This document shows positions 1 to 61,947 of a DNA stretch of 61,947 nt, piece by piece. Every line of letters begins with the position of its first letter. Position 1 is the stretch's first letter. The position numbers and the translations under genes are program-made. A model generated the notes under the pieces. That model was not told where the DNA came from. It ran no database searches and saw only the letters and a list, made by a program, of their open reading frames with translations. The stretch lies in contig JBGPZT010000001.1 of the NCBI GenBank assembly GCA_041493915.1, forward strand, positions 1 through 61,947. Direction: 5' to 3'. Source of the stretch: Candidatus Limnocylindria bacterium (lineage in GTDB: Bacteria > Chloroflexota > Limnocylindria > P2-11E).

Positions 1-1
1 A

Positions 2-1429
2 GCCGGGGCCGTCCGCGGCAGCGCCGACCGCGAGATCGGGCAGAGCTATCCGGCCTCCGGACACGTCGAGCACGACCCGGACGAGATCTTCACGACGACC
101 GTCGCCGTCGGGCGCGACGCGCTCGCTGCGGCGGGCATCGGCGCACGCGATGTCGCGGCCATCGGGATCACCAACCAGCGCGAGACGACCGTGGTCTGGG
201 AACGCGCGACGGGCCGCCCGATCCATCCCGCGGTGGTGTGGCAGAGCCGCGCGAGCGCACAGGTCTGCGAAGCGCTGCGCGCTCGCGGACTGGAAACGCT
301 CGTGCGCGAGCGCACCGGACTCGTGATCGACGCCTACTTCTCCGCGACAAAGGTGCGCTGGATCCTCGACCAGGTCCCGGGCGCGCAGGCCCGCGCCGCC
401 GCGGGCGAGCTGCTCTGCGGAACGATCGATACCTGGCTGGTGTGGAAGCTCACCGGCGGCCGCCTCCATGTGACCGATGTCTCGAACGCCTCGCGGACGA
501 TGGTCTTCGACATCCACCGGCAGCGCTGGGATGACGAGCTCCTTGCCGCCCTCGACCTTCCGCGCGCGATGTTCGCGAAGCCGGTGCGGTCGATGGGCGT
601 CGTCGGCGAGACCGATCCCGCGCACTTCGGCGCGCCGCTGCCGATCGCCGCGATCGCGGGGGACCAGCAGGCCGCGCTCTTCGGACAGACGTGCTTCGCG
701 CCCGGCGAGGCGAAGAACACCTACGGCACCGGCTGCTTCCTCCTCGCGAACACCGGCACGACCGCGGCGCCGGCGCGCGGCGGTCTGCTGACGACGATCG
801 CGTGGGACATCGGCGACGGCGTGCGCTACGCGCTCGAGGGCAGCGCCTTCGTCACCGGCGCCGCGGTGCAGTGGCTGCGCGACGGCCTCGGCCTGATCGC
901 ACGCGCCGACGAGACGGAGGCCCTCGCGACCAGCCTCGCCGGAAACGACGGCGTGTATTTCGTGCCGGCATTCACCGGCCTCGGTGCGCCGCACTGGGAC
1001 ATGTACGCGCGTGGGTTGATCATCGGGATCGAGCGCGGCACCAGCCGCGCGCACATCGCGCGCGCGACGCTCGAGAGCATCGCCTATCAGACGCGCGACC
1101 TCGTCGAGGCGATGCGCGCGGCCGGACAGTCGATCGAGGTACTGCGCGCCGACGGTGGCGGCACGGCTAACCGCTTCCTCATGCAGTTCCAGTCGGATCT
1201 GCTCGGCCTTCCGGTGGAGGTGGCGGCGATGAGCGAGACCACCGCGCTCGGCGCTGCATTCCTCGCCGGTCTCGCGGTCGGCGTGTGGAAGACGCCGGAT
1301 GAGCTGCGGCAGCGCCGCGCGATCGCGTCGCGCTACGAGCCAAAGATGTCGCCCAATCAGCGTGAGCAGCTGTACGCCGGCTGGCAGCGCGCCGTCGAGC
1401 GCTCGCGCGGGTGGGCCGCCCCGGCATAG
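2..1429 (+). CDS. glpK: glycerol kinase (5' end cut by window edge)
   Basis: Frame is open from nt 2. Translation ...GHVEHDPDEIF..ITNQRETTVVWE..GDQQAALFGQ..NTYGTGCF..ADGGGTANRFLMQFQSD is a typical FGGY/GlpK sequence. Stop TAG at 1427-1429. Confidence 0.95.
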   Translation, partial: AGAVRGSADREIGQSYPASGHVEHDPDEIFTTTVAVGRDALAAAGIGARDVAAIGITNQRETTVVWERATGRPIHPAVVWQSRASAQVCEALRARGLETLVRERTGLVIDAYFSATKVRWILDQVPGAQARAAAGELLCGTIDTWLVWKLTGGRLHVTDVSNASRTMVFDIHRQRWDDELLAALDLPRAMFAKPVRSMGVVGETDPAHFGAPLPIAAIAGDQQAALFGQTCFAPGEAKNTYGTGCFLLANTGTTAAPARGGLLTTIAWDIGDGVRYALEGSAFVTGAAVQWLRDGLGLIARADETEALATSLAGNDGVYFVPAFTGLGAPHWDMYARGLIIGIERGTSRAHIARATLESIAYQTRDLVEAMRAAGQSIEVLRADGGGTANRFLMQFQSDLLGLPVEVAAMSETTALGAAFLAGLAVGVWKTPDELRQRRAIASRYEPKMSPNQREQLYAGWQRAVERSRGWAAPA

Positions 1430-1437
1430 CGGCGCGG

Positions 1438-2091
1438 CTACTCCTTGGGCACGCGCTCCGGATAGTCGGACATGATCCCGTCGACGGACCAGTTGCGGAA
1501 CGTCGTGATCTCCTTCGGGTCGTTCACCGTCCACGCGTTCACGCGCAGCGAGGCCCCGTGCGCGGCGCGGACCAGATCCAACGTCACATACGCGCGATTC
1601 GGGTGCAGCGCCCAGAGCCCCTGCGCGCGTGCGCTCGCGAGGAGCGCGGCGCGGTCCGGCGAATCGGAGAAGAGGAACGCGCGGCGCACGATCGGCGCCT
1701 CTTTCCGCGCGCCTTCGAGCGCGGACCACCAGAAGCTGGAGACGTAGGCGTCGCCTTTGCCGCGCGCTGCCAGGTGTGCCGCAACGCGCGCTCCGGTCTC
1801 GCGCGCACGAGCCTCGTCCTTCTCGGCCTTGAGCTCCAGGTTCACGGCCATCCGGCCGCGGCAGAAGTCGAGCACCTCGTCGAGAGAAAGCGTGGTCTTG
1901 GCCGTGGGCCGATCGTGCGACACGAGCAGCCGGCCGTCCTGCGTCAGCCAGACGTCCGTCTCGACCTCATCGCAGGCGAGATCGAGCGCCTTCTGGAACG
2001 ACGCGATGGTGTTCTCCGGGGCGTGACCCATCGCCCCGCGGTGTCCGATGCGGCGCATCGCGCGATTCTGCATCGCCGGTCCGCGGGGCAC
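1438..2091 (-). CDS. glycerophosphodiester phosphodiesterase (GDPD family)
   Basis: RIGHRGAMGHAPENT...ETDVWLTQDGRLLVSHD are GDPD catalytic motifs. Start is ambiguous: GTG 2091, ATG 2073 or ATG 2058. Confidence 0.85.
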   Translation of the reverse strand: MPRGPAMQNRAMRRIGHRGAMGHAPENTIASFQKALDLACDEVETDVWLTQDGRLLVSHDRPTAKTTLSLDEVLDFCRGRMAVNLELKAEKDEARARETGARVAAHLAARGKGDAYVSSFWWSALEGARKEAPIVRRAFLFSDSPDRAALLASARAQGLWALHPNRAYVTLDLVRAAHGASLRVNAWTVNDPKEITTFRNWSVDGIMSDYPERVPKE

Positions 2092-2104
2092 GTATCTTGG
2101 CGAT

Positions 2105-2707
2105 GTGAGGTTCCGGAGCGCGTTGTTCCTCGTCGCCGTCCTCGCCTGCGCCGCGCCGGCCCCGGCACCGAGCGGCTCGCCCGCACGCGCGGTGCGCGGC
2201 GCGCCGCAGAACGTGATCCTCCAGGCCGCCGACGTGCCCGCCGACTACGCGATCGAGAAGGACGAGGAGATGAGTCCGGACGACCTGGCCAACGGTCTCG
2301 GCACGACGCCCGCCGAGCTGAAACAGCGGCTGGCGTTCGGCTACGTGCGCGCGTTCGCCAAGACCGGCGACCCATTCGTCTGCTGCGCGATCGACTCCAT
2401 CCTCATCACGACCGCCGACGAGGCCGCGGCGCTCACGACGGCCAACGAGTTCCGCACGCGGGCGCTGGAGCTCGGATCGATCGAGACCGACCTTGGCGAG
2501 ACCATCGGCGACGAGTCGCGCGCGTTCACGTTCCAGCAGCCCACGGCCGACAGCGTGCTCATCACGCTCACGGTCCTGTTTCGCTACGCCAACGTCGTCG
2601 ACGCCGTCGAGGTGACCGGGCGGATAGGCTCGTTCGAACGCGCGTACGTCCTCGAATTCGCCAAGAAGCAGCTCGAGCGGCTCCGCGCGGACGCCGACAA
2701 GCGCTGA
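2105..2707 (+). CDS. hypothetical secreted protein or lipoprotein
   Basis: An in-frame GTG at 2105 gives MRFRSALFLVAVLACAAP, a signal peptide with a lipobox-like LAC. High GC3. No recognisable domain. Confidence 0.5.
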   Translation: MRFRSALFLVAVLACAAPAPAPSGSPARAVRGAPQNVILQAADVPADYAIEKDEEMSPDDLANGLGTTPAELKQRLAFGYVRAFAKTGDPFVCCAIDSILITTADEAAALTTANEFRTRALELGSIETDLGETIGDESRAFTFQQPTADSVLITLTVLFRYANVVDAVEVTGRIGSFERAYVLEFAKKQLERLRADADKR

Positions 2708-2729
2708 TGCCAGACTGGACGGCGCGCCG

Positions 2730-3833
2730 ATGAAGTTCCCCGTCTTCGACATGGAGCGCATGCAGTCCACCTGGGAGCACCGGGTCAAGTACGACCTGTC
2801 CGAGTCCGGGGTCGAGGCGTTGACTCTCGAAGAGATCACGAGAGATCAGAAGGAGCTCATGCGCTCCAAGCTCGGATACGCGGAGGGCGTCGGGCGTGAG
2901 CCGACGCGCGCGCTGGTCGCCGGCTTCCATTCCGGCAGCGACGCGAAGAACGTGCTCATCACCACCGGGACCAGCGAGGCGAACTTCCTCGCGCTCGTGA
3001 CGCTCGTCTCGGCCAGCGACGAGGTCGTGGTCGTGATGCCGAACTACATGCAGGTGCACGGGATCGCGCAGGGCCTCGGTGCACGGGTGCGCGAGGTGTG
3101 GCTGCGCGAGGAGCGCGGTTGGCGCATCGATCTCGACGCGCTCACGGCTGCGGTGAACGAGCGCACCAAGGTCATCTGCGTTTGCACGCCCAATAACCCG
3201 ACCGGGCAGGTGCTGTCGCGCAGCGAGATCGACCGCGTCGTCGCGATCGCGGCGAAGCACGGCGTGTGGATCCTGTCCGACGAGGTCTATCGCGGCGCGG
3301 AGCTCGACAGCGTTGAGAGCGCATCGTTCTCGGGACGCGGCGAGCGGATCGTCGTCACCGGCGGGCTCTCCAAGGTGTACGGGCTTCCGGGCCTGCGCAT
3401 CGGCTGGCTCGTGGCGCCGGAGGCGGAGGCCCAGGCCGCGCTGCGTCTCAAGGACTACACGACGATCGCGCCGGCGACGCTCTCCGAATCGCTGGCCGAG
3501 ATCGCGCTCGAGCGGCGCGACGAGCTCCTCAAGCGCGCGCGCTTCATCCTCGGCGAGCGGTGGCCGAAGCTCGAGGACTGGGCGGCGACGCACTCGCGCG
3601 AGCTCCACTGGACGCCGCCGCAGGCCGGCGGCATCTGCTTCTTCAGCTATCGCTTCCCGAGCGAGTCGATGGCGCTCGTCGACCGGCTCATCCGCGAGTA
3701 CTCGACCATGGTCGTGCCGGGCATCCACTTCCGGGCCGAACGGCACCTGCGCATCGGCTACGGAATGGAGCCGCGGATCCTGCACGCCGGCCTGGCCGCT
3801 TTCGACCGCTTGCTCGCTTCGCTCGGGGACTAG
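2730..3833 (+). CDS. class I/II PLP-dependent aminotransferase
   Basis: CTPNNPTGQV and SKVYGLPGLRIGW (PLP-lysine motif) over a full-length 367-aa fold-type I pattern. Confidence 0.85.
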   Translation: MKFPVFDMERMQSTWEHRVKYDLSESGVEALTLEEITRDQKELMRSKLGYAEGVGREPTRALVAGFHSGSDAKNVLITTGTSEANFLALVTLVSASDEVVVVMPNYMQVHGIAQGLGARVREVWLREERGWRIDLDALTAAVNERTKVICVCTPNNPTGQVLSRSEIDRVVAIAAKHGVWILSDEVYRGAELDSVESASFSGRGERIVVTGGLSKVYGLPGLRIGWLVAPEAEAQAALRLKDYTTIAPATLSESLAEIALERRDELLKRARFILGERWPKLEDWAATHSRELHWTPPQAGGICFFSYRFPSESMALVDRLIREYSTMVVPGIHFRAERHLRIGYGMEPRILHAGLAAFDRLLASLGD

Positions 3834-3887
3834 CTCGGCGGCGGCATACTCTGGCTCGCCCAGCAGGGCGGCACACGGAGGTATCTC

Positions 3888-4037
3888 ATGACCATCACCG
3901 TCAGCCTTCTGCTCACGCTCATCGCACTCGTCTGCGGCGTCCTCATGCTCATCTCGGGCCGCTGGTCGAAGTTCCCTCTGGCAGCCATCGCGATCATCTG
4001 CCTGGCGCTGGTGCAGAGCGGTCTCATAAAGATGTAG
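3888..4037 (+). CDS. 49-aa two-helix membrane micro-protein
   Basis: GGAGG sits 6 nt upstream of the ATG. MTITVSLLLTLIALVCGVLMLISGRWSKFPLAAIAIICLALVQSGLIKM. Strong GC3 bias. Too short for the ORF track. Confidence 0.5.
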   Translation: MTITVSLLLTLIALVCGVLMLISGRWSKFPLAAIAIICLALVQSGLIKM

Positions 4038-4041
4038 AAGC

Positions 4042-4063
4042 GCCTCCCGCACGCGTGGGAGGC
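4042..4063 (+). terminator. GC-rich hairpin after the micro-ORF
   Basis: GCCTCCC-gcacgcgt-GGGAGGC followed by TTCC. The stem extends with a bulge. Confidence 0.4.
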
Positions 4064-4091
4064 TTCCAGGCAAGCGACCTCACGGCCTAAG

Positions 4092-4934
4092 ATGCGCCCA
4101 CAAATGGCGGCTCGTCCGCTGCATCTCTTCGAGGCCGGTGTGGTCACGGAGACACGCTTCGCGGGGATGGCAGCCGCTCCTGGCGCGCTCTCCGAGCACT
4201 TCGTTCGACGACTCGGGCCGGAGAAGCACGTCCGCGTCCCGTTCAACCCGCGCGACCGCTGGGTGAGCGCGGCGCGCGAGTCCTGCCGCACGCTCGGCGA
4301 GGCGATCGGGTCGTCGCTGCGCGCCGGCGCCACCTGCGCGGTGCTCGGCGGCGAGTGCACGCTCGTCGCGGGCAGCCTGGCGGGCGCGCTCCCCGTCGAG
4401 CCCGACCTCGCGCTCGTGTACTTCGACGCGCACGGCGACTTCAACACACTCGCGACGACGCCCTCCCATTACGTCGGCGGCATGTGCCTCGCGCACGTGT
4501 GCGGCCGGTCGGTCGCGCCGCTGCTCTGGCCGGGCTCGCACAAGATCGCCGAGGAACATGTCGCGCTCGTCGGTGGCCGTGCGCTCGACCCCGGCGAGCG
4601 GACGAACCTCGATCGCTCGAGACTCACGCGCATCCGCTTCGACTCGGAGCAAGCGGACACCGCGAGCATCATCGCGTTCGCGCGCAAGCGAAAGATCTGG
4701 CTGCACGTCGACATTGACGTCGTCGATCCAGCGGAGGTCGGCGCAGTCGTGTTCCCCGCCGCGGGCGGCGTATCGCTCGCGCTGCTCGGCGAGGCCATCA
4801 CATCCCTCGCGTCGGTCGCCGACGTGCGCGGCTTCGAGATATGTGGTTACGACTCGCGCCAGGACGTCGGGGCGAAGCTGCCGGGCGTGATCGCCGACCT
4901 GTTCTCAGTCTTCCGCTCGAAGGTTCTCGCCTAG
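4092..4934 (+). CDS. arginase / agmatinase / formiminoglutamase family hydrolase
   Basis: Mn-binding motifs FDAHGDFN and HVDIDVVDP. Confidence 0.75.
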   Translation: MRPQMAARPLHLFEAGVVTETRFAGMAAAPGALSEHFVRRLGPEKHVRVPFNPRDRWVSAARESCRTLGEAIGSSLRAGATCAVLGGECTLVAGSLAGALPVEPDLALVYFDAHGDFNTLATTPSHYVGGMCLAHVCGRSVAPLLWPGSHKIAEEHVALVGGRALDPGERTNLDRSRLTRIRFDSEQADTASIIAFARKRKIWLHVDIDVVDPAEVGAVVFPAAGGVSLALLGEAITSLASVADVRGFEICGYDSRQDVGAKLPGVIADLFSVFRSKVLA

Positions 4935-4943
4935 CATCACCGC

Positions 4944-5645
4944 GTGCCCACCCAGTTGCTCGACCTCACGCTGACCCTCAAGGATGGCCTGCGCACCTGG
5001 GACATCAAGCCGCCCTTCACGATGCTGCCGTACATGAACGCGGCGACCTTCAAGCTCGGCTTCTCGACGAAGCTCCTGATCATGGAGGACCACACCGGCA
5101 CGCACGTCGACGCGTCGCTCCACTTCTACGACGGCGCGCGGCGCACGCCACGGGGCAGAGGGGTCGCGGAGCTGCCCCTCGAGAAGCTCTACGGCGACGC
5201 GGTATGCATCGACGTGAGCGCGAAGCGCGGCGACGAACCGGTGACGGCGGAGATGCTCGCCGGGGCAGCCGAGAAGCAGCACGTCGAGATCCGCAGAGAC
5301 GACATCGTGCTCATCCGCTTCTGGTCAGGCACCTGGGGCGGCGACGCGTTCCTCGCGGCGCGCGGTCTGACGAAAGACGCGTGCGAGTGGCTCGTCGAGC
5401 GCGACGTGAAATGCGTCGGTGTGGATCACCCGAACCTCGAGGGCCGCGTTGCCGACGAGCTCGGCAATGCCGATTGCCCCGGACACGTGCTTCTGCTTCA
5501 TCCCGATCGCGAGATCCCGATCATCGAGAACCTCGTCGGCCTGAAGGGGCTGCGTGGGAAACGGTTCCGTTTCTTCGGGCTGCCGCTGAAGATGGACGGC
5601 GCGACGGGATCGCCGATCCGCGCGGTCGCGTTGCTGGACGACTAG
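4944..5645 (+). CDS. cyclase-family protein (kynurenine formamidase-like)
   Basis: HTGTHVDASLH motif of the putative-cyclase/arylformamidase family. GTG start lies 9 nt after the upstream stop. Confidence 0.8.
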   Translation: MPTQLLDLTLTLKDGLRTWDIKPPFTMLPYMNAATFKLGFSTKLLIMEDHTGTHVDASLHFYDGARRTPRGRGVAELPLEKLYGDAVCIDVSAKRGDEPVTAEMLAGAAEKQHVEIRRDDIVLIRFWSGTWGGDAFLAARGLTKDACEWLVERDVKCVGVDHPNLEGRVADELGNADCPGHVLLLHPDREIPIIENLVGLKGLRGKRFRFFGLPLKMDGATGSPIRAVALLDD

Positions 5646-5790
5646 CCCTTCGGCCAGCGCGGGCGGTTCTCAAAGCGGCTGCGGTACGACTCCATACGGC
5701 AATAGCGGACCACGGTAGAGCGTGCTCCATCTGGTGACCCGCCGGCGCCGGCGGTGTCATGAGCTAAGGACCCGCAGCGCGGCCTAAGCC

Positions 5791-5976
5791 TCAGTCGGCG
5801 TCGTGCGTGCTCGCCACAGTTAGATCGCCGAGCCAGTCCTCAAGGTCGCGGCCGACCTGGTCGGTCGGGACCGTCGCGGTCTTCGACACGCGAAGATGAC
5901 GCGGCGGCTCGGGGAGCGCGCGCTGCGCCCAATGCTTTCCACTTCCCGACTCACGCCACTGGACCACCGCTGTCAT
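5791..5976 (-). CDS. hypothetical 61-aa protein
   Basis: ATG at 5976 (TTG alternative at 5988). High GC3. MTAVVQWRESGSGKHW... shows no recognisable family. Confidence 0.3.
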   Translation of the reverse strand: MTAVVQWRESGSGKHWAQRALPEPPRHLRVSKTATVPTDQVGRDLEDWLGDLTVASTHDAD

Positions 5977-6114
5977 CCGACCCCCCAACTGGTGTTGTCG
6001 ATGAGAGCATCCGCCGAGGGCATGATCTGGTGAACCGCGTCTGGGTTTCGCTTGGGTTGTGGAACGGTGTCCGTGAGAGGCGCCGTCCCAGTCGCGGCGG
6101 CCCGACTATGTAAC

Positions 6115-6143
6115 TTGACACTTACGTAAGTCTATGCTCACAT
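6115..6143 (+). promoter_or_regulatory. candidate arsR promoter with palindromic operator
   Basis: TTGACA at 6115-6120. Perfect 12-bp palindrome ACTTACGTAAGT at 6120-6131. Weak -10 TCACAT at 6138-6143 after a 17-nt spacer. This would place the transcript start at or next to the ATG at 6150, so the mRNA may be leaderless. Confidence 0.3.
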
Positions 6144-6149
6144 GAGCGG

Positions 6150-6485
6150 ATGGAAGCCGCGATCCGCGCCATCGCCGAGCCGCACCGGCGCGAGATCCTG
6201 CGCCTGGTGTGGACCGCCGAGCTGGCCGCGGGCGAGATCGCCCGCCACTTCGACGTAACGCGTCCGGCGATCTCGCAGCACCTGCGGGTGTTGAAGGAGG
6301 CGGGCTTGGTGAGCGAACGGCGGAACGGCACCAAGCGCCTGTATCGCGCGCGGCCGGAGAGCATCGCGCAACTGCGCGCCTACCTCGAGTCGTATTGGGA
6401 CGAGAACCTGCGCCTGCTGAAGCAGGCCGCGGAGCAGGAAGAGCAAAGGAGGATCCGCCGTGACCGTAGACACGAAAGCCATTGA
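6150..6485 (+). CDS. ArsR/SmtB family transcriptional regulator
   Basis: AEPHRREILRLV...ISQHLRVLKEAGLV... is a winged-helix ArsR signature. Confidence 0.9.
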   Translation: MEAAIRAIAEPHRREILRLVWTAELAAGEIARHFDVTRPAISQHLRVLKEAGLVSERRNGTKRLYRARPESIAQLRAYLESYWDENLRLLKQAAEQEEQRRIRRDRRHESH

Positions 6486-6921
6486 GAAGGTGATCACCAT
6501 CGCCGCGCGGCCGGAGACCGTCTTCCGGCTGCTCACCGACCCGAGGGAGTACGTCCGCTGGAAGGGCAAGCTCGCCGAGCTCGAGCCACGGCCGGGCGGG
6601 GCATTCCGCGTCGATTTCATGAACGACAAGGACATCGTCGTCGGCAAGTTCGTGGAGGTCGTGCCCGCCCGCCGTGTTGTCTTCACCTGGGGCTGGCAGG
6701 GGAACGAGATCGTGCCGCCCGGGAGCAGCACGGTCGAGATCGACCTGGAGCCCGACGGCCAGGGCACCCGCCTGCGGCTCGTGCATCGCGGCCTGCCGGA
6801 AGGCGCGCTCGCATCGCACACCGAGGGCTGGGACTTCTTCCTGCCCCGCCTCACCAACGTGGCCGAGGGCCGCGACCCCGGAACCGACGCCGCGCATCAC
6901 ACCGCTGCCAAGACGCAGTAA
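6460..6921 (+). CDS. SRPBCC (Aha1/START-like) domain protein
   Basis: IAARPETVFRLLTDP...FTWGW...LVHRGLPE is the typical arsR-adjacent SRPBCC pattern. Overlaps arsR by 26 nt. Confidence 0.8.
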   Translation: MTVDTKAIEKVITIAARPETVFRLLTDPREYVRWKGKLAELEPRPGGAFRVDFMNDKDIVVGKFVEVVPARRVVFTWGWQGNEIVPPGSSTVEIDLEPDGQGTRLRLVHRGLPEGALASHTEGWDFFLPRLTNVAEGRDPGTDAAHHTAAKTQ

Positions 6922-6991
6922 TCGCTTGCGCTCATCTGCTTGGCGTGTGCGCTAACGCGCACGCCGCAGTAGAAAGAAAGGGGAGACACAC

Positions 6992-7339
6992 ATGGCATAT
7001 CCCGTCACGCACTTCGAGGTCATCGGAAAGGACAACAAGAAGCTCCGTGACTTCTACAGCAGGGCCTTCGACTGGAAGCTCACCGACGCGCCGGAGGACT
7101 ACGCGATGGTCGACACCGGCGCCAACGGGCACGGCATCGGCGGCGGCATCGGCCCGTCCCGCGACGGCCGGAGCAGCGTGACCTTCTACATCGAGACCGA
7201 GGACCTGAAGGGCACGCTCGCGAAGGTCGAAAAGCTGGGGGGCAAGACGGTCATGCCGCCGATGAAAGCCGGCCCGGTCGAGCTCGCGATGTTCGCGGAC
7301 CCCGAGGGCAACGTCATCGGCCTCGCCAAGGGGATGTGA
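6992..7339 (+). CDS. VOC / glyoxalase-bleomycin resistance family protein
   Basis: MAYPVTHFEVIGKDNKKLRDFYSRAFDWKL...FADPEGNVIGL. GGGGAG lies upstream. Confidence 0.85.
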   Translation: MAYPVTHFEVIGKDNKKLRDFYSRAFDWKLTDAPEDYAMVDTGANGHGIGGGIGPSRDGRSSVTFYIETEDLKGTLAKVEKLGGKTVMPPMKAGPVELAMFADPEGNVIGLAKGM

Positions 7340-7355
7340 ACAGGCACTAATTCCC

Positions 7356-7399
7356 GCGCCGCGCAAAGGTCTGTGGAGAGCACGGCCTTTGCGCGGCGC
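7356..7399 (+). terminator. perfect 14-bp stem hairpin between the VOC gene and amt
   Basis: GCGCCGCGCAAAGG (7356-7369) pairs with CCTTTGCGCGGCGC (7386-7399) around a 16-nt loop. No U-tract. Confidence 0.4.
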
Positions 7400-7473
7400 C
7401 CACAACCGAACCGAAACCAACGGCCCCCGATGCGCTACTGACCAGGGCACGCGCCTCGCTCAGGCTCACCGGC

Positions 7474-8703
7474 ATGGAAAACATCAACGCCGGCGACACC
7501 GCCTGGATCCTCGCGTCCGCCGCGCTGGTCATGCTCATGACGCCCGCGCTGGGCTTCTTCTACGGCGGCCTGGTCCGCCGAAAGAACGTCCTAGCGACGA
7601 TCATGCACAGCTTCTTCATCCTGTGTCTGATCAGCGTGCAGTGGGTGCTGTGGGGGTACTCGCTGGCGTTCGGTCCCGACCACGGCGGGCTCATCGGGGG
7701 GCTCGACTGGCTATCGCTGCGTGGCGTCGGCCAGGCGCCGAACCCCGAGTACGCGCCGACGGTCCCCCACCTCGGCTTCATGGTCTTCCAGATGATGTTC
7801 GCGGTGATCACGCCCGCGCTGATCACCGGCGCGTTCGCGGAGCGCAAGCGCTTCAAGGCCTTCGTCGTGTTCACGCTCCTCTGGGCAACGTTCGTGTACG
7901 ACCCGGTCGCGCACTGGGTCTGGGGCACCGGTGGCTGGCTCCGCATGCTCGGCACGCTCGACTTCGCGGGCGGCACGGTGGTGCACATCACCAGCGGCGT
8001 CTCCGCGCTCGTCGCGGCGCTCGTGCTCGGCCGGCGCAAGGGTCTCGGCACGGAGCCGATCGAGCCACATGACGCGACCATGACGGTCCTCGGTGCGTCG
8101 CTGCTCTGGTTCGGTTGGTTCGGCTTCAACGCTGGCAGCGCGATCAACGCGGGTGGCCTCGCGGCGAACGCCTTCGTCGTGACGAACACCGCGGCGGCGA
8201 TGGCGGCGCTCACCTGGATGACGGTCTCGTGGTTGCACAAGGGCGCGCCGAGCGTGCTTGGTGCGGCGGCCGGCGCGGTCGCCGGTCTCGTCGCGATCAC
8301 GCCGGCGTCCGGCTACGTGGACGTGTCCGCCGCGATCCTCATCGGTCTCGGAGCTGGCACGTTCTGCTACGTCGGGATCCAGCTCACCAAGCGACTGAGG
8401 GTCGACGACGCCCTCGACGTCTTCGGTGTGCACGGCATCGGCGGAATGTGGGGCGCGCTCGCCACCGGCATCTTCGCGACGGTGGCGGTGAACTCGGGCG
8501 CGGCCAACGGCCTCGCCTTCGGCAACCCGGCGCAACTCGGCGTGCAGGCGATCGCCGTCCTCGCGTCGGTCACGTACTCCGCGGTCATGACGTTCGTCAT
8601 TCTCAAGCTCATCGACGTCTTCGTCGGGCTGCGCGTGCCGGAGAACGAGGAGGTCCTCGGACTCGACGCGTCGCAGCACCGCGAAGCCGCATACACGATC
8701 TAA
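7474..8703 (+). CDS. amt: ammonium transporter
   Basis: Full-length Amt/MEP pattern: DTAWILASAALVMLMTPALGFFYGGL...DFAGGTVVHITSG...GVHGIGGMWGAL. Confidence 0.95.
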   Translation: MENINAGDTAWILASAALVMLMTPALGFFYGGLVRRKNVLATIMHSFFILCLISVQWVLWGYSLAFGPDHGGLIGGLDWLSLRGVGQAPNPEYAPTVPHLGFMVFQMMFAVITPALITGAFAERKRFKAFVVFTLLWATFVYDPVAHWVWGTGGWLRMLGTLDFAGGTVVHITSGVSALVAALVLGRRKGLGTEPIEPHDATMTVLGASLLWFGWFGFNAGSAINAGGLAANAFVVTNTAAAMAALTWMTVSWLHKGAPSVLGAAAGAVAGLVAITPASGYVDVSAAILIGLGAGTFCYVGIQLTKRLRVDDALDVFGVHGIGGMWGALATGIFATVAVNSGAANGLAFGNPAQLGVQAIAVLASVTYSAVMTFVILKLIDVFVGLRVPENEEVLGLDASQHREAAYTI

Positions 8704-8713
8704 GGAGGTAGAG

Positions 8714-8821
8714 ATGGAATTCTTCGCCTTCGCATCGTTCGCGATCCTGGTCGTGGCATGGCTCATCGCCCCCACGAAAGCCGAGATCGTCCACATCGAG
8801 TCGGTCAAGAAGGCCGCCTAA
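8714..8821 (+). CDS. 35-aa single-TM micro-protein downstream of amt
   Basis: AGGAGG sits 5 nt before the ATG, which is 10 nt after the amt stop. MEFFAFASFAILVVAWLIAPTKAEIVHIESVKKAA. About 30 of 34 third positions are G/C. Confidence 0.55.
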   Translation: MEFFAFASFAILVVAWLIAPTKAEIVHIESVKKAA

Positions 8822-8915
8822 CACCAAGGTCGCACCGCGGACGCGTGGCCTCCGGGCTGCGCGTCCGCGTTCGCGTGTCCGCAGTAAGCGGTACACTCGG
8901 AGCGACAACTTAATA

Positions 8916-9003
8916 CGACGGGGGAGCGCCCACGCGGGCGCTGAGAGTGCGGTGGACCGCAGACCCCAGAACCTGATCTGAGTAATGTCAGCGTAGGGAG
9001 TCG
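8916..9003 (+). promoter_or_regulatory. TPP (THI-box) riboswitch aptamer
   Basis: CGACGGGGGAGC...GCTGAGAG...GACCCCAGAACCTGATCTGAGTAATGTCAGCGTAGGGAGTCG matches the THI element core (CUGAGA, ACC..GAACCUGAUC, AAU..CAGCGUAGGGA). P1 is CGAC/GTCG. Confidence 0.85.
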
Positions 9004-9022
9004 GAACGCGTGAGACCTCGCT

Positions 9023-9054
9023 GCGGCGCTCGGATGCGCCGCGTTTCTTTTCTC
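9023..9054 (+). terminator. intrinsic terminator (riboswitch expression platform)
   Basis: GCGGCGC-tcggat-GCGCCGC followed by GTTTCTTTTCTC. Confidence 0.7.
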
Positions 9055-9092
9055 AATCTCTGGCCTTCGGCCAGGAGACACGCTCAGGGCTG

Positions 9093-9803
9093 GTGGATTC
9101 GCTCGTCGCGGCGAAGCCGCTCCTCGCTCAGCCTGGCCTGTCTTTCCGGCGGGTGAAGGCCGTCGTGATCGCGCACGGCGACGTCGATCCGGACGACCGC
9201 GCGCACCTCGAGGGCGCTCAGCTCGTCGTCGCCGCGGACGGCGGGACGCTCGCGCTCGAGCGATGGGGCGTCGTCCCGCAGGCCATCGTCGGCGATCTGG
9301 ACTCGCTCGGGCTGGAGCGCGCGCGAGCGTACGAGGCGCGTGGCGTGGTGGTCGTCCCGTACTCGCCCGAGAAGGACGGGTCGGACCTCGAGCTCGCCAT
9401 CGCCTACGCGGTCCGGGCGAAGGCCGATGACATCCTGCTGCTCGGGATCCTCGGCGGCGCGCGGTTCGATCACGAGCTCGCGAACACGCTGCTCATCGCC
9501 GCCGACGGATATCGCGGGCGCCGGCTGCGCGCCGTTCACGGCGACGTGACGGTGCGCGCGCTGCACGCCGGCGAGCAGCTGGATCTGGGCGGCGCGCCAG
9601 GTGATCTGGTGACGCTGCTCGCGGTCCGCGGCGACGCCGAGGGCGTCCGCACTCAGGGCCTCCGCTATCCACTCGCCGGCGAGACGCTGCCCTTCGGCGC
9701 CGCGCGCGGCCTCTCGAACGTCGTGGTGTCTGCGGGCGCTTCGGTCGCGTGCGCTCGCGGCGTGCTCCTCGTCATCGAAACAGGCGCGGGAGGTGTCTCG
9801 TGA
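9093..9803 (+). CDS. thiN: thiamine pyrophosphokinase
   Basis: VVAADGG...IVGDLDS...KDGSDLELA...LGGARFDH are TPK motifs. An alternative GTG start lies at 9153. Confidence 0.8.
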   Translation: MDSLVAAKPLLAQPGLSFRRVKAVVIAHGDVDPDDRAHLEGAQLVVAADGGTLALERWGVVPQAIVGDLDSLGLERARAYEARGVVVVPYSPEKDGSDLELAIAYAVRAKADDILLLGILGGARFDHELANTLLIAADGYRGRRLRAVHGDVTVRALHAGEQLDLGGAPGDLVTLLAVRGDAEGVRTQGLRYPLAGETLPFGAARGLSNVVVSAGASVACARGVLLVIETGAGGVS

Positions 9804-10381
9804 AGGATTCCATGTCCTGGCGAACGGTCGACATCGTCGTCACCGCGGCGATCGCGGTCGCATTCGGGGTGGTGTTCTGGGCCTGGAATGCGCTGTGGGC
9901 CGCGGCCAGTCCAGCATTCCTGGCCGTCCCGCCCGCGCAGAACATCTTGTACGGAACCTGGCTCGCGGCCGGGGTCGTCGCAGGCCTCGTCGTGCAGAAG
10001 CCCGGCGCCGCGCTCTTCGCGGAGCTGGTGGCGGCAAGCGTGTCGCTCATCCTCGGATCGCAGTGGGGTCTCGACGCCGCGCTCTCGGGTCTGTTCCAGG
10101 GCGCCGGCGCGGAGCTCGCCTTCGCGCTGTTCCGCTACCGGCGCTGGGACCTCGTCGCGGCGCTGCTTGCCGCGGCCCTCGCCGCGCTCGGCGCGTGGCT
10201 CCACGACACGCCGCTCTACTACGCCGAGCTGCCGCTCACCGACCAGCTCGTGATCGGCGTGTTCATGCTGATCTCCGCGGTGGTCATCGCGGGGGTCGGT
10301 TCGTGGTGGCTGACACGCGCGCTCGTGCAGACCGGAGTTCTCGCGCAGTTCCCGTCGGGCAGGACGCAGCAGCGCATCTAG
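9800..10381 (+). CDS. ykoE: ECF-transporter substrate-capture (S) component, YkoE-like (thiamine/HMP)
   Basis: GTGA overlap with the thiN stop. GGGAGG lies 7 nt upstream. About 6 TM helices, and it sits with ykoD/ykoC behind a TPP riboswitch. Confidence 0.7.
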   Translation: MKDSMSWRTVDIVVTAAIAVAFGVVFWAWNALWAAASPAFLAVPPAQNILYGTWLAAGVVAGLVVQKPGAALFAELVAASVSLILGSQWGLDAALSGLFQGAGAELAFALFRYRRWDLVAALLAAALAALGAWLHDTPLYYAELPLTDQLVIGVFMLISAVVIAGVGSWWLTRALVQTGVLAQFPSGRTQQRI

Positions 10382-10392
10382 ATTCCGCTCGC

Positions 10393-11823
10393 ATGAGCCT
10401 GAGCCAGGGCGCGGCGATCGAGGCGCGCGGCTGGGGTTGGCGCCACGCCGGGCGCCAGGCCTGGGCGGTGCGCGGTCTGGATCTGCGCGTCGAGCCTGGC
10501 GAGCGCGTGCTCCTGCTGGGCGCATCAGGCGCGGGCAAGAGCACGCTGCTGGCCGCGCTCGCCGGCCTGCTCGATGCGACCGGCGGCGGCGAATCCGAGG
10601 GCGAGCTGCGCGTCGATGGGCGGCTGCCGCACGACGCGCGCGACGCGATCGGCATCGTGTTCCAGGATCCGGAGGCGCAGCTCGTGATGGCGCGCGCCGG
10701 CGACGACATCGCGTTCGGGCTCGAGAACCACTGCGTGCCCACGGCGGTGATCTGGCCACGCGTGCACCGCGCGCTCGCGCAGGTCCACTTTCCATATCCG
10801 GAGGACCGGTCCACCGCGTCCCTGTCGGGGGGCGAGAAGCAGCGCCTTGCGATCGCCGGCGCGCTCGCGCTGCGCCCACGCCTGCTGCTGCTCGATGAGC
10901 CGACCTCCAACCTCGATCCGGCCGGCGCGGAGACGGTGCGCGAGACCCTCGCCGAGCTGCGCGCGATGACGCTCGTGCTCGTCGAGCATCGCGTGACGCA
11001 GGCGCTGCCGCTGGTGACTCGCGTCGTCGTGATCGAGGCGGGCGGCGGCGTCGTCGCGGACGGCGCGCCGGCGGAGGTCTTCGCACGCGACGGAGCGCGG
11101 CTCGCGGAGCTCGGCGTCTGGGTGCCCGGACCACCGCCGGCGCCCCCGACGCGGCGCACGACGTTCGGGTCGGAGCTCGCGCGAGCCGAGGGCGTCGCGT
11201 TCCGCTATCCCGGCGCGGTCGCCTGGGCGGTCGATGGGGTCGACGCGTCGGTGCGCGCGGGCGAGGCCCTCGCCGTGACCGGACCGAACGGCTCGGGGAA
11301 GTCGACGCTCGCGCTCCTCGTGGCGGGGCTGCTGCGACCGGCGCGCGGACGCGTCGCCCTGGGGGACACGGAGCCCTGGTCACTGCCCGCGCGCCGCTTG
11401 ATCGCGCGCGTCGGCACCGTCTTCCAGGATCCCGAGCACCAGTTCGTCACCGGTCGCGTCGACGCGGAGCTCATGGTCGGACCGCTTCGCGCGGGACGCT
11501 ACGCGCCTGACGCGCGGCGGATCGCGATGGACCTGCTCGAGCGGATGCGTCTCACCCACCTCGCCGCCGCGAACCCCTTCACGCTGTCGGGCGGCGAGCA
11601 GCGCCGCCTGTCGGTCGCGACCGCGCTCGCAACGGCGCCGCCTCTGCTGGTGCTCGACGAGCCCACGTTCGGACAGGACCGCCGCACCTACGGCGAGCTC
11701 GTCGCGCTCCTCGCGGCGCACTGCGACGGCGGCGGCGCAGCGATCTTCGCGACGCACGACGAGGACCTCGTCGTATCGCTCGCGGACCGCACGCTGCGCC
11801 TCGCGGCCGGTCACGTCGCATGA
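10393..11823 (+). CDS. ykoD: ECF-transporter duplicated ATPase, YkoD-like
   Basis: Two ABC cassettes: GASGAGKSTL..LSGGEKQRLAIA..LLLLDEP and GPNGSGKSTL..LSGGEQRRLSVA..LLVLDEP. ATG is at residue 201 of the track ORF. Confidence 0.9.
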   Translation: MSLSQGAAIEARGWGWRHAGRQAWAVRGLDLRVEPGERVLLLGASGAGKSTLLAALAGLLDATGGGESEGELRVDGRLPHDARDAIGIVFQDPEAQLVMARAGDDIAFGLENHCVPTAVIWPRVHRALAQVHFPYPEDRSTASLSGGEKQRLAIAGALALRPRLLLLDEPTSNLDPAGAETVRETLAELRAMTLVLVEHRVTQALPLVTRVVVIEAGGGVVADGAPAEVFARDGARLAELGVWVPGPPPAPPTRRTTFGSELARAEGVAFRYPGAVAWAVDGVDASVRAGEALAVTGPNGSGKSTLALLVAGLLRPARGRVALGDTEPWSLPARRLIARVGTVFQDPEHQFVTGRVDAELMVGPLRAGRYAPDARRIAMDLLERMRLTHLAAANPFTLSGGEQRRLSVATALATAPPLLVLDEPTFGQDRRTYGELVALLAAHCDGGGAAIFATHDEDLVVSLADRTLRLAAGHVA

Positions 11824-12572
11824 GGCTGCTCGAACCGCTCGTTCCCGACCCAGGCGCGCCGCTCGCGCAGCTGCATCCGATCGCCAAGATCGTCGCCGCG
11901 CTCATCCTCATGCTGGCGCTCTTCATCACCGTCGATCTCGTCACCTCGGGGATCGTGGTCGCAGCGGTGCTCGTCGCCGCGCGCTTCAGCGGGCTCCCGC
12001 CGCGCTCGCTCGCCGCGCGCGCCGCACCGCTCCTGATCGGTGCGGCAAGCCTCGGCGTCTTCAACGCGGTCCTTTCGCAGAGTCCGGCCGCGGGAGCGGC
12101 GATCGCGCTGCGCGTCATCGGCATCTCGCTCGCGGGCATGCTCGCGGTCGCGACGATCGATCCCACCGATCTCGCGGACGCGCTGGTGGAGCACGCTCAC
12201 GCGCCGTCACGCTTCGTCGTCGGCGCGCTCGCGGCGTTCCGCCTCTTCCCCCTGTTCTCGCGCGAGTGGGACGTGCTCGGCCTCGCGCGCCGCGCGCGCG
12301 GCATCGAGGCCGACCGCACGTTCGTGGACCGCGCCCTTGCCTTCCCCGGTCGCGCGCTTGGTCTGCTCGTCGCGGCCATCCGGCGCGCGACGCGGCTCGC
12401 GCTGGCGATGGACGCGCGCGGCTTCGGCTCGCGTGATTGCCGCACGCTGGCCCGGCCCCGCGCGCTGACGCTGCGCGACGGCGCGCTCGTGGCTGGCGCG
12501 CTGCTGCTGGCGACGGCGGCGACGTCCATCAGCGTCGCGCTCGGGACATGGCGCCCGCTCATCGCGTTCTGA
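11820..12572 (+). CDS. ykoC: ECF-transporter T component (CbiQ/EcfT, YkoC-like)
   Basis: ATGA overlap with ykoD. Multi-TM protein with the conserved ARxxRG loop (LARRARGIE). Confidence 0.8.
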   Translation: MRLLEPLVPDPGAPLAQLHPIAKIVAALILMLALFITVDLVTSGIVVAAVLVAARFSGLPPRSLAARAAPLLIGAASLGVFNAVLSQSPAAGAAIALRVIGISLAGMLAVATIDPTDLADALVEHAHAPSRFVVGALAAFRLFPLFSREWDVLGLARRARGIEADRTFVDRALAFPGRALGLLVAAIRRATRLALAMDARGFGSRDCRTLARPRALTLRDGALVAGALLLATAATSISVALGTWRPLIAF

Positions 12573-12631
12573 CCGACCGAAGCTCGCGACGGCCCGGGCC
12601 TACCATCCGCCCGAGGGATGGGGTTGGACTA

Positions 12632-13972
12632 GTGCGACCGACGACTCGGTACGCCAAGAGCGGCGACTACAACATCGCCTACCAGGTCGTCGGTGATGGC
12701 CCGGTCGACCTGGTCTTTGTCCCCGGATTCGTCTCACACGTCGAGCACGCCTGGGAGGATCCCGGCTTCGCACGACTCCTCGAGCGACTCGCCTCGTTCA
12801 GTCGGCTGATCCTCTTCGACAAGCGTGGCACGGGCCTCTCGGATCGTGTGCCGCCTCACGAGCTGCCGAGCCTCGAGCAGCGCATGGACGACGTGCGAGC
12901 GGTGATGGACGCGACCGGCTCGAAGAAGGCCGCCCTCCTCGGCGTGTCCGAAGGTGGACCGATGAGCATGCTCTTCGCCACCACATATCCAGAACGCGTC
13001 TCCGCGTTGATCCTCTACGGCACCTACGCGAAACGGGTGCGCGACAGCGACTATCCATGGGCACCCACCCTTGACGACTTCCACAAGTTCCTCGACGCCA
13101 CCGAGCGCGAATGGGGCGGGCCAGCGCAGCTCGAGGCCTGGGCTCCGAGCGTCGCCAGCGACGATCGGTTCAGGCGATGGTGGGCGCAGTACCTGCGGCT
13201 CGGCGCAAGCCCAGGCGCGGCGCGCGCGGTCCTGGAGATGACCCTCGAGATCGACGTCCGCGATGTCCTATCGGCGATCCGCGTCCCGACCCTGATCCTC
13301 CATCGCACGGGAGATCGCCGGATCGATGTCGGCGGGAGCCGCTACATGGCCGAGCGCATTCCAGGAGCGACGTACGTTGAGCTGCCGGGGATCGATCACG
13401 TCCTGTGGGTGGCCGACACTGAGGCGGTCGTCGGCGAGATCGAGGAGTTCCTCACCGGAACCCGTCAAACGCCCGAGCCGACACGCGTGCTGGCAACGGT
13501 CCTCTTCACCGATATGGTCGAGTCCACGGGCCGCGCGGTCCGGCTCGGCGACGCTCGATGGCGCGCCCTCATGGCCGACCATGACCGTCTCACTCGGAGT
13601 GAGCTCGCCCGTTCCCGTGGCCACGAGGTCCGAACGACGGGCGATGGGTTCCTCGCGACCTTCGATGGACCCGCGCGAGCGATCCGCTGCGCGTGCGCGA
13701 TCGTGGAACGGGTGCACGAGCTCGGGATCCAGGTGCGGGCCGGCCTTCACACCGGCGAGATCGAGATCGTCGAAGGTGGCATCGCCGGGATCGCCGTGCA
13801 CATCGCCGCGCGCGTCGCCGGTCTCGCGGGTCCTGATGACGTATTCGTGTCGAGCACCGTGAAGGACCTGGTGGCCGGATCCGGCCTCGCGTTCTCCGAG
13901 CACGGCACTTTTGAGCTCAAGGGCGTGCCGGGCAGCTGGCGGATCTTCCGGGTCGAATCGCGCCCGTCGTGA
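12632..13972 (+). CDS. alpha/beta-hydrolase fused to class III adenylate/guanylate cyclase (LipJ/Rv1900c-like architecture)
   Basis: N-terminal half has GVSEGG (GxSxG nucleophile elbow). C-terminal half reads VLFTDMVESTG...TTGDGFLATF...RAGLHTGEIE...GIAVHIAARV...FELKGVPG. GTG is at residue 66 of the track ORF. Confidence 0.85.
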   Translation: MRPTTRYAKSGDYNIAYQVVGDGPVDLVFVPGFVSHVEHAWEDPGFARLLERLASFSRLILFDKRGTGLSDRVPPHELPSLEQRMDDVRAVMDATGSKKAALLGVSEGGPMSMLFATTYPERVSALILYGTYAKRVRDSDYPWAPTLDDFHKFLDATEREWGGPAQLEAWAPSVASDDRFRRWWAQYLRLGASPGAARAVLEMTLEIDVRDVLSAIRVPTLILHRTGDRRIDVGGSRYMAERIPGATYVELPGIDHVLWVADTEAVVGEIEEFLTGTRQTPEPTRVLATVLFTDMVESTGRAVRLGDARWRALMADHDRLTRSELARSRGHEVRTTGDGFLATFDGPARAIRCACAIVERVHELGIQVRAGLHTGEIEIVEGGIAGIAVHIAARVAGLAGPDDVFVSSTVKDLVAGSGLAFSEHGTFELKGVPGSWRIFRVESRPS

Positions 13973-15867
13973 TCCCCTCGGACCAGCATCGTGAGGAGGC
14001 GGACGCGCAGGAGGGGCTGCTTCGGAGCATCAAATTCTTCCGCGACCTCGACCGCGTCGACATCGCGCGCCTGATCGGCGGGAGCGAAGACGCTCACTTT
14101 CTGGCCGGCGCGGTCATCGTCCGGGAGGGCGAGGCCGCCGACTCGCTGTTCCTCCTCGCGAGTGGCGAGGTCGAAGTGAGCGTTCGCGCGGACGGGTCCG
14201 AGCGTTCTGTCACGACGATCCTCGCGCCGGGCACATTCGGCGAGTTCGGTCTCCTTCTCGCCGAGCGCACCGCCACGGTCCGCGCGGTCACCGCCGTGCA
14301 CGCGTGGCGGATCCCTCGCGAACGCTTCGAGCGAGTCGTCCGCGAGCGACCGCAGCTCGGTCTCGCGGTCGCCCGTGCCCTCGCCGAGACGATCGACCGG
14401 CGTGACCGAGAGCGCGTCGGCGCCCCGCTCTTGTCGCACGAGGGGCTTCGCTCGATCGTCGCGGCGCCGGTCGCCTCTCGCTCGCCGGTCGCGCGGATCG
14501 TCGCCGGCGCGATCTCGATCGCCGTCCCTGCGGTCCTCTGGTCGCTGCCGGCGCCAACTGGTCTGACGGATGCCGGGTGGCACATCGCGCTGGTCATGCT
14601 CGGCGGGGCGGTCGCGTGGCTCCTCGAGCCGATCCCCGACTTCGCCGTGGCGCTTGCGATGGCGGGCGCGTGGGGCGTCGCCGGACTCGCGCCGCCGACG
14701 GTCGCGTTCAGTGGTTTTGCGAGCTCGACGTGGATCGTCGCGGTCGCGGCGCTCGGGATCAGCTCGGCGATGGCCGCGTCGGGGCTGCTCTTCCGAGCCT
14801 CCCTCGTGCTCCTCCGCGTCTTCCCTCCGACGCATCGGGGCCAACTCGCGGCTCTCCTCCTGGGCAGCGCGGTCTTGACACCGCTGGTGCCGACCGTCTT
14901 CGGCCGGATCGCCACCGTCGCGCCGATCGCGCACGAGCTCGCGCAGGCGCTTGGTTACGCCAAGCGCAGCCGCGCGAGCGCGTCGTTCGCGTTCGCCGCG
15001 ATCATCGGCAACACGTTCCTCGGTCCCGTCTTCCTCACCGGCGTCGTCACGAACTTCCTGATCCTCGGCCTGCTGCCAGCCGGGGAGCAGGCGCGCTTCG
15101 ACTGGATCGGGTGGCTGGCCGCTGCCCTCCCGGCAGGACTCGTGCTCCTCGTCGGTCCCGCGATCGTGCTCATGGCACTCCCGCCAGAGACGACGGCGCG
15201 AGCGAGCGGCACCGTGCGCCACAGCCAGGAGCGAACGCTCGGTCGGATCTCGCGACGAGAACTGGTCTCGCTGCTCGCGCTCGGGATCTTCGTCGCGGGA
15301 CTGCTGCTCCAGCCCGTACTGCGGCTCGACATCGCGTCGATCGGGCTCGCCGCCCTCCTCGTCGCGATCGGCGGCGGTGCGCTCGACCGCCAGACCTTCC
15401 GATCGGGGATCGACTGGGCGACGCTGGTGTTCCTCGGCGTGCTCCTCGGCGCGGGTGCGGTGCTGCGGTCAGGAGGAGTGGATCACTGGATCGCGGAGCT
15501 CCTCACGCCCATTACGCGATCCCTCGGCGACCCGGCGCTGACGCTCCTGTTGCTCGCGCTCGTGACGGTGGCGCTCCGCTGTGTTCTCCCGATGGTGCCT
15601 GCCGCGTTCCTCCTGTTCCTGACGCTCGTGCCAGCGGCGCCGCAGCTCGGCCTGAGTGGCTGGGTCGTCGGCTTCGTCACCGCGGTGCTCGCCTTCACGT
15701 GGCTGGTGCCCGCGCAGTACGAGGTGCTGCGCATGGTGCGGGAGATCACCGGCGGCGAGATGTTCACCGACCGCCAGGCGGTGGTCGTCGGGGTCACCAT
15801 GACCGCGGTCGCTCTGTTCGCGATCGCCGTCAGCATTCCCTATTGGCGCGCGATCGGGCTGCTCTGA
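13969..15867 (+). CDS. cyclic-nucleotide-binding domain fused to DASS/SLC13-type anion permease
   Basis: GTGA overlap with the cyclase stop. The CNB domain has the phosphate-binding cassette FGEFGLLLAERTATVRA. It is followed by about 480 aa of polytopic membrane domain. Confidence 0.8.
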   Translation: MIPSDQHREEADAQEGLLRSIKFFRDLDRVDIARLIGGSEDAHFLAGAVIVREGEAADSLFLLASGEVEVSVRADGSERSVTTILAPGTFGEFGLLLAERTATVRAVTAVHAWRIPRERFERVVRERPQLGLAVARALAETIDRRDRERVGAPLLSHEGLRSIVAAPVASRSPVARIVAGAISIAVPAVLWSLPAPTGLTDAGWHIALVMLGGAVAWLLEPIPDFAVALAMAGAWGVAGLAPPTVAFSGFASSTWIVAVAALGISSAMAASGLLFRASLVLLRVFPPTHRGQLAALLLGSAVLTPLVPTVFGRIATVAPIAHELAQALGYAKRSRASASFAFAAIIGNTFLGPVFLTGVVTNFLILGLLPAGEQARFDWIGWLAAALPAGLVLLVGPAIVLMALPPETTARASGTVRHSQERTLGRISRRELVSLLALGIFVAGLLLQPVLRLDIASIGLAALLVAIGGGALDRQTFRSGIDWATLVFLGVLLGAGAVLRSGGVDHWIAELLTPITRSLGDPALTLLLLALVTVALRCVLPMVPAAFLLFLTLVPAAPQLGLSGWVVGFVTAVLAFTWLVPAQYEVLRMVREITGGEMFTDRQAVVVGVTMTAVALFAIAVSIPYWRAIGLL

Positions 15868-15868
15868 G

Positions 15869-16474
15869 GTGCGCCAGCTCGACCACGTCGTGTTCGTCGC
15901 TGCCGATCTCGCCGCGACAGCGGAGGAATACCGCGGCCGCGGTTTCACCGTGACGCCGGGCGGCGAGCACGCGGATGGGATCACGCACAACGCGCTGGTC
16001 GCGTTCGCCGACGGCGCTTACCTCGAGCTCGTCGGCTTCCGGAGACCCGCGCCGCAGCACCGCTGGTGGCGCTACGCCGGCGCCGGCGGCTACGCGGACT
16101 TCGCCGTCCTGTCCGACGATCTCGACGCCGACGTCGCCGCCTTCGGCGCGCTCGTCACGCGACCGGGCGTGGAGGGAGGCCGCACGCGTCCCGACGGCGT
16201 GACGCTCCGGTGGCGCACGGCGCTCCTCGCACCGCCGCTGCCGTTCCTGATCGAGGACCTCACGCCGCGCGATCGGCGCGTCCCGAGCGGCGACGCGGCG
16301 CGGCACGCGAACGGAACGACCGGCATCGCGAGCGTCGTCGTCGGCTGCCGCGACCTCGCGGCCGCCGAACGAGCCTACGCGCAGTTACGGGCACTAGGCG
16401 GACCGGTCGTCGTGCTTCGGGCGAGCGCGAACGACGGGATCGAAGACGTCCGTTTCGCGGTCGGCGCCGGCTAG
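15869..16474 (+). CDS. glyoxalase-like (VOC) domain protein
   Basis: LDHVVFVAADL...GFTVTPGGEH..GITHNALVAFADGAYLELVGF. Starts 1 nt after the transporter stop. Confidence 0.7.
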   Translation: MRQLDHVVFVAADLAATAEEYRGRGFTVTPGGEHADGITHNALVAFADGAYLELVGFRRPAPQHRWWRYAGAGGYADFAVLSDDLDADVAAFGALVTRPGVEGGRTRPDGVTLRWRTALLAPPLPFLIEDLTPRDRRVPSGDAARHANGTTGIASVVVGCRDLAAAERAYAQLRALGGPVVVLRASANDGIEDVRFAVGAG

Positions 16475-16881
16475 AGCAGCTCCCGCTGGATCCGCTCGCG
16501 GATCGCGTCGCGCACGACTCGGAACGCGGCGAACCGCGTTGCATCATCGCCGAGCACGGCCGACGGATCGGGGAGTGACCAGTGCCGGCGCTCCTTCGCG
16601 TTCGGGAAGTACGGGCAGGCCTCGTTCGCATCGTCGCACACGGTGATGACGAGGTCGAACGGCTCGTCGAGGTAACGATAGAGCGCCTTCGACTCATACA
16701 GCGAGATGTCGATCCCCTCCTCGGCCATCGCCTGCACGGCGAGCGGGTTCAGCCCGCGCGCCTCGGTGCCCGCGCTGGCCGCCTCGAATCGCCCGGCGCC
16801 GAGCTCGCGCAGGAAGCCCTCTGCCATCTGAGAGCGCGCGGAGTTGTGCGTGCAGAGGAACAGGACGCGCTGCGCGGTCAA
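16471..16881 (-). CDS. arsC: thioredoxin-coupled arsenate reductase (LMW-PTP fold)
   Basis: VLFLCTHNSARSQMAEG (CX5R P-loop) plus VITVCDDANEACP (the Cys82/Cys89-type pair). TTG start overlaps the phoU stop (TTGA). Confidence 0.85.
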   Translation of the reverse strand: MTAQRVLFLCTHNSARSQMAEGFLRELGAGRFEAASAGTEARGLNPLAVQAMAEEGIDISLYESKALYRYLDEPFDLVITVCDDANEACPYFPNAKERRHWSLPDPSAVLGDDATRFAAFRVVRDAIRERIQRELL

Positions 16882-17576
16882 TCTTCGGGCTGGCGCGGGC
16901 CGTGCGAGGTGAACTCGCGCATCACGCCCGTGACCTCGTACACCGTGCGCTCGCAGATGTTCTGGATCCGGTCGCCCATCCGCTCCAGGTTATGCGCGAC
17001 CCACAGGAGCCACGTCGCGCGATCGATGGTGGTCGGGTCTTCGGTCATGTACTGCAGCAGCTCGCGGTAGACGATGTTGTACAGCCGGTCCACCTCGTCG
17101 TCCTGGAACGCGACGCGCTCGGCGGTGTGCTCGTTGCGCTGCAGAAATGCGTCGACGGCCTCGCGCAGCATCTCGCGGACCAGGCGAGCCATCTCCGGCA
17201 CGTCGACTAGCGGCTTGAGGAGTCGCCGGCCCTCGTGGAGCTGCGTCACCTTCGCGATCCCCGACGCGTAATCCCCCATCCGCTCGATCTCCGAGACGAC
17301 CATCAGCACGGCAACGATGAAGCGCAGGTCGCCCGCGATCGGCTGCTGCGTCGCGATGAGGTGGATCGCGCGGTCCTCGATCGAGAAGCGCATCTCGTTG
17401 ATCTGCTGGTCGCCGGCGATCACGAGGCCGGCCAGGCGCTGGTCGAGCGTCTGGAGCGACAGCACGCTGCGCTCGATCGCGACATCGAGGAGGCTGGTCA
17501 TGGCGCGAAGGTCGGCCTGGAGCCGCGCCAGACCGTCGTCGAGCGCCGCGCGAGCGTGGACCCCGCGCACGGTCAT
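16878..17576 (-). CDS. phoU: phosphate-uptake regulator PhoU
   Basis: Begins at Met101 of the track ORF (ATGA overlap with pstB). Two PhoU repeats are present (...EIERMGDYA..., ...NLERMGDRI...). Confidence 0.9.
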
Positions 17577-18445
17577 CCGAAGCGCCCCGTGATGTACGCC
17601 TCGGTGCGCGGGTCCTTCGGCATCGTGAACAGGTCGTCGGTCTTGCCGAACTCGACCAGGCGGCCGATGCCGTCGTCGGCGGCGAGCATGAACGCCGTGC
17701 GCTCGCTCACGCGCGATGCCTGCTGCATGTTGTGCGTCACGATCACGATCGTGACCTCGTGACTCAGCTCGCGCACGAGCTCCTCGATCTTGTACGTCGC
17801 GATCGGGTCGAGGGCCGAGCAGGGCTCGTCCATCAGCAGCACGCTCGGATCCGTCGCGAGAGCGCGCGCGATGCACAGGCGTTGCTGCTGACCCCCGGAG
17901 AGGGCGGCGCCCGAGCGATGGAGCCTGTCCTTGACCTCATCCCAGAGCGCGGCGCGGCGTAGGTTCCGCTCGACGAGATCGTCCATCTCGCGACGGGTCA
18001 TCTTCCAGGCACGCAGTCGCGGACCCGCGGCCACGTTGTCGTAGACGCTCATCATCGGGAACGGGTTTGGCTTCTGGAACACCATCCCGACCATGCTCCT
18101 GACCTCGACCGGATCGGTCGCCGGCGCGTAGACCTCGACATCGCCGAGGAGGACGCGACCCGTGGCTCGTGCGCCGGGCGTCGTCTCGTGCATGCGGTTG
18201 AGGCAGCGCAGGAGCGTCGACTTCCCGCAACCCGACGGCCCGATGATAGCCGTCACTGCGCCGACCTCGAAGGTGAGATCGACATCGCCGACCGCCTGCG
18301 CCGACCCGTAGTAGGCGGAGAGCTTTTCAGTACGCAGCGCGATGGCGCGGGTTGTCGCAGCCGGAGAGTCAGCAGCGGAGGCGAACTGCGCCGGAGCCTC
18401 ATGCGGAACGTCGCGGGCCTTCGTCTCTCGCATGGTCACTGACAT
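17573..18445 (-). CDS. pstB: phosphate ABC transporter ATPase
   Basis: [17 protein letters not shown]...[14 protein letters not shown]...[15 protein letters not shown] is at residue 25 of the track ORF. Confidence 0.95.
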
Positions 18446-18467
18446 CTTGGTGCTCTCTTCCACCGCG

Positions 18468-19352
18468 TCACCGGACCCGCTGCCGCGCGACAACGCGCAG
18501 GAGCAAGCCGACGACACCGATCACGAGCACAAGCACCAGCGACGCACCCCACGCTTTGGTGTGCCAGTCGTCGTACGGCGAGATCGCGTACCGGTAGATC
18601 GCGAGCGGAAGGGCGCCGATCGGCCGCAGTAGATCGGTGCTGAAGAAGTCGTTCCCGAGCGCCGTGAGGAGCAGCGGCGCGGTCTCCCCGGCTGATCGCG
18701 CGAGCGCGAGGACTGCAGCCGTGATGACGCCGGCGCGCGCGGTGGGCAGCACGATCGACAGGATGACCTTCCAGCGCGGCGCGCCCAATGCGAGCGCTGC
18801 CTCGCGGAGCGAATTCGGTACCAGCTTCAGCACTTCCTCGACCGTGCGCGCGACGATCGGGACCATGATCACGGCGAGCGCGATCGCACCGGCGATCGCG
18901 GCGTAGTGGCCGACGAGGCCCCGCACGAGCAGCGCCCAGACGAAGACCCCGATGACGATCGAGGGCAGGCCGGCGATGAGCTCCGCCGCGAAGCGCACCG
19001 GCGCGGCGAAGCGGCCCGAACGGTATTCGACGACGAAGATCGCGGCGGCGATGCCGACCGGGATGGCGATCGCGCCCGACACGGCCGCGAGAATGACCGT
19101 GCCGATCAGGGCCGGCGCGATGCCTCCGCCGACCTCGCCAAGGGGCTTCGGCCGCTCCGTGAAGAAAGCGAGGTCGATCGCCGGAAGACCGCGCACGATG
19201 ACGTAACCGAGGATGGTGACGAGAAAGGTCACCGCGACCAGCGTCGCGAGCAAGAGCAGCCCGATCACGACGCCCTCCGCGATGCGCCGCCGAACCACCA
19301 CGCGGTGCCGCGCCGGGATCGCCGAGGATGGAGTGAGCGCCATGACCGCCAC
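18468..19352 (-). CDS. pstA: phosphate ABC transporter permease PstA
   Basis: PstA-type permease pattern with an EAA loop ([12 protein letters not shown]). Operon position supports the call. Confidence 0.9.
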
Positions 19353-19354
19353 CG

Positions 19355-20293
19355 TCAGATCACCGCGCCCGCGGGCCGATCGGCGATCGAGCGGCGGATG
19401 AGCACCCGCGCCACCCCGTTCACGATGATCCCGACGAGCAGCAGGACGAGCGCGATCTCGACGATGGCACTGAAGTAGAGGTCGCTGTCCGCTTCGACGA
19501 ACTGATTGGCGATCGCTGAGGCCATGGTGTAGCCGGGGACGAAGAGCGAGCCGCTGATGTCACGCGACGAGTTGCCCACCACCATTGTCACGGCCATCGT
19601 CTCGCCGAACGCGCGCGCGACGCCGAGGACGGCGCCGCCGATGATCCCGGGGCGCGCGTAGGGCAGCACGGCCCGACTGACGGCCTCCCAGCGTGTCGCC
19701 CCGAGTCCGATCATCGCCTCCCGCTGCGTGGGCGGGACCGCGAGCAACACCTCGCGCGACACGGCCATGAGGATGGGCAGGATCATGATCGCGAGGACCA
19801 CGCCGCCGCTGAGCAGGTCGAGCCCGATCGGCGTTCCGCTGAAGAGCCTGCCGATCACAGGGAGCTGTCCGAGCGTCGCCTGAAGGCCCGGCTCGACGAT
19901 GGAGCGCATCACCGGGACCATCACGAAGATCGCCCAGAGGCCGTAGACGATGCTCGGGATGTACGCGAGGAGCTCGATCGTGAACGCGATCGGCGCGCGC
20001 ACCGCGCGCGGCGCGAACTCGGTCAGGTAGATCGCAGCGCCGACCGCGACCGGCGCCGCGAGGACCACAGCGATGACCGTAGTCACCAGCGTCCCGTAGA
20101 CGTACGCGGCAGCACCGAACACGAGCTTGACCGGATCCCACTCGGTCGTCGTGAAGTACGAGAGGCCGAACGTCGTGAGCGACGGCCACGAGTCGATGAG
20201 TACGAGGACCGTTATCGCGGCGAGCGTGAGCGGCACCAGCAGCGCCAGTGCCGCCACGCCCACCGCGAACGCGCGGTCAAAGCTCCGGGTCAC
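19355..20293 (-). CDS. pstC: phosphate ABC transporter permease PstC
   Basis: PstC pattern (REAMIGLGATRWE). Operon position supports the call. Confidence 0.9.
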   Translation of the reverse strand: MTRSFDRAFAVGVAALALLVPLTLAAITVLVLIDSWPSLTTFGLSYFTTTEWDPVKLVFGAAAYVYGTLVTTVIAVVLAAPVAVGAAIYLTEFAPRAVRAPIAFTIELLAYIPSIVYGLWAIFVMVPVMRSIVEPGLQATLGQLPVIGRLFSGTPIGLDLLSGGVVLAIMILPILMAVSREVLLAVPPTQREAMIGLGATRWEAVSRAVLPYARPGIIGGAVLGVARAFGETMAVTMVVGNSSRDISGSLFVPGYTMASAIANQFVEADSDLYFSAIVEIALVLLLVGIIVNGVARVLIRRSIADRPAGAVI

Positions 20294-20299
20294 GCGGGG

Positions 20300-21430
20300 C
20301 TATTTCGGTAGTACAGGCTGGCCGCCCGAGGTGATGGCACGGATCTTCTCTTCCGCCTTTGCCACGACGGCGGCGGGAAGGGGTGCGTAACCCAGTTCTT
20401 TCGCGAAGGCCTGGCCCTCGTGGGTGCTCCACCAGAAGTACCGCGCTATGGCGATGGCCTTCCCCTTGTCTGAGATCTCGGCATAGGTGAGCGTCCAGGT
20501 GAAGCTCGAGATCGGATACGCGTCAGCGTTGTCCGAGTTGGTGATCGAGACACGCAGGTCGGGGGCGAGGGTGATGCCGTCCGCGGCCTTCGTCACCGAG
20601 TCGAGGTTCGCCTCGACGAACTTGCCCTTCGCGTTCTGTACGGAGCCGTAACCCAGCTTGTTCTGGATGGCGTAGATGAGCTCGACGTAGCCCATGGCGC
20701 CCGGTGTGTTCTTGACCGCACCGGCGACACCCGCGTTGCCGGATGCGCCGACGCCGCCCGGCCAGTTGACCGAGTTCGCGAAGCCGGCCTTCGACTTCCA
20801 CTCGGAGCTGACCTTCGAGAGGTAGTCGGTCCACACGTACGTCGTGCCCGAGCCGTCGGAGCGGTGCACGGTCGTGATGGACAGGTCAGGCAAGGTGACA
20901 CCGGGGTTCTGAGCGGTGATCTTCGGATCGTTCCACTTCTTGATCTGCTCGAGGAAGATGCCCGCGAGCACGTCGGGCGTGAACTTGAGCGCAGCGGTCA
21001 CGCCCGGGATGTTGTAGGTCGGCACGACGCCGCCCATGACCATCGGGATGTGCAGCACCGGCGCCTTGGCGTCGGTGAGCTGCTGGTCGCTCATCGGGCC
21101 GTCGGTCGCGCCGTAATCCACCGTCTTGTCGGTGAGCGACTTGATGCCGCCGCCCGAGCCCACGGCCTGGTAGTTGATCTGGATGCCGGTGAGCTTGTTG
21201 TACTCGTCGACCCACTTCGTGTAGATCGGCGCCGGGAACGTGGCTCCCGCGCCGGTGAGCGCGTTCGCCTCGGCCGGGCACTTGCCCTTGACGGGCACGG
21301 CGCACGGGTCGGCGGTCGCCGCTGCGGTGGCGCCGCCGCTTGGCGCGCTGGTCGCGGCGGGGGTCGCGCCGCCGCACGCGGTGACCAGGGTCGCGAACGC
21401 GAGGATGGACGTGATCAGGGGCTTCTTCAT
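20300..21430 (-). CDS. pstS: phosphate-binding lipoprotein PstS
   Basis: MKKPLITSILAFATLVTACGG (lipobox). GAGATFPAPIY and SDGSGTT are PstS motifs. GAGGAG lies upstream of ATG 21430. Confidence 0.9.
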   Translation of the reverse strand: MKKPLITSILAFATLVTACGGATPAATSAPSGGATAAATADPCAVPVKGKCPAEANALTGAGATFPAPIYTKWVDEYNKLTGIQINYQAVGSGGGIKSLTDKTVDYGATDGPMSDQQLTDAKAPVLHIPMVMGGVVPTYNIPGVTAALKFTPDVLAGIFLEQIKKWNDPKITAQNPGVTLPDLSITTVHRSDGSGTTYVWTDYLSKVSSEWKSKAGFANSVNWPGGVGASGNAGVAGAVKNTPGAMGYVELIYAIQNKLGYGSVQNAKGKFVEANLDSVTKAADGITLAPDLRVSITNSDNADAYPISSFTWTLTYAEISDKGKAIAIARYFWWSTHEGQAFAKELGYAPLPAAVVAKAEEKIRAITSGGQPVLPK

Positions 21431-21505
21431 TTCTCTCCTCATTCCCCACATGTGTCCAGACCAGCGTCGCGGGGCCCAGTGACAGGCTCGTGTGGCGGCA
21501 GGTGC

Positions 21506-21538
21506 GGAGGGTGAGGGGCATGTGAACGCTCGGTGAAC
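21506..21538 (-). promoter_or_regulatory. PHO box (11-nt phased direct repeats) upstream of pstS
   Basis: The minus strand reads GTTCACCGAGC GTTCACATGCC CCTCACCCTCC. Two exact GTTCAC cores sit 11 nt apart with a degenerate third unit, 76-108 nt upstream of the pstS ATG. Confidence 0.55.
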
Positions 21539-21564
21539 GCCGCCCGTTTCCCCTGCGGGGTCAC

Positions 21565-22257
21565 CTAAGCGGAGGACATCTCGTGGAACCGGTAACCCAC
21601 ACCACGGACGGTATCGATCCAGCGCGGGCGCTCCGCGTCATCCCCGAGCTTCTCGCGCAAGGTCTTCACGTGCGTGTCGACGGTCCGCGAGTCACCGGCG
21701 AAGTCGTAGCCCCACACGCTCGCGAGCAGCTGCTCGCGTCCGAACACCTGCCCCGGGTGCGCCATGAAGAACGCGAGGAGGTCGAACTCCTTCGGCTTGA
21801 GCGCGACCTCGCGACCATCGAGCGTCACGCGATGGCGTCCCGCGTCCAGCAGCAGCCCACCGCTCTCCAGGCGCTCCCCGACGGGCGCCACCGTTTGGCG
21901 TGTCCGCCGGAGTAGCGCGCGCACTCGGGCCACCAGCTCGCGTGTCGAGAACGGCTTGGCAAGGTAGTCGTCGGCGCCGAGCTCGAGGCCAACGACCTTG
22001 TCGAGCTCCGTGTCGCGCGCCGTGAGCATCAGGATCGGCACATCGCTCTCCCGTCGGATGCGGCGGCACACCTCGAGTCCGTCGAGGTTCGGCAGCATGA
22101 CGTCGAGAAGCACGACGTCGGGCCGGTTCTGGCGGAACGCCTCGAGGCCGCGTTCGCCGTCCTCGGCCGCGAACACTTCGAAGCCTTCCTGGCGAAGCGC
22201 GTAGCCGAGCGTGTGACGTAGATTCGCGTCGTCGTCGACGAGAACGAGCCGTGCCAC
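21565..22257 (-). CDS. OmpR/PhoB-family response regulator (PhoP/RegX3-like)
   Basis: LVLVDDD...LLDVMLPNLDG...TARDTELDKVVGLELGADDYLAKPFSTRELVARVRALLRR plus a winged-helix C-terminus. Confidence 0.9.
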   Translation of the reverse strand: MARLVLVDDDANLRHTLGYALRQEGFEVFAAEDGERGLEAFRQNRPDVVLLDVMLPNLDGLEVCRRIRRESDVPILMLTARDTELDKVVGLELGADDYLAKPFSTRELVARVRALLRRTRQTVAPVGERLESGGLLLDAGRHRVTLDGREVALKPKEFDLLAFFMAHPGQVFGREQLLASVWGYDFAGDSRTVDTHVKTLREKLGDDAERPRWIDTVRGVGYRFHEMSSA

Positions 22258-22287
22258 CTTCGGCCGAGCCTACCATCCGCCTCGAAC

Positions 22288-22309
22288 GTTCACCGCGCGT
22301 TCACGGCCC
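22288..22309 (+). promoter_or_regulatory. second PHO-box-like direct repeat, upstream of the response-regulator gene
   Basis: GTTCACCGCGC GTTCACGGCCC are two 11-nt phased units on the + strand, 31-52 nt from the regulator start at 22257. Confidence 0.4.
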
Positions 22310-22526
22310 GATGACGACCGTCCGCGACGCTGTCGGTGTGATCACCGTCACGAAGCTCAGCTTCCTGCACCCCTGGGTACGGGTCGGCGTAGTCATCTTC
22401 AGGAACGACTCGATCGGCGTCGATCGCCATGGCGAGCCGCTGCGGGTCGACCGCGACGTCGTCGTCACCGGCATCGTCCCCGAGAACGACGGGCCGCTCG
22501 TCGCGTTCCGGCCGTACGCCGAGCAC
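22290..22526 (-). CDS. hypothetical acidic 78-aa protein between the kinase and regulator genes
   Basis: GC3-biased frame on the operon strand (MLGVRPERDERPVVLGDDAGDDDVAV...). No homology recognised, and it may be non-coding spacer. Confidence 0.3.
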   Translation of the reverse strand: MLGVRPERDERPVVLGDDAGDDDVAVDPQRLAMAIDADRVVPEDDYADPYPGVQEAELRDGDHTDSVADGRHRAVNAR

Positions 22527-22550
22527 TGCCTCTACGCCTGAGCGCGGCCC

Positions 22551-24278
22551 TCACTCCGCCAGCGGCAGCGTGAAGCGGAAGGTGGCTCCGCGGCCAGGCC
22601 CATCGCTCCGCGCCTCGATCTCACCGCCGTGCGCGTGCACGATGTGCTTCGCGATCGCCAGGCCCAGGCCCGTGCCGCCACCCGACCGCGATCGATCGGC
22701 CTTGTAGAAGCGCTCGAAGACCCGCTCGAGATCCGCGCGCTCGATGCCGACGCCGGTGTCCGTGACGCTGAACGCGACGCGGCCGTCCTCGCGCGCGGCC
22801 GAGAGCCGGACCGAGCCACCGGCGGGCGTGAACTTCACCGCGTTGTGGACGAGATTCGCAAGTACCTGCGCGACACGCTCGCCGTCGGCTCGAACCGCCG
22901 GAGCGTCGCCGGGCTCGACGAGCAGCGCGACGTCGGCGCGCGAGGCGAGCGGGCCCATCCTTCGCGCGCAGTCCGCGAGGAGCGCACCCGGCGACTGCGG
23001 CAACAACGTGAGCGTCTCGGCCCCCGACTCGATCCGCGTGAGAGTGAGGAGCTCGTTCGTGAGCTGCGCGAGGCCGTCGATCTCCTGATGCATGCGATGC
23101 ACGAAGTCGCGCGCGGCGGCCGGGTCGTTGAGCGCGCCCTCCTCGAGCGCCTCGGCCATCGCCTTGAGCGAGGTTATCGGCCGCCGCAGTTCGTGCGAGA
23201 CGTTGGCGACGAAGTCCGAGCGCACGGTCTCGAGGCGACGGAGCGTCGTGAGGTCCTGTAGTACGACGAGGATCTGACCGCCCTCGAGCGGCCGCGCGAC
23301 GGCGCGCATGAAGCGCCGCGGATCGGCGCGCTCGATCGTCGCGGTCGCGTCGCGGCCGTCGCGAGCGGAGGCGATGGCGGCGAGGACCTCGTGGTCGCGC
23401 ACGACCTCGGGCAGGCGGCGACCGACGACATCCGGACCCGAGCTGGCGCGCGCCGCCGCGTTGGCGAGCAGCACCCGCCCATCCGCGTCCGCGATGAGAA
23501 TGGCATCGCCGAGCTCGTCGATGAGGGTTGCGAGGCGGTCGCGCTCTGACTCAGCCACGGCGTGCTCGGCCCGCACGGCGGCCGAGGAGCGCCGCAGCGC
23601 CGCGGCCAGACGCTCGACCTCCACCGGACCACGTATGTCGAACGAGGCGTCCTGCGCTTCAGCGCGTTCCGTGAGCACCTCTATCGGACGCGCGATGACA
23701 CGCTGGATGACCCAGGCGGCAAAGACCGCGACGAGCGCGGCGACGAGCGCGGCCGCGAGAAGCGAGAGCGAAAGGCGCGCGGCGAGGGCGTCGACCGCGA
23801 CGAGCGGCAGCGCGAGCCGCGACACGCCGACGATCCGATCGCCGACGCGCACCGGGACCGCCACATAGAGAAGGTCTCGATCGACGGTGGCCGAGTGTCG
23901 AACCGCGCGTCCTTCACCGCCAGCCAGCGCCGGCACGATCTCCGGCCGCGTGGCGTGGTTCTCCATCGTGCGGCGGTCCTCGTCGGACTCGCCGAGGACC
24001 GTTCCGTCGGTCGCGACGAAGGTCACGCGCACGCTCGCGTCGGACGCGATCCGCTTGGCGAGAAGGTCGAGCGCGTCGGCGTCGGCGCGCACGAAAAGGT
24101 CGCGCGACAGGTCGCCCGCGAGCGCGGCCTCGGACGCGAGGCGCGCTCCCAGGACTAGGGTCTCGTGCTGCGTCGCGATGCCGGGCACGGCCGCGGCCAC
24201 GACGGCGAGCGCGACGAGGATGGTGAGGACCGAGCCGAGGAGGACGCGTGCGCGGATCGTGCGCGGCACGAGCACCAC
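22551..24278 (-). CDS. PhoR-type sensor histidine kinase
   Basis: Two TM helices, HAMP and PAS regions, HisKA (FVANVSHELRRP) and HATPase (GGTGLGLAIAKHIV). The likely GTG start at 24278/24275 lies just after the upstream stop. The track ORF extends to 24362. Confidence 0.9.
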   Translation of the reverse strand: MVLVPRTIRARVLLGSVLTILVALAVVAAAVPGIATQHETLVLGARLASEAALAGDLSRDLFVRADADALDLLAKRIASDASVRVTFVATDGTVLGESDEDRRTMENHATRPEIVPALAGGEGRAVRHSATVDRDLLYVAVPVRVGDRIVGVSRLALPLVAVDALAARLSLSLLAAALVAALVAVFAAWVIQRVIARPIEVLTERAEAQDASFDIRGPVEVERLAAALRRSSAAVRAEHAVAESERDRLATLIDELGDAILIADADGRVLLANAAARASSGPDVVGRRLPEVVRDHEVLAAIASARDGRDATATIERADPRRFMRAVARPLEGGQILVVLQDLTTLRRLETVRSDFVANVSHELRRPITSLKAMAEALEEGALNDPAAARDFVHRMHQEIDGLAQLTNELLTLTRIESGAETLTLLPQSPGALLADCARRMGPLASRADVALLVEPGDAPAVRADGERVAQVLANLVHNAVKFTPAGGSVRLSAAREDGRVAFSVTDTGVGIERADLERVFERFYKADRSRSGGGTGLGLAIAKHIVHAHGGEIEARSDGPGRGATFRFTLPLAE

Positions 24279-24279
24279 T

Positions 24280-25215
24280 CTAGGAGCGCACGTCGACGCC
24301 GAGGGCGCGCAGCCGTGTGAAGAGCGCGGCAGGATCGACCTGCGCGTCGGCGGGCACGACACCCGCCGGGATCTCGCTGCCGCGGGCGAGCGACTCCGCG
24401 GCGAGCACGGCCGGCTCGGCGGCGATCAGATAGCTGCCGCGCGGCGCGCTGAGACGCGTCAAGGAGTAGCGCCCGCCCTCGCTGATCGCCACGGAGAACG
24501 ATCCCGCGCGGCGGCCAAGGAGACGGGCGGAGAGTGGCGCGACCGCGGACAACAGGCTCGTCAGGCCCAGCCTCGAGGCGAGCGCGACGGCGCTCGCGGC
24601 GAATGGAGCATTGGGGTCGACCCAGAAGTCGACCCAGCGCAGGCTGGGCCACGAGCGCGGCAATATCACCGCGGCCGCGCTCTCGACCCGGTAGCCCCGT
24701 CGACGGTCGGCGGGAAACTCGCGCGACCGCGACCAGTCGACCGATGCGAGGAACGCCCGTACCGTCGCGGGGTTGCCCGTGTCGGCGGACGCTGGCGCGA
24801 GGAAGAGGTCGCAGGTCTCCGGCGAGGCACTCTCGCTGGCGCGGATGGCCGACGCGGCCACAGTCGCGATCGCGCTACATGAGGTGAAGATCCGCACGCC
24901 GGCCGAGGCCGCGCGCTCGTGCAGCGCGAGCACCGCGCGCGCGTAGCGAAGGGAGTCCGAGAGATCGACGACGTCGCAGCCGAGCTCGATCGCGGCCTCC
25001 ACCAGCAGGGTCGAGCGCATCTGGAACGGCCCAGCCGTGTCGACGATCACATCGCCTTGGCGCAGCCCACGTCGGATCGAACCGCCGTCCTCGACATCGA
25101 GACGCGTCTCGCCACGGGTGCGAGACGCGACCACCGGCGTGATACCGATGTCCGCGAGCCGGCGCGCGACGACGCCGCCGAAGAAGCCGGCGCCGATGAC
25201 GACGACGCGTCTCAA
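24280..25215 (-). CDS. saccharopine dehydrogenase-like NAD(P)-binding protein
   Basis: RRVVVIGAGFFGGVVARRL is a Rossmann motif. TTG start overlaps the upstream stop (TTGA). The Arg-rich N-terminal extension in the track ORF is an artefact. Confidence 0.7.
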   Translation of the reverse strand: MRRVVVIGAGFFGGVVARRLADIGITPVVASRTRGETRLDVEDGGSIRRGLRQGDVIVDTAGPFQMRSTLLVEAAIELGCDVVDLSDSLRYARAVLALHERAASAGVRIFTSCSAIATVAASAIRASESASPETCDLFLAPASADTGNPATVRAFLASVDWSRSREFPADRRRGYRVESAAAVILPRSWPSLRWVDFWVDPNAPFAASAVALASRLGLTSLLSAVAPLSARLLGRRAGSFSVAISEGGRYSLTRLSAPRGSYLIAAEPAVLAAESLARGSEIPAGVVPADAQVDPAALFTRLRALGVDVRS

Positions 25216-25778
25216 CGGAGCTTCGCCGCGAGGTACACGCACCACGGGCAGAACAGCGCGAAGAGGACCGCAGTCGCGGTCGCGGTGATGATCGGGATGT
25301 TCGCGAGCGCGCCAACGCTGAGCAGGATGCCCGCGGCCCACATGACGGCTGCCCACGCGCGGGCGAATCTGGTGAGCGGGGTCGCGAGCGTGAGGCCGAT
25401 GCCGCACAGCGTATACAGCCCGTTCGCCACACCCCCGGTCAGCGCGAAAGCGAACGCTGAGGTCGCGATGTAGTTCTGCGCGCCGCCCACGATGAGGATG
25501 AGCTCGGCGGTCACGTCGGCGATGAGCCCGAGCCCGCCGAGGACGAGCGGGACGTACGACCCGTTGATGCGGTCCCGCCACCACCAATAGAAGGCGAGCA
25601 GCGACAGCGCCGCCGCGATCCACGTCATCCAGCCGAGGCGCCACACGAGGAGATGCGTCCCCACGTAGGTCAGACGCTGCACCGGATCCGCGACGAGGGG
25701 CGTCGCGGGTGCGAGGACGAACAGCAGCGCGAACGCCGCGGCGACGTTGAGCGCGGCGCAGACGATCGGCGGGGCGAT
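25212..25778 (-). CDS. polytopic membrane protein of unknown function (start probably non-canonical)
   Basis: The first canonical start is GTG 25682. However, a GC3-saturated frame encoding a TM helix (IAPPIVCAALNVAAAFALLFVLAP) continues upstream to an ATC at 25778, which is preceded by AGGA at 8-nt spacing. Confidence 0.6.
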   Translation of the reverse strand: MAPPIVCAALNVAAAFALLFVLAPATPLVADPVQRLTYVGTHLLVWRLGWMTWIAAALSLLAFYWWWRDRINGSYVPLVLGGLGLIADVTAELILIVGGAQNYIATSAFAFALTGGVANGLYTLCGIGLTLATPLTRFARAWAAVMWAAGILLSVGALANIPIITATATAVLFALFCPWCVYLAAKLR

Positions 25779-25788
25779 CCCCGCGGTC

Positions 25789-26457
25789 CTAACCGAGGCG
25801 ATAGCCGACGCCGCGCACGTTTGAGAGCGACGGCGCGCCTGCCGCGTCCAGCTTCGAGCGGAGGCGCGCGAGGTGCGCCTTCAGCCACTCGGGATCGGGA
25901 TCGCGCTCCTCGGGCCAGCCCGCGCGAAGCAGCGCGCGGCGATCCACGACCTCGCTCGGATGGGCGGCGAGCGCGGTGAGCAGCCGGAACTCGGTCGGCG
26001 TCAGGTCGAGCACCTCGCCCGCGACCGTCGCCTGATGCGCGCGCGGATCCACGGTGAGCGTGCCGATCGACGCCGCGGGCCGCGTGCGCGCTGCAGGCGC
26101 GGCGCGGCGCAGGAGGGCGCGCACTCGGGCCGACAGCTCCTTCTTCGAGAAGGGCTTCTCGAGGTAGTCGTCGGCGCCGAGGTCGAGGAGGCGCGCGCGC
26201 TCGTCGCTGCCCTTTTCACCGGTGAGCATGAGGATCGGCGTCGACGACGATGCGCGGATGCGCCGGCAGACCTCATCGCCAGACAGCTTCGGCAGGCCGC
26301 GATCGAGGATGACGAGGTCCGGTGATTCTTCGGCGTGACGCCTCAGCGCGGACTCGCCGTCGTACGCGGTGACGACCTCATACCCGTCCTCGCCGAGGAG
26401 CGCCGCCACCATCCCGACCAGCGCGCGCTCGTCATCAACGACCAGGACGCTCGTCAT
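25789..26457 (-). CDS. OmpR-family response regulator
   Basis: VLVVDDE...ILDRGLPKLSG...LGADDYLEKPF plus a winged helix. ATGA overlap with the kinase gene. Confidence 0.9.
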   Translation of the reverse strand: MTSVLVVDDERALVGMVAALLGEDGYEVVTAYDGESALRRHAEESPDLVILDRGLPKLSGDEVCRRIRASSSTPILMLTGEKGSDERARLLDLGADDYLEKPFSKKELSARVRALLRRAAPAARTRPAASIGTLTVDPRAHQATVAGEVLDLTPTEFRLLTALAAHPSEVVDRRALLRAGWPEERDPDPEWLKAHLARLRSKLDAAGAPSLSNVRGVGYRLG

Positions 26458-28094
26458 GCGCGCGCCTCGCTCATCAGCGGGACGCTGAACGCGAACGCGC
26501 CACCGCCGCCGGGATTCTCCTCGTACCAGATATCGCCACCCTGCGCCTCGACGACGCGTCGGGACGCGAAGAGGCCGATGCCCGATCCGGGGAGCTCGGC
26601 ATGCGCCGCGGCGCGCACGTACGGCTCGAAGATCCGCGCGCGGTCCTGTGGCGCGACCCCGGGTCCCTCGTCGATGACGCGCACGACGCCGCGGTCGCGG
26701 CGGCGCTCGACCTTGACGCCGATCCGCGTCTCCTCGGGCGCGTACTTCGTCGCGTTGTGCACCAGGCCTGCGAGCACCTCGGCCGTGCGCCGCCGGTCGC
26801 CCCGCACCCAGATCGGCGCGCCGTCGCGCGGACCGGCGAGACGATGGCGGCGCGCGATCGGCGCGAGCTCCTTCAATGTCGACATCGCCGTCGCGCGCAG
26901 ATCGAACCTGGCGCGGCGAAGGGTCAGGTCGGGATGATCCACGCGGACGCCGGTGAGGATGCGGTCGACGAGTTGATCGAGGCGCACGACCTGTGCGACG
27001 GCCTCGTCGATCGGGATACGCCGGTTCCCATTCTTCTCCGCTAGCAGATCGAGGTACCCGCGGATGACAGACAGCGGCGTGCGTAGGTCGTGCGTGACCA
27101 CGGCAACGAACTCGGTGCGCGCGCGCTCGAGCTCGCGCAGCCTCTCCGTCGTCTGGCGCTCCAGTGCGTACAGAGCCGCCTTGTCGATGGCGAGCGCGGC
27201 CTGGTTCGCGAGCGCGCCGACGAAAGCGACCTCCTCATCGGCGAGCTCGACGCCGGTCGGCACGCGCAGCGCGACCGCGCCGAGCAGCCGGTCGCCGGCG
27301 AGCAGCGGAAGCGCGACGTGGTCGCCCTCGACGATCGGGCGCGTCTCCGCCATCGCGCGTCGCGCGGCCGCGGGCAGCGACTTTCCGATGTCGCCCGACC
27401 GCGCGCGCTCGCGCACGTCGTCACGCTCGCGCAGGTAGATCGCGCCCGCGGAGCCCGGATACACGCGCACCAGCCGGTCGACGATGAGCGGGAGCACCTC
27501 GTCGAGGTCGAGCGTCGACGTCAGGACATTCGAGACCTCGAACAGGGCCGAGACCTCGCGCAGCTTGCGCTCCGACTCGCGTTGCAGACGGCCCTTCTCG
27601 ATGATGCCCGCCACCTGGTTCGCGATCGTCTGGAGGAAGTCGATCTCGGTGCGGTCGAAGTCACGCGGCTCGACCGTCTGCACGTTCATGACGCCGATGA
27701 CCTCGTCACGCGACACGAGCGGCACGGAGAGCATCGAGGTGAAGCGGTCGACGTCGACGGTCGGGACCACCTTCCAACGCGGCTCGCCCCGCACGTCGCG
27801 CACCGCGAGCGGCACGCGCGCATTCGCGACCCAACCGGTGATGCCCTCGCCGACGCGCAGCGTCGCGCGGCCCACGGCGCGCGGGTTCAGGCCGTTCGTG
27901 GCCACGAGACGGAGGAGCCCTTCGCGTCTCTCGAGGAGATACAGACTCGACACCTCGGCGCCCATCGCGTCGGTGGTGCGGTCAATGACGATGCGTAGCA
28001 TCTCGTCCCAGTCGCGCGCGGACGATGCGAGCTGCGCCACCTCGTGCAGGAAGGAGAGCTCCCGTAGTTTCCGTTCGGCGTCGGTGGGACTCAC
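26454..28094 (-). CDS. cytoplasmic GAF-GAF sensor histidine kinase
   Basis: Two GAF-like modules, then HisKA (FVAVVTHDLRTPL) and HATPase (GSGIGLFASRRVVEAQGG). No TM segment. Confidence 0.9.
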   Translation of the reverse strand: MSPTDAERKLRELSFLHEVAQLASSARDWDEMLRIVIDRTTDAMGAEVSSLYLLERREGLLRLVATNGLNPRAVGRATLRVGEGITGWVANARVPLAVRDVRGEPRWKVVPTVDVDRFTSMLSVPLVSRDEVIGVMNVQTVEPRDFDRTEIDFLQTIANQVAGIIEKGRLQRESERKLREVSALFEVSNVLTSTLDLDEVLPLIVDRLVRVYPGSAGAIYLRERDDVRERARSGDIGKSLPAAARRAMAETRPIVEGDHVALPLLAGDRLLGAVALRVPTGVELADEEVAFVGALANQAALAIDKAALYALERQTTERLRELERARTEFVAVVTHDLRTPLSVIRGYLDLLAEKNGNRRIPIDEAVAQVVRLDQLVDRILTGVRVDHPDLTLRRARFDLRATAMSTLKELAPIARRHRLAGPRDGAPIWVRGDRRRTAEVLAGLVHNATKYAPEETRIGVKVERRRDRGVVRVIDEGPGVAPQDRARIFEPYVRAAAHAELPGSGIGLFASRRVVEAQGGDIWYEENPGGGGAFAFSVPLMSEARA

Positions 28095-28134
28095 GGGTCA
28101 AGGATAGGGACGCAACGACAAATAGACTCGGCGC

Positions 28135-29103
28135 ATGCAGACCGTGATCCGCACCGAGAAGCTCACGAAGCGCTTCGGCTCGCTCGTCGCGGTCGATGGG
28201 CTCGATCTCGAGGTGCGCGAGGGCGAGGTGTTCGGCTTTCTCGGCCCGAACGGTGCGGGCAAGACGACGACGCTGCGCCTCCTGTGCGCGCTCATCGGTG
28301 CGACGTCCGGCACCGCAGAGGTCGCCGGATACCGGCTCGGACGGCAGGATCCCGAGATCCGCGCGGCGGTCGGGATCCTCACCGAGCAGCCCGGCCTGTA
28401 CGAGCGCCAGTCCGCGTGGGAGAACCTGGTGTTCTTCGCGACGCTGTACGGGCTCGACGGCCCGACCGCGAAGCGGCAGGCCGAGCACTTCCTGCGGCTC
28501 ATGGGGCTCTGGGATCGCCGCCTCGAGGCCGTCGCGACCTTCTCGCGTGGAATGAAGCAGAAAATGGCGATCGCGCGCGCCGCGCTGCACGAGCCGCGCA
28601 TCCTCTTCCTCGACGAGCCGACGACCGGCCTCGATCCGGATGCGGCAAAGACCGTGCGCGAGTTCATCGTCGCGGTGCGCGGCGAGGGACGCACCGTGTT
28701 CCTCTGCACGCACAACCTCGACGAGGCCGATCGTCTCTGCGACCGCATCGCCTTCTTCCGGCAGTCGGTCATCCGTATCGACACACCGGATCACCTGCGC
28801 GCGGAGCTTTACGGGCGCGCGACCGAGATCCGACTCCTACCCACGCCACGCGCCGAGGATCTCGCCCGCGTGCAGAGCGTCCAGGGGGTGCGCGAGGCGC
28901 ACCTCGAGAACGGCTCGATCGTCGTGTCCGCATCCGATCCGCTCCGCACGAACCCGCTGCTCGTGCGCACGCTCGTCGAGGGCGGTGCCCAGATCGCGTA
29001 CGTCGTGGAGCGCAAGGTGCATCTCGAGGACGTCTACCTCAGCATCGTGGAAGGAAGCCAAACTCCCCGCCGAGCTCGAGACGCCGGGCAGGAGCAGAAG
29101 TAA
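28135..29103 (+). CDS. ABC transporter ATP-binding protein (ABC-2 subfamily)
   Basis: GPNGAGKTTTLR...FSRGMKQKMAIARA...ILFLDEPTTGLDP. Confidence 0.9.
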   Translation: MQTVIRTEKLTKRFGSLVAVDGLDLEVREGEVFGFLGPNGAGKTTTLRLLCALIGATSGTAEVAGYRLGRQDPEIRAAVGILTEQPGLYERQSAWENLVFFATLYGLDGPTAKRQAEHFLRLMGLWDRRLEAVATFSRGMKQKMAIARAALHEPRILFLDEPTTGLDPDAAKTVREFIVAVRGEGRTVFLCTHNLDEADRLCDRIAFFRQSVIRIDTPDHLRAELYGRATEIRLLPTPRAEDLARVQSVQGVREAHLENGSIVVSASDPLRTNPLLVRTLVEGGAQIAYVVERKVHLEDVYLSIVEGSQTPRRARDAGQEQK

Positions 29104-29921
29104 TGGCGACGCTCACGATCGCGAGGACTCCGGAGCGCGGCGCGCTCGTGCGCGCGGTCTGCGTGCGCGAGTGGCGCGAGGCGCTCGGCAACAGGCTGCT
29201 CGTCGCGATGACATTGCTCCCTCCGATCGTCATCCTCGCCGCCGGCATCGGCGCCGTCGCGGCGGCCGCGGCGAATCCGCCCAGCGACCGTGACGTGCAG
29301 GCGATGTACGCCGCGGCACCCGCGGTCGCCGGACTCGACCCGAAGGAAGCCATTCAAGGCTTCATCGCGACCTACTTCCTGATCCTGTTCATGCTCATCC
29401 CCACGGTCGTACCGTTGACGATGGCGATCTTCTCGGTCATCGGAGAGAAGGCGGCGCGGACGCTCGAGCCGCTGCTCGCGACACCGGTCGGCGTCGGAGA
29501 GCTGCTGCTCGCGAAGTGCCTCGCGTCCACTATCCCCTCGGTCATCGTCACCTGGCTCGCGTACGGGATCTACCTGGCGTCGGTGTCGGCGCTCGGGAGC
29601 CAGGCCGCGGTGCGCGCGGTGACGGCGCCACGCTGGGTGCTGGCGATCGTCGTGATGGTCCCACTCCTCACGCTCCTTTCGGTGACGCTCGGGGTCCTCA
29701 TCTCGACGCGGGTGAACGACGTGCGCGTCGCGCAGCAGATCGGCGGCCTCGTCGTCATTCCCGTCGTCGGCCTCGGGATCGCGCAGGTGACCGGCCGCGT
29801 CATCCTCGACAACCAGGCCTTCGTGCAGTTCACCCTGATCCTCATCGTGCTCGACCTCGCGGTGTTCTTCGTCGCGCGCCTCGCATTCCAACGAGAGAAC
29901 ATCCTGGCCAGGTGGCGCTAG
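29103..29921 (+). CDS. ABC-2 type transporter permease
   Basis: TAATG overlap with the ATPase gene. ATG is at residue 274 of the track ORF. Six predicted TM helices. Confidence 0.8.
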   Translation: MATLTIARTPERGALVRAVCVREWREALGNRLLVAMTLLPPIVILAAGIGAVAAAAANPPSDRDVQAMYAAAPAVAGLDPKEAIQGFIATYFLILFMLIPTVVPLTMAIFSVIGEKAARTLEPLLATPVGVGELLLAKCLASTIPSVIVTWLAYGIYLASVSALGSQAAVRAVTAPRWVLAIVVMVPLLTLLSVTLGVLISTRVNDVRVAQQIGGLVVIPVVGLGIAQVTGRVILDNQAFVQFTLILIVLDLAVFFVARLAFQRENILARWR

Positions 29922-30064
29922 AAGCGAAGAGGCGTCGGCAGCGGGTCCGGCACTCCTCGAGCGAGCGTCTGCGCACAGCCGGCCCGAGCGGCGCGCGCGC
30001 GGTGAACGGCGGGCCGGCGTAGCCAGCGGCGAGCGAGAGGTGTGCCGGGCCCGCTGCCGAACGC

Positions 30065-31753
30065 CTACGGACTGGGTGTCGGCGTCGCGCGTCCCCGCGG
30101 CAGCACCGGCAGCTGGGGGCTCGGCACGAGGCCAGGCGTCGGCGAGGGGAAGCGCATCCGCGGCGTGGGCGAGGGCGTTGGGAGTGGCGCGATGACCGGT
30201 GGCGTGCGGCCGCCCTCGTCGTCGGGGAAGGTGCGCGGCCCGACGATCGTCACGTTCGTCGTGAACGTCTCGGTCACGGCGACGTTCTTCTCGCGCACGT
30301 CGTACGCGAGACGGTAGCTGCCGAGCACCGCGGGAGCGACGAGGGGCGCGAAGAACGTACCCGTGGCGCTGGGCTGGAGCGCGCCGAGAGGAACGGTTCC
30401 CTGTGCCACCGAGCGGCTCGTCTTCGTGTCGATCAGCCGCCACGCGAGCGTGAGCGCGTGCGCGGTCGTGCCAGCGGCGGGCAGCGCGGTGTACTTCGTG
30501 ACGAGCAGCGACGCCTCGCCGCGGTGCAGGATGGTGGGTACCGCGGTCGCCGCGGTCACGATGTACGCCTGGTGCGCCCGCACCTGGAACGACGCCGTGG
30601 TGGCTCCGAGCTTGGCGAGCCCGCTGCCGTTCGCGTCGACAAGGCCGAGCGTCACCTTGTAGTCGCCCGGCGTCTGCGGCACCACGAGCACGACGCCCAC
30701 GTTGGCGCTGCGCCCCGGGGCAAGTGCGGGTAGCGCGATCGGCGTCGGCGAGGTCGCGATGAGAGTGTCCTTGCTGTCGCGCATCTCCCAGATCAACCGG
30801 ACCGATCCAGGGCCGTTGCTGGTCCACGTACTCGTGCCGGTATTCGTGATCGGCACGGTGATCCGCGGGGACGACCCGGTGTCAACGATCGTCACGGTGC
30901 GGGGCACGTCGTAGCGCGCATTGGCCGGCGGCTCGAGCACGGTGCTGTACACGATCGAGCCGACGTTCGCGATGAACGAGTACGCGTCCGCGTCGTCGGC
31001 ATCCCACGTCATCGCAACGACGACGCGCGGACCCGCTGGGGTGAAGATGATCCCCGCGTCGTGCGTGAGGCCGGGAAGGTTGCCGGTCTTGTGCGCCACG
31101 ACAACGCCAGGGGGGAGCTCGGCGGGAAGTCGATCGTTGATCTGCTGCCGCTCGAGCCGCGCCAGCATCCGATCCGACGCCGCGGCCGAGATGAGCTGGC
31201 GCTTCGCGAGCAGCGTGAGCAGCGTGCCGACGGCGCGCGGCGTCGCAATGTTGTCCTCGTCCCAGTTGAGGAACACGTGGAAGTCCTTGACACCGATGCG
31301 CACGAGCGTCGCGTTGATGTTCTCGGCACCAAGGACGTGCCACAGCGCAAGCGCCGCGCCGTTGTCGGAGATCGTGATCATCGCTTCGAGCGCCTCGTCG
31401 AGCGTGAGCTCCGTCCCCGCGAGCTCGAACGAGCCGTCCTCGGTGATGTCCTCGTCCTCGATGGTGATGATGTCGCCGTAGTGGAGCTCTCCCGAGTCGA
31501 CGCGGCGCTCGGCTTCGGCCAGCACCGCGAGCTTGTAGAGCGACGCGGTGATGATCGGCTCGTCGGCATCGTGCGAGTACAGCGGCGTGCTGGTGTTCGG
31601 GTCGGCGATCCACAGACCCGCGCCGCCCGGGAAGGTCGTCACCAGCTGGTCGAGGTGCTGCACGAGCTCCGCGGTGCCGGCGGCGGCGGGCGCGCCGGGG
31701 ATCAGGCCCGCGAGGGCCAGGGTGAAAGCCAGGACGACGGCGCTCCCTCTCAT
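30065..31753 (-). CDS. secreted class-A beta-lactamase-like serine hydrolase with two Ig-like domains and a Pro-rich tail
   Basis: Signal peptide MRGSAVVLAFTLALAG. Motifs SLYK (SxxK), SDN and KTG. The C-terminal half has repeated beta-rich modules (ITNTGTSTW...) and a PTPSPTP tail. Confidence 0.8.
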   Translation of the reverse strand: MRGSAVVLAFTLALAGLIPGAPAAAGTAELVQHLDQLVTTFPGGAGLWIADPNTSTPLYSHDADEPIITASLYKLAVLAEAERRVDSGELHYGDIITIEDEDITEDGSFELAGTELTLDEALEAMITISDNGAALALWHVLGAENINATLVRIGVKDFHVFLNWDEDNIATPRAVGTLLTLLAKRQLISAAASDRMLARLERQQINDRLPAELPPGVVVAHKTGNLPGLTHDAGIIFTPAGPRVVVAMTWDADDADAYSFIANVGSIVYSTVLEPPANARYDVPRTVTIVDTGSSPRITVPITNTGTSTWTSNGPGSVRLIWEMRDSKDTLIATSPTPIALPALAPGRSANVGVVLVVPQTPGDYKVTLGLVDANGSGLAKLGATTASFQVRAHQAYIVTAATAVPTILHRGEASLLVTKYTALPAAGTTAHALTLAWRLIDTKTSRSVAQGTVPLGALQPSATGTFFAPLVAPAVLGSYRLAYDVREKNVAVTETFTTNVTIVGPRTFPDDEGGRTPPVIAPLPTPSPTPRMRFPSPTPGLVPSPQLPVLPRGRATPTPSP

Positions 31754-31758
31754 CGCTC

Positions 31759-32262
31759 TCAAGTAACGCGTCTGTTGCCGGGGTGTTTCACCGCTCTTGC
31801 CGTTCGTTGACCTTTCAGCGCCTCGCGGCCCAGCCGCAGCATCTCGCGGTATCCGGCGCTCGTGTCGTCCTCATACCCCAGCAAGTGGAGCGCCCCGTGA
31901 GCGGCCAGGAAGGCAACCTCCGTCGCCAGCGGCCAGCGCCGCCGTTTCGCCTGCCGCGCCGCCTGGGCCCCGCTGATGACGACGTCGCCGAGCTCGAGCG
32001 TGCCGTCGGCCTCGCGCCTCAGTGACGCCGCGGCGCTAGCTCCCTTGGCGCCGGGACGCAGGCCCTGCCCGAACGAGAGCACGTCGGTCGTACGGTCCTT
32101 CTGGCGATATCGGCGGTTGAGTTCCCGCATCGCGGAATCGTCGACGAACGCGAGCACCAGCTCCGCATCCTGCGTGACACCGTAGGGGCGGAGCGCGGCG
32201 CGCACCGCGCGACGCGTGGGTGCGAGATCACACGGAGCCTCGCCTCGGACCGCGATCTTCAG
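31759..32262 (-). CDS. ybeY: rRNA maturation endoribonuclease YbeY
   Basis: FVDDSAMRELNRRYRQKDRTTDVLSF...HGALHLLGYED is the zinc motif. No ATG/GTG/TTG lies at the expected N-terminus. CTG 32262 (overlapping the pgpH TGA) or ATC 32256 are the candidates. The only canonical start (ATG 32409) overlaps pgpH by 150 nt. Confidence 0.85.
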   Translation of the reverse strand: MKIAVRGEAPCDLAPTRRAVRAALRPYGVTQDAELVLAFVDDSAMRELNRRYRQKDRTTDVLSFGQGLRPGAKGASAAASLRREADGTLELGDVVISGAQAARQAKRRRWPLATEVAFLAAHGALHLLGYEDDTSAGYREMLRLGREALKGQRTARAVKHPGNRRVT

Positions 32263-34379
32263 CGGTCGGACGCCGCCTGGTCGGAGGCCACCGGTGCGAT
32301 GCGCGCGATCCGGTCTTCCGGATATGGGATGCGCTCGTGGTACACGCCCAGGAGGAGTTCGCAGAACGCGTCCTTGATCCGCTGGATATCGCGCAGGGTC
32401 AGATCGCATTCGTCGAGCTGACCTTCCGCCAGACGGTCGCTGACGATCCTCTCGACCATCACGCGGATCGTCTCCGCCTTCTTCTCCGCAAGCGAGCGTA
32501 CCGACGCCTCGGTGCCGTCCGCGAGCATCACGATGCCGGCTTCCTTCGTGCGCGGTCGCGGGCCTGGGTAATGGAAGGCCGCTTCGTCCGGGTTCTGGCC
32601 ACGCTGCTGCGCGAGCTGGTAGAAGTACTTCACGACGCTGGTGCCGTGATGCGCGGGGATCATCTCGCGGATCATCGGTGGCAAGTGGTAGCGCTCCGCG
32701 AGCGCGAGGCCGTCGCGGACATGAGCCGCGACGATGCCCGCGGACACCATCGGGTCGAGCTCGTCGTGTGGGTTGGTGCCGGTCTGGTTCTCGATGAACG
32801 CCGACGGGTTACGCATCTTGCCGATGTCGTGGTAGTACGCGCCCACGCGCGCGACGAGCGGATCGGCGCCGATCACCTCGGCCGCGCGCTCGGCGAGGTT
32901 CGCGACGAGCAGCGAGTGGTGATACGTGCCGGGCGTGCGCAGCAATAGCTGCCGCAACAGCGGATGGTTCGGATCCGCGAGCTCGCGCAGCTCGAAGACC
33001 GTGGTGATCCGGAACAGGTGGCCGAAGATCGCCGTGCCCGCGAAGGCGAGCAGGCCGGAGCCCGCGCCACTCAAGAGCGCCGCGATCGCGAGCTGCGCCG
33101 CGCCGACCGGGTCGGTGGACTGGCCGACGAGCGTGAACGCGACGACCACACCGAGGTTGCCGAGCGCGACAGAGCCCGCGCCTGTCGCGAACTCGCGCGC
33201 CGTCGTGGCACGGCGGACCGCGGCCATCCCCAGCAGCGCGGGCACGAGGACGTACGCGACGAGCTCCACCTGGCCGGACAGGATCCCGACGTGCAGCGCG
33301 CCTGCGATCTGCGTCGCGAGCGCGGTGCGCCCGCCGACGAGCACGGTGATGATCATCGCGACAGCCGCAAAGGGGATGAAGTAGACGAGGAGCGTGTGGC
33401 CCGGTACGAGCACGCGCGCCGCGACAGTGACGGCGAGCAGCGAGAGCGCGACGACGATCATCCTGCTGTCGTCGTTCCAGGCTTCGGTCGCGTAACGCTC
33501 CACGAACAGCGCCAGCACCGCCGCGATGAGCACCGCCCACAGCGTCAGGCCGACCGCGCCCGGCCAGTCGATGCCGGTGTTCACGAGACCGAGCACGCGC
33601 AGCTTCTCGACGTCGAGCTCGCTCACGACGGTGCTCTCGCGCACGACGACCTCGCCGGCCACGACCTGGACCTGCACCGGCTGGACGCCGCTGCGCGCCG
33701 CCTGCTGCGCGGTCGCCGTCTGGATCGGATCGAGCGCGACGTCCGCCTCGACGAACTGCCGCACCAGCTCGGCGCCGACGGTCTTCTGGCGGTCGGTCCA
33801 CGCCGGCGGCAGCGACGTCGCGGCCGCGGACCTGGCGCCTTCGAGCTGCTCCGGACGGATGCCGGGCTGATAGAGCGTGCGCAGCGCGTTATCCACCTCC
33901 TTCGAGACCGCGTCCCATTCGGCGCCGGTCATGTCGACCACGAGCGGCGCGAGCACAGGGCTGATCGCGACCTCGGTGAGGCGCGTGAGCGAGGTGATGC
34001 GCTGCTCCCTCGTCTGGGCCGTGTCGGCGCGGACGCGGCCGATCGCGGCGACCGTCTGCGCCAGCCGGTCGCGCGAGCTCGCGACGACGGCCGGGTTGCG
34101 CGTGTACACCTTGGCCACCGCCGCGCCGGCACGCTCGCGCTCGGCCTCGGTGAGCGTCTCGGACACGAACGCCACGGAACGCGGCGCCTTCACGGTGCGG
34201 TCGGCGAGCGTCCCGACGTCGTAGCTGACCGTCGCCGGTGGCGACAGAAGCAGCGCGACCGAGGTGAGGAGCCCGGTGACGATGACAAAGACGTACATCC
34301 GCGCCGACGTCGTGCCGAGCATCTTGCGGAGCGCGACGGGCAGCTGATCGATCCGTCGGCCTGCCGGTAGTCGGATCAC
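32259..34379 (-). CDS. pgpH: 7TM-receptor HD-domain phosphohydrolase (PgpH/YqfF-like)
   Basis: Extracellular N-domain, 7 TM helices, and a C-terminal HD domain (HHSLLVANLAE...YYHDIGK). GTGA overlap with phoH. Confidence 0.85.
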   Translation of the reverse strand: MIRLPAGRRIDQLPVALRKMLGTTSARMYVFVIVTGLLTSVALLLSPPATVSYDVGTLADRTVKAPRSVAFVSETLTEAERERAGAAVAKVYTRNPAVVASSRDRLAQTVAAIGRVRADTAQTREQRITSLTRLTEVAISPVLAPLVVDMTGAEWDAVSKEVDNALRTLYQPGIRPEQLEGARSAAATSLPPAWTDRQKTVGAELVRQFVEADVALDPIQTATAQQAARSGVQPVQVQVVAGEVVVRESTVVSELDVEKLRVLGLVNTGIDWPGAVGLTLWAVLIAAVLALFVERYATEAWNDDSRMIVVALSLLAVTVAARVLVPGHTLLVYFIPFAAVAMIITVLVGGRTALATQIAGALHVGILSGQVELVAYVLVPALLGMAAVRRATTAREFATGAGSVALGNLGVVVAFTLVGQSTDPVGAAQLAIAALLSGAGSGLLAFAGTAIFGHLFRITTVFELRELADPNHPLLRQLLLRTPGTYHHSLLVANLAERAAEVIGADPLVARVGAYYHDIGKMRNPSAFIENQTGTNPHDELDPMVSAGIVAAHVRDGLALAERYHLPPMIREMIPAHHGTSVVKYFYQLAQQRGQNPDEAAFHYPGPRPRTKEAGIVMLADGTEASVRSLAEKKAETIRVMVERIVSDRLAEGQLDECDLTLRDIQRIKDAFCELLLGVYHERIPYPEDRIARIAPVASDQAASDR

Positions 34380-36412
34380 TTCTTTTCGTGCCGATCGTAC
34401 GCCCGAACGATCCGCGCAACGAGCTCGTGGCGAACGACATCGCGCTCGTCGAAATCGACGAAGGCGATGCCATCGACATCCCGCAGGATCTCGCGCGCGA
34501 CGACCAGGCCGGAGCCCTGGTCGCGCGCGAGGTCGACCTGCGTGATGTCGCCGTTCACGACGGCCTGCGAGGCGTAGCCGAGGCGTGTGAGGAACATCTT
34601 CATCTGCGCCGGCGTCGCGTTCTGGGCCTCGTCGAGGATGATGAAGGCCTCATTAAGCGTGTTGTGCGTGACGAGGAAGTCGTCCGTGACGTACAGGGAG
34701 TCCTCGGCTGCCACCTTGATGCAGACCGTTTCCTCCTCGCCGGCAGGCGCGATGCTGTCAATGAATCGCATGGGTCGGCCGCCTCCTGTGGCGCCGTAGA
34801 TCTCGCGCTTCCGCGCCAGCCGGAACGGTTGCAGCTTCCGCGGCAGACGGATGCCGACGACGTACGCGTCCGAGCGATGCACGACGGCCCGTCCTCGTGC
34901 GCGCCCTGGCACGCGGCCGGCGGCGGGCCGCTTCCGCCAGTACGCGACACCGCCCAGCGAGCGAACGAGGAATACGACGTCATCCTTCAGCCGTGGCGAA
35001 GTCGTGACATATTCGATCCGGCAGCTTCGCCCCTCCTGGGTGACCGGCCCTCCGTCCGTGTCGAGCAAGCCCTGGAGCACCGCGACCCGCGTCTCAGCGG
35101 AGTTGTAGAGGTACTCGTCGGGAACGAATTTGTCCGCGGAGTGGCGGCCGGCCAGCCGGAGCTCCCGAAGGACGACTGTCACGGGATTCGCGATCCTTCG
35201 ACCGCCGTGTCCACCGTACTTGTGGCGCAGCACGTAGTCGATCTCGTTCTTCCGAACGAGCTCGATCTTCGGAAGCCTCGCCTCGAGGGCGACCGCAAGC
35301 TCGGTATCGGCGGTCGTGAACATCGGTGTCGTGGATGTCGTGATGCATCCGTCACCGAGAAGCAGCCCGAGCGCGTACGGATCCATCTGAACGTCTCGTC
35401 GCTCAAATTCGACCGGCCGTGACACCAAAGGCAGCTCGAAGCGGTGCTGGTGCGCCGCCCGCAGGCGACCGACCATCTCGCGAGTCTCGAGGAGGCGCAT
35501 CGGTTTGCCGCGCCGTCGGTCATCTGGTGTCGTGACAGCCCAGAGATGCTCGGCACAAGAAAGCGCGGACGCCCCGTCCTGCGTCTGGACGCGGAACACC
35601 GATTTCCGACCTTGGGGATACACGCCCATCACTGGCGTTGGACGTCCGTCGGACCCGATCACGAGATCGCCGACCGCGAGAGTGCCGATGGGTCGAAAAC
35701 CCGATGGCGTCAGCACCTTGCTGAAGCGCGGCTGCGCACGTCCCCGCATGAACGCCAGCGGCGCGACCTCGATCTCGCCGCGCTCCATCGCCCGCGTAAA
35801 GCGCTCTGGGGGCATGAGCTCGTACAGCGCGTCGTACAGCGGGCGGAGATAGGGATCGATCTTCTCCGTGAGGTCGCCGGGAAGGAAGCCGAGCCGCTCC
35901 CCCGCCTCGACCGCCGGCCGCGTGAGGATGAGGCGCGCGACCTTGCGATCGCGCAGCGCGGCGACACCCAGCGCCACAGCCAAATAGGACTTTCCTGTGC
36001 CGGCGGGCCCTGTCGCGAACACCAGGTCGTGATTGCGGATGGCGTCGACGTAGCGGTGCTGGTTGACGGACTGCGGCGTGATGCGCTTTCCACGGACGGT
36101 CGTCGCGACGACTTCGCGCAGCTGCTCGGGCGCGCCCACCGGCGCCTCTTTCGCGTCGCCGATGAGCCGCTCCAGCGCCGGCTTGCGCAGATTGTCGTCG
36201 CGATCGGACAGCGTGCGCATCGCGCCGACGAGCTCGCCGACGCGGGCGACGTTCGCGGGCTCCCCGGTGATGCGCAGCTCCGCACCGCGCGACACGATCT
36301 TCACCGCGAACTCGCGCTCGATGCGATCGATGTTCGTGTCGTTGTTCCCAGTGACGAACATCATCTCCTCCGGGTCGGGTATGAGGATCGTGATCTGCGC
36401 GGAAGCGCTCAC
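34376..36412 (-). CDS. phoH: PhoH-like ATPase interrupted by an intein
   Basis: KH-like N-terminus, Walker A GPAGTGKS, then ...APLAFMRGR | 359-aa insert | TLNEAFIILDEAQN... The exteins alone make a normal 319-aa PhoH. Confidence 0.9.
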   Translation of the reverse strand: MSASAQITILIPDPEEMMFVTGNNDTNIDRIEREFAVKIVSRGAELRITGEPANVARVGELVGAMRTLSDRDDNLRKPALERLIGDAKEAPVGAPEQLREVVATTVRGKRITPQSVNQHRYVDAIRNHDLVFATGPAGTGKSYLAVALGVAALRDRKVARLILTRPAVEAGERLGFLPGDLTEKIDPYLRPLYDALYELMPPERFTRAMERGEIEVAPLAFMRGRAQPRFSKVLTPSGFRPIGTLAVGDLVIGSDGRPTPVMGVYPQGRKSVFRVQTQDGASALSCAEHLWAVTTPDDRRRGKPMRLLETREMVGRLRAAHQHRFELPLVSRPVEFERRDVQMDPYALGLLLGDGCITTSTTPMFTTADTELAVALEARLPKIELVRKNEIDYVLRHKYGGHGGRRIANPVTVVLRELRLAGRHSADKFVPDEYLYNSAETRVAVLQGLLDTDGGPVTQEGRSCRIEYVTTSPRLKDDVVFLVRSLGGVAYWRKRPAAGRVPGRARGRAVVHRSDAYVVGIRLPRKLQPFRLARKREIYGATGGGRPMRFIDSIAPAGEEETVCIKVAAEDSLYVTDDFLVTHNTLNEAFIILDEAQNATPAQMKMFLTRLGYASQAVVNGDITQVDLARDQGSGLVVAREILRDVDGIAFVDFDERDVVRHELVARIVRAYDRHEKK
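34661..35737 (-). mobile_element. intein (Hint domain plus LAGLIDADG homing endonuclease), class-3 signature
   Basis: Covers residues 226-584 of PhoH. It starts AQPRFSKVL... (Ala1). Block B is CAEHLW. LAGLIDADG motifs are LGLLLGDGC and LQGLLDTDGG. Block F is ETVCIKV. It ends FLVTHN, followed by Thr+1. Confidence 0.85.
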
Positions 36413-36951
36413 GACGGAGCCTTCTCCTTCAGCGTCGCGGCAACGAGGCCCGCGACCTTCTTGCCGTCTGCGCGGTCCTTCGTCTGCGCGAGCACCTTCG
36501 GCATGACCTTGCCCATGTCGCGCGGACCTGCGGCGCCCGTCTCGGCGATGACGCGCTCGACGATCGCGCGTACCTCGGCGTCCGACATCTGCGTGGGTAG
36601 GTAGGCCTGGACGATCGCGAGCTCCTGCTCTTCCTTGGCCGCGAGCTCGCGGCGGTCGCCCTTGCGGAAGGCGTCGATCGAGTCGCGGCGCATCTTCGCC
36701 TGCTTTTGGAGCACGTCCTGGACCGCGACGTCGTCGAGGTCGGCCGGACGATGCTCGGCGACGTACGCCTGCCGCGACGCTTCGTCCTTGCCCTCCGCGC
36801 TCAAGCGCTCGATCGTCGACTGGAGACGGTCGACGCCCTCGCGCTGGACCGCGGCCAGCACGAAACGCAGGGTGTCACGGCGGAACGTGTCGCCCGATTT
36901 CATGGCGGCCCGAACATCGCTCTCGAGCCTTTGTCTCAGAGGGGATGCGAT
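36409..36951 (-). CDS. yqeY: GatB/YqeY domain protein
   Basis: LRQRLESDVRAAMKSGD...LRFVLAAV... aligns from residue 3 of the Bacillus YqeY N-terminus (MSLLERLNQDMKLYMK). The first ATG (36903) is 12-16 codons too late. ATC 36951 has GGAGAG 7 nt upstream, and CTG 36939 is an alternative. Confidence 0.8.
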   Translation of the reverse strand: MASPLRQRLESDVRAAMKSGDTFRRDTLRFVLAAVQREGVDRLQSTIERLSAEGKDEASRQAYVAEHRPADLDDVAVQDVLQKQAKMRRDSIDAFRKGDRRELAAKEEQELAIVQAYLPTQMSDAEVRAIVERVIAETGAAGPRDMGKVMPKVLAQTKDRADGKKVAGLVAATLKEKAPS

Positions 36952-36967
36952 GCCTGGGCTCTCCGAC

Positions 36968-37135
36968 CTAACGCTTGCGCCGCTTGGCTTCCTTGCGCTT
37001 GCGACGTGCGGCGGGGCGCTCGTAGAACTCGCGGCGGCGGGCTTCCGCGAGGATCCCGGCTTGCTGGATCTTCTTGTTGAATCGGCGAAGAGCGGCCTCG
37101 AACGACTCGCCATCGCCAACGATCACTTCAGACAA
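36968..37135 (-). CDS. rpsU: 30S ribosomal protein S21
   Basis: The TTG start gives [55 protein letters not shown], colinear with bacterial bS21. A GTG alternative lies at 37150. Confidence 0.85.
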
Positions 37136-37268
37136 TGGTCCTTGGATCACCCGCCCTTCGGTCTTATGAGACTGCGCCGGAGACAGAATGCCGGCCCCCT
37201 CGAGAGGCCGACGAGGGTCATGATACCCGCCGGGCAGCCTCCGAAACCACGGTAAAGTTACGCGCTTT

Positions 37269-37604
37269 TCAGCCGGGCGGCCAGGCGAACTCCCGCCCGC
37301 CGAGCACGTGGAAGTGCAGGTGCAACACGTTCTGGCCGGCATCAGCTCCGTTGTTCACCACCAGCCGGAAGTTGTCGGCCACCCCGCCCAGGCGCGCCAC
37401 GCGCCGGACCGCCTGCAGGAGGCGCCCGCCAAGGGGCTCGTCGTCGAGGTCCGAGAGCTTTTCGACGTGCTTCCGCGGGACGACCAGGACGTGGAACGGA
37501 GCGCGGGGGAAGACGTCGTTGATGGCCATGACGTGGTCGTCCTCGTAGACGACCGTAGCGGGGATCTTCCCCGCCACGATGCGACAGAACAGGCAGTCGT
37601 CCAC
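37269..37604 (-). CDS. HIT-family nucleotide hydrolase (HinT-like)
   Basis: CLFCRIVAG...HVLVVPRKH...[13 protein letters not shown] is the histidine triad. Confidence 0.9.
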
Positions 37605-37624
37605 GCAGCCAAGAGAATACCGGC

Positions 37625-38290
37625 GTGCAGGTAGCGGCGGTCATCGTGACCTACCTCCTGTCTTCGATCTCATTTCCGTACTGGATCGCGCGCGCGTTCG
37701 GCGTCGATCTGCGCGCGGTCGGAGAGCGCAAGCTCGGCGGCGGCAATCTCGCGAAGAGCGTCGGCCTTGCGCAGGGCATCGTGGGCGGGACGCTCGACGG
37801 CGCGAAGGGCTATCTCGCGGTGGCCGTCGCGCGGTCGCTCGGATTCGGGCTCGAGGTGCAGCTCGCGTGCGGCATCGCGGCGCTGGTCGGTCAGATGTGG
37901 CCGGTGTTCCACCAGTTCGACGGCGGCCGTGCGAACGCCACGGGCTGGGGCTTTGCGCTCGCGGCCGATCCGATCGCCGCGCTGATCATGGGGGCGCCGC
38001 TGTACCTCAGCTTGCTCGCCGTGCGCATCGTCCGTCCGCGGCCGACCCGGTTGTTCCCTGTCGCGAGCCTCCTGTCGTTCGCGATCTTCCCGGCCGTCAT
38101 CTGGGAGCAGGAGGGCACGACCCCGACGGTCATCGCCGGCCTCGTCGTGCTCGTGCTGATCCTCGCGCGCCGGATAACGGCTGGTCTCCGGAACGACCTC
38201 GCGACGGGCGCGCCACTTGCGCGAGTGCTCGCCAACCGAGCGATATATGACAGGAGCGAGCTCCAGGAGCGTGGCGTCGTCGCGATCTAG
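37625..38290 (+). CDS. PlsY-family membrane protein (divergent)
   Basis: Colinear with PlsY (YLLSSIS...DGAKGYLAV...GQMWPVFHQFDGGRANATGWG). Conserved motif residues are altered; see findings. Confidence 0.55.
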   Translation: MQVAAVIVTYLLSSISFPYWIARAFGVDLRAVGERKLGGGNLAKSVGLAQGIVGGTLDGAKGYLAVAVARSLGFGLEVQLACGIAALVGQMWPVFHQFDGGRANATGWGFALAADPIAALIMGAPLYLSLLAVRIVRPRPTRLFPVASLLSFAIFPAVIWEQEGTTPTVIAGLVVLVLILARRITAGLRNDLATGAPLARVLANRAIYDRSELQERGVVAI

Positions 38291-38305
38291 GGCCGGTCGC
38301 GCCGG

Positions 38306-39013
38306 CTAACTGAGGCTATCCATCACCAGCGCGACAGCCGCGATCGCCGCAGTCTCGCTTCGCAGGTTGCGACCACCGAGCGAGACGGTGATGGCTCCGT
38401 GCTTGCGGGCGACGGCGACCTCGTCGTCGGCGATCCCGCCCTCCGGTCCGATCACGAGCGACAGCGCGCGCGCCGTCTCTGGCAGCGCGTCACGAAGCCG
38501 CGCACGGCGCTCGCCTTCCCAGGCGACGAACACCGGCCGTGGGAGGACGGCGAACAGGTCGGCCCAGGCGCGCGCCGGTTCGATCGACGGGACACGCCCG
38601 CGTCGCGCCGTCTCGGCCGCCTCGCGCGCGATGCGCTCCCAGCGTGAACGCTTGGCCTCGCTGAGGCTCCGCACGACCGAGCGGGCGCTGGTGAACGGCA
38701 CGATCCGGGATGCGCCGAGCTGCGTCACCGCCTCGACGACCTCCTCGTCGTGATCACCGCGCAAGACGGCTAGCGCGAGTGTCAGCACGACCGTGGGCTC
38801 GGCCACCGTGAAGCCACGCTCGCGCACGACGGCGCTGACCGATGTGGGCCGCACGGCCTCGAGCACCACGACGGCTTCGGCGCCGTCGGCCACGAGGGCG
38901 ATCTCGTCGCCCACGCGGAGCCGCAGCACGGTCGCGATCTGACGGGCCTGCGCGCCGGTGAGCGTGACCCGATCCGCGCGCAGCGTCTCCGCATCGACGA
39001 AGAAGCGATGCAT
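38306..39013 (-). CDS. rsmE: 16S rRNA (uracil1498-N3)-methyltransferase
   Basis: MHRFFV... PUA-like N-terminus and the SPOUT motif LVIGPEGG...NLRSETAAIAA. Begins at Met146 of the track ORF. TGATG junction with prmA. Confidence 0.85.
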   Translation of the reverse strand: MHRFFVDAETLRADRVTLTGAQARQIATVLRLRVGDEIALVADGAEAVVVLEAVRPTSVSAVVRERGFTVAEPTVVLTLALAVLRGDHDEEVVEAVTQLGASRIVPFTSARSVVRSLSEAKRSRWERIAREAAETARRGRVPSIEPARAWADLFAVLPRPVFVAWEGERRARLRDALPETARALSLVIGPEGGIADDEVAVARKHGAITVSLGGRNLRSETAAIAAVALVMDSLS

Positions 39014-39885
39014 CAGCGACGGAGCGCGAGCGCGACCCAGTCGTCGCGTTCGGTGCGGTCGAGGAGCGCGAGACGCACGTGCGCGAAAGCCTCGCGCGTT
39101 GCCGCCTCTGCGGGGGCGTTGATGCCAGCGACGAGCAGCGTGCCGCCGCCCACCAGGCGCGCCGCCAGATGCGGCGCGATCCGCTGAAGCACGGGGGAGA
39201 CGATGTTCGCGATGACCACGTCGAAACGGCCGGGCACGTCCGCAGCGCTTCCCGCTGCGACCGGGATCGCGACCCCGTTGCGCACCGCGTTCTCGCGCGC
39301 GGCGTCGACGGCGAGTACGTCGGTGTCGACCGCGACGACGGGCGACGCGCCGCGCTTTGCAGCGGCGATCGCGAGGATGCCCGAGCCCGTTCCGACGTCG
39401 AGCACGCTCTTGCCCTCGAGCGACAGGGTCGAGAGCGCCTCGAGGCACTGCTGCGTCGTCGGATGCAGCCCCGTGCCGAAGGCCATGCCCGGATCGAGCA
39501 CGAGCTCGACGGCGTCACCGGCAACAGCGTCGGACCATGTCGGCCGCACGAGGAATGCGCCGATGCGGATGGGCACGAACTCCGCCTTCCAGCTCTCGAG
39601 CCAGTCCTTGTCGTCGATGCGCCGCGCGACAAGGTCGCCGATCGGTCCGAGCCCGAACGCCTGAAGGTGGCCAAGCGCATCCCGGACATCCGACACCTTG
39701 GCGTAGGCGTCGGCGTCCAGGGTGACGTACGCCTTCACGGTGTGGTCGGCGCCGCGCCCGCGCTCGAGCGGGACCTCAACGGCGATGCCGTTGTAGCCGA
39801 TCCGCGACAGGATCTCGCTCACTGCTTCGACGGCTTCGGCGTGCGCGGGGACGGCGATCTCGAGCCAGGCGACAGGCGGCGTCAC
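39013..39885 (-). CDS. prmA: ribosomal protein L11 methyltransferase
   Basis: DPGMAFGTGLHPTT...VLDVGTGSGILAI. GTG is at residue 179 of the track ORF, overlapping the dnaJ stop (GTGA). Confidence 0.9.
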   Translation of the reverse strand: MTPPVAWLEIAVPAHAEAVEAVSEILSRIGYNGIAVEVPLERGRGADHTVKAYVTLDADAYAKVSDVRDALGHLQAFGLGPIGDLVARRIDDKDWLESWKAEFVPIRIGAFLVRPTWSDAVAGDAVELVLDPGMAFGTGLHPTTQQCLEALSTLSLEGKSVLDVGTGSGILAIAAAKRGASPVVAVDTDVLAVDAARENAVRNGVAIPVAAGSAADVPGRFDVVIANIVSPVLQRIAPHLAARLVGGGTLLVAGINAPAEAATREAFAHVRLALLDRTERDDWVALALRR

Positions 39886-40988
39886 TCGCCGCCCATGGCG
39901 TCCTTGATGCGGTCGAAGACGCTCCGCGCGTCGCCTTCGTCGTGCTGCTCGGGCGCGCCCTCGATGTCGTGCAGCTGCCGGTACAGCGCCTTCTGCTCCT
40001 TCGTGAGCGTCCGCGGGATCGCGACATCGAGATAGACGAGCTGATCGCCGCGGCCCGACGAGCCGAGGTGCGGCACGCCCTTCCCGCGCAGCCGGACCAT
40101 CTGGCCGTGCTGTGCGCCGCCCGGCACCTTCACCGCGGCGGTCGCGCCTTCGATCGTCGGGACCTCGAGGTCGGCGCCGAGCGCGGCCTGCGCCGGCGAG
40201 ACGCGCAGCACGTGCACCAGGTCGTCGCCCTCGCGACGGAAGAGGGTGTGTTCGCGCAGGCGGATGAGCACATAGAGATCGCCCGATGGGCCGCCGCGTA
40301 GGCCGGCCTCGCCTTCGCCGGCGACGCGCAACTGCTGTCCGTCGTCGATCCCCGCCGGGATGTCGAGCGGAAGCTCGTGGTCGCGACGCTCGCGGCCCTC
40401 GCCGCGGCAGCGCGTGCACAGAGCGTCGACGGTCTTTCCCGAGCCGCCGCAGCGCGGGCAGGTCGACACGTTCACGAAGCGGCCGAACACCGATTGCTGG
40501 ACCTGGCGCACCTCGCCGCGGCCGTTGCAGGTGCCGCAGGTCGAGATCTTCGAGCCGGGCTCCGCGCCGCTGCCCTCGCAGCGCTCGCAGGTCTCGAGCC
40601 GTGGTATGCGGATCGTCCGCGCGCCGCCCTTCACCGCATCGATGAGCTCGATCTCGATCTCCATCCGCAGGTCGGCGCCGCGCATCGGTCCACGCGGCTC
40701 GCGCCGGCGGAACTCGCTGCCGAAGAAGGTCTCGAAGAGATCGCCGATCCCAAAGTCGCCGAGGCCCTGACCATTTCCGAACATGTCATAGCGCTGGCGT
40801 CGCTCGGCGTCGGAGAGCACCTCGTAGGCCTCGGTGATCTGCTTGAAGCGCTCGGCCCCGTCGGGCGCTTCGCTGACGTCAGGGTGGTGCTGTCGCGCGA
40901 GCTTGCGGTAGGCGCTGCGGATCTCATCCGGCGTCGCGGTGCGCGGCACGCCGAGAAGCTCGTAGTAGTCGATGCGCGTCCCAGCCAT
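39882..40988 (-). CDS. dnaJ: chaperone DnaJ
   Basis: J-domain (DYYELLGV...HPD), G/F region, four CxxCxGxG zinc repeats, and a C-terminal domain. Confidence 0.95.
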   Translation of the reverse strand: MAGTRIDYYELLGVPRTATPDEIRSAYRKLARQHHPDVSEAPDGAERFKQITEAYEVLSDAERRQRYDMFGNGQGLGDFGIGDLFETFFGSEFRRREPRGPMRGADLRMEIEIELIDAVKGGARTIRIPRLETCERCEGSGAEPGSKISTCGTCNGRGEVRQVQQSVFGRFVNVSTCPRCGGSGKTVDALCTRCRGEGRERRDHELPLDIPAGIDDGQQLRVAGEGEAGLRGGPSGDLYVLIRLREHTLFRREGDDLVHVLRVSPAQAALGADLEVPTIEGATAAVKVPGGAQHGQMVRLRGKGVPHLGSSGRGDQLVYLDVAIPRTLTKEQKALYRQLHDIEGAPEQHDEGDARSVFDRIKDAMGGE

Positions 40989-41009
40989 CACCTGTCATTA
41001 TCCCGGCTC

Positions 41010-41516
41010 GTGGGTGACCTCTTCCGCTTCGCGACGCAGTTCCTGCACGTTTTCGCGGCCATCCTCTGGATCGGTGGCGGCTTCTACACGCTCCTCGTCC
41101 AGCTGCCGGCCCTCCTCGCGGCGCCAGCGCCGGCGCGCGGCCCCGTCACAGCGCAGCTGGCGCCACGGCAGATCTTCTACATCCTGCGCGTGGCGGAGCT
41201 CACGCTCGTGACCGGCGTGCTCAACCTCTTCGCGACCGGCCGCGCCCAACAGCTCAGCGAGCCGCTCGGGTCGCGCTGGAGCATCGTCCTGGGCCTCGGA
41301 ATCCTCCTCGCGATCGGCCTCTACGCCCTGATCCGGGCGACTGTCGTCCCGTGGACGCAGCGGATGCTCACGCTCGGCCCGAAAGCCGCTGCAGGCGACG
41401 CCGCGGCGGCGGCCGAAGCGGGCCAGATCATCGAACGTATCCGGATGATCGGACGCGTCCAGATCGTGATCGGCACGCTCATCATCCTCGCGATGGTCAC
41501 CGCCCGCCTCAGCTGA
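41010..41516 (+). CDS. hypothetical 4-TM membrane protein
   Basis: GTG is at residue 212 of the track ORF, and upstream of it the ORF is antisense to dnaJ. Hydrophobic segments FLHVFAAILWIGGGFY..., LTLVTGVLNLF..., IVLGLGILLAIGLY..., VIGTLIILAMV. Confidence 0.5.
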   Translation: MGDLFRFATQFLHVFAAILWIGGGFYTLLVQLPALLAAPAPARGPVTAQLAPRQIFYILRVAELTLVTGVLNLFATGRAQQLSEPLGSRWSIVLGLGILLAIGLYALIRATVVPWTQRMLTLGPKAAAGDAAAAAEAGQIIERIRMIGRVQIVIGTLIILAMVTARLS

Positions 41517-41519
41517 GCG

Positions 41520-42347
41520 GTGGCGCTGGTATTCGCGGCGATCGCGCCGCACGGCAGCCTGGCGATCGCGGAGTGGTGCAAGCCGGAGGAGCGCGCGCTC
41601 GCGGCGAAGACGCGCGCCGCGATGGAGGAGCTGGGTCGTCGCTTTGCCGTGACAACGCCCGACGTCACCGTCGTGCTCACGCCACACAACATCCACGTCG
41701 AGCGCGGCATGGCCGTCGTCCTCGCGGGCACGATGGCGGGAACACTCGAGAGCGGTGCGGCGCCCATCGTCATGCGGTGTCCGGTGGATCGCGACTTCGC
41801 GATCGCCGTCGCGGTCGCGGTCGGCGAGGCGGGCGTCCCGATCGCGGCCGTCAGCTACGGCGCGAACGACACCGCGGCGGCGGTGTTCCCGATGGACTGG
41901 GGCACGCAGGTGCCGCTGCACTTCATGGGTGGCCGCGATGACCCGCCGAAGCCGATAGTGATGATTGCGCCGGCACGCGACCTCCCGTGGGACGCGCATG
42001 TGACCGCCGGTCGCGCGATCGCGAAGGCCGCCGAGGCGTCTGGCAAACGCGTCGCGCTCATCGCGTCGTGCGACCACGGACACGCGCATGACCCGAAGGG
42101 ACTGTATGGCTTCAGCCCGGCATCGAAGCAGTTCGACGACCGCGTCGTGGAGCTCGTGAAGCGCGACGCGCTTGGTGAGCTGCTGCGCTTCGACAAAGCG
42201 TTCGTCGCCGAGGCGAAGGCCGACAGCTTCTGGCAGATGTTGTTGCTCCACGGCGCAATCGCCGACCGCTGGCGCGGCGACTTCCTCTCGTACGAGGCAC
42301 CGACCTACTTCGGGATGCTCTGCGCCGCATATTCGCCGAAGGACTAG
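41520..42347 (+). CDS. class III extradiol dioxygenase subunit-B-like (LigB superfamily) protein
   Basis: IAPHG...TPHNIH...DWGTQVPLHF...SCDHGHAH pattern. Lies 3 nt after the membrane gene. Confidence 0.55.
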   Translation: MALVFAAIAPHGSLAIAEWCKPEERALAAKTRAAMEELGRRFAVTTPDVTVVLTPHNIHVERGMAVVLAGTMAGTLESGAAPIVMRCPVDRDFAIAVAVAVGEAGVPIAAVSYGANDTAAAVFPMDWGTQVPLHFMGGRDDPPKPIVMIAPARDLPWDAHVTAGRAIAKAAEASGKRVALIASCDHGHAHDPKGLYGFSPASKQFDDRVVELVKRDALGELLRFDKAFVAEAKADSFWQMLLLHGAIADRWRGDFLSYEAPTYFGMLCAAYSPKD

Positions 42348-42386
42348 CCGTACAGTTGCCACGATGTCGTCGACCGGCGGTCCGTC

Positions 42387-42806
42387 ATGGTGACTCCGGC
42401 GTACCAGGAGCTGGCGCGTTGGCTCTTGGCGCGGGAGATGGACGCCGACCCCGACATGAGGACGCCGGTGGACGCGGCCCAGCGTGTCGCCGTGAAGCTG
42501 TCTGCCGGCATGACCCTGCTGGTCTCCTCGGACGGTTATCGCGCGCTCCTCGGGCGAGCGCTGCACCTCGCTCGGGCGGAGTATCCCGTCCTCGACGGGG
42601 TACGCGTGGGAACGTCCGATGTCTATCTCGAGGGTCTGCGCGAAACGGACGCAGCCTACGACGCGCTCGTGGTGTTACTCGCTCAGGTGATCGCGTTGCT
42701 CGCGAGGTTCATCGGCGATGATCTGACCGGGAACCTCATCCGCCAGCGTTGGCCGGACGCGCCGCTCGCGGCGCCAGGCCTCGAGCGTAGGGAGAAGCAC
42801 GCGTGA
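42387..42806 (+). CDS. hypothetical 139-aa protein, translationally coupled to kaiC
   Basis: GC3-biased frame. Its stop overlaps the kaiC GTG (GTGA). Predicted to be largely helical. No family recognised; it does not resemble KaiA or KaiB. Confidence 0.5.
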   Translation: MVTPAYQELARWLLAREMDADPDMRTPVDAAQRVAVKLSAGMTLLVSSDGYRALLGRALHLARAEYPVLDGVRVGTSDVYLEGLRETDAAYDALVVLLAQVIALLARFIGDDLTGNLIRQRWPDAPLAAPGLERREKHA

Positions 42807-44332
42807 ACGACAGGACGAGCCGACGAGTGGTCCCGATCAATCGCCTGGCCACCGGGGTGGCCGGGTTGGATGAAGTCCTGGGTGGCGGACTGCCGGAGTA
42901 CAGCCTGACCCTCATCGCCGGGGCCCCGGGGACCGGCAAGACCACCCTGGCGCAGCAGACCATGTTCGGCCTCGCCTCCGTGGAGCGGCCGGCCGTCCAT
43001 TTCACCGTGTTGGGCGAGCCGCTGCTCAAGATGCTGCGTTACCAGCAGCAGTTCACGTTCTTCGACCCCGACAAGATCGACCGCGTCGTCCGGTTCGTGA
43101 ACCTGAGCGAGATCGCAATGGCGCAGAACCTCGACAAGGTGCTGGAGGCCATCGTCAGCGAGGTCGAGCGGACCAGTCCAGGCATCGTCGTCGTGGACTC
43201 CTTCCGCACGGTGATGCGAGCGGCCTCCGGCGAGCACGACATCTCGAGCTTCCTCCACCGGCTTGCGCTGCACCTCGCGACGTGGCAAGCCACGACGTTC
43301 CTGGTCGGCGAGTACGAAGCCCACGACGCGGCCAACGACCCGGTGTTCACGGTGTCCGACGGCATCATCTGGCTCCACCAGAGCGTCGACCGCAACTCCA
43401 TCGTGCGGAAGCTCCAGGTGGTGAAGATGCGCGGGCTGGCGCCGCTGCCGGGGCTGCACACGATGCGCGTCACCAATGACGGGATCCAAGTCTTCCCGCG
43501 CATCCTTAAACGCGCCGCACAGACCGGCCGCGCAACGCGCAAGCGGCGCCTTTCGATGGGCGTGCCCGAGCTGGACAAGATGCTCGGTGGGGGCATCCCG
43601 TCGTCAGGCTCGGTCCTCGTGGTCGGCCCCGCCGGCTCCGGCAAGACCGCCCTGGCGATGCAGTTCGTCGCCGCCGGCCTGAGCAACAAAGAGCCGGCGG
43701 TCATCGCGGTGTTCGAGGAGCATCCCAAGGAATACCTCGAACGCGCCAAGGCGCTCGGCCCGGACCTGGGGGCGATGATGACCGCGGGTCTGCTCGAGGT
43801 GATCTACCTTCGGCCCCTCGACCTTTCGGTGGACGAGGCGCTCCTGGAGATCCAGAGCGCCGTCGCGCGAGTGCGCGCGCAGCGGCTCGTCGTCGACTCA
43901 TTGGCGGGCTTCGAGCTCGCGCTGGCGCCCACGTTCCGCGAGGACTTCCGAGAGTCCCTTTACCGCATGGTGGGCTCGCTCACCGGTTCCGGCGTGACCG
44001 TGCTCATGACCGCCGAGGTGCCGAATTCGTTCACCGACCTCAACCTCAGCCCGAACCTGGTGTCCTTCCTGAGCGACAACATCATCCTGCAGCGGTACGT
44101 CGAGATCGATGCGCACCTCACGAAGGTGATGACAGTGGTGAAGATGCGGGGCAGCAAGCACAGCAATCAGCTGCGGGCGTACGAGGTCGGTGAGCACGGC
44201 CTCGTCATCGGCAGGGCACTGACCGATTACACCGACATCATCACCGGAGTCGCTCGGCGGCGGGACGACCACGCCGATCCGACGACGCGACCGAGCGGCG
44301 AAAGCGCGCGACCGAGCCGCAAAGGCGCGTGA
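42803..44332 (+). CDS. kaiC: KaiC-family double RecA-like ATPase
   Basis: Two tandem domains, each with G(L/M)D..LGGG(L/I)P and Walker A (GAPGTGKT; GPAGSGKT). Also VKMRG repeats. GGAGA lies 7 nt upstream of the GTG. Confidence 0.9.
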   Translation: MNDRTSRRVVPINRLATGVAGLDEVLGGGLPEYSLTLIAGAPGTGKTTLAQQTMFGLASVERPAVHFTVLGEPLLKMLRYQQQFTFFDPDKIDRVVRFVNLSEIAMAQNLDKVLEAIVSEVERTSPGIVVVDSFRTVMRAASGEHDISSFLHRLALHLATWQATTFLVGEYEAHDAANDPVFTVSDGIIWLHQSVDRNSIVRKLQVVKMRGLAPLPGLHTMRVTNDGIQVFPRILKRAAQTGRATRKRRLSMGVPELDKMLGGGIPSSGSVLVVGPAGSGKTALAMQFVAAGLSNKEPAVIAVFEEHPKEYLERAKALGPDLGAMMTAGLLEVIYLRPLDLSVDEALLEIQSAVARVRAQRLVVDSLAGFELALAPTFREDFRESLYRMVGSLTGSGVTVLMTAEVPNSFTDLNLSPNLVSFLSDNIILQRYVEIDAHLTKVMTVVKMRGSKHSNQLRAYEVGEHGLVIGRALTDYTDIITGVARRRDDHADPTTRPSGESARPSRKGA

Positions 44333-44359
44333 GCGCGCGCATCGATCAGGGAGCCGACG

Positions 44360-45646
44360 ATGGCGGGACGTAAGCGGGTCATCCCGACGCCCGCGCGGCG
44401 TGCGCCGCTGCCACGCGGTCAGGCCAAGCACGATGACCTACGAGAGGCGAACCGCCGGCTGCTGACGGCTGGTTTGGAGGCGAGCGCGCAGGCTGACGCT
44501 CAGACTTCACTCGCTTCGGCGCTGCGACTCCTGCTTGAGGGCCGTGACAAGCAGGAGCAAGGGCTCCAGGAGCAGTACCAGCTCCTGCGATCCATCACCG
44601 ACACCATCACATCGGCCCTGTTCCTCGTCGACAGCCGTGCTCATCCGATCTTCGTCAATCCCGCCGCGGAAGCGATGTTCGGCTACACGTTGGCGGAGAT
44701 CGCGCACGCCCCGCTTCACCTTGCGGTCCACCACCACCATCCCGATGGTCGCCCGTTCCCGATCGAGGACTGCGCCGTCGACACCGCAGTCACCATTCGC
44801 GCGCCGATGCGCGGTCACCGAGAGGTCTTCGTTCGCAAGGACGGGACGTTCCTCGAGGTGGCATGCGACATCGGCCTGCTGGAAGTTGGTGGGCAGCGCC
44901 TCGGCGCGGTCCTGGAGATCCGCGACCGCAGCCTCGAGGAGCGCGCAGCGGAGGCGAAGCGCGATTACGTCGCGCTCATCGCCCACGATCTGCGGAGCCC
45001 CTTGACCGCGGTGCAGGGGCAAGCGCAGGCGCTCCAGCGCCGATCGCAGCGGAAGGGTAATAGCGATAGCGCAGACGTCGTAAGCCTGGCGGCCATCGTT
45101 GCGAACACTCGGCGCATGAGCGCAATGATCGAAGACCTCCTCGAGTCGAGCCAGCTTGAGTCAGGCGCATTGCTGCTTCGTCGGACGTCGATCGACCTCT
45201 CGCGACTCGCCGCCGAGGTCGTCGCCCAGTTACCCACGGTGGAAGAGCGCCGGCGCATCCGGGTCCTCGCCCCAGCGCCTGGACCGCGCGTCTCCGCCGA
45301 CGCCATGCGGATCGAGCGTGCGCTGATGAACCTCCTCCAAAACGCCCTTAAGTACTCACCGGCGGACGCCCCCGTGGAACTTGACGTACGGCAGGCGGCC
45401 GACGAGGGCGTGGTCGATGTGATCGACCACGGCACGGGCATCCCGGTCGACGAGCTGCCAGGGCTGTTCCAGCGGTTCTCCCGCGTCGGGCGAGGTGGGG
45501 CTGATCCTGGTGGCTTCGGGCTCGGGCTGTATATCGCCCGGCTGATCGTGGAGGCCCACGGGGGTCGCGTGTGGGCCGAGAGCGAGGTCGGCACCGGCAG
45601 CAGGATCGGCTTCGCGTTGCCGTCGGACCGATCCAGCTCGCGCTAG
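44360..45646 (+). CDS. coiled-coil-PAS sensor histidine kinase
   Basis: PAS region (ITDTITSALFLVD...), HisKA (IAHDLRSPLTAV), and HATPase (DHGTGIP...GGFGLGLYIARLIVEAHGG). No TM segment. Confidence 0.9.
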   Translation: MAGRKRVIPTPARRAPLPRGQAKHDDLREANRRLLTAGLEASAQADAQTSLASALRLLLEGRDKQEQGLQEQYQLLRSITDTITSALFLVDSRAHPIFVNPAAEAMFGYTLAEIAHAPLHLAVHHHHPDGRPFPIEDCAVDTAVTIRAPMRGHREVFVRKDGTFLEVACDIGLLEVGGQRLGAVLEIRDRSLEERAAEAKRDYVALIAHDLRSPLTAVQGQAQALQRRSQRKGNSDSADVVSLAAIVANTRRMSAMIEDLLESSQLESGALLLRRTSIDLSRLAAEVVAQLPTVEERRRIRVLAPAPGPRVSADAMRIERALMNLLQNALKYSPADAPVELDVRQAADEGVVDVIDHGTGIPVDELPGLFQRFSRVGRGGADPGGFGLGLYIARLIVEAHGGRVWAESEVGTGSRIGFALPSDRSSSR

Positions 45647-45718
45647 GAGCACGGGAACCTTTCGCGAAGCACGTCGTCATACCGCCATCCGGCCAAGGCC
45701 GGGAAGGAGGACGACGTC

Positions 45719-46759
45719 ATGAGAAGGTTCATCGCCGGCGCGGCAGCGCTCGTCGCAGCGTTCGCCGTGAGCACCCAGCCGGCCGCCGCATGCGCGGGCC
45801 TGATCGGCCCCAACGGCGCGGTCAACCTGCTCCGCACGACGACATTCGCGGGCTACCACGACGGCATCGAGCACTACGTCACGGCGTTCAAGTTCCAGGG
45901 CGGTAGCGGGCAGTTCGGCTCGCTCGTTCCGCTCCCGGGTGTTCCGACCTCGGTCGAGAAGGGCGGCGACTGGACGCTCCAGCGCCTGATCCGTGAGACC
46001 GACCCGGTCAAGCTCCTTCGTGCGCCCGTCGCGTTCGGCGCCGCCGCGCGCGAGGACGCGGTGGTCCTCATGCAGGTGAAGATCGACGCGCTCGACATCA
46101 CGGTCCTCAGCGGCGGCGGCGAGTCCGTCGGACGTTGGGCCACCGAGCACGGCTTCCGTCTTCCGCCGGACGCCCCCGAGGTCCTCGACTTCTACGCCGC
46201 GCGCAGCCCGATCTTCATGGCGGCGGTCTTCGACGCCGACGCCGCGAAGGCCAAGGGCCAGAACATCGGCGACGGCACGCCGGTCCACATCACGATCCCG
46301 ACCGCGAACCCGTGGGTGCCGCTGCGCATCCTCAGCACCGGCAAGAACGCCGCTGACCGCATCGAAGCCGACGTGTACCTGCTCACCGATCGCAAGCCCG
46401 TGCTCCTCCCCGCGCCGTTCGCGAACGGCATGCAGCTCGAGCACAGTGCGACCGCGTCAGAGTCGCTCTTGAATGACCTCCGTTCCGACAAGGGCATGGA
46501 CTGGGTACCGGAAATGGCCTGGCTGACCAAGATCGGCATCAACGCGGCCGCGAGCCAGCTCACCTACGACCTCGCGGTCAGTGCGAACGGCACCGTGCCG
46601 TCGCGCGTCGCTGCGGGTCTCGAGGCTCCCGCCAACCCGACGACCCCCGCGACCAACGCTCCTTCGAACCAGCCGATCGCCCTCGTGGGCATCGCGATCC
46701 TCGGTCTCGGCACGCTCCTGCTCATCGGGCGTATTGCCCCCCGGTCGGTCGCGCCGTGA
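45719..46759 (+). CDS. secreted protein with C-terminal TM anchor (possibly DUF2330 family)
   Basis: Signal peptide ending AAACAG, about 290 aa of soluble domain, a Pro/Thr linker and the anchor IALVGIAILGLGTLLLIG. The family assignment is from memory only. Confidence 0.6.
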   Translation: MRRFIAGAAALVAAFAVSTQPAAACAGLIGPNGAVNLLRTTTFAGYHDGIEHYVTAFKFQGGSGQFGSLVPLPGVPTSVEKGGDWTLQRLIRETDPVKLLRAPVAFGAAAREDAVVLMQVKIDALDITVLSGGGESVGRWATEHGFRLPPDAPEVLDFYAARSPIFMAAVFDADAAKAKGQNIGDGTPVHITIPTANPWVPLRILSTGKNAADRIEADVYLLTDRKPVLLPAPFANGMQLEHSATASESLLNDLRSDKGMDWVPEMAWLTKIGINAAASQLTYDLAVSANGTVPSRVAAGLEAPANPTTPATNAPSNQPIALVGIAILGLGTLLLIGRIAPRSVAP

Positions 46760-47154
46760 GGCAAGTGATCGTGGCGCTCGCGCTCGCGGCATTCGCCGCG
46801 AGCGCCTGCGCCACGGCGCAGGCCGCGATGCCGACGCAGGTCGGCGTCCGGATCCACTACTCGCGCTTCGAGCCCAACACCATCGAGGTCCCCGCGGGTG
46901 TGCCAATCACGTTCACGATCGTGAACGACGACCCCATCGACCACGAATGGCTCATCGGGGACGCGGCGTTCCACGCCCGTCATCGCACCGGCACCGAGAC
47001 CGCGCACGGCGACAGGCCGGACGAGGTCTCGCTTCCTCCGATGTCGATCAAACAGACGACGCTCACCTTCGCCCCGGGAACGTACACGTACATCTGCCAC
47101 TTCCCAGGGCACGAGGCCTACGGGATGGTCGGAGTGCTCGTCGCCAAGGGCTGA
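46756..47154 (+). CDS. cupredoxin (type-1 blue copper) lipoprotein
   Basis: GTGA overlap with the upstream gene. Lipobox FAASAC. Copper ligands: His in IDHEW and C-x4-H-x4-M in YICHFPGHEAYGM. Confidence 0.8.
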   Translation: MRQVIVALALAAFAASACATAQAAMPTQVGVRIHYSRFEPNTIEVPAGVPITFTIVNDDPIDHEWLIGDAAFHARHRTGTETAHGDRPDEVSLPPMSIKQTTLTFAPGTYTYICHFPGHEAYGMVGVLVAKG

Positions 47155-47176
47155 TCGTCGCCCGACACGCGATCGG

Positions 47177-48316
47177 TCAGCGGCTCTGCAGCACCGGATC
47201 GAGACTCTGATCGCCCGAGATCACGTACTCCTTGGAGAGCAGGTCCGGGTCACTCGGATACCGCGCCCAATTCCTGAAGCGCACCGTGGTGCTCGGAAGG
47301 CTGATCGAGAAGTGCCCGACGCCGTCGCTGCGTCCGTTGCACCACCCGCAGATGAACTGCGTGTCGGTGGGGATCACGCCGAAGTCTGTGTCGGGGAGCG
47401 GCTTGCCCGCTGCGTCCCGAAGGGTGCCGCTCACGATGTTGCCGCGGTCGAGCGTCACGATCAGATCCGTCCGGTCCGCGCGCAGATCAAGATCGATCGT
47501 TGCCCACACTGGGCCCGTCCTCCCGGTTGCACTGACGTCGAGCGTCACGGCCATCGCCACGTGCGAGAGGTTGAACCTGCCGAAGACGTCCGTCGTCCCT
47601 CCGTCGAACGGAAACTGGATCCCGGCGACGTACCGCGAGAGCGATAACTGGGCGTTGGGCACACCAACGCCGTCTCGTCCGACGACACGGCCCGCGATCT
47701 TGACGCTAGGGAGCATCGCGATGTCGGCGACCGCGGAGTTGCCGCTGACGACGAGATCCCTCCCGAAGCCGATGACAAATCCGTCGCCGTACCAGGTGAC
47801 CCACGTGAACCCGTCACCGAAGTCCGTGACCGGATTGCCGTAGTCGCGGTACGCGCCGACTCGGTATGTGCCGGGCGGCAGGGCGACCTGGTAGACGCCG
47901 CGGTCGTTGGTCGTTGCCTTGCCGCTCTCGGGCGGCATCGGCGTCGGCCCGTGATTCATCGAGTCCGATGGATAGACCATGACCTGTGCCCCGCGCACGG
48001 GAGTTCCACCCTTAGTCACCGTTCCGGTGAGCAATGTCTTGATTCCGGTGAAGGGGGTGCTGATCGGCGTGGGGACGACCGTCCGAGCTGCGGGGACTGT
48101 CGGTGTCGTCGGCGGGGACGGCTTGAGGGCGGGTGTCCCGGTCGGCACCGGCGACGGCGGTACGGACGGCTGAACGGTGGGGCCACTCGCTGCCTGACCT
48201 GTTGCGAGCTGCTCGCGCGCGGTGCGGAGCTGAGCTCCGAGAACGAGACCCGCGGCGATGATCGAAACGCCGAGCACGCCGCGCAGCAGGAGACCGAGCT
48301 CATTCACTTTCCGCAT
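47177..48316 (-). CDS. membrane-anchored protein with three carboxypeptidase-regulatory-like (prealbumin-fold) repeats
   Basis: N-terminal anchor, a Pro-rich linker, and repeats of the form G(T/R)V..G.PV.GAQV (TGTVTKGGTPVRGAQV, IAGRVVGRDGVGVPNAQL, VSGTLRDAAGKPLPDT). Confidence 0.6.
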   Translation of the reverse strand: MRKVNELGLLLRGVLGVSIIAAGLVLGAQLRTAREQLATGQAASGPTVQPSVPPSPVPTGTPALKPSPPTTPTVPAARTVVPTPISTPFTGIKTLLTGTVTKGGTPVRGAQVMVYPSDSMNHGPTPMPPESGKATTNDRGVYQVALPPGTYRVGAYRDYGNPVTDFGDGFTWVTWYGDGFVIGFGRDLVVSGNSAVADIAMLPSVKIAGRVVGRDGVGVPNAQLSLSRYVAGIQFPFDGGTTDVFGRFNLSHVAMAVTLDVSATGRTGPVWATIDLDLRADRTDLIVTLDRGNIVSGTLRDAAGKPLPDTDFGVIPTDTQFICGWCNGRSDGVGHFSISLPSTTVRFRNWARYPSDPDLLSKEYVISGDQSLDPVLQSR

Positions 48317-48359
48317 CCGTACGATGAGAACACGAGCCGGTCGCGGCGTTTGTAACGAA

Positions 48360-48440
48360 TCAGGGAATGACTCGCGACGCGATCAGCGTAGGCGTGAACG
48401 CGGCAAGGACCAGGATCAGGTAAAGCAGGAGGCGCCGCAT
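48360..48440 (-). CDS. possible 26-aa hydrophobic micro-peptide downstream of dnaK
   Basis: GGGAGGA lies 7 nt before the ATG. MRRLLLYLILVLAAFTPTLIASRVIP. Very short, with no other support. Confidence 0.3.
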   Translation of the reverse strand: MRRLLLYLILVLAAFTPTLIASRVIP

Positions 48441-48504
48441 GGAGTCATCCTCCCGCGGCGCCTCTTCCTGCGCGTCTGAGTTCGCTCGCGCGAACTCGTA
48501 TGCG

Positions 48505-50433
48505 TCAGCTCTGCTCTTTGAACTCGCCCTCGATGGTGTCCCCGTCCTTCTTGTCGCCTTTGTCGCCGGCCGTCGCACCCGCGGGCTCTCCCTCGGGCTG
48601 CGGCTGGCCGTTGTCTGAGGGCGGCTGCTGCTGCTTGCTCATGGCCTCGCCGATCTTCAGCGAGGCCTGCCGCAGCTCCTCCATCGCGGTCTTGATCCTC
48701 TGCGTATCGTCGCCCTTGAGCGTCTCGCGCAGCGCGGCGATCTTCTCCTCGACATCCTTCTTGATGTCGGCGGGGGCCTTGTCGCCGAGGTCACGGAGCG
48801 TCTTCTCGATCTGGTAGGCGAACGTGTCCGCTTCGTTGCGGGTCTGGATCTGCTCGACGTTGCGGCGGTCCTCCTCGGCGTGCGCCTGCGCGTCCTTTAC
48901 CAGCCTCTCGACCTCGTCCTTGCTGAGGCCGCTCGAGGCGGTGATCGTGACGTGCTGCTCCTTACCGCTCGCCTTGTCCTTCGCCTTGACATTGAGGATC
49001 CCGTTCGCGTCGATGTCGAACGTCACCTCGATCTGCGGGACGCCGCGCGGAGCCGGCGGGATACCGTCGAGGATGAAACGCGCCAGGCTCTTGTTGTCCG
49101 CGGCGAGCTCGCGCTCGCCCTGGACGACCACGATCTCCACCTGGGTCTGGCCGTCGCTGGCCGTGGTGAAGATCTGCGACTTGGACGTCGGGATGGTGCT
49201 GTTGCGCTCGATGAGCTTGGTGGCCACGCCACCCAGTGTCTCGATGCCGAGCGACAGTGGCGTGACGTCGAGGAGCAGGATGTCCTTCACCTCGCCCTTG
49301 AGCACGCCGGCCTGGATCGCGGCACCAACGGCCACGACCTCGTCGGGGTTCACGCTCTTGTTCGGCTCTTTGCCGAACAGCTTCTTCACGGTCTCGACCA
49401 CGAGCGGCATGCGCGTCATGCCGCCGACGAGGACGACCTCGTCGATCTTGTCGGGCCTCACGCCGGCATCGGCCAGCGCCTTCTTGACCGGACCGGTCGT
49501 CTTCTCGACGAGGTCGCCGACGAGCTGCTCGAGCTTGCTCCGCGTGAGCGTGATGACGAGGTGCTTGGGACCGGCCTGGTCCGCCGTGATGAACGGCAGG
49601 TTTATCTCGGTCTGCTGCGTGCTCGAGAGCTCGATCTTCGCCTTCTCGGCGGACTCCTTGAGACGCTGGAGGGCCATGCGGTCATTCTTCAGATCGATGC
49701 CCTGGTCCTTCTTGAACTCCTCGATCAGCCAATCGATGATCCGCACGTCGAAATCGTCGCCACCGAGGTGCGTGTCACCGTTCGTGGCCTTGACCTCGAA
49801 CACGCCCTCACCGAGCTGCAGGATCGAGATGTCGAAGGTGCCGCCGCCCAGGTCGTACACGGCGACCAGCTCGTCCTTCTTCTTGTCGAGCCCGTAGGCC
49901 AGCGCGGCCGCGGTGGGCTCGTTGATGATGCGCAGGACCTCGAGACCGGCGATCTGGCCGGCGTCTTTGGTGGCCTGACGCTGGCTGTCGTCGAAGTACG
50001 CGGGGACGGTGATGACCGCCTGCGTGACCTTGTCGCCGAGGAACGCCTCGGCGTCGGTCTTCAGCTTGCCGAGGATCATCGCCGAGACCTCAGGCGCCGT
50101 GAGCTTGCGGCCGTCGGCGAGGCCGACGTCGACGCCGCCGTTGCCCGCCTGCTGGACCTTGTACGGGACCTGCTTCATCGATCGCTGCACCTCGGGGTCG
50201 GTGAAACGCCGACCCATGAAGCGCTTGATCGAGTAGATCGTGTTCTCGGGGTTCGTGATCGCCTGTCGCTTCGCGACCTGGCCGACCAGACGTTCCCCGC
50301 TCTTGGTGAACGCGACGACGGACGGCGTGATCCGTCCACCCTCGGCGTTCGGGATGATCGTGGGCTCCCCACCTTCCATGTACGCGACGGCCGAGTTCGT
50401 GGTACCCAGGTCGATTCCAATCACCTTTGGCAT
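48505..50433 (-). CDS. dnaK: chaperone DnaK (Hsp70)
   Basis: [17 protein letters not shown]...DLGGGTFD... over the full length. Begins at Met82 of the track ORF, with AAGGAG upstream. Confidence 0.97.
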
Positions 50434-50438
50434 GTTCG

Positions 50439-51017
50439 CTACTCCTTCTTCTTGGCGACCGTGACCAACGCTGGGCGGATGACCCGGTCGTGCAGTCGGT
50501 ACGCCTTTTGATGTTCTTCGATGACGGTGCCCTCCGGCGCGTCGGACTCGACGTGGGCGACCGCTTGGTGGAGGTACGGATCGAATGTTTTGCCGAGCGA
50601 GTCGATCGGTTCGAGGCCCTCGGACTCGAGGACCCTGCGCAGCTTGCGCTCCACGAGCCACATCCCTTCGACCCACGGCTGACCCTTCACTTCTTCCGGC
50701 ACGGTCCCAAGCGCGCGGTCGTAGCCGTCGAGAACGTCGAGCAGCTTCGCGATGAGATCTGCCTTCGCGAACTTGGCGAACTCGTTCCGCTCGGCTTCGT
50801 TGCGCTTGCGGTAATTCGCGAAGTCCGCTGTCATTCGCTTGAGATCGTTGGTGAGCTCCTCCACCTTGACCGTCTCGGCCCTCGCGTCGGCTGTCACAGG
50901 CCGTTCGGCCTCGACGTCGGCGACCACGCCGTGCGTATCGCCGTGCGTTTCACCGTTGGTCCGCGCACTGCGGCGCTCTTCGAGCAGCTCCTCTGCCTTT
51001 CGTGCTTTGTCGTCCAT
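50439..51017 (-). CDS. grpE: nucleotide exchange factor GrpE
   Basis: ADFANYRKR...FDPYLHQAV...[14 protein letters not shown]. Confidence 0.9.
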
Positions 51018-51020
51018 GCC

Positions 51021-52067
51021 CTACTGACCCTCCATGACGCGAACGAGATCGCTCATCAGCGAACCGACGTAGCGCACTGCGCCGATGGTGCGCGCGTAAT
51101 CCATGCGCGTAGGTCCAACGACGCCGACATATCCGAGGTACTCCGTGCCGGTCCCGTAGCGTCCGAACACGAGACTGCAGTCACGGAGGGGCTCCAGCCG
51201 GTGCTCGCTGCCGATCGCGACGTGCACCTCGTCATCGCCCAGCGTCGGCGGCAGCAGGTCGATGAGACGCGTGCGGTCCTCGAGGAGGCGCAGCATGTCG
51301 CGCATCCGGCCACCCGCCGCGAACTCCGGTTGCGCGAGGATGTTCTGGATCCCGTCGGTGTAGACGTCGTGGGTCCGCGCCGCGTCGTGCTCGTCGAGCG
51401 CGCGCGCGATCGCCGCGGCAACTTCCGCGTCGACGCCGGTCTCGTCAGCGCCCGCGCTCCGAACACCCTTGGCGTCGCGCAGCGCGAGCGACTCGGTGAG
51501 GCGCGCTGAGAGCGAGCGCAGATGGTCCGGTGTCGTCGCGACGCGGAGCTCGAGGAGCTGCTGCGCCACGGCGCCGCCTTCGAAGACGACGACGACCAGC
51601 GCGCGCCGCTCGCTGATCGGGACCACCTCGACGTGCCGCAGCATCGCGCGGCCGGTCGCCGGCGGCGTGACGATGGCGGCCTCGGTCGTGAGGCGCGCGA
51701 GCGTCGAGGCCGCGAGTCGGAGCCACTCCGACGTGTTCGAGAGCGCCTGCTGGAACTGGTGGCTCACGGTGAGCTGCTCCTCCGGTTGGAGCCCGGGCCG
51801 TGGCATCAGGCTCTCGATGAAATAGCGATAGCCGAGATCGGTCGGCACGCGGCCGGCCGAGGTATGCGGGTGCGTGAGCAGCCCGAGCTCCTCGAGCGCC
51901 GCGAGCTCGTTCCGCACCGTCGCCGACGAGACGTCGAGGTGGTACTGGCGGACGAGCGCCCCCGACGCCACCGGCTGGGCCGTGACGATGTACTCGCGGA
52001 TGACGGCGCGCAGCAGGTCGCGCTGCCGGTCGCCAAGCTGCGGGAGCTGATCGGTCTTCTTGGGCAT
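51021..52067 (-). CDS. hrcA: heat-inducible transcription repressor HrcA
   Basis: LLRAVIREYI..AQPVASGAL...SSATVRNELAALEELGLL.HPHTSAGR.PT. ATG is at residue 3 of the track ORF. Confidence 0.9.
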   Translation of the reverse strand: MPKKTDQLPQLGDRQRDLLRAVIREYIVTAQPVASGALVRQYHLDVSSATVRNELAALEELGLLTHPHTSAGRVPTDLGYRYFIESLMPRPGLQPEEQLTVSHQFQQALSNTSEWLRLAASTLARLTTEAAIVTPPATGRAMLRHVEVVPISERRALVVVVFEGGAVAQQLLELRVATTPDHLRSLSARLTESLALRDAKGVRSAGADETGVDAEVAAAIARALDEHDAARTHDVYTDGIQNILAQPEFAAGGRMRDMLRLLEDRTRLIDLLPPTLGDDEVHVAIGSEHRLEPLRDCSLVFGRYGTGTEYLGYVGVVGPTRMDYARTIGAVRYVGSLMSDLVRVMEGQ

Positions 52068-52093
52068 TAGCACTCTCCCCTCGAGAGTGCTAA
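52067..52093. promoter_or_regulatory. CIRCE operator (HrcA binding site)
   Basis: TTAGCACTC-tcccctcga-GAGTGCTAA is a perfect 9-N9-9 inverted repeat matching the CIRCE consensus. Its promoter-distal end overlaps the hrcA ATG by 1 nt. Confidence 0.9.
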
Positions 52094-52212
52094 AAGCGTA
52101 TCAAGGCTCGCCCGCCGTCGTCAAGCAGATAATGCTCGATCTCTCGGCCGTTCGCCTGGCACCCAGCGTGCTCGATTGCCTCCCGCGACCTAGGCGTGGA
52201 GGTTCCAACCAC

Positions 52213-52644
52213 ATGTTGTCGGAGTTCAAGGGGTTCCTGCTCAAAGCGAATGTGCTCGCGCTGGCTCTCGCGTTCATCGTCGGCGTCGCGCTGGCGGCCG
52301 TGGTCAACTCGCTCGTCAAGGACATCCTGATGCCGCCGGTCGGGCTGCTCTTGGGAGGGGTCGATTTCAACAACCTCTTCATCGACCTGTCGGGAAAGAG
52401 CTACCCGAGCCTCAAGGCGGCGCAGGATGCCGGCGCGGCGACGATCAACTACGGCGTGTTCATCAACACGGTGATCACGTTCATCATCGTCGCGTTCGTG
52501 GTGTTCCTGATCGCGAGGTCGTTCGTGCCGAAGGGCGCACCCACGAAGATCTGCGCCTTCTGCGGCGAGGAGATCCTCGCGTCGGCAACGCGCTGCCGCT
52601 ACTGCACCAGCCAGCTAGCGACGACAGAACCGCGAAGGGCATAG
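52213..52644 (+). CDS. mscL: large-conductance mechanosensitive channel with Cys4 C-terminal tail
   Basis: MLSEFKGFLLKANVLALALAFIVG...VKDILMPP.G...INYG.FIN..I.F.I.AF..F is the MscL core. The C-terminus reads CAFCGEEILASATRCRYC. Confidence 0.9.
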   Translation: MLSEFKGFLLKANVLALALAFIVGVALAAVVNSLVKDILMPPVGLLLGGVDFNNLFIDLSGKSYPSLKAAQDAGAATINYGVFINTVITFIIVAFVVFLIARSFVPKGAPTKICAFCGEEILASATRCRYCTSQLATTEPRRA

Positions 52645-52680
52645 CTCGCACGGCCGTCGGCGAGTCATCGCGCGCCTTGC

Positions 52681-53067
52681 TCAGACCGGCGTCGGGGCGA
52701 TCAGCGCGCGCACCCGGCCGACAAGGTCATCGAGCTCGAACGGCTTGGTGACGTAGTCGGCCGCGCCGAGCTCCGTCGCGTAGTTGCGCTCGGACAGGCC
52801 GAACATCGCGGTCACGACGACCACCGGCATCTTGGCGATCCGGCCATCCGAACGCAGCTCGCGCAGCACCGAGAAGCCGTCGCGCCTCGGCATCATGAGG
52901 TCCAGGACCATACAGGACGGCTCGAGCGAATCGACCAACCGCATCGCCTCGTCCCCGTCGCTCGCGAGCTTGGAGTCGAGCCCGTCGTCTCGCAGCGCCG
53001 TGACGATCACGTCGCCCAGAGCGGGATCGTCCTCGACCACGAGCACGAGTGGACGCCTGCGCGCCAT
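52681..53067 (-). CDS. stand-alone receiver-domain response regulator (CheY-like)
   Basis: LVLVVEDD...VLDLMMPRRDG...VVVVTA...ADYVTKPF. No output domain. TGATG junction with the crp-like gene. Confidence 0.85.
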   Translation of the reverse strand: MARRRPLVLVVEDDPALGDVIVTALRDDGLDSKLASDGDEAMRLVDSLEPSCMVLDLMMPRRDGFSVLRELRSDGRIAKMPVVVVTAMFGLSERNYATELGAADYVTKPFELDDLVGRVRALIAPTPV

Positions 53068-53744
53068 CAGACTCGGATCTCCTTCGCCAGCCGATCGGGA
53101 TCGATGATGACGATGTGGCGGCGGCGGATGCCGATGATCTCGCGCCGCTCGAGGTCGCCGAGCACGCGATTCACCGACACCCGCGACGCGCCGATGAAGG
53201 CGGCCAGCTCGTCCTGCGTGAGCGTGAGCTCTAGCTTGGCATTGCCGTCGACCTGCGCCAGATCCAGGAGATACTTCGCCACCCGGCTCGGCACATCCAG
53301 GAAGATGAGGTCCTCGACCCGATCCGACAGCCGCCGGATCGTCTTCGCGAGAGCATCCAGCACGACGCGGACGGCCGCCGGATGCGCTTCGAGGAACGTC
53401 AGGAAGTCGTCGCGCGCGAGGAGCGCGGCCCTGGTGTCCTCAAGCGCCGTCGCCGACGCCGAGCGCGGGCTCCCGTCGAACAGCGCGAGCTCTCCGAAGA
53501 AGTCGCCGACCCGCATGATCGAGACGAGAGCCTCCTGACCGAACTCGCCCGGTAGCGCGATCTTCACCGCGCCGGCGAGCACGACGTACAGATGCATGCC
53601 GGGGTCGTCCTTGCGGAACAGCGCCTCGCCGCGCTTGAACGACCGCATGCGCATCCGCTCCGCAAGCTGCGCGACTTCGGCGTCGGCGAGCTTGGCAAAT
53701 AGCGGATAGCGCCGCAGATGGTCCGGGAGACGTGTCTCCGGCAC
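53067..53744 (-). CDS. Crp/Fnr family transcriptional regulator
   Basis: CNB domain (FFGELALFDGSPRSASATA) plus HTH (TQDELAAFIGASRVSVNRVL). GTG is at residue 203 of the track ORF. An ATG alternative lies at 53810. Confidence 0.85.
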   Translation of the reverse strand: MPETRLPDHLRRYPLFAKLADAEVAQLAERMRMRSFKRGEALFRKDDPGMHLYVVLAGAVKIALPGEFGQEALVSIMRVGDFFGELALFDGSPRSASATALEDTRAALLARDDFLTFLEAHPAAVRVVLDALAKTIRRLSDRVEDLIFLDVPSRVAKYLLDLAQVDGNAKLELTLTQDELAAFIGASRVSVNRVLGDLERREIIGIRRRHIVIIDPDRLAKEIRV

Positions 53745-53819
53745 GGCCGCGATTCTAGGTTTTCGACCACTCCGCGTATCCCGTTCTGTCCTTGACGAGC
53801 GTGCGAGCATCGACCGCCC

Positions 53820-54737
53820 ATGGACGGCGAGAGGGCGGTCCGCACCGGCGAGGCGTACGTCTCGGGCGCGCTCACCGCGCCCCTGGACGGCGCACGCATG
53901 CGGCTCTTCTACGAGCTGCTGGCCGAGGTGGTGGAGTCGGTGGGCCTCCGCGCCTACCTTCCCCACCGCGTCAGCGATCCCGTGGCCGCCGCCCATCTGG
54001 AACCGCGCGCCGTGTACGACATCGACCGCGCGCACGTGACCTCGGCGCGCGTCGTCGTGGCGTATGCCGGTATCCCTTCCTTCGGCGTCGGCATCGAGGT
54101 CGAGCTCGCGCGCGAGCACGCCGTGCCGGTCGTCCTCGTGGTCGAGCGCGAGCGCACGGTCTCGCGACTGCTCCTCGGCAATCCCGCGGTGGTGGAGGTC
54201 GTTCGCTTCGTCGACCTCGACGGCCTGCGCCGCGGCCTCGCGGCGGCACTCGAACGCATCGCCGCCGCGGCGCCCGGGGACGCCATGCCCACGGTGTCCG
54301 ACGACGTCGTTGTCCAGCGCTTCCTCGCCTCGCTCGAGCAGGCGCGGCACCTCCCCGACGGCGAGATCGCCGCGCTCCTGCGCATCGGCGAGCTCGACGG
54401 CGAGGCTGCATCGACGATCCGCGACGCCGTGGCGACCGGACGGCTATTCGGCGCGGGCCTGCGCGACCTCGTCGGTCGACACGCGCTCCGCGGTGCCGAC
54501 CTCGGCGTCTTCGTGCTGCGGGACGTGCTCGAGCGTTCGCCTGCCGAGACCGCGCGCGCGATCGGCCTCGATCCGCGCGCGACACGAAAGCGTCTTGAGA
54601 ACGCGCGCACGCGGGTGGGCCTCGCGGCTGACGCGCCGGGCGCCGACATCGCACAATGGCTCGTGACCGAGCTGATCGCCCCGCCGACGCGGGCGCTGCA
54701 GCTTCATCTATTCAGTGGAGGGCAGGGAACCGCATGA
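53820..54737 (+). CDS. fusion protein: nucleoside 2-deoxyribosyltransferase-like N-domain plus sigma-70 region-4-like HTH
   Basis: N-terminus: AYVSGAL...LRAYLPH...VVVAYAGIPSFGVGIEVELAREHAVPVVLV (NDT/DUF4406-like pattern). C-terminus: FVLRDVLERSPAETARAIGLDPRATRKRLENARTRV (ECF sigma r4-like). Opposite-strand ORFs here are Arg/Ala/Pro artefacts. Confidence 0.6.
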   Translation: MDGERAVRTGEAYVSGALTAPLDGARMRLFYELLAEVVESVGLRAYLPHRVSDPVAAAHLEPRAVYDIDRAHVTSARVVVAYAGIPSFGVGIEVELAREHAVPVVLVVERERTVSRLLLGNPAVVEVVRFVDLDGLRRGLAAALERIAAAAPGDAMPTVSDDVVVQRFLASLEQARHLPDGEIAALLRIGELDGEAASTIRDAVATGRLFGAGLRDLVGRHALRGADLGVFVLRDVLERSPAETARAIGLDPRATRKRLENARTRVGLAADAPGADIAQWLVTELIAPPTRALQLHLFSGGQGTA

Positions 54738-54841
54738 GCAAGGGCCAGAAGAAGCAGAAGACGACGGGCAAGCTGGGGTGGCGTAGCAAGAAGGCGAACC
54801 ACGGGCGCAAACCCGGGATGGGTCGCGGCAAGCGTAACTAG
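54734..54841 (+). CDS. 35-aa highly basic micro-protein, possible ribosomal protein bL37 homologue
   Basis: ATGA overlap with the upstream stop. MSKGQKKQKTTGKLGWRSKKANHGRKPGMGRGKRN. The KANHG(R/K)(K/R)P motif matches my recollection of mycobacterial bL37 (..HSKANHGKRPNA). Confidence 0.5.
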   Translation: MSKGQKKQKTTGKLGWRSKKANHGRKPGMGRGKRN

Positions 54842-54863
54842 CCGTTTTCTTCCATCAACTGAA

Positions 54864-54888
54864 ACACGCCGCCTTTTGGGCGGCGTGT
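54864..54888. terminator. bidirectional terminator hairpin between convergent genes
   Basis: ACACGCCGCC-ttttg-GGCGGCGTGT, a 10-bp perfect stem. Confidence 0.6.
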
Positions 54889-54909
54889 CTCGTTACTGGG
54901 GGAAGGCGC

Positions 54910-55302
54910 CTAACGGCGGCGCTTGCGTGCGGTGCTCTTGCGAGCCGTGGATTTGCGGCCCGTGCTCTTCCGCGTGCCCTTGCGCGCGGTGGACTTGCGT
55001 TTGGTGCCCTTGCGCGCCGTGGTCTTCTTCTTCGCGGTCGTCTTCTTACGAGCGGTGCTCTTGCGAGCCGTGGTCTTCTTCTTCGCGGTCGTCTTCTTGC
55101 GAGCGGTGCTCTTGCGGCCGCCACTCGACTTGGGGGCGCCCCCCATCGACGACCCGCCGCCCATCGATGATCCGCCGCTCGGCTTGCCGCCGCCCATCGA
55201 TGACGGTGGCGTCGGCGGGGTACCCGCTGGCTGCGGCGCGGGCCAGATGGATCCAGGCTGCTTCTGCGATGACCACTCGTTTCCGGTGTTCTCGTCCTGC
55301 AT
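54910..55302 (-). CDS. histone H1-like Lys/Arg/Thr/Ala-rich low-complexity protein
   Basis: GGGGAGG lies upstream of the ATG. The N-terminus MQDENTGNEWSSQKQ is followed by a Gly/Ser/Met stretch, then (RKSTARKKTTAKKKTTA)x2 and related repeats. Confidence 0.65.
   Translation of the reverse strand: MQDENTGNEWSSQKQPGSIWPAPQPAGTPPTPPSSMGGGKPSGGSSMGGGSSMGGAPKSSGGRKSTARKKTTAKKKTTARKSTARKKTTAKKKTTARKGTKRKSTARKGTRKSTGRKSTARKSTARKRRR
55021..55122. repeat. 51-nt tandem duplication (2 copies) inside the H1-like gene
   Basis: 55021-55071 and 55072-55122 differ at about 4 positions. Each unit encodes 17 aa. Degenerate further copies lie at 54930-55020. Confidence 0.85.
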
Positions 55303-55394
55303 GAGGCCTCCCCAAATTTCTTTCGCGCTGGGAGAAGTGTTATGTGTGACGTGTCATATCGCGTTCGGCATCTCGCTGCAAGCGAGCAGTCGTC

Positions 55395-56705
55395 CTAGAC
55401 CGATGTCGACACGCTCAAGTCGTCCGGCAGAAGACGCACGAATACCTCATTCGCGAGCAGGCGGCCTCGCGCGGTGAGGCGCACGCGTTCACCCGACCAA
55501 CGCAGAAGGCGCGTGCCGTCGAGCGAAAGAAGCGCGCTCCGCACGCGCGATCGGGGGCCCGGACCGAAGCGTTCCCCGTAACGGGCCAGATCCAGTCCCT
55601 CATCGAGGCGCAGCGCCAGCATCGCCCCGTCGACGGCGGCATCGGCGGCGCCGTCGACGATCCGCTGATCGTCACGATCGATCGCAGCGATGTATGCGGG
55701 CAGGACGCCGGGGTTGCGCGAACGAACGCCCGCGAGATGCGAGTGCGCGCCCGCACCCACGCCGAGCCAGTCGCCGTTACGCCAGTAGCCGAGGTTGTGC
55801 CGGCAGCGCTTCCCCGGGCGCGCCCAGTTCGCGATCTCGTAGTGCCGGTAGCCGTGACGCGCCAGGAAGGCTTCGGCGAGCTCGTACAGCGCCGCAACGG
55901 CGGCGTCGTCGGGCTGTGACGCGGCGGAGCGTCGTCGCCAGCGCTCGACGGACCGCCAGCCGGCCCCGGGCCAATTGGCGACGGCCTCCTCCGGCTCGAG
56001 CGCGAGCTCGAGCGGGTAGCAGGAGAGGTGGTCGGGACCCAGGGCCACCGCAGCCGCGAGGTCCTCGCGCCAGCCGGCGGCCGTCTGGCCGGGCCAGCCA
56101 AAGATGAGGTCAAGGCTGGTGTCGAGACCGACCGAGCGCGCCGCGGCGACCGCCGGGGCGACGTCCTCCGGCTGGTGGGTGCGGCCGAGCGCGCGCAGGC
56201 CCTCCGCCGAGAGCGACTGCGCACCGAGCGAGAGGCGCGTGATCCCCAGCGCGGCCCAGGCCTCCAGGCGCGCGCGATCGAGCGTGGCGGGGTTCGCCTC
56301 CACGGTCGCCTCGACGGGTCGGAGGTCGAACGACTCCCGCAGAGCGGCTCCGAGGCGCGCCACCTCGACGGGTTCGAGCAAGCTGGGTGTGCCGCCCCCG
56401 AAGTACACCGTCGCGACTCGCGGCCGGCCGAAGCGCTCGCCCTCGCGGCGGATCTCAGCGTCGAGCGCGTCCAGATACCGAGACCGAAGCGCGCTGCGAG
56501 CTGGCGCGGTCGCGAAATCGCAGTACGGACACCGCGCAGCGCAGAAGGGGATGTGCACGTAGAGGCCAAGGGGCGGCGGAAGCGGCTGTCGCGCCGAAAC
56601 CCTCTCTACGCGCGAAACCCCGTCCCTGCGGGACGGGGACCCCTCGCGCGCGGGGGCCCTCGGCGCGACAGCCGCACTCGGCGCGCTCGTCGCCACATCC
56701 TTCAT
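55395..56705 (-). CDS. hemW: radical SAM heme chaperone HemW / HemN-like
   Basis: LYVHIPFCAARCPYCDF (CxxxCxxC) and an HemN_C-like C-terminus. ATG is at residue 27 of the track ORF (ATGA overlap with the upstream gene). Confidence 0.85.
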   Translation of the reverse strand: MKDVATSAPSAAVAPRAPAREGSPSRRDGVSRVERVSARQPLPPPLGLYVHIPFCAARCPYCDFATAPARSALRSRYLDALDAEIRREGERFGRPRVATVYFGGGTPSLLEPVEVARLGAALRESFDLRPVEATVEANPATLDRARLEAWAALGITRLSLGAQSLSAEGLRALGRTHQPEDVAPAVAAARSVGLDTSLDLIFGWPGQTAAGWREDLAAAVALGPDHLSCYPLELALEPEEAVANWPGAGWRSVERWRRRSAASQPDDAAVAALYELAEAFLARHGYRHYEIANWARPGKRCRHNLGYWRNGDWLGVGAGAHSHLAGVRSRNPGVLPAYIAAIDRDDQRIVDGAADAAVDGAMLALRLDEGLDLARYGERFGPGPRSRVRSALLSLDGTRLLRWSGERVRLTARGRLLANEVFVRLLPDDLSVSTSV

Positions 56706-57202
56706 CTGCCCATGGCTCCGAGCAAATCTGGCAGCTCGGCGTCCGCACTGAGCTCGGCGGTCTTCGCGATGTCGACTAGCCACTCTCTCGACTCATGGAC
56801 GAAAGCGACCAGGTGAGAGGGCCGCCACTCGTCCTCAGTGACGACCCTCTCGTCGCCAAAGTCGGGCAGCAGCAGCACGTACGCCGTGTTCCGATCGACA
56901 AGTCGCGCTCCCGACACGCCGTAGCCGCCGATCTTCTCCGGCCCCCCAAGCGACAACAGCACCGAGCCTTGCAGCGGCGCGACGATCTCGCCTAGGCGCG
57001 TATCGGCGGACGACCCATCCACGCCGGCGGCGCTCCTGAGTGCCACGCCGGCACGCGCTGCGTACAAACCCTCCAGCAGACCGCGCGTCTCGCGCGAGAG
57101 GTGCTCCCAGACCGCGGGGGCATCGCCGGCGACGATCGCCTGCAAGAAGACGGACGCGCTCGTCTGCGTCGGATGATCGAACTGCAGCTTGGGCGGCTTC
57201 AT
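56702..57202 (-). CDS. hypothetical 166-aa protein between lepA and hemW
   Basis: ATGA overlaps at both ends. Ordinary amino-acid composition. No family recognised. Confidence 0.5.
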
Positions 57203-59010
57203 GCGTCGTCCTTGATCCGCAGCACGGCGAGGAAGGCTTCTTGGGGGATCTCGACCGATCCCACCATCTTCATGCGCTTCTTGCCCTCCTTCTGCTTGTC
57301 GAGCAGCTTGCGCTTACGCGTGATGTCGCCGCCGTAGCACTTCGCGATCACGTCCTTGCGCTTCGCCCTCACGTTCTCGCTCGCGATGATCTTTCCGCCG
57401 ATCGCCGCCTGGATGCGCACGTCGAACATCTGCTTGGGTATGAGACCGCGCAGCTTCGAGACAAGGAGGCGACCGACGTGCTGGGCCTTCTCGCGGTGGA
57501 CGATGATCGACAGCGCGTCGACGAGCGTGCCGGCCACGAGGATGTCGAGGCGGACGAGATCGGCGGCGCGGTACTCGCCGAACTCGTAGTCAAGCGAGGC
57601 GTATCCCTGTGAGCGGCTCTTCAGCTGGTCATAGAAGTCGATGATGACCTCGGACAGCGGCATGTCGTACGTCAACATCGCGCGCGTCGGGTCAACGTAG
57701 CTCATGTCGAGCAGCGTGCCGCGCTTGTTCTGCGCGAGATCCATGATCGGCCCGACGTAGCTGGTCGGCGTGATCAGCGTGCTCTTCATCCACGGCTCCC
57801 GGATCTCCACGATCGTGCCCGGGTCGGGAAGCATCGCGGGGTTGTCGATCGCGATCTCATCCCCCTTTTGCGTGATCACGCGGTACTCGACCGACGGCGA
57901 GGTCGCGATGAGGTCCATGTCGTACTCGCGCTCGAGACGCTCCTGGATGATCTCGAGGTGGAAGAGTCCGAGAAAACCGCAGCGGAAACCGAAGCCAAGG
58001 GCCTGCGACGTCTCGGGCTCGTAGATGAGCGACGCGTCGTTGAGCCGCAACTTCTCGAGCGCGTCGCGCAGTGCCGGGTAGTCCTCGGCACGCTGCGGGT
58101 AGAAGCCGGCGAACACCATCGGCTTCGCCGGTCGATAACCGGGGAGCGGGGTCGCCGCCGGACGTGACTCGAGCGTCAGCGTGTCGCCGACACGGCAGTC
58201 GGCGACGGCCTTCAGACCGGTCGCGGCGTAGCCGACCTCGCCGGCGGCCAGACGCGCGACCGGACGCGGCTCCGGCGTGAAGACGCCGAGCTCGAGCATC
58301 TCGCTCGCCTTTTGCGTCGCCATCGGCAGGATGCGGTCGTCGGCGGTCAGGAGTCCGTCCACCACGCGCACGTGGGCGACCACTCCTTTGTACGTGTCGT
58401 AATGGGAGTCGAAGATGAGCGCGCGCAGTGGCGCGGTCGGATCGCCACTCGGCGCCGGCACGCGCTCGACGATGGCGTGCAGTAGGTGCGCCACGCCCTG
58501 TCCGGTCTTGCCCGATGCGAGGAGGATCTCCTCGTCCTTGAATCCGAGGGTCGTGCGCAGGTCCTCGCGGACCACGTCGAGGTCGATGCTCGGCAGGTCG
58601 ATCTTGTTGATGACCGGGATCACCGTGAGGCCCTGCTCCACGGCGAGATAGGCGTTCGCGAGCGTCTGCGCCTCGATGCCCTGCGACGCGTCGACGAGCA
58701 GAAGCGCGCCTTCGCAAGCCGCGAGCGACCGGCTCACCTCGTAGTTGAAGTCGACGTGCCCGGGGGTGTCGATGAGATTGAGCTCGTAGATCTCGCCGTC
58801 GCGGGCGGTCCAGGCCATGCGCACGGCGCGAGCTTTGATCGTCACGCCGTGCTCGCGCTCGAGCTCCATCGAGTCGAGCAGCTGGTCGCGCATCTGCCGT
58901 AGCGCGACCGTTCCGGTGAGCTCGATGAGGCGATCGGACAGCGTCGTCTTGCCGTGATCGACGTGCGCGATCACGCAGAAGTTACGGATCCGGGATTGCG
59001 GGTCTGACAC
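57199..59010 (-). CDS. lepA: translation elongation factor 4
   Basis: [17 protein letters not shown]...DTPGHVDF...NKIDL and the LepA-specific C-terminus. Confidence 0.97.
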
Positions 59011-59029
59011 CCGGTCGAGGATAGGGTGC

Positions 59030-59398
59030 TTAGAAGGGCTCGATCACCAGGCGCCCGTGCGCGACGGCGAACGCGAGCGCCCCCAGGATGATGTTGACTC
59101 CGATGTTCGGCCACTCGCGCCGAGTCAGATGGAACAAGATCGCGAGGACCATGACGATGATGAGGCCCACCGCGGCAGCGACCGTCAGCCACGGCTCCAC
59201 CCGCGTCGCCGCCGGCAGGAGGAGGCCGATCGCGCCGAGGATCTCCGCCACACCGATGAACCGCAGCACCGGGATGGACACCGCACGTGTCCACGGCATG
59301 CGCGTCCGCGCCTGCTCGACACGGAAGAGCATCGAGTACCCGTGCTGCACGAACGCCAGCGCCGTCAGCACCTGCGCGATCCACAGCGCGATGTTCAC
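59030..59398 (-). CDS. DoxX-family membrane protein
   Basis: Four TM helices in a DoxX-like pattern ([13 protein letters not shown]...[16 protein letters not shown]...). Confidence 0.75.
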
Positions 59399-59419
59399 TT
59401 CATGCCTCCTTCGCGGCGC

Positions 59420-60436
59420 TCAGCCGCCGGTCGCGCCCTGCACGTCACGTCGTTCGAAGAGCCAGAAGGCGATGCTGCCGAGCACGAGCGTGTAGGCGGC
59501 GAGCACGAAGATCGCGTGTGTCTGGTCCGGCAACACCGTGCCGGGGAAGCCGCCGGCGCCTCCGGTCCAGCCAGAGATGTTCCGGACGATCAGGTAGTCG
59601 GCGACGTTCTGGAACCAGCTGAAGAAGTTCGACAGCAATGCGACGATCAGCTGCTCGAAGAAGTAGTAGCCCAGCCCGATCGCCATGCCGGCGGCGGATG
59701 AGCGCGCGACGACCGTGACGAAGGCCGTCAGCGCGATGTACGGAAGGATCGAGACCCATCCCTTCCAGAGCGCGATGCCCGCGTCCGACCACGTCGCGGC
59801 GGCGCCCGCGGCCGCGGGCGCCCCACCGGCGAGGCCGCTCGCGATGGCGCTGCTGAGCGCGACGCTCGCGACAGCGACGAGCAGCCCGAGCGCGGTGAGG
59901 ACGGCGAGCGTCACGAATTTCGCTGTCAGGTAGGGCCAGCGCCCGGTGCCCTGCGTCAGGACCGAACGAAGCGTGCCGGCGCCGTAGTCGATGCCGATCG
60001 CCGAGGCGGTGAGGATCGCCATAAGGATGAGGCCGAGAGTTTGGACCGTGTTGAGCGCATTGGGGATGCTGCCAGGCAGCGTGAAGGTCCCGTAGGTGCG
60101 CGCCAGACGGGCTGGCAGCGTCGCCGCCTGTTGGCGGCACTGCGCGGTCAGCCCGGCTGTCACCTGTGCGTCGAGGTCCGCCGGCTGCCGCGACGGCTCG
60201 CCAGAAAGCAGATCGTTGCAGCGGACCGTCCGCGGGATCCGCCCTTGCTGCTGCTGCAGCGTCGCGGGCACGGTGAGCTCGCCGCCGGTCTCCTGAAGGT
60301 TCCGGTACGAGAAGAACGCGCCCCATACCGCCAGCTGCGCGAACAGGAGCGCGAAGACGAGGAGGATCCATAGCATCCAGCGGCGCCGGAGCTTGAACCA
60401 TTCCCAGACCGCGAGATTCGCGATGTTCGCGATCAC
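59420..60436 (-). CDS. ABC-2 type transporter permease
   Basis: GTG is at residue 65 of the track ORF, overlapping the ATPase stop (GTGA), with GGAAGGGAG upstream. There is a large extracytoplasmic loop after TM1, followed by 5 TM helices. Confidence 0.7.
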   Translation of the reverse strand: MIANIANLAVWEWFKLRRRWMLWILLVFALLFAQLAVWGAFFSYRNLQETGGELTVPATLQQQQGRIPRTVRCNDLLSGEPSRQPADLDAQVTAGLTAQCRQQAATLPARLARTYGTFTLPGSIPNALNTVQTLGLILMAILTASAIGIDYGAGTLRSVLTQGTGRWPYLTAKFVTLAVLTALGLLVAVASVALSSAIASGLAGGAPAAAGAAATWSDAGIALWKGWVSILPYIALTAFVTVVARSSAAGMAIGLGYYFFEQLIVALLSNFFSWFQNVADYLIVRNISGWTGGAGGFPGTVLPDQTHAIFVLAAYTLVLGSIAFWLFERRDVQGATGG

Positions 60437-61368
60437 GACCGCTCCCTTCCCGTCGCTGGGTCGGTCCCGGTGATCTCCATGAAGAACTCCTCCAGCGTGC
60501 GGTGCAGCGGGACGAGCTCGCTCACGTAGATCTGCCGGTCGGCGAGCGCTCGCGCCACCTCCCACGCCCGAGCCTGTGGGGCGGTGACGATGAGGCTGCC
60601 ATCCTTCCGCGCGACGCCTTCGACCCACGGCAGCGCGGCGAGGACGTTCTGGGCCCCGGCATCGTCGGTCGTGCGCAAACGGAGCGAGTCGTGCTCTCGG
60701 AGCAGCTCCTTGATCGTGCCCTGCGCGATGAGCCGACCGCGAGAGAGGACAGCGACGTTGTCGCAGACGAGCTCGGTCTCCGCGAGCATGTGGCTCGACA
60801 GCACGACCGTGCGCCCGCCCGTGCCGAGCTCGCGGATGAGCTCGCGGACCTCCACCACGCCCGCCGGATCCAGGCCGTTCGTCGGCTCGTCGAGGAAGAC
60901 GAGCTCGGGGTCACCGAGCAGCGCGCATGCGACGCCCAGCCTCTGCTTCATCCCAAGCGAGTACGTCGCGAACTTGCTGTCCGCTCGCTTGACGAGGTCG
61001 ACGAGGGTGAGCAGCCGCTCGATGTCAGCGGGCGAGCCGCGCCGACCGACCGCCTGGAAGTAGCGGAGGTTCGCGCGCCCGGAGAGGTACGGATAGAACG
61101 TCGGCGTCTCGACCATCGCGCCCACACGACGCAGCGTGGCGGGGTGGCGCGCCGGGTCGCCGAAGATGCGCGCCTCGCCGGACGTCGGGTGCACGAGCCC
61201 GAGCAACATGCCCATCGTCGTCGTCTTACCTGAGCCGTTCGGACCGAGGAAGCCGAAGACGCCGCCGCGAGGCACCCGCAGCGACAGGGCATCGACCGCG
61301 ATGACTTCGCCGTATCGCTTGGTCAAGAGGTCCGTCTCGATCACGAAGTCAGGCTGATCGGGTCTCAA
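60433..61368 (-). CDS. ABC transporter ATP-binding protein
   Basis: [10 protein letters not shown]...[12 protein letters not shown]...[13 protein letters not shown]. Start is TTG 61368 (TTGA overlap) or GTG 61344. Confidence 0.9.
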
Positions 61369-61946
61369 ACCGCGACGGCCTCTGTTCCGACGTTCTCAGC
61401 GAACTGGCTGTTGTAGAGGTCGTGATAGAAGCCGCGCCGCGCGAGCAGCTCCGCGTGGCTCCCCTGCTCGACGATGCGCCCCTGGTCCATGACGACGATC
61501 GTGTCGGCGCTGCGGATCGTCGACAGGCGATGCGCGATCACGAAGCTCGTGCGACCGTGCCGCAGCCGCGCCATCGCCTGCTGGATCAGGACCTCGGTAC
61601 GCGTGTCGACGTTGCTCGTCGCTTCGTCGAGGATGAGCACGCTGCGATCCGCCAGGAAGGCCCGCGCGATCGTGAGGAGCTGCTTCTGCCCGCTCGAGAT
61701 GTTCGACGCGTCCTCGGCGAGCACCGTGTCGTAGCCGTCGGGCAGCGTCCGGATGAACTGATCGGCGTGCGCGGCCGTCGCGGCCGCGACGATCTCCTCG
61801 GGCGTGGCGTCTTCCCGGGCGGAGGCGATGTTGTCCCGGATCGTGCCGACGAAGAGCCACGTGTCCTGAAGGACCATCCCGAAGGCCCGCCGCACGACGT
61901 CACGCGGCAGCTCCCGTGTGTCGACTCCGTCGAGGCGGATCGATCC
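61365..61946 (-). CDS. ABC exporter (MsbA/type-1 exporter) nucleotide-binding domain; 5' part lies outside the window
   Basis: Frame is open to the window edge. [14 protein letters not shown]...VLQDTWLF...[14 protein letters not shown]...[12 protein letters not shown]...IAHRLSTI. Confidence 0.85.
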
Positions 61947-61947
61947 G

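Follow-up and report, generated by a model that had tools for sequence, protein, structure and literature searches.

The analyzed window, i.e., the whole stretch of 61,947 nucleotides, contains on its minus strand a phoH precursor open reading frame (34376..36412) that encodes 678 amino acids plus a stop codon and comprises an N-extein, an intein, and a C-extein. The encoded protein matched the Pfam PhoH profile with E = 1.2e-86, although in two separate stretches, the first of which stopped at profile position 117. When the 359 intervening residues were excised in silico, the resulting 319-aa protein gave a single match that spanned positions 2-205 of 205, and the score rose from 289.9 bits for the full protein to 312.2 bits. 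The N-extein (35738..36412, minus strand; PhoH residues 1-225) carries the Walker A motif GPAGTGKS, ends with ...APLAFMRGR, corresponds to profile positions 2-117, and aligns to the solved PhoH structure 3B85. The C-extein (34376..34660, minus strand; residues 585-678 and the stop codon) starts with TLNEAFIILDEAQN, contains Walker B, and after splicing completes the profile to position 205. The spliced protein aligned with 3B85 without a gap across the MRGR/TLN junction (E = 1e-79; the slash marks the insertion point), which upheld the assertion of the preliminary description that these two pieces are contiguous in ordinary PhoH proteins. The full-length domain match, both Walker motifs, and a conserved neighborhood identify the host as a P-loop ATPase of the PhoH (YbeZ) kind. 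The gene order is yqeY - phoH - 7TM-HD, and in relatives ybeY comes after. Gene callers label the entire 678-aa frame "PhoH."

The insertion point lies between Arg225 and the Thr of MRGR/TLNxAFxxLDEAQN, just upstream of Walker B. The insert (34661..35737, minus strand), whose coordinates had been given exactly in the preliminary description, is an intein of 359 amino acids (precursor residues 226-584, AQPRF...LVTHN), and it constitutes a clean 1077-bp difference from an intein-less allele, L023. As is expected of an intein, it is in frame, it breaks a conserved host protein, and its excision restores a contiguous PhoH. It is built as a Hint domain split by a LAGLIDADG endonuclease, and all motifs quoted earlier were present, each on the minus strand. 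Block A (AQPRFSKVLTPSGFRPIGTLAVGDLV; 35660..35737) begins with Ala1 (35735-35737), a non-nucleophilic first residue, and the block B core CAEHLW (35540..35557) provides Cys61 (B:7), His64 (B:10), and, at B:12, Trp66, the first member of the Trp-Cys-Thr (WCT) triplet. The homing endonuclease domain (34826..35422, intein residues ~106-304) includes LAGLIDADG motif 1, LGLLLGDGC (35345..35371), with the catalytic Asp129, and motif 2, LQGLLDTDGG (35048..35077), with the catalytic Asp228. The block F core TVCIKV (34712..34729) contributes Cys339 (F:4), which is predicted to start the reaction as its nucleophile and to form the first branch point, and block G, FLVTHN followed by Thr+1 (34658..34678), supplies Thr357 (G:5), His358, Asn359, and the C-extein residue Thr585. 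A search of the window for a second intein found none.

On the insert, Pfam LAGLIDADG_3 scored 35.5 bits (cutoff 22.5), whereas the Pfam Hint models stayed under their cutoffs (Hint_2, 17.8 versus 28.4); it is from PDB sequence matches and from the predicted fold that the Hint domain was assigned. The former comprised gp41-1 (E = 1.6e-9), the class 3 inteins MchDnaB1 and Msm DnaBi1, and PI-SceI. The AlphaFold2 model of the intein (pLDDT 84.7, pTM 0.87) had PI-SceI, TliVMA, and PI-PfuI as its best Foldseek matches; its Hint part matched 6RIZ, 6RIX, and 6BS8, and its endonuclease part matched PI-SceI, I-DmoI, and PI-PfuI. The insert therefore aligns with the Hint fold by both sequence and predicted structure, with blocks A, B, F, and G, His B:10, and the C-terminal His-Asn all in place, and the endonuclease has two motifs with a catalytic acidic residue each in an alpha-beta-beta-alpha-beta-beta-alpha fold. 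PI-SceI (the VMA1 intein) is the best match in architecture and fold (E = 2e-18, TM 0.67-0.69), but it shares 15-18% sequence identity with the insert, belongs to class 1, carries the residues usually seen in blocks B and F, and was solved with C1S and C+1S substitutions.

Class 3 inteins, the definition and chemistry of which have been described (PMC2807308, PMC3196547, PMC5222942), are recognized by the WCT triplet, i.e., Trp B:12, Cys F:4, and Thr G:5 (PMC2807308, PMC3196547). The set is complete in the insert: a residue other than Ser, Thr, or Cys at position 1 (Ala1), His B:10, Trp B:12, Cys F:4, Thr G:5, the final His-Asn, and Thr at +1. In an alignment with the solved class 3 intein MchDnaB1 (6RIX), Trp66, Cys339, and Thr357 fall on its WCT triplet and H-L-W falls on its H-Q-W; Cys339 also lines up with D107C, the Cys engineered into gp41-1 (6RIZ). 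Conservation was assessed in 97 close homologs with 65-77% identity to the intein. Cys61, His64, Trp66, Cys339, Thr357, His358, and Asn359 were found in all 97, as were the Asp and Gly of both LAGLIDADG motifs. Thr occupied position +1 in 93 sequences and Ser in the other 4, and position 1 was Ala in 81; since the other 16 start with Ser, Ala1 is not a fixed trait of the family. Among the best 150 representatives of 50%-identity clusters, 143 had the WCT triplet. The central claim of the preliminary description, namely a class 3 LAGLIDADG intein placed between MRGR and TLN of PhoH and marked by Ala1, WCT, and Thr+1, was thus supported in all computational tests run.

The class 3 prototype, that of mycobacteriophage Bethlehem DnaB (Tori et al. 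2010, PMC2807308), likewise combines a non-nucleophilic residue 1, WCT, Thr+1, and a LAGLIDADG domain in a P-loop NTPase host. However, it begins with Pro1, has Ser62 at B:7 where a Cys stands here, and sits in the P-loop of DnaB rather than before Walker B, and its splicing was demonstrated experimentally. Msm DnaBi1 (6BS8) and MchDnaB1 (6RIX) have Ala1 and WCT in common with it, and both are detectable by fold and by sequence (for 6RIX, E = 1.5e-7 over blocks A to G); unlike the PhoH intein, they are mini-inteins without an endonuclease and carry Asp at B:7 (DxxH). Homologous inteins also occur in phage terminase, helicase, and SNF2 genes (e.g., Mycobacterium phage Phrappuccino gp2). These class 3 inteins match all 359 amino acids at 35-41% identity and share the AQPL start, WCT, and the LAGLIDADG domain, but they lie mostly in Walker A (after GK and before T or S), and some are followed by Cys+1.

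The suggestion of the preliminary description that PhoH might be a new host for this class was not borne out, since PhoH inteins have been published (PMC6195587, PMC7360933, PMC4760082). Kelley et al. 2018 (Fig. 6a) aligned class 3 inteins of mycobacterial DnaB and PhoH, the latter from M. fortuitum (OBK00716) and M. xenopi (EID13626) (PMC6195587), and a PhoH intein is present in M. smegmatis (PMC7360933). OBK00716 and EID13626 have the same host protein and the same class (WCT) as the present intein and, judging by actinobacterial-type PhoH sequences used as proxies, probably the same insertion site. Novikova et al. 2016 counted 21 PhoH inteins in Actinobacteria and Deinococcus-Thermus and placed PhoH among the common bacterial hosts (PMC4760082); the host here belongs to Chloroflexota, a phylum absent from their list.

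In more than 200 PhoH sequences examined, from several phyla, a homologous intein interrupted the protein at this site, and contigs with an occupied MRGR/T site were labeled Chloroflexota, Acidobacteriota, and Actinomycetota. In the actinobacterial-type PhoH (P0121 and 119 further 90%-identity clusters), the intein was 60-67% identical and occupied the identical MRGR/...THN/TLN site. Two actinobacterial-type PhoH genes, located on three contigs, showed the order rsmE - phoH - ybeY - CNNM, with dnaJ upstream on one of them, which we take to be the Mycobacterium order. In two viral PhoH genes (L030 and L049), an intein of this class lies in the P-loop and not at MRGR/T. By contrast, the best 120 of the nearest database PhoH proteins, which bear Candidatus Limnocylindria names, are 302-319 aa long, 89-97% identical in amino acid sequence, and all intein-less; the placement of the host in Candidatus Limnocylindria follows the names of those with 89-95% identity. 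Alignment with such orthologs, those of 319 aa being up to 97% identical, upheld the extein junction, and none of the 120 contained the segment as a normal domain. The allele L023 shares the gene order yqeY-phoH-7TM-HD and is 93% identical in nucleotide sequence over the spliced gene, with flanking DNA 91-94% identical, whereas in the nearest intein-bearing alleles the exteins are 91-92% identical and the inteins just 74%. Overall, intein and extein identities correlate (r = 0.79), so much of the family history is vertical, and the intein may be missing from the nearest relatives through loss instead of recent gain.

Composition had been described as not obviously different between intein and exteins. 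The GC3 of the intein (0.783) is, however, significantly lower than that of the exteins (0.881; Fisher p = 7e-4) and of the next gene (0.914; p = 7e-9), but since 15% of equal-length sliding windows over the coding-like frames of the window are as low, the value still falls within their range. In 19 other hosts, intein GC3 tracked host GC3 from 0.28 to 0.87, and in 17 of them it was likewise below that of the exteins; foreign composition was therefore rejected as a mark of recent import. The earlier suggestion of long residence holds for the family, which is old in PhoH as indicated by GC3 that follows the hosts, but is not supported for this lineage, in which the 120 nearest orthologs are intein-less, L023 is so similar, and the nearest inteins are so divergent.

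As judged from codon substitutions, both intein domains are under purifying selection: the median dN/dS was 0.12 for the Hint part and also for the endonuclease part, and none of 17 alleles contained a stop codon. With both domains so constrained, the intein looks like a live homing element, the activity of its endonuclease being suggested by conservation. Four synonymous differences from the closest intein-less allele within 9 nucleotides of the junction were considered as a co-conversion tract and dismissed, since the excess is weak and the Arg, Gly, and Asn codons concerned vary among other intein-less alleles as well.

Starting from the observed anatomy, fold, signature residues with their conservation, exact insertion site, and presence or absence in relatives, we infer the chemistry and the endonuclease activity as follows. 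The insert is very probably a full-length class 3 intein (Hint plus LAGLIDADG) of a Candidatus Limnocylindria (Chloroflexota) PhoH that splices and likely homes. By extension from experimentally studied class 3 inteins, the Cys339 (F:4) thiol would attack the Arg225-Ala226 bond and take over the N-extein as a thioester, giving the block F branched intermediate; the Thr+1 hydroxyl would then accept the N-extein, which gives the block G branched intermediate, cyclization of Asn359 would free the intein, and an O-to-N acyl shift would yield the normal 319-aa PhoH. Block F Cys mutants and the branched intermediate have been studied in MP-Be DnaB (PMC2807308) and in three class 3 mini-inteins (PMC5222942). 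The freed 40-kDa protein would most likely act as a homing endonuclease spread by gene conversion, with a predicted cut in intein-less phoH alleles at about ...ATGCGTGGCCGC/ACGCTTAAC..., the cleavage vicinity being also given as CGTGGCCGC/ACGCTTAAC.

Other readings of the locus differ either in how the intein would splice or in whether it does so. In the KlbA-like class 2 route, Thr+1 would attack the N-terminal junction directly and Cys F:4 would be structural only. Ala1 also starts class 2 inteins, but these are defined by the lack of the WCT triplet (PMC2807308), which here is present, invariant, and aligned with that of solved class 3 inteins; moreover, mutation of the F:4 Cys in MP-Be DnaB abolished all splicing and cleavage (PMC2807308), and we consider this route very unlikely. 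Hardly credible is the notion that the intein is dead, or that the insert is a fixed domain unable to splice, with the 678-aa protein working, or being lost, as such. Nothing specific points that way apart from the precedent of the class 3-like Arsp-FB24 Arth_1007, a known pseudogene (PMC3196547); that sequence is without the F:4 Cys, whereas all catalytic residues are intact here. The low dN/dS of the Hint part also speaks against it, as does the position of the insert between conserved PhoH segments beside Walker B in an otherwise 97%-conserved protein, together with orthologs that do not have it as a normal domain.

More weight, though still on the unlikely side, is given to a class 3 intein that can splice but has an endonuclease with no remaining homing function, i.e., a domesticated or vertical passenger that has been kept since its precise deletion from a useful gene is impossible. 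The correlation of intein with extein identities and the way in which intein GC3 follows that of 19 hosts are in line with such a passenger, and a LAGLIDADG Asp has been lost in 5 of the 120 alleles of the actinobacterial group. Against it, the endonuclease is as constrained as the splicing part, the catalytic Asp pair is invariant among the 97 closest homologs, the 120 nearest PhoH orthologs are intein-less, and the intein exceeds the PhoH core in conservation in 75 of 190 allele pairs. A class 3 intein that splices and probably homes hence remains our preferred reading.

This assignment is correct but ordinary: class 3 is the rarer type of intein, yet the PhoH kind is already published and very common in environmental bacteria, and knowledge of intein classes or mechanism is unchanged by it. 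Its main value lies in annotation, as the phoH gene here is neither double-length nor fused, but a normal PhoH broken by a mobile intein. In addition, class 3 inteins are very widespread at the PhoH MRGR/T site, which is polymorphic among near-identical hosts; the endonuclease is under selection, and the system therefore offers a convenient natural case for class 3 homing. According to a 2026 paper, the splicing of PhoH inteins has not been studied so far (PMC13347336), so any allele could be the first test case.

The B:7 position deserves separate mention, because Cys61 forms a CxxH motif where TxxH or DxxH is usual. If it lies near enough to Cys339 (F:4), the two might join in a reversible disulfide or bind a metal, so that PhoH maturation would depend on redox or metal state; we regard this idea as improbable, but if true, the Cys61-Cys339 trap would place a stress-linked ATPase under post-translational control. 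In Msm DnaBi1, zinc and a disulfide between Cys48 and Cys118 exert regulation, and that trap would be analogous to the one proposed here, though structurally different. The actinobacterial group has Ser or Thr at B:7 instead of Cys.

The phoH open reading frame (34376..36412, minus strand) encodes a 678-aa protein, in which the insert starts at residue 226 (AQPRFSKV...) and ends at residue 584 (...FLVTHN), and it is therefore 359 aa long (34661..35737, minus strand). These values exactly match those of the preliminary description, and all motifs quoted there were found in the insert. In the unspliced protein, the Pfam PhoH match was split into two stretches, the first of which ended at profile position 117. 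Once the insert had been cut out in silico, the resulting 319-aa PhoH matched the profile in one stretch (positions 2-205 of 205), the score rose from 289.9 to 312.2 bits, and the spliced sequence aligned without gaps to the solved PhoH of PDB 3B85 across a 23-residue segment, which confirms that the insert interrupts an ordinary PhoH. The ORF upstream of phoH (36409-37119, minus strand), a YqeY homologue, is listed with a TTG start and 236 aa, versus 164 aa in close relatives, and the true yqeY start probably lies further inside it. There are 4-base overlaps between this ORF and the phoH start and between the downstream 7TM-HD gene and the phoH stop, which suggest translational coupling. Elsewhere in the window, a full-length TPP riboswitch (Rfam RF00059) was detected at 8910-9016 (plus strand; 67.4 bits versus a gathering score of 54.3), while no tRNA genes were found across its whole length.

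The insert scored above the cutoff for Pfam LAGLIDADG_3 (35.5 versus 22.5 bits) and below the cutoffs of the Pfam Hint models. In PDB sequence searches, it matched the gp41-1 intein, the best hit being 6RIZ, whose title substitutions (C1A/F65W/D107C) correspond to position 1, B:12, and F:4; the class 3 inteins MchDnaB1 (6RIX, 6RIY) and Msm DnaBi1 (6BS8) were matched as well, and the middle part of the insert matched PI-SceI. An AlphaFold2 model built from 31 input sequences was confident (pLDDT 84.7, pTM 0.87). Compared with the PDB using Foldseek, the whole model retrieved PI-SceI (E = 2e-18, TM 0.67-0.69), TliVMA, and PI-PfuI, and its Hint part retrieved class 3 mini-inteins. In the alignment of a Hint-only construct with 6RIX, which spanned block A to block G, H-Q-W of 6RIX is matched by His64-Leu-Trp66, its block F Cys by Cys339, and its T-H by Thr357-His.

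An intein counts as class 3 when its first residue is not Ser, Thr, or Cys and it carries the WCT triplet (Trp B:12, Cys F:4, and Thr G:5); the +1 residue is usually Thr or Ser (PMC2807308, PMC3196547). The PhoH intein shows every one of these defining features. A comparison of 97 homologous inteins with 65-77% identity showed no change at His B:10, Trp B:12, Cys F:4, Thr G:5, His G:6, and Asn G:7; position 1 was Ala (81/97) or Ser (16/97) and position +1 was Thr (93/97) or Ser (4/97). The class 3 assignment made earlier is correct. When 1.84 billion cluster representatives were searched exhaustively, 18,494 clusters matched at E <= 1e-3, and the triplet was present in 143 of the best 150, the remaining seven being mostly truncated sequences. 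By analogy with experiments on other class 3 inteins (PMC2807308, PMC5222942), Cys F:4 would attack the N-terminal junction, the N-extein would then be moved to Thr+1, and Asn cyclization and an acyl shift would follow.

The preliminary description suggested PhoH as a new host for this class, which is not correct. Kelley et al. 2018 (PMC6195587) aligned four mycobacterial class 3 inteins of DnaB and PhoH, the latter from M. fortuitum and M. xenopi, Woods et al. 2020 (PMC7360933) reported an intein in M. smegmatis PhoH, and Novikova et al. 2016 (PMC4760082) listed 21 PhoH inteins from Actinobacteria and Deinococcus-Thermus; a 2026 paper (PMC13347336) states that an experimental study of PhoH intein splicing is lacking. 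All of the best 120 matches in a collection of 5.8 billion proteins were PhoH carrying this intein, and in the 96 in which both splice junctions (↓) could be located, these read MRGR↓A/S...THN↓T/S. Nineteen genome loci had the intein at exactly the MRGR↓T site; their labels were Chloroflexota, Acidobacteriota (Blastocatellia, Pyrinomonadaceae), and, for a single locus, Heliobacteriaceae. A group of actinobacterial-type PhoH proteins carried a class 3 intein with 60-67% identity at the same site. Three contigs, representing two of these proteins, had the order rsmE-phoH-ybeY-CNNM (with dnaJ upstream in one), which matches that of Mycobacterium, and we infer a link between this group and the published mycobacterial PhoH inteins. 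The window intein, whose host belongs to the Chloroflexota, adds one more member to a kind that is already described and very abundant.

The spliced PhoH was 89-97% identical to its 120 nearest PhoH proteins, which are 302-319 aa long and in several cases named Candidatus Limnocylindria. None of them contained the intein, so the suggestion of a long residence in this lineage was not supported. One of these (L023) has the same yqeY-phoH-7TM-HD order; its DNA shares 94% identity with the window on one side of the insert and 91% on the other, and a clean 1077 bp is the sole length difference. In the nearest intein-bearing alleles, exteins were 91-92% identical but inteins only 74%; overall, intein identity to the window stayed at 67-77% while that of exteins ranged from 49 to 92%, and in 75 of 190 allele pairs, conservation of the intein exceeded that of the PhoH core. 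A clear vertical signal was also present: intein and extein identities were correlated (r = 0.79), and intein GC3 tracked that of the host (0.28 to 0.87) across 19 other hosts, with a lower value in the intein than in the exteins for 17 of them. GC3 of the window intein is likewise below that of its exteins (0.783 versus 0.881, p = 7e-4). No stop codons interrupted the intein in 17 alleles, median dN/dS was 0.12 in the Hint and endonuclease parts alike, and both LAGLIDADG Asp residues were unchanged in the 97 close homologues. Judged from these sequence comparisons, the insert is best read as an old PhoH-associated homing intein, apparently still active, with a mixed history of vertical descent, homing, and loss. 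Next to the junctions (35738-35746 and 34652-34660, minus strand), the window reads CGG GGA CGT ↓ ACG CTT AAT where the intein-less allele closest to it reads CGT GGC CGC ↓ ACG CTT AAC, which makes four synonymous differences in about 100 nt that are otherwise identical. These might mark a short co-conversion tract, but they might also be due to chance, since further alleles without the intein vary there too.

A tblastn search of 50,697 phage records found relatives (35-41% identity) in 864, many of them mycobacteriophages, located in terminase, helicase, and SNF2 genes; both phage inteins inspected (Phrappuccino gp2 and Caudovirales GX15bay) had the WCT triplet. Non-PhoH cluster representatives were SNF2 helicases, some with several inteins. 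The phage and SNF2 relatives match the published picture of class 3 inteins as preferring P-loop NTPases and being of probable phage origin (PMC2807308, PMC3196547). Relatives on viral contigs lay mostly in Walker A (GK↓AQPL...THN↓T/S). Among these, two viral PhoH genes carried a related class 3 intein in the P-loop (GSGK↓AQPL...VTHN↓T; L030 about 2501-3577, L049 about 2501-3583) and not at MRGR↓T, so that at least two PhoH sites harbor class 3 inteins; in one 100-kb viral contig, the MRGR↓T site itself was occupied. When the window junction residues (34658-34660 and 35738-35743) were compared with the Walker A GK↓T/S sites that related inteins occupy in helicase genes and in uncharacterized ORFs of viruses (L022, L027, L029, L032, L056), a Gly-(Lys/Arg)-intein-Thr/Ser context was common to both, which may reflect extein requirements of this lineage. 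The Phrappuccino terminase intein is also preceded by GK but has Cys at +1. Concerning annotation, QBQ74860.1 of GX15bay (MK557849.1; L021 523-3345) contains a class 3 intein and showed no detectable PhoH extein similarity, and its name 'PhoH' seems to have been copied over from the intein. Many intein-bearing phage terminase or helicase genes, so named in GenBank, are 'DarB-like antirestriction' in RefSeq.

The one feature of the window intein that might repay experiment is the Cys at block B:7 (Cys61; 35555-35557, minus strand), which forms a CxxH motif, whereas class 1 inteins have TxxH and Msm DnaBi1 has DxxH. It may lie close to the catalytic Cys F:4 and act as its redox or metal partner, which would put splicing under redox or metal control. 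This Cys was unchanged in all 97 close homologues and present in 85 of the 143 WCT-bearing representatives among the best 150 clusters, and the inteins of the actinobacterial PhoH group have Ser or Thr there.
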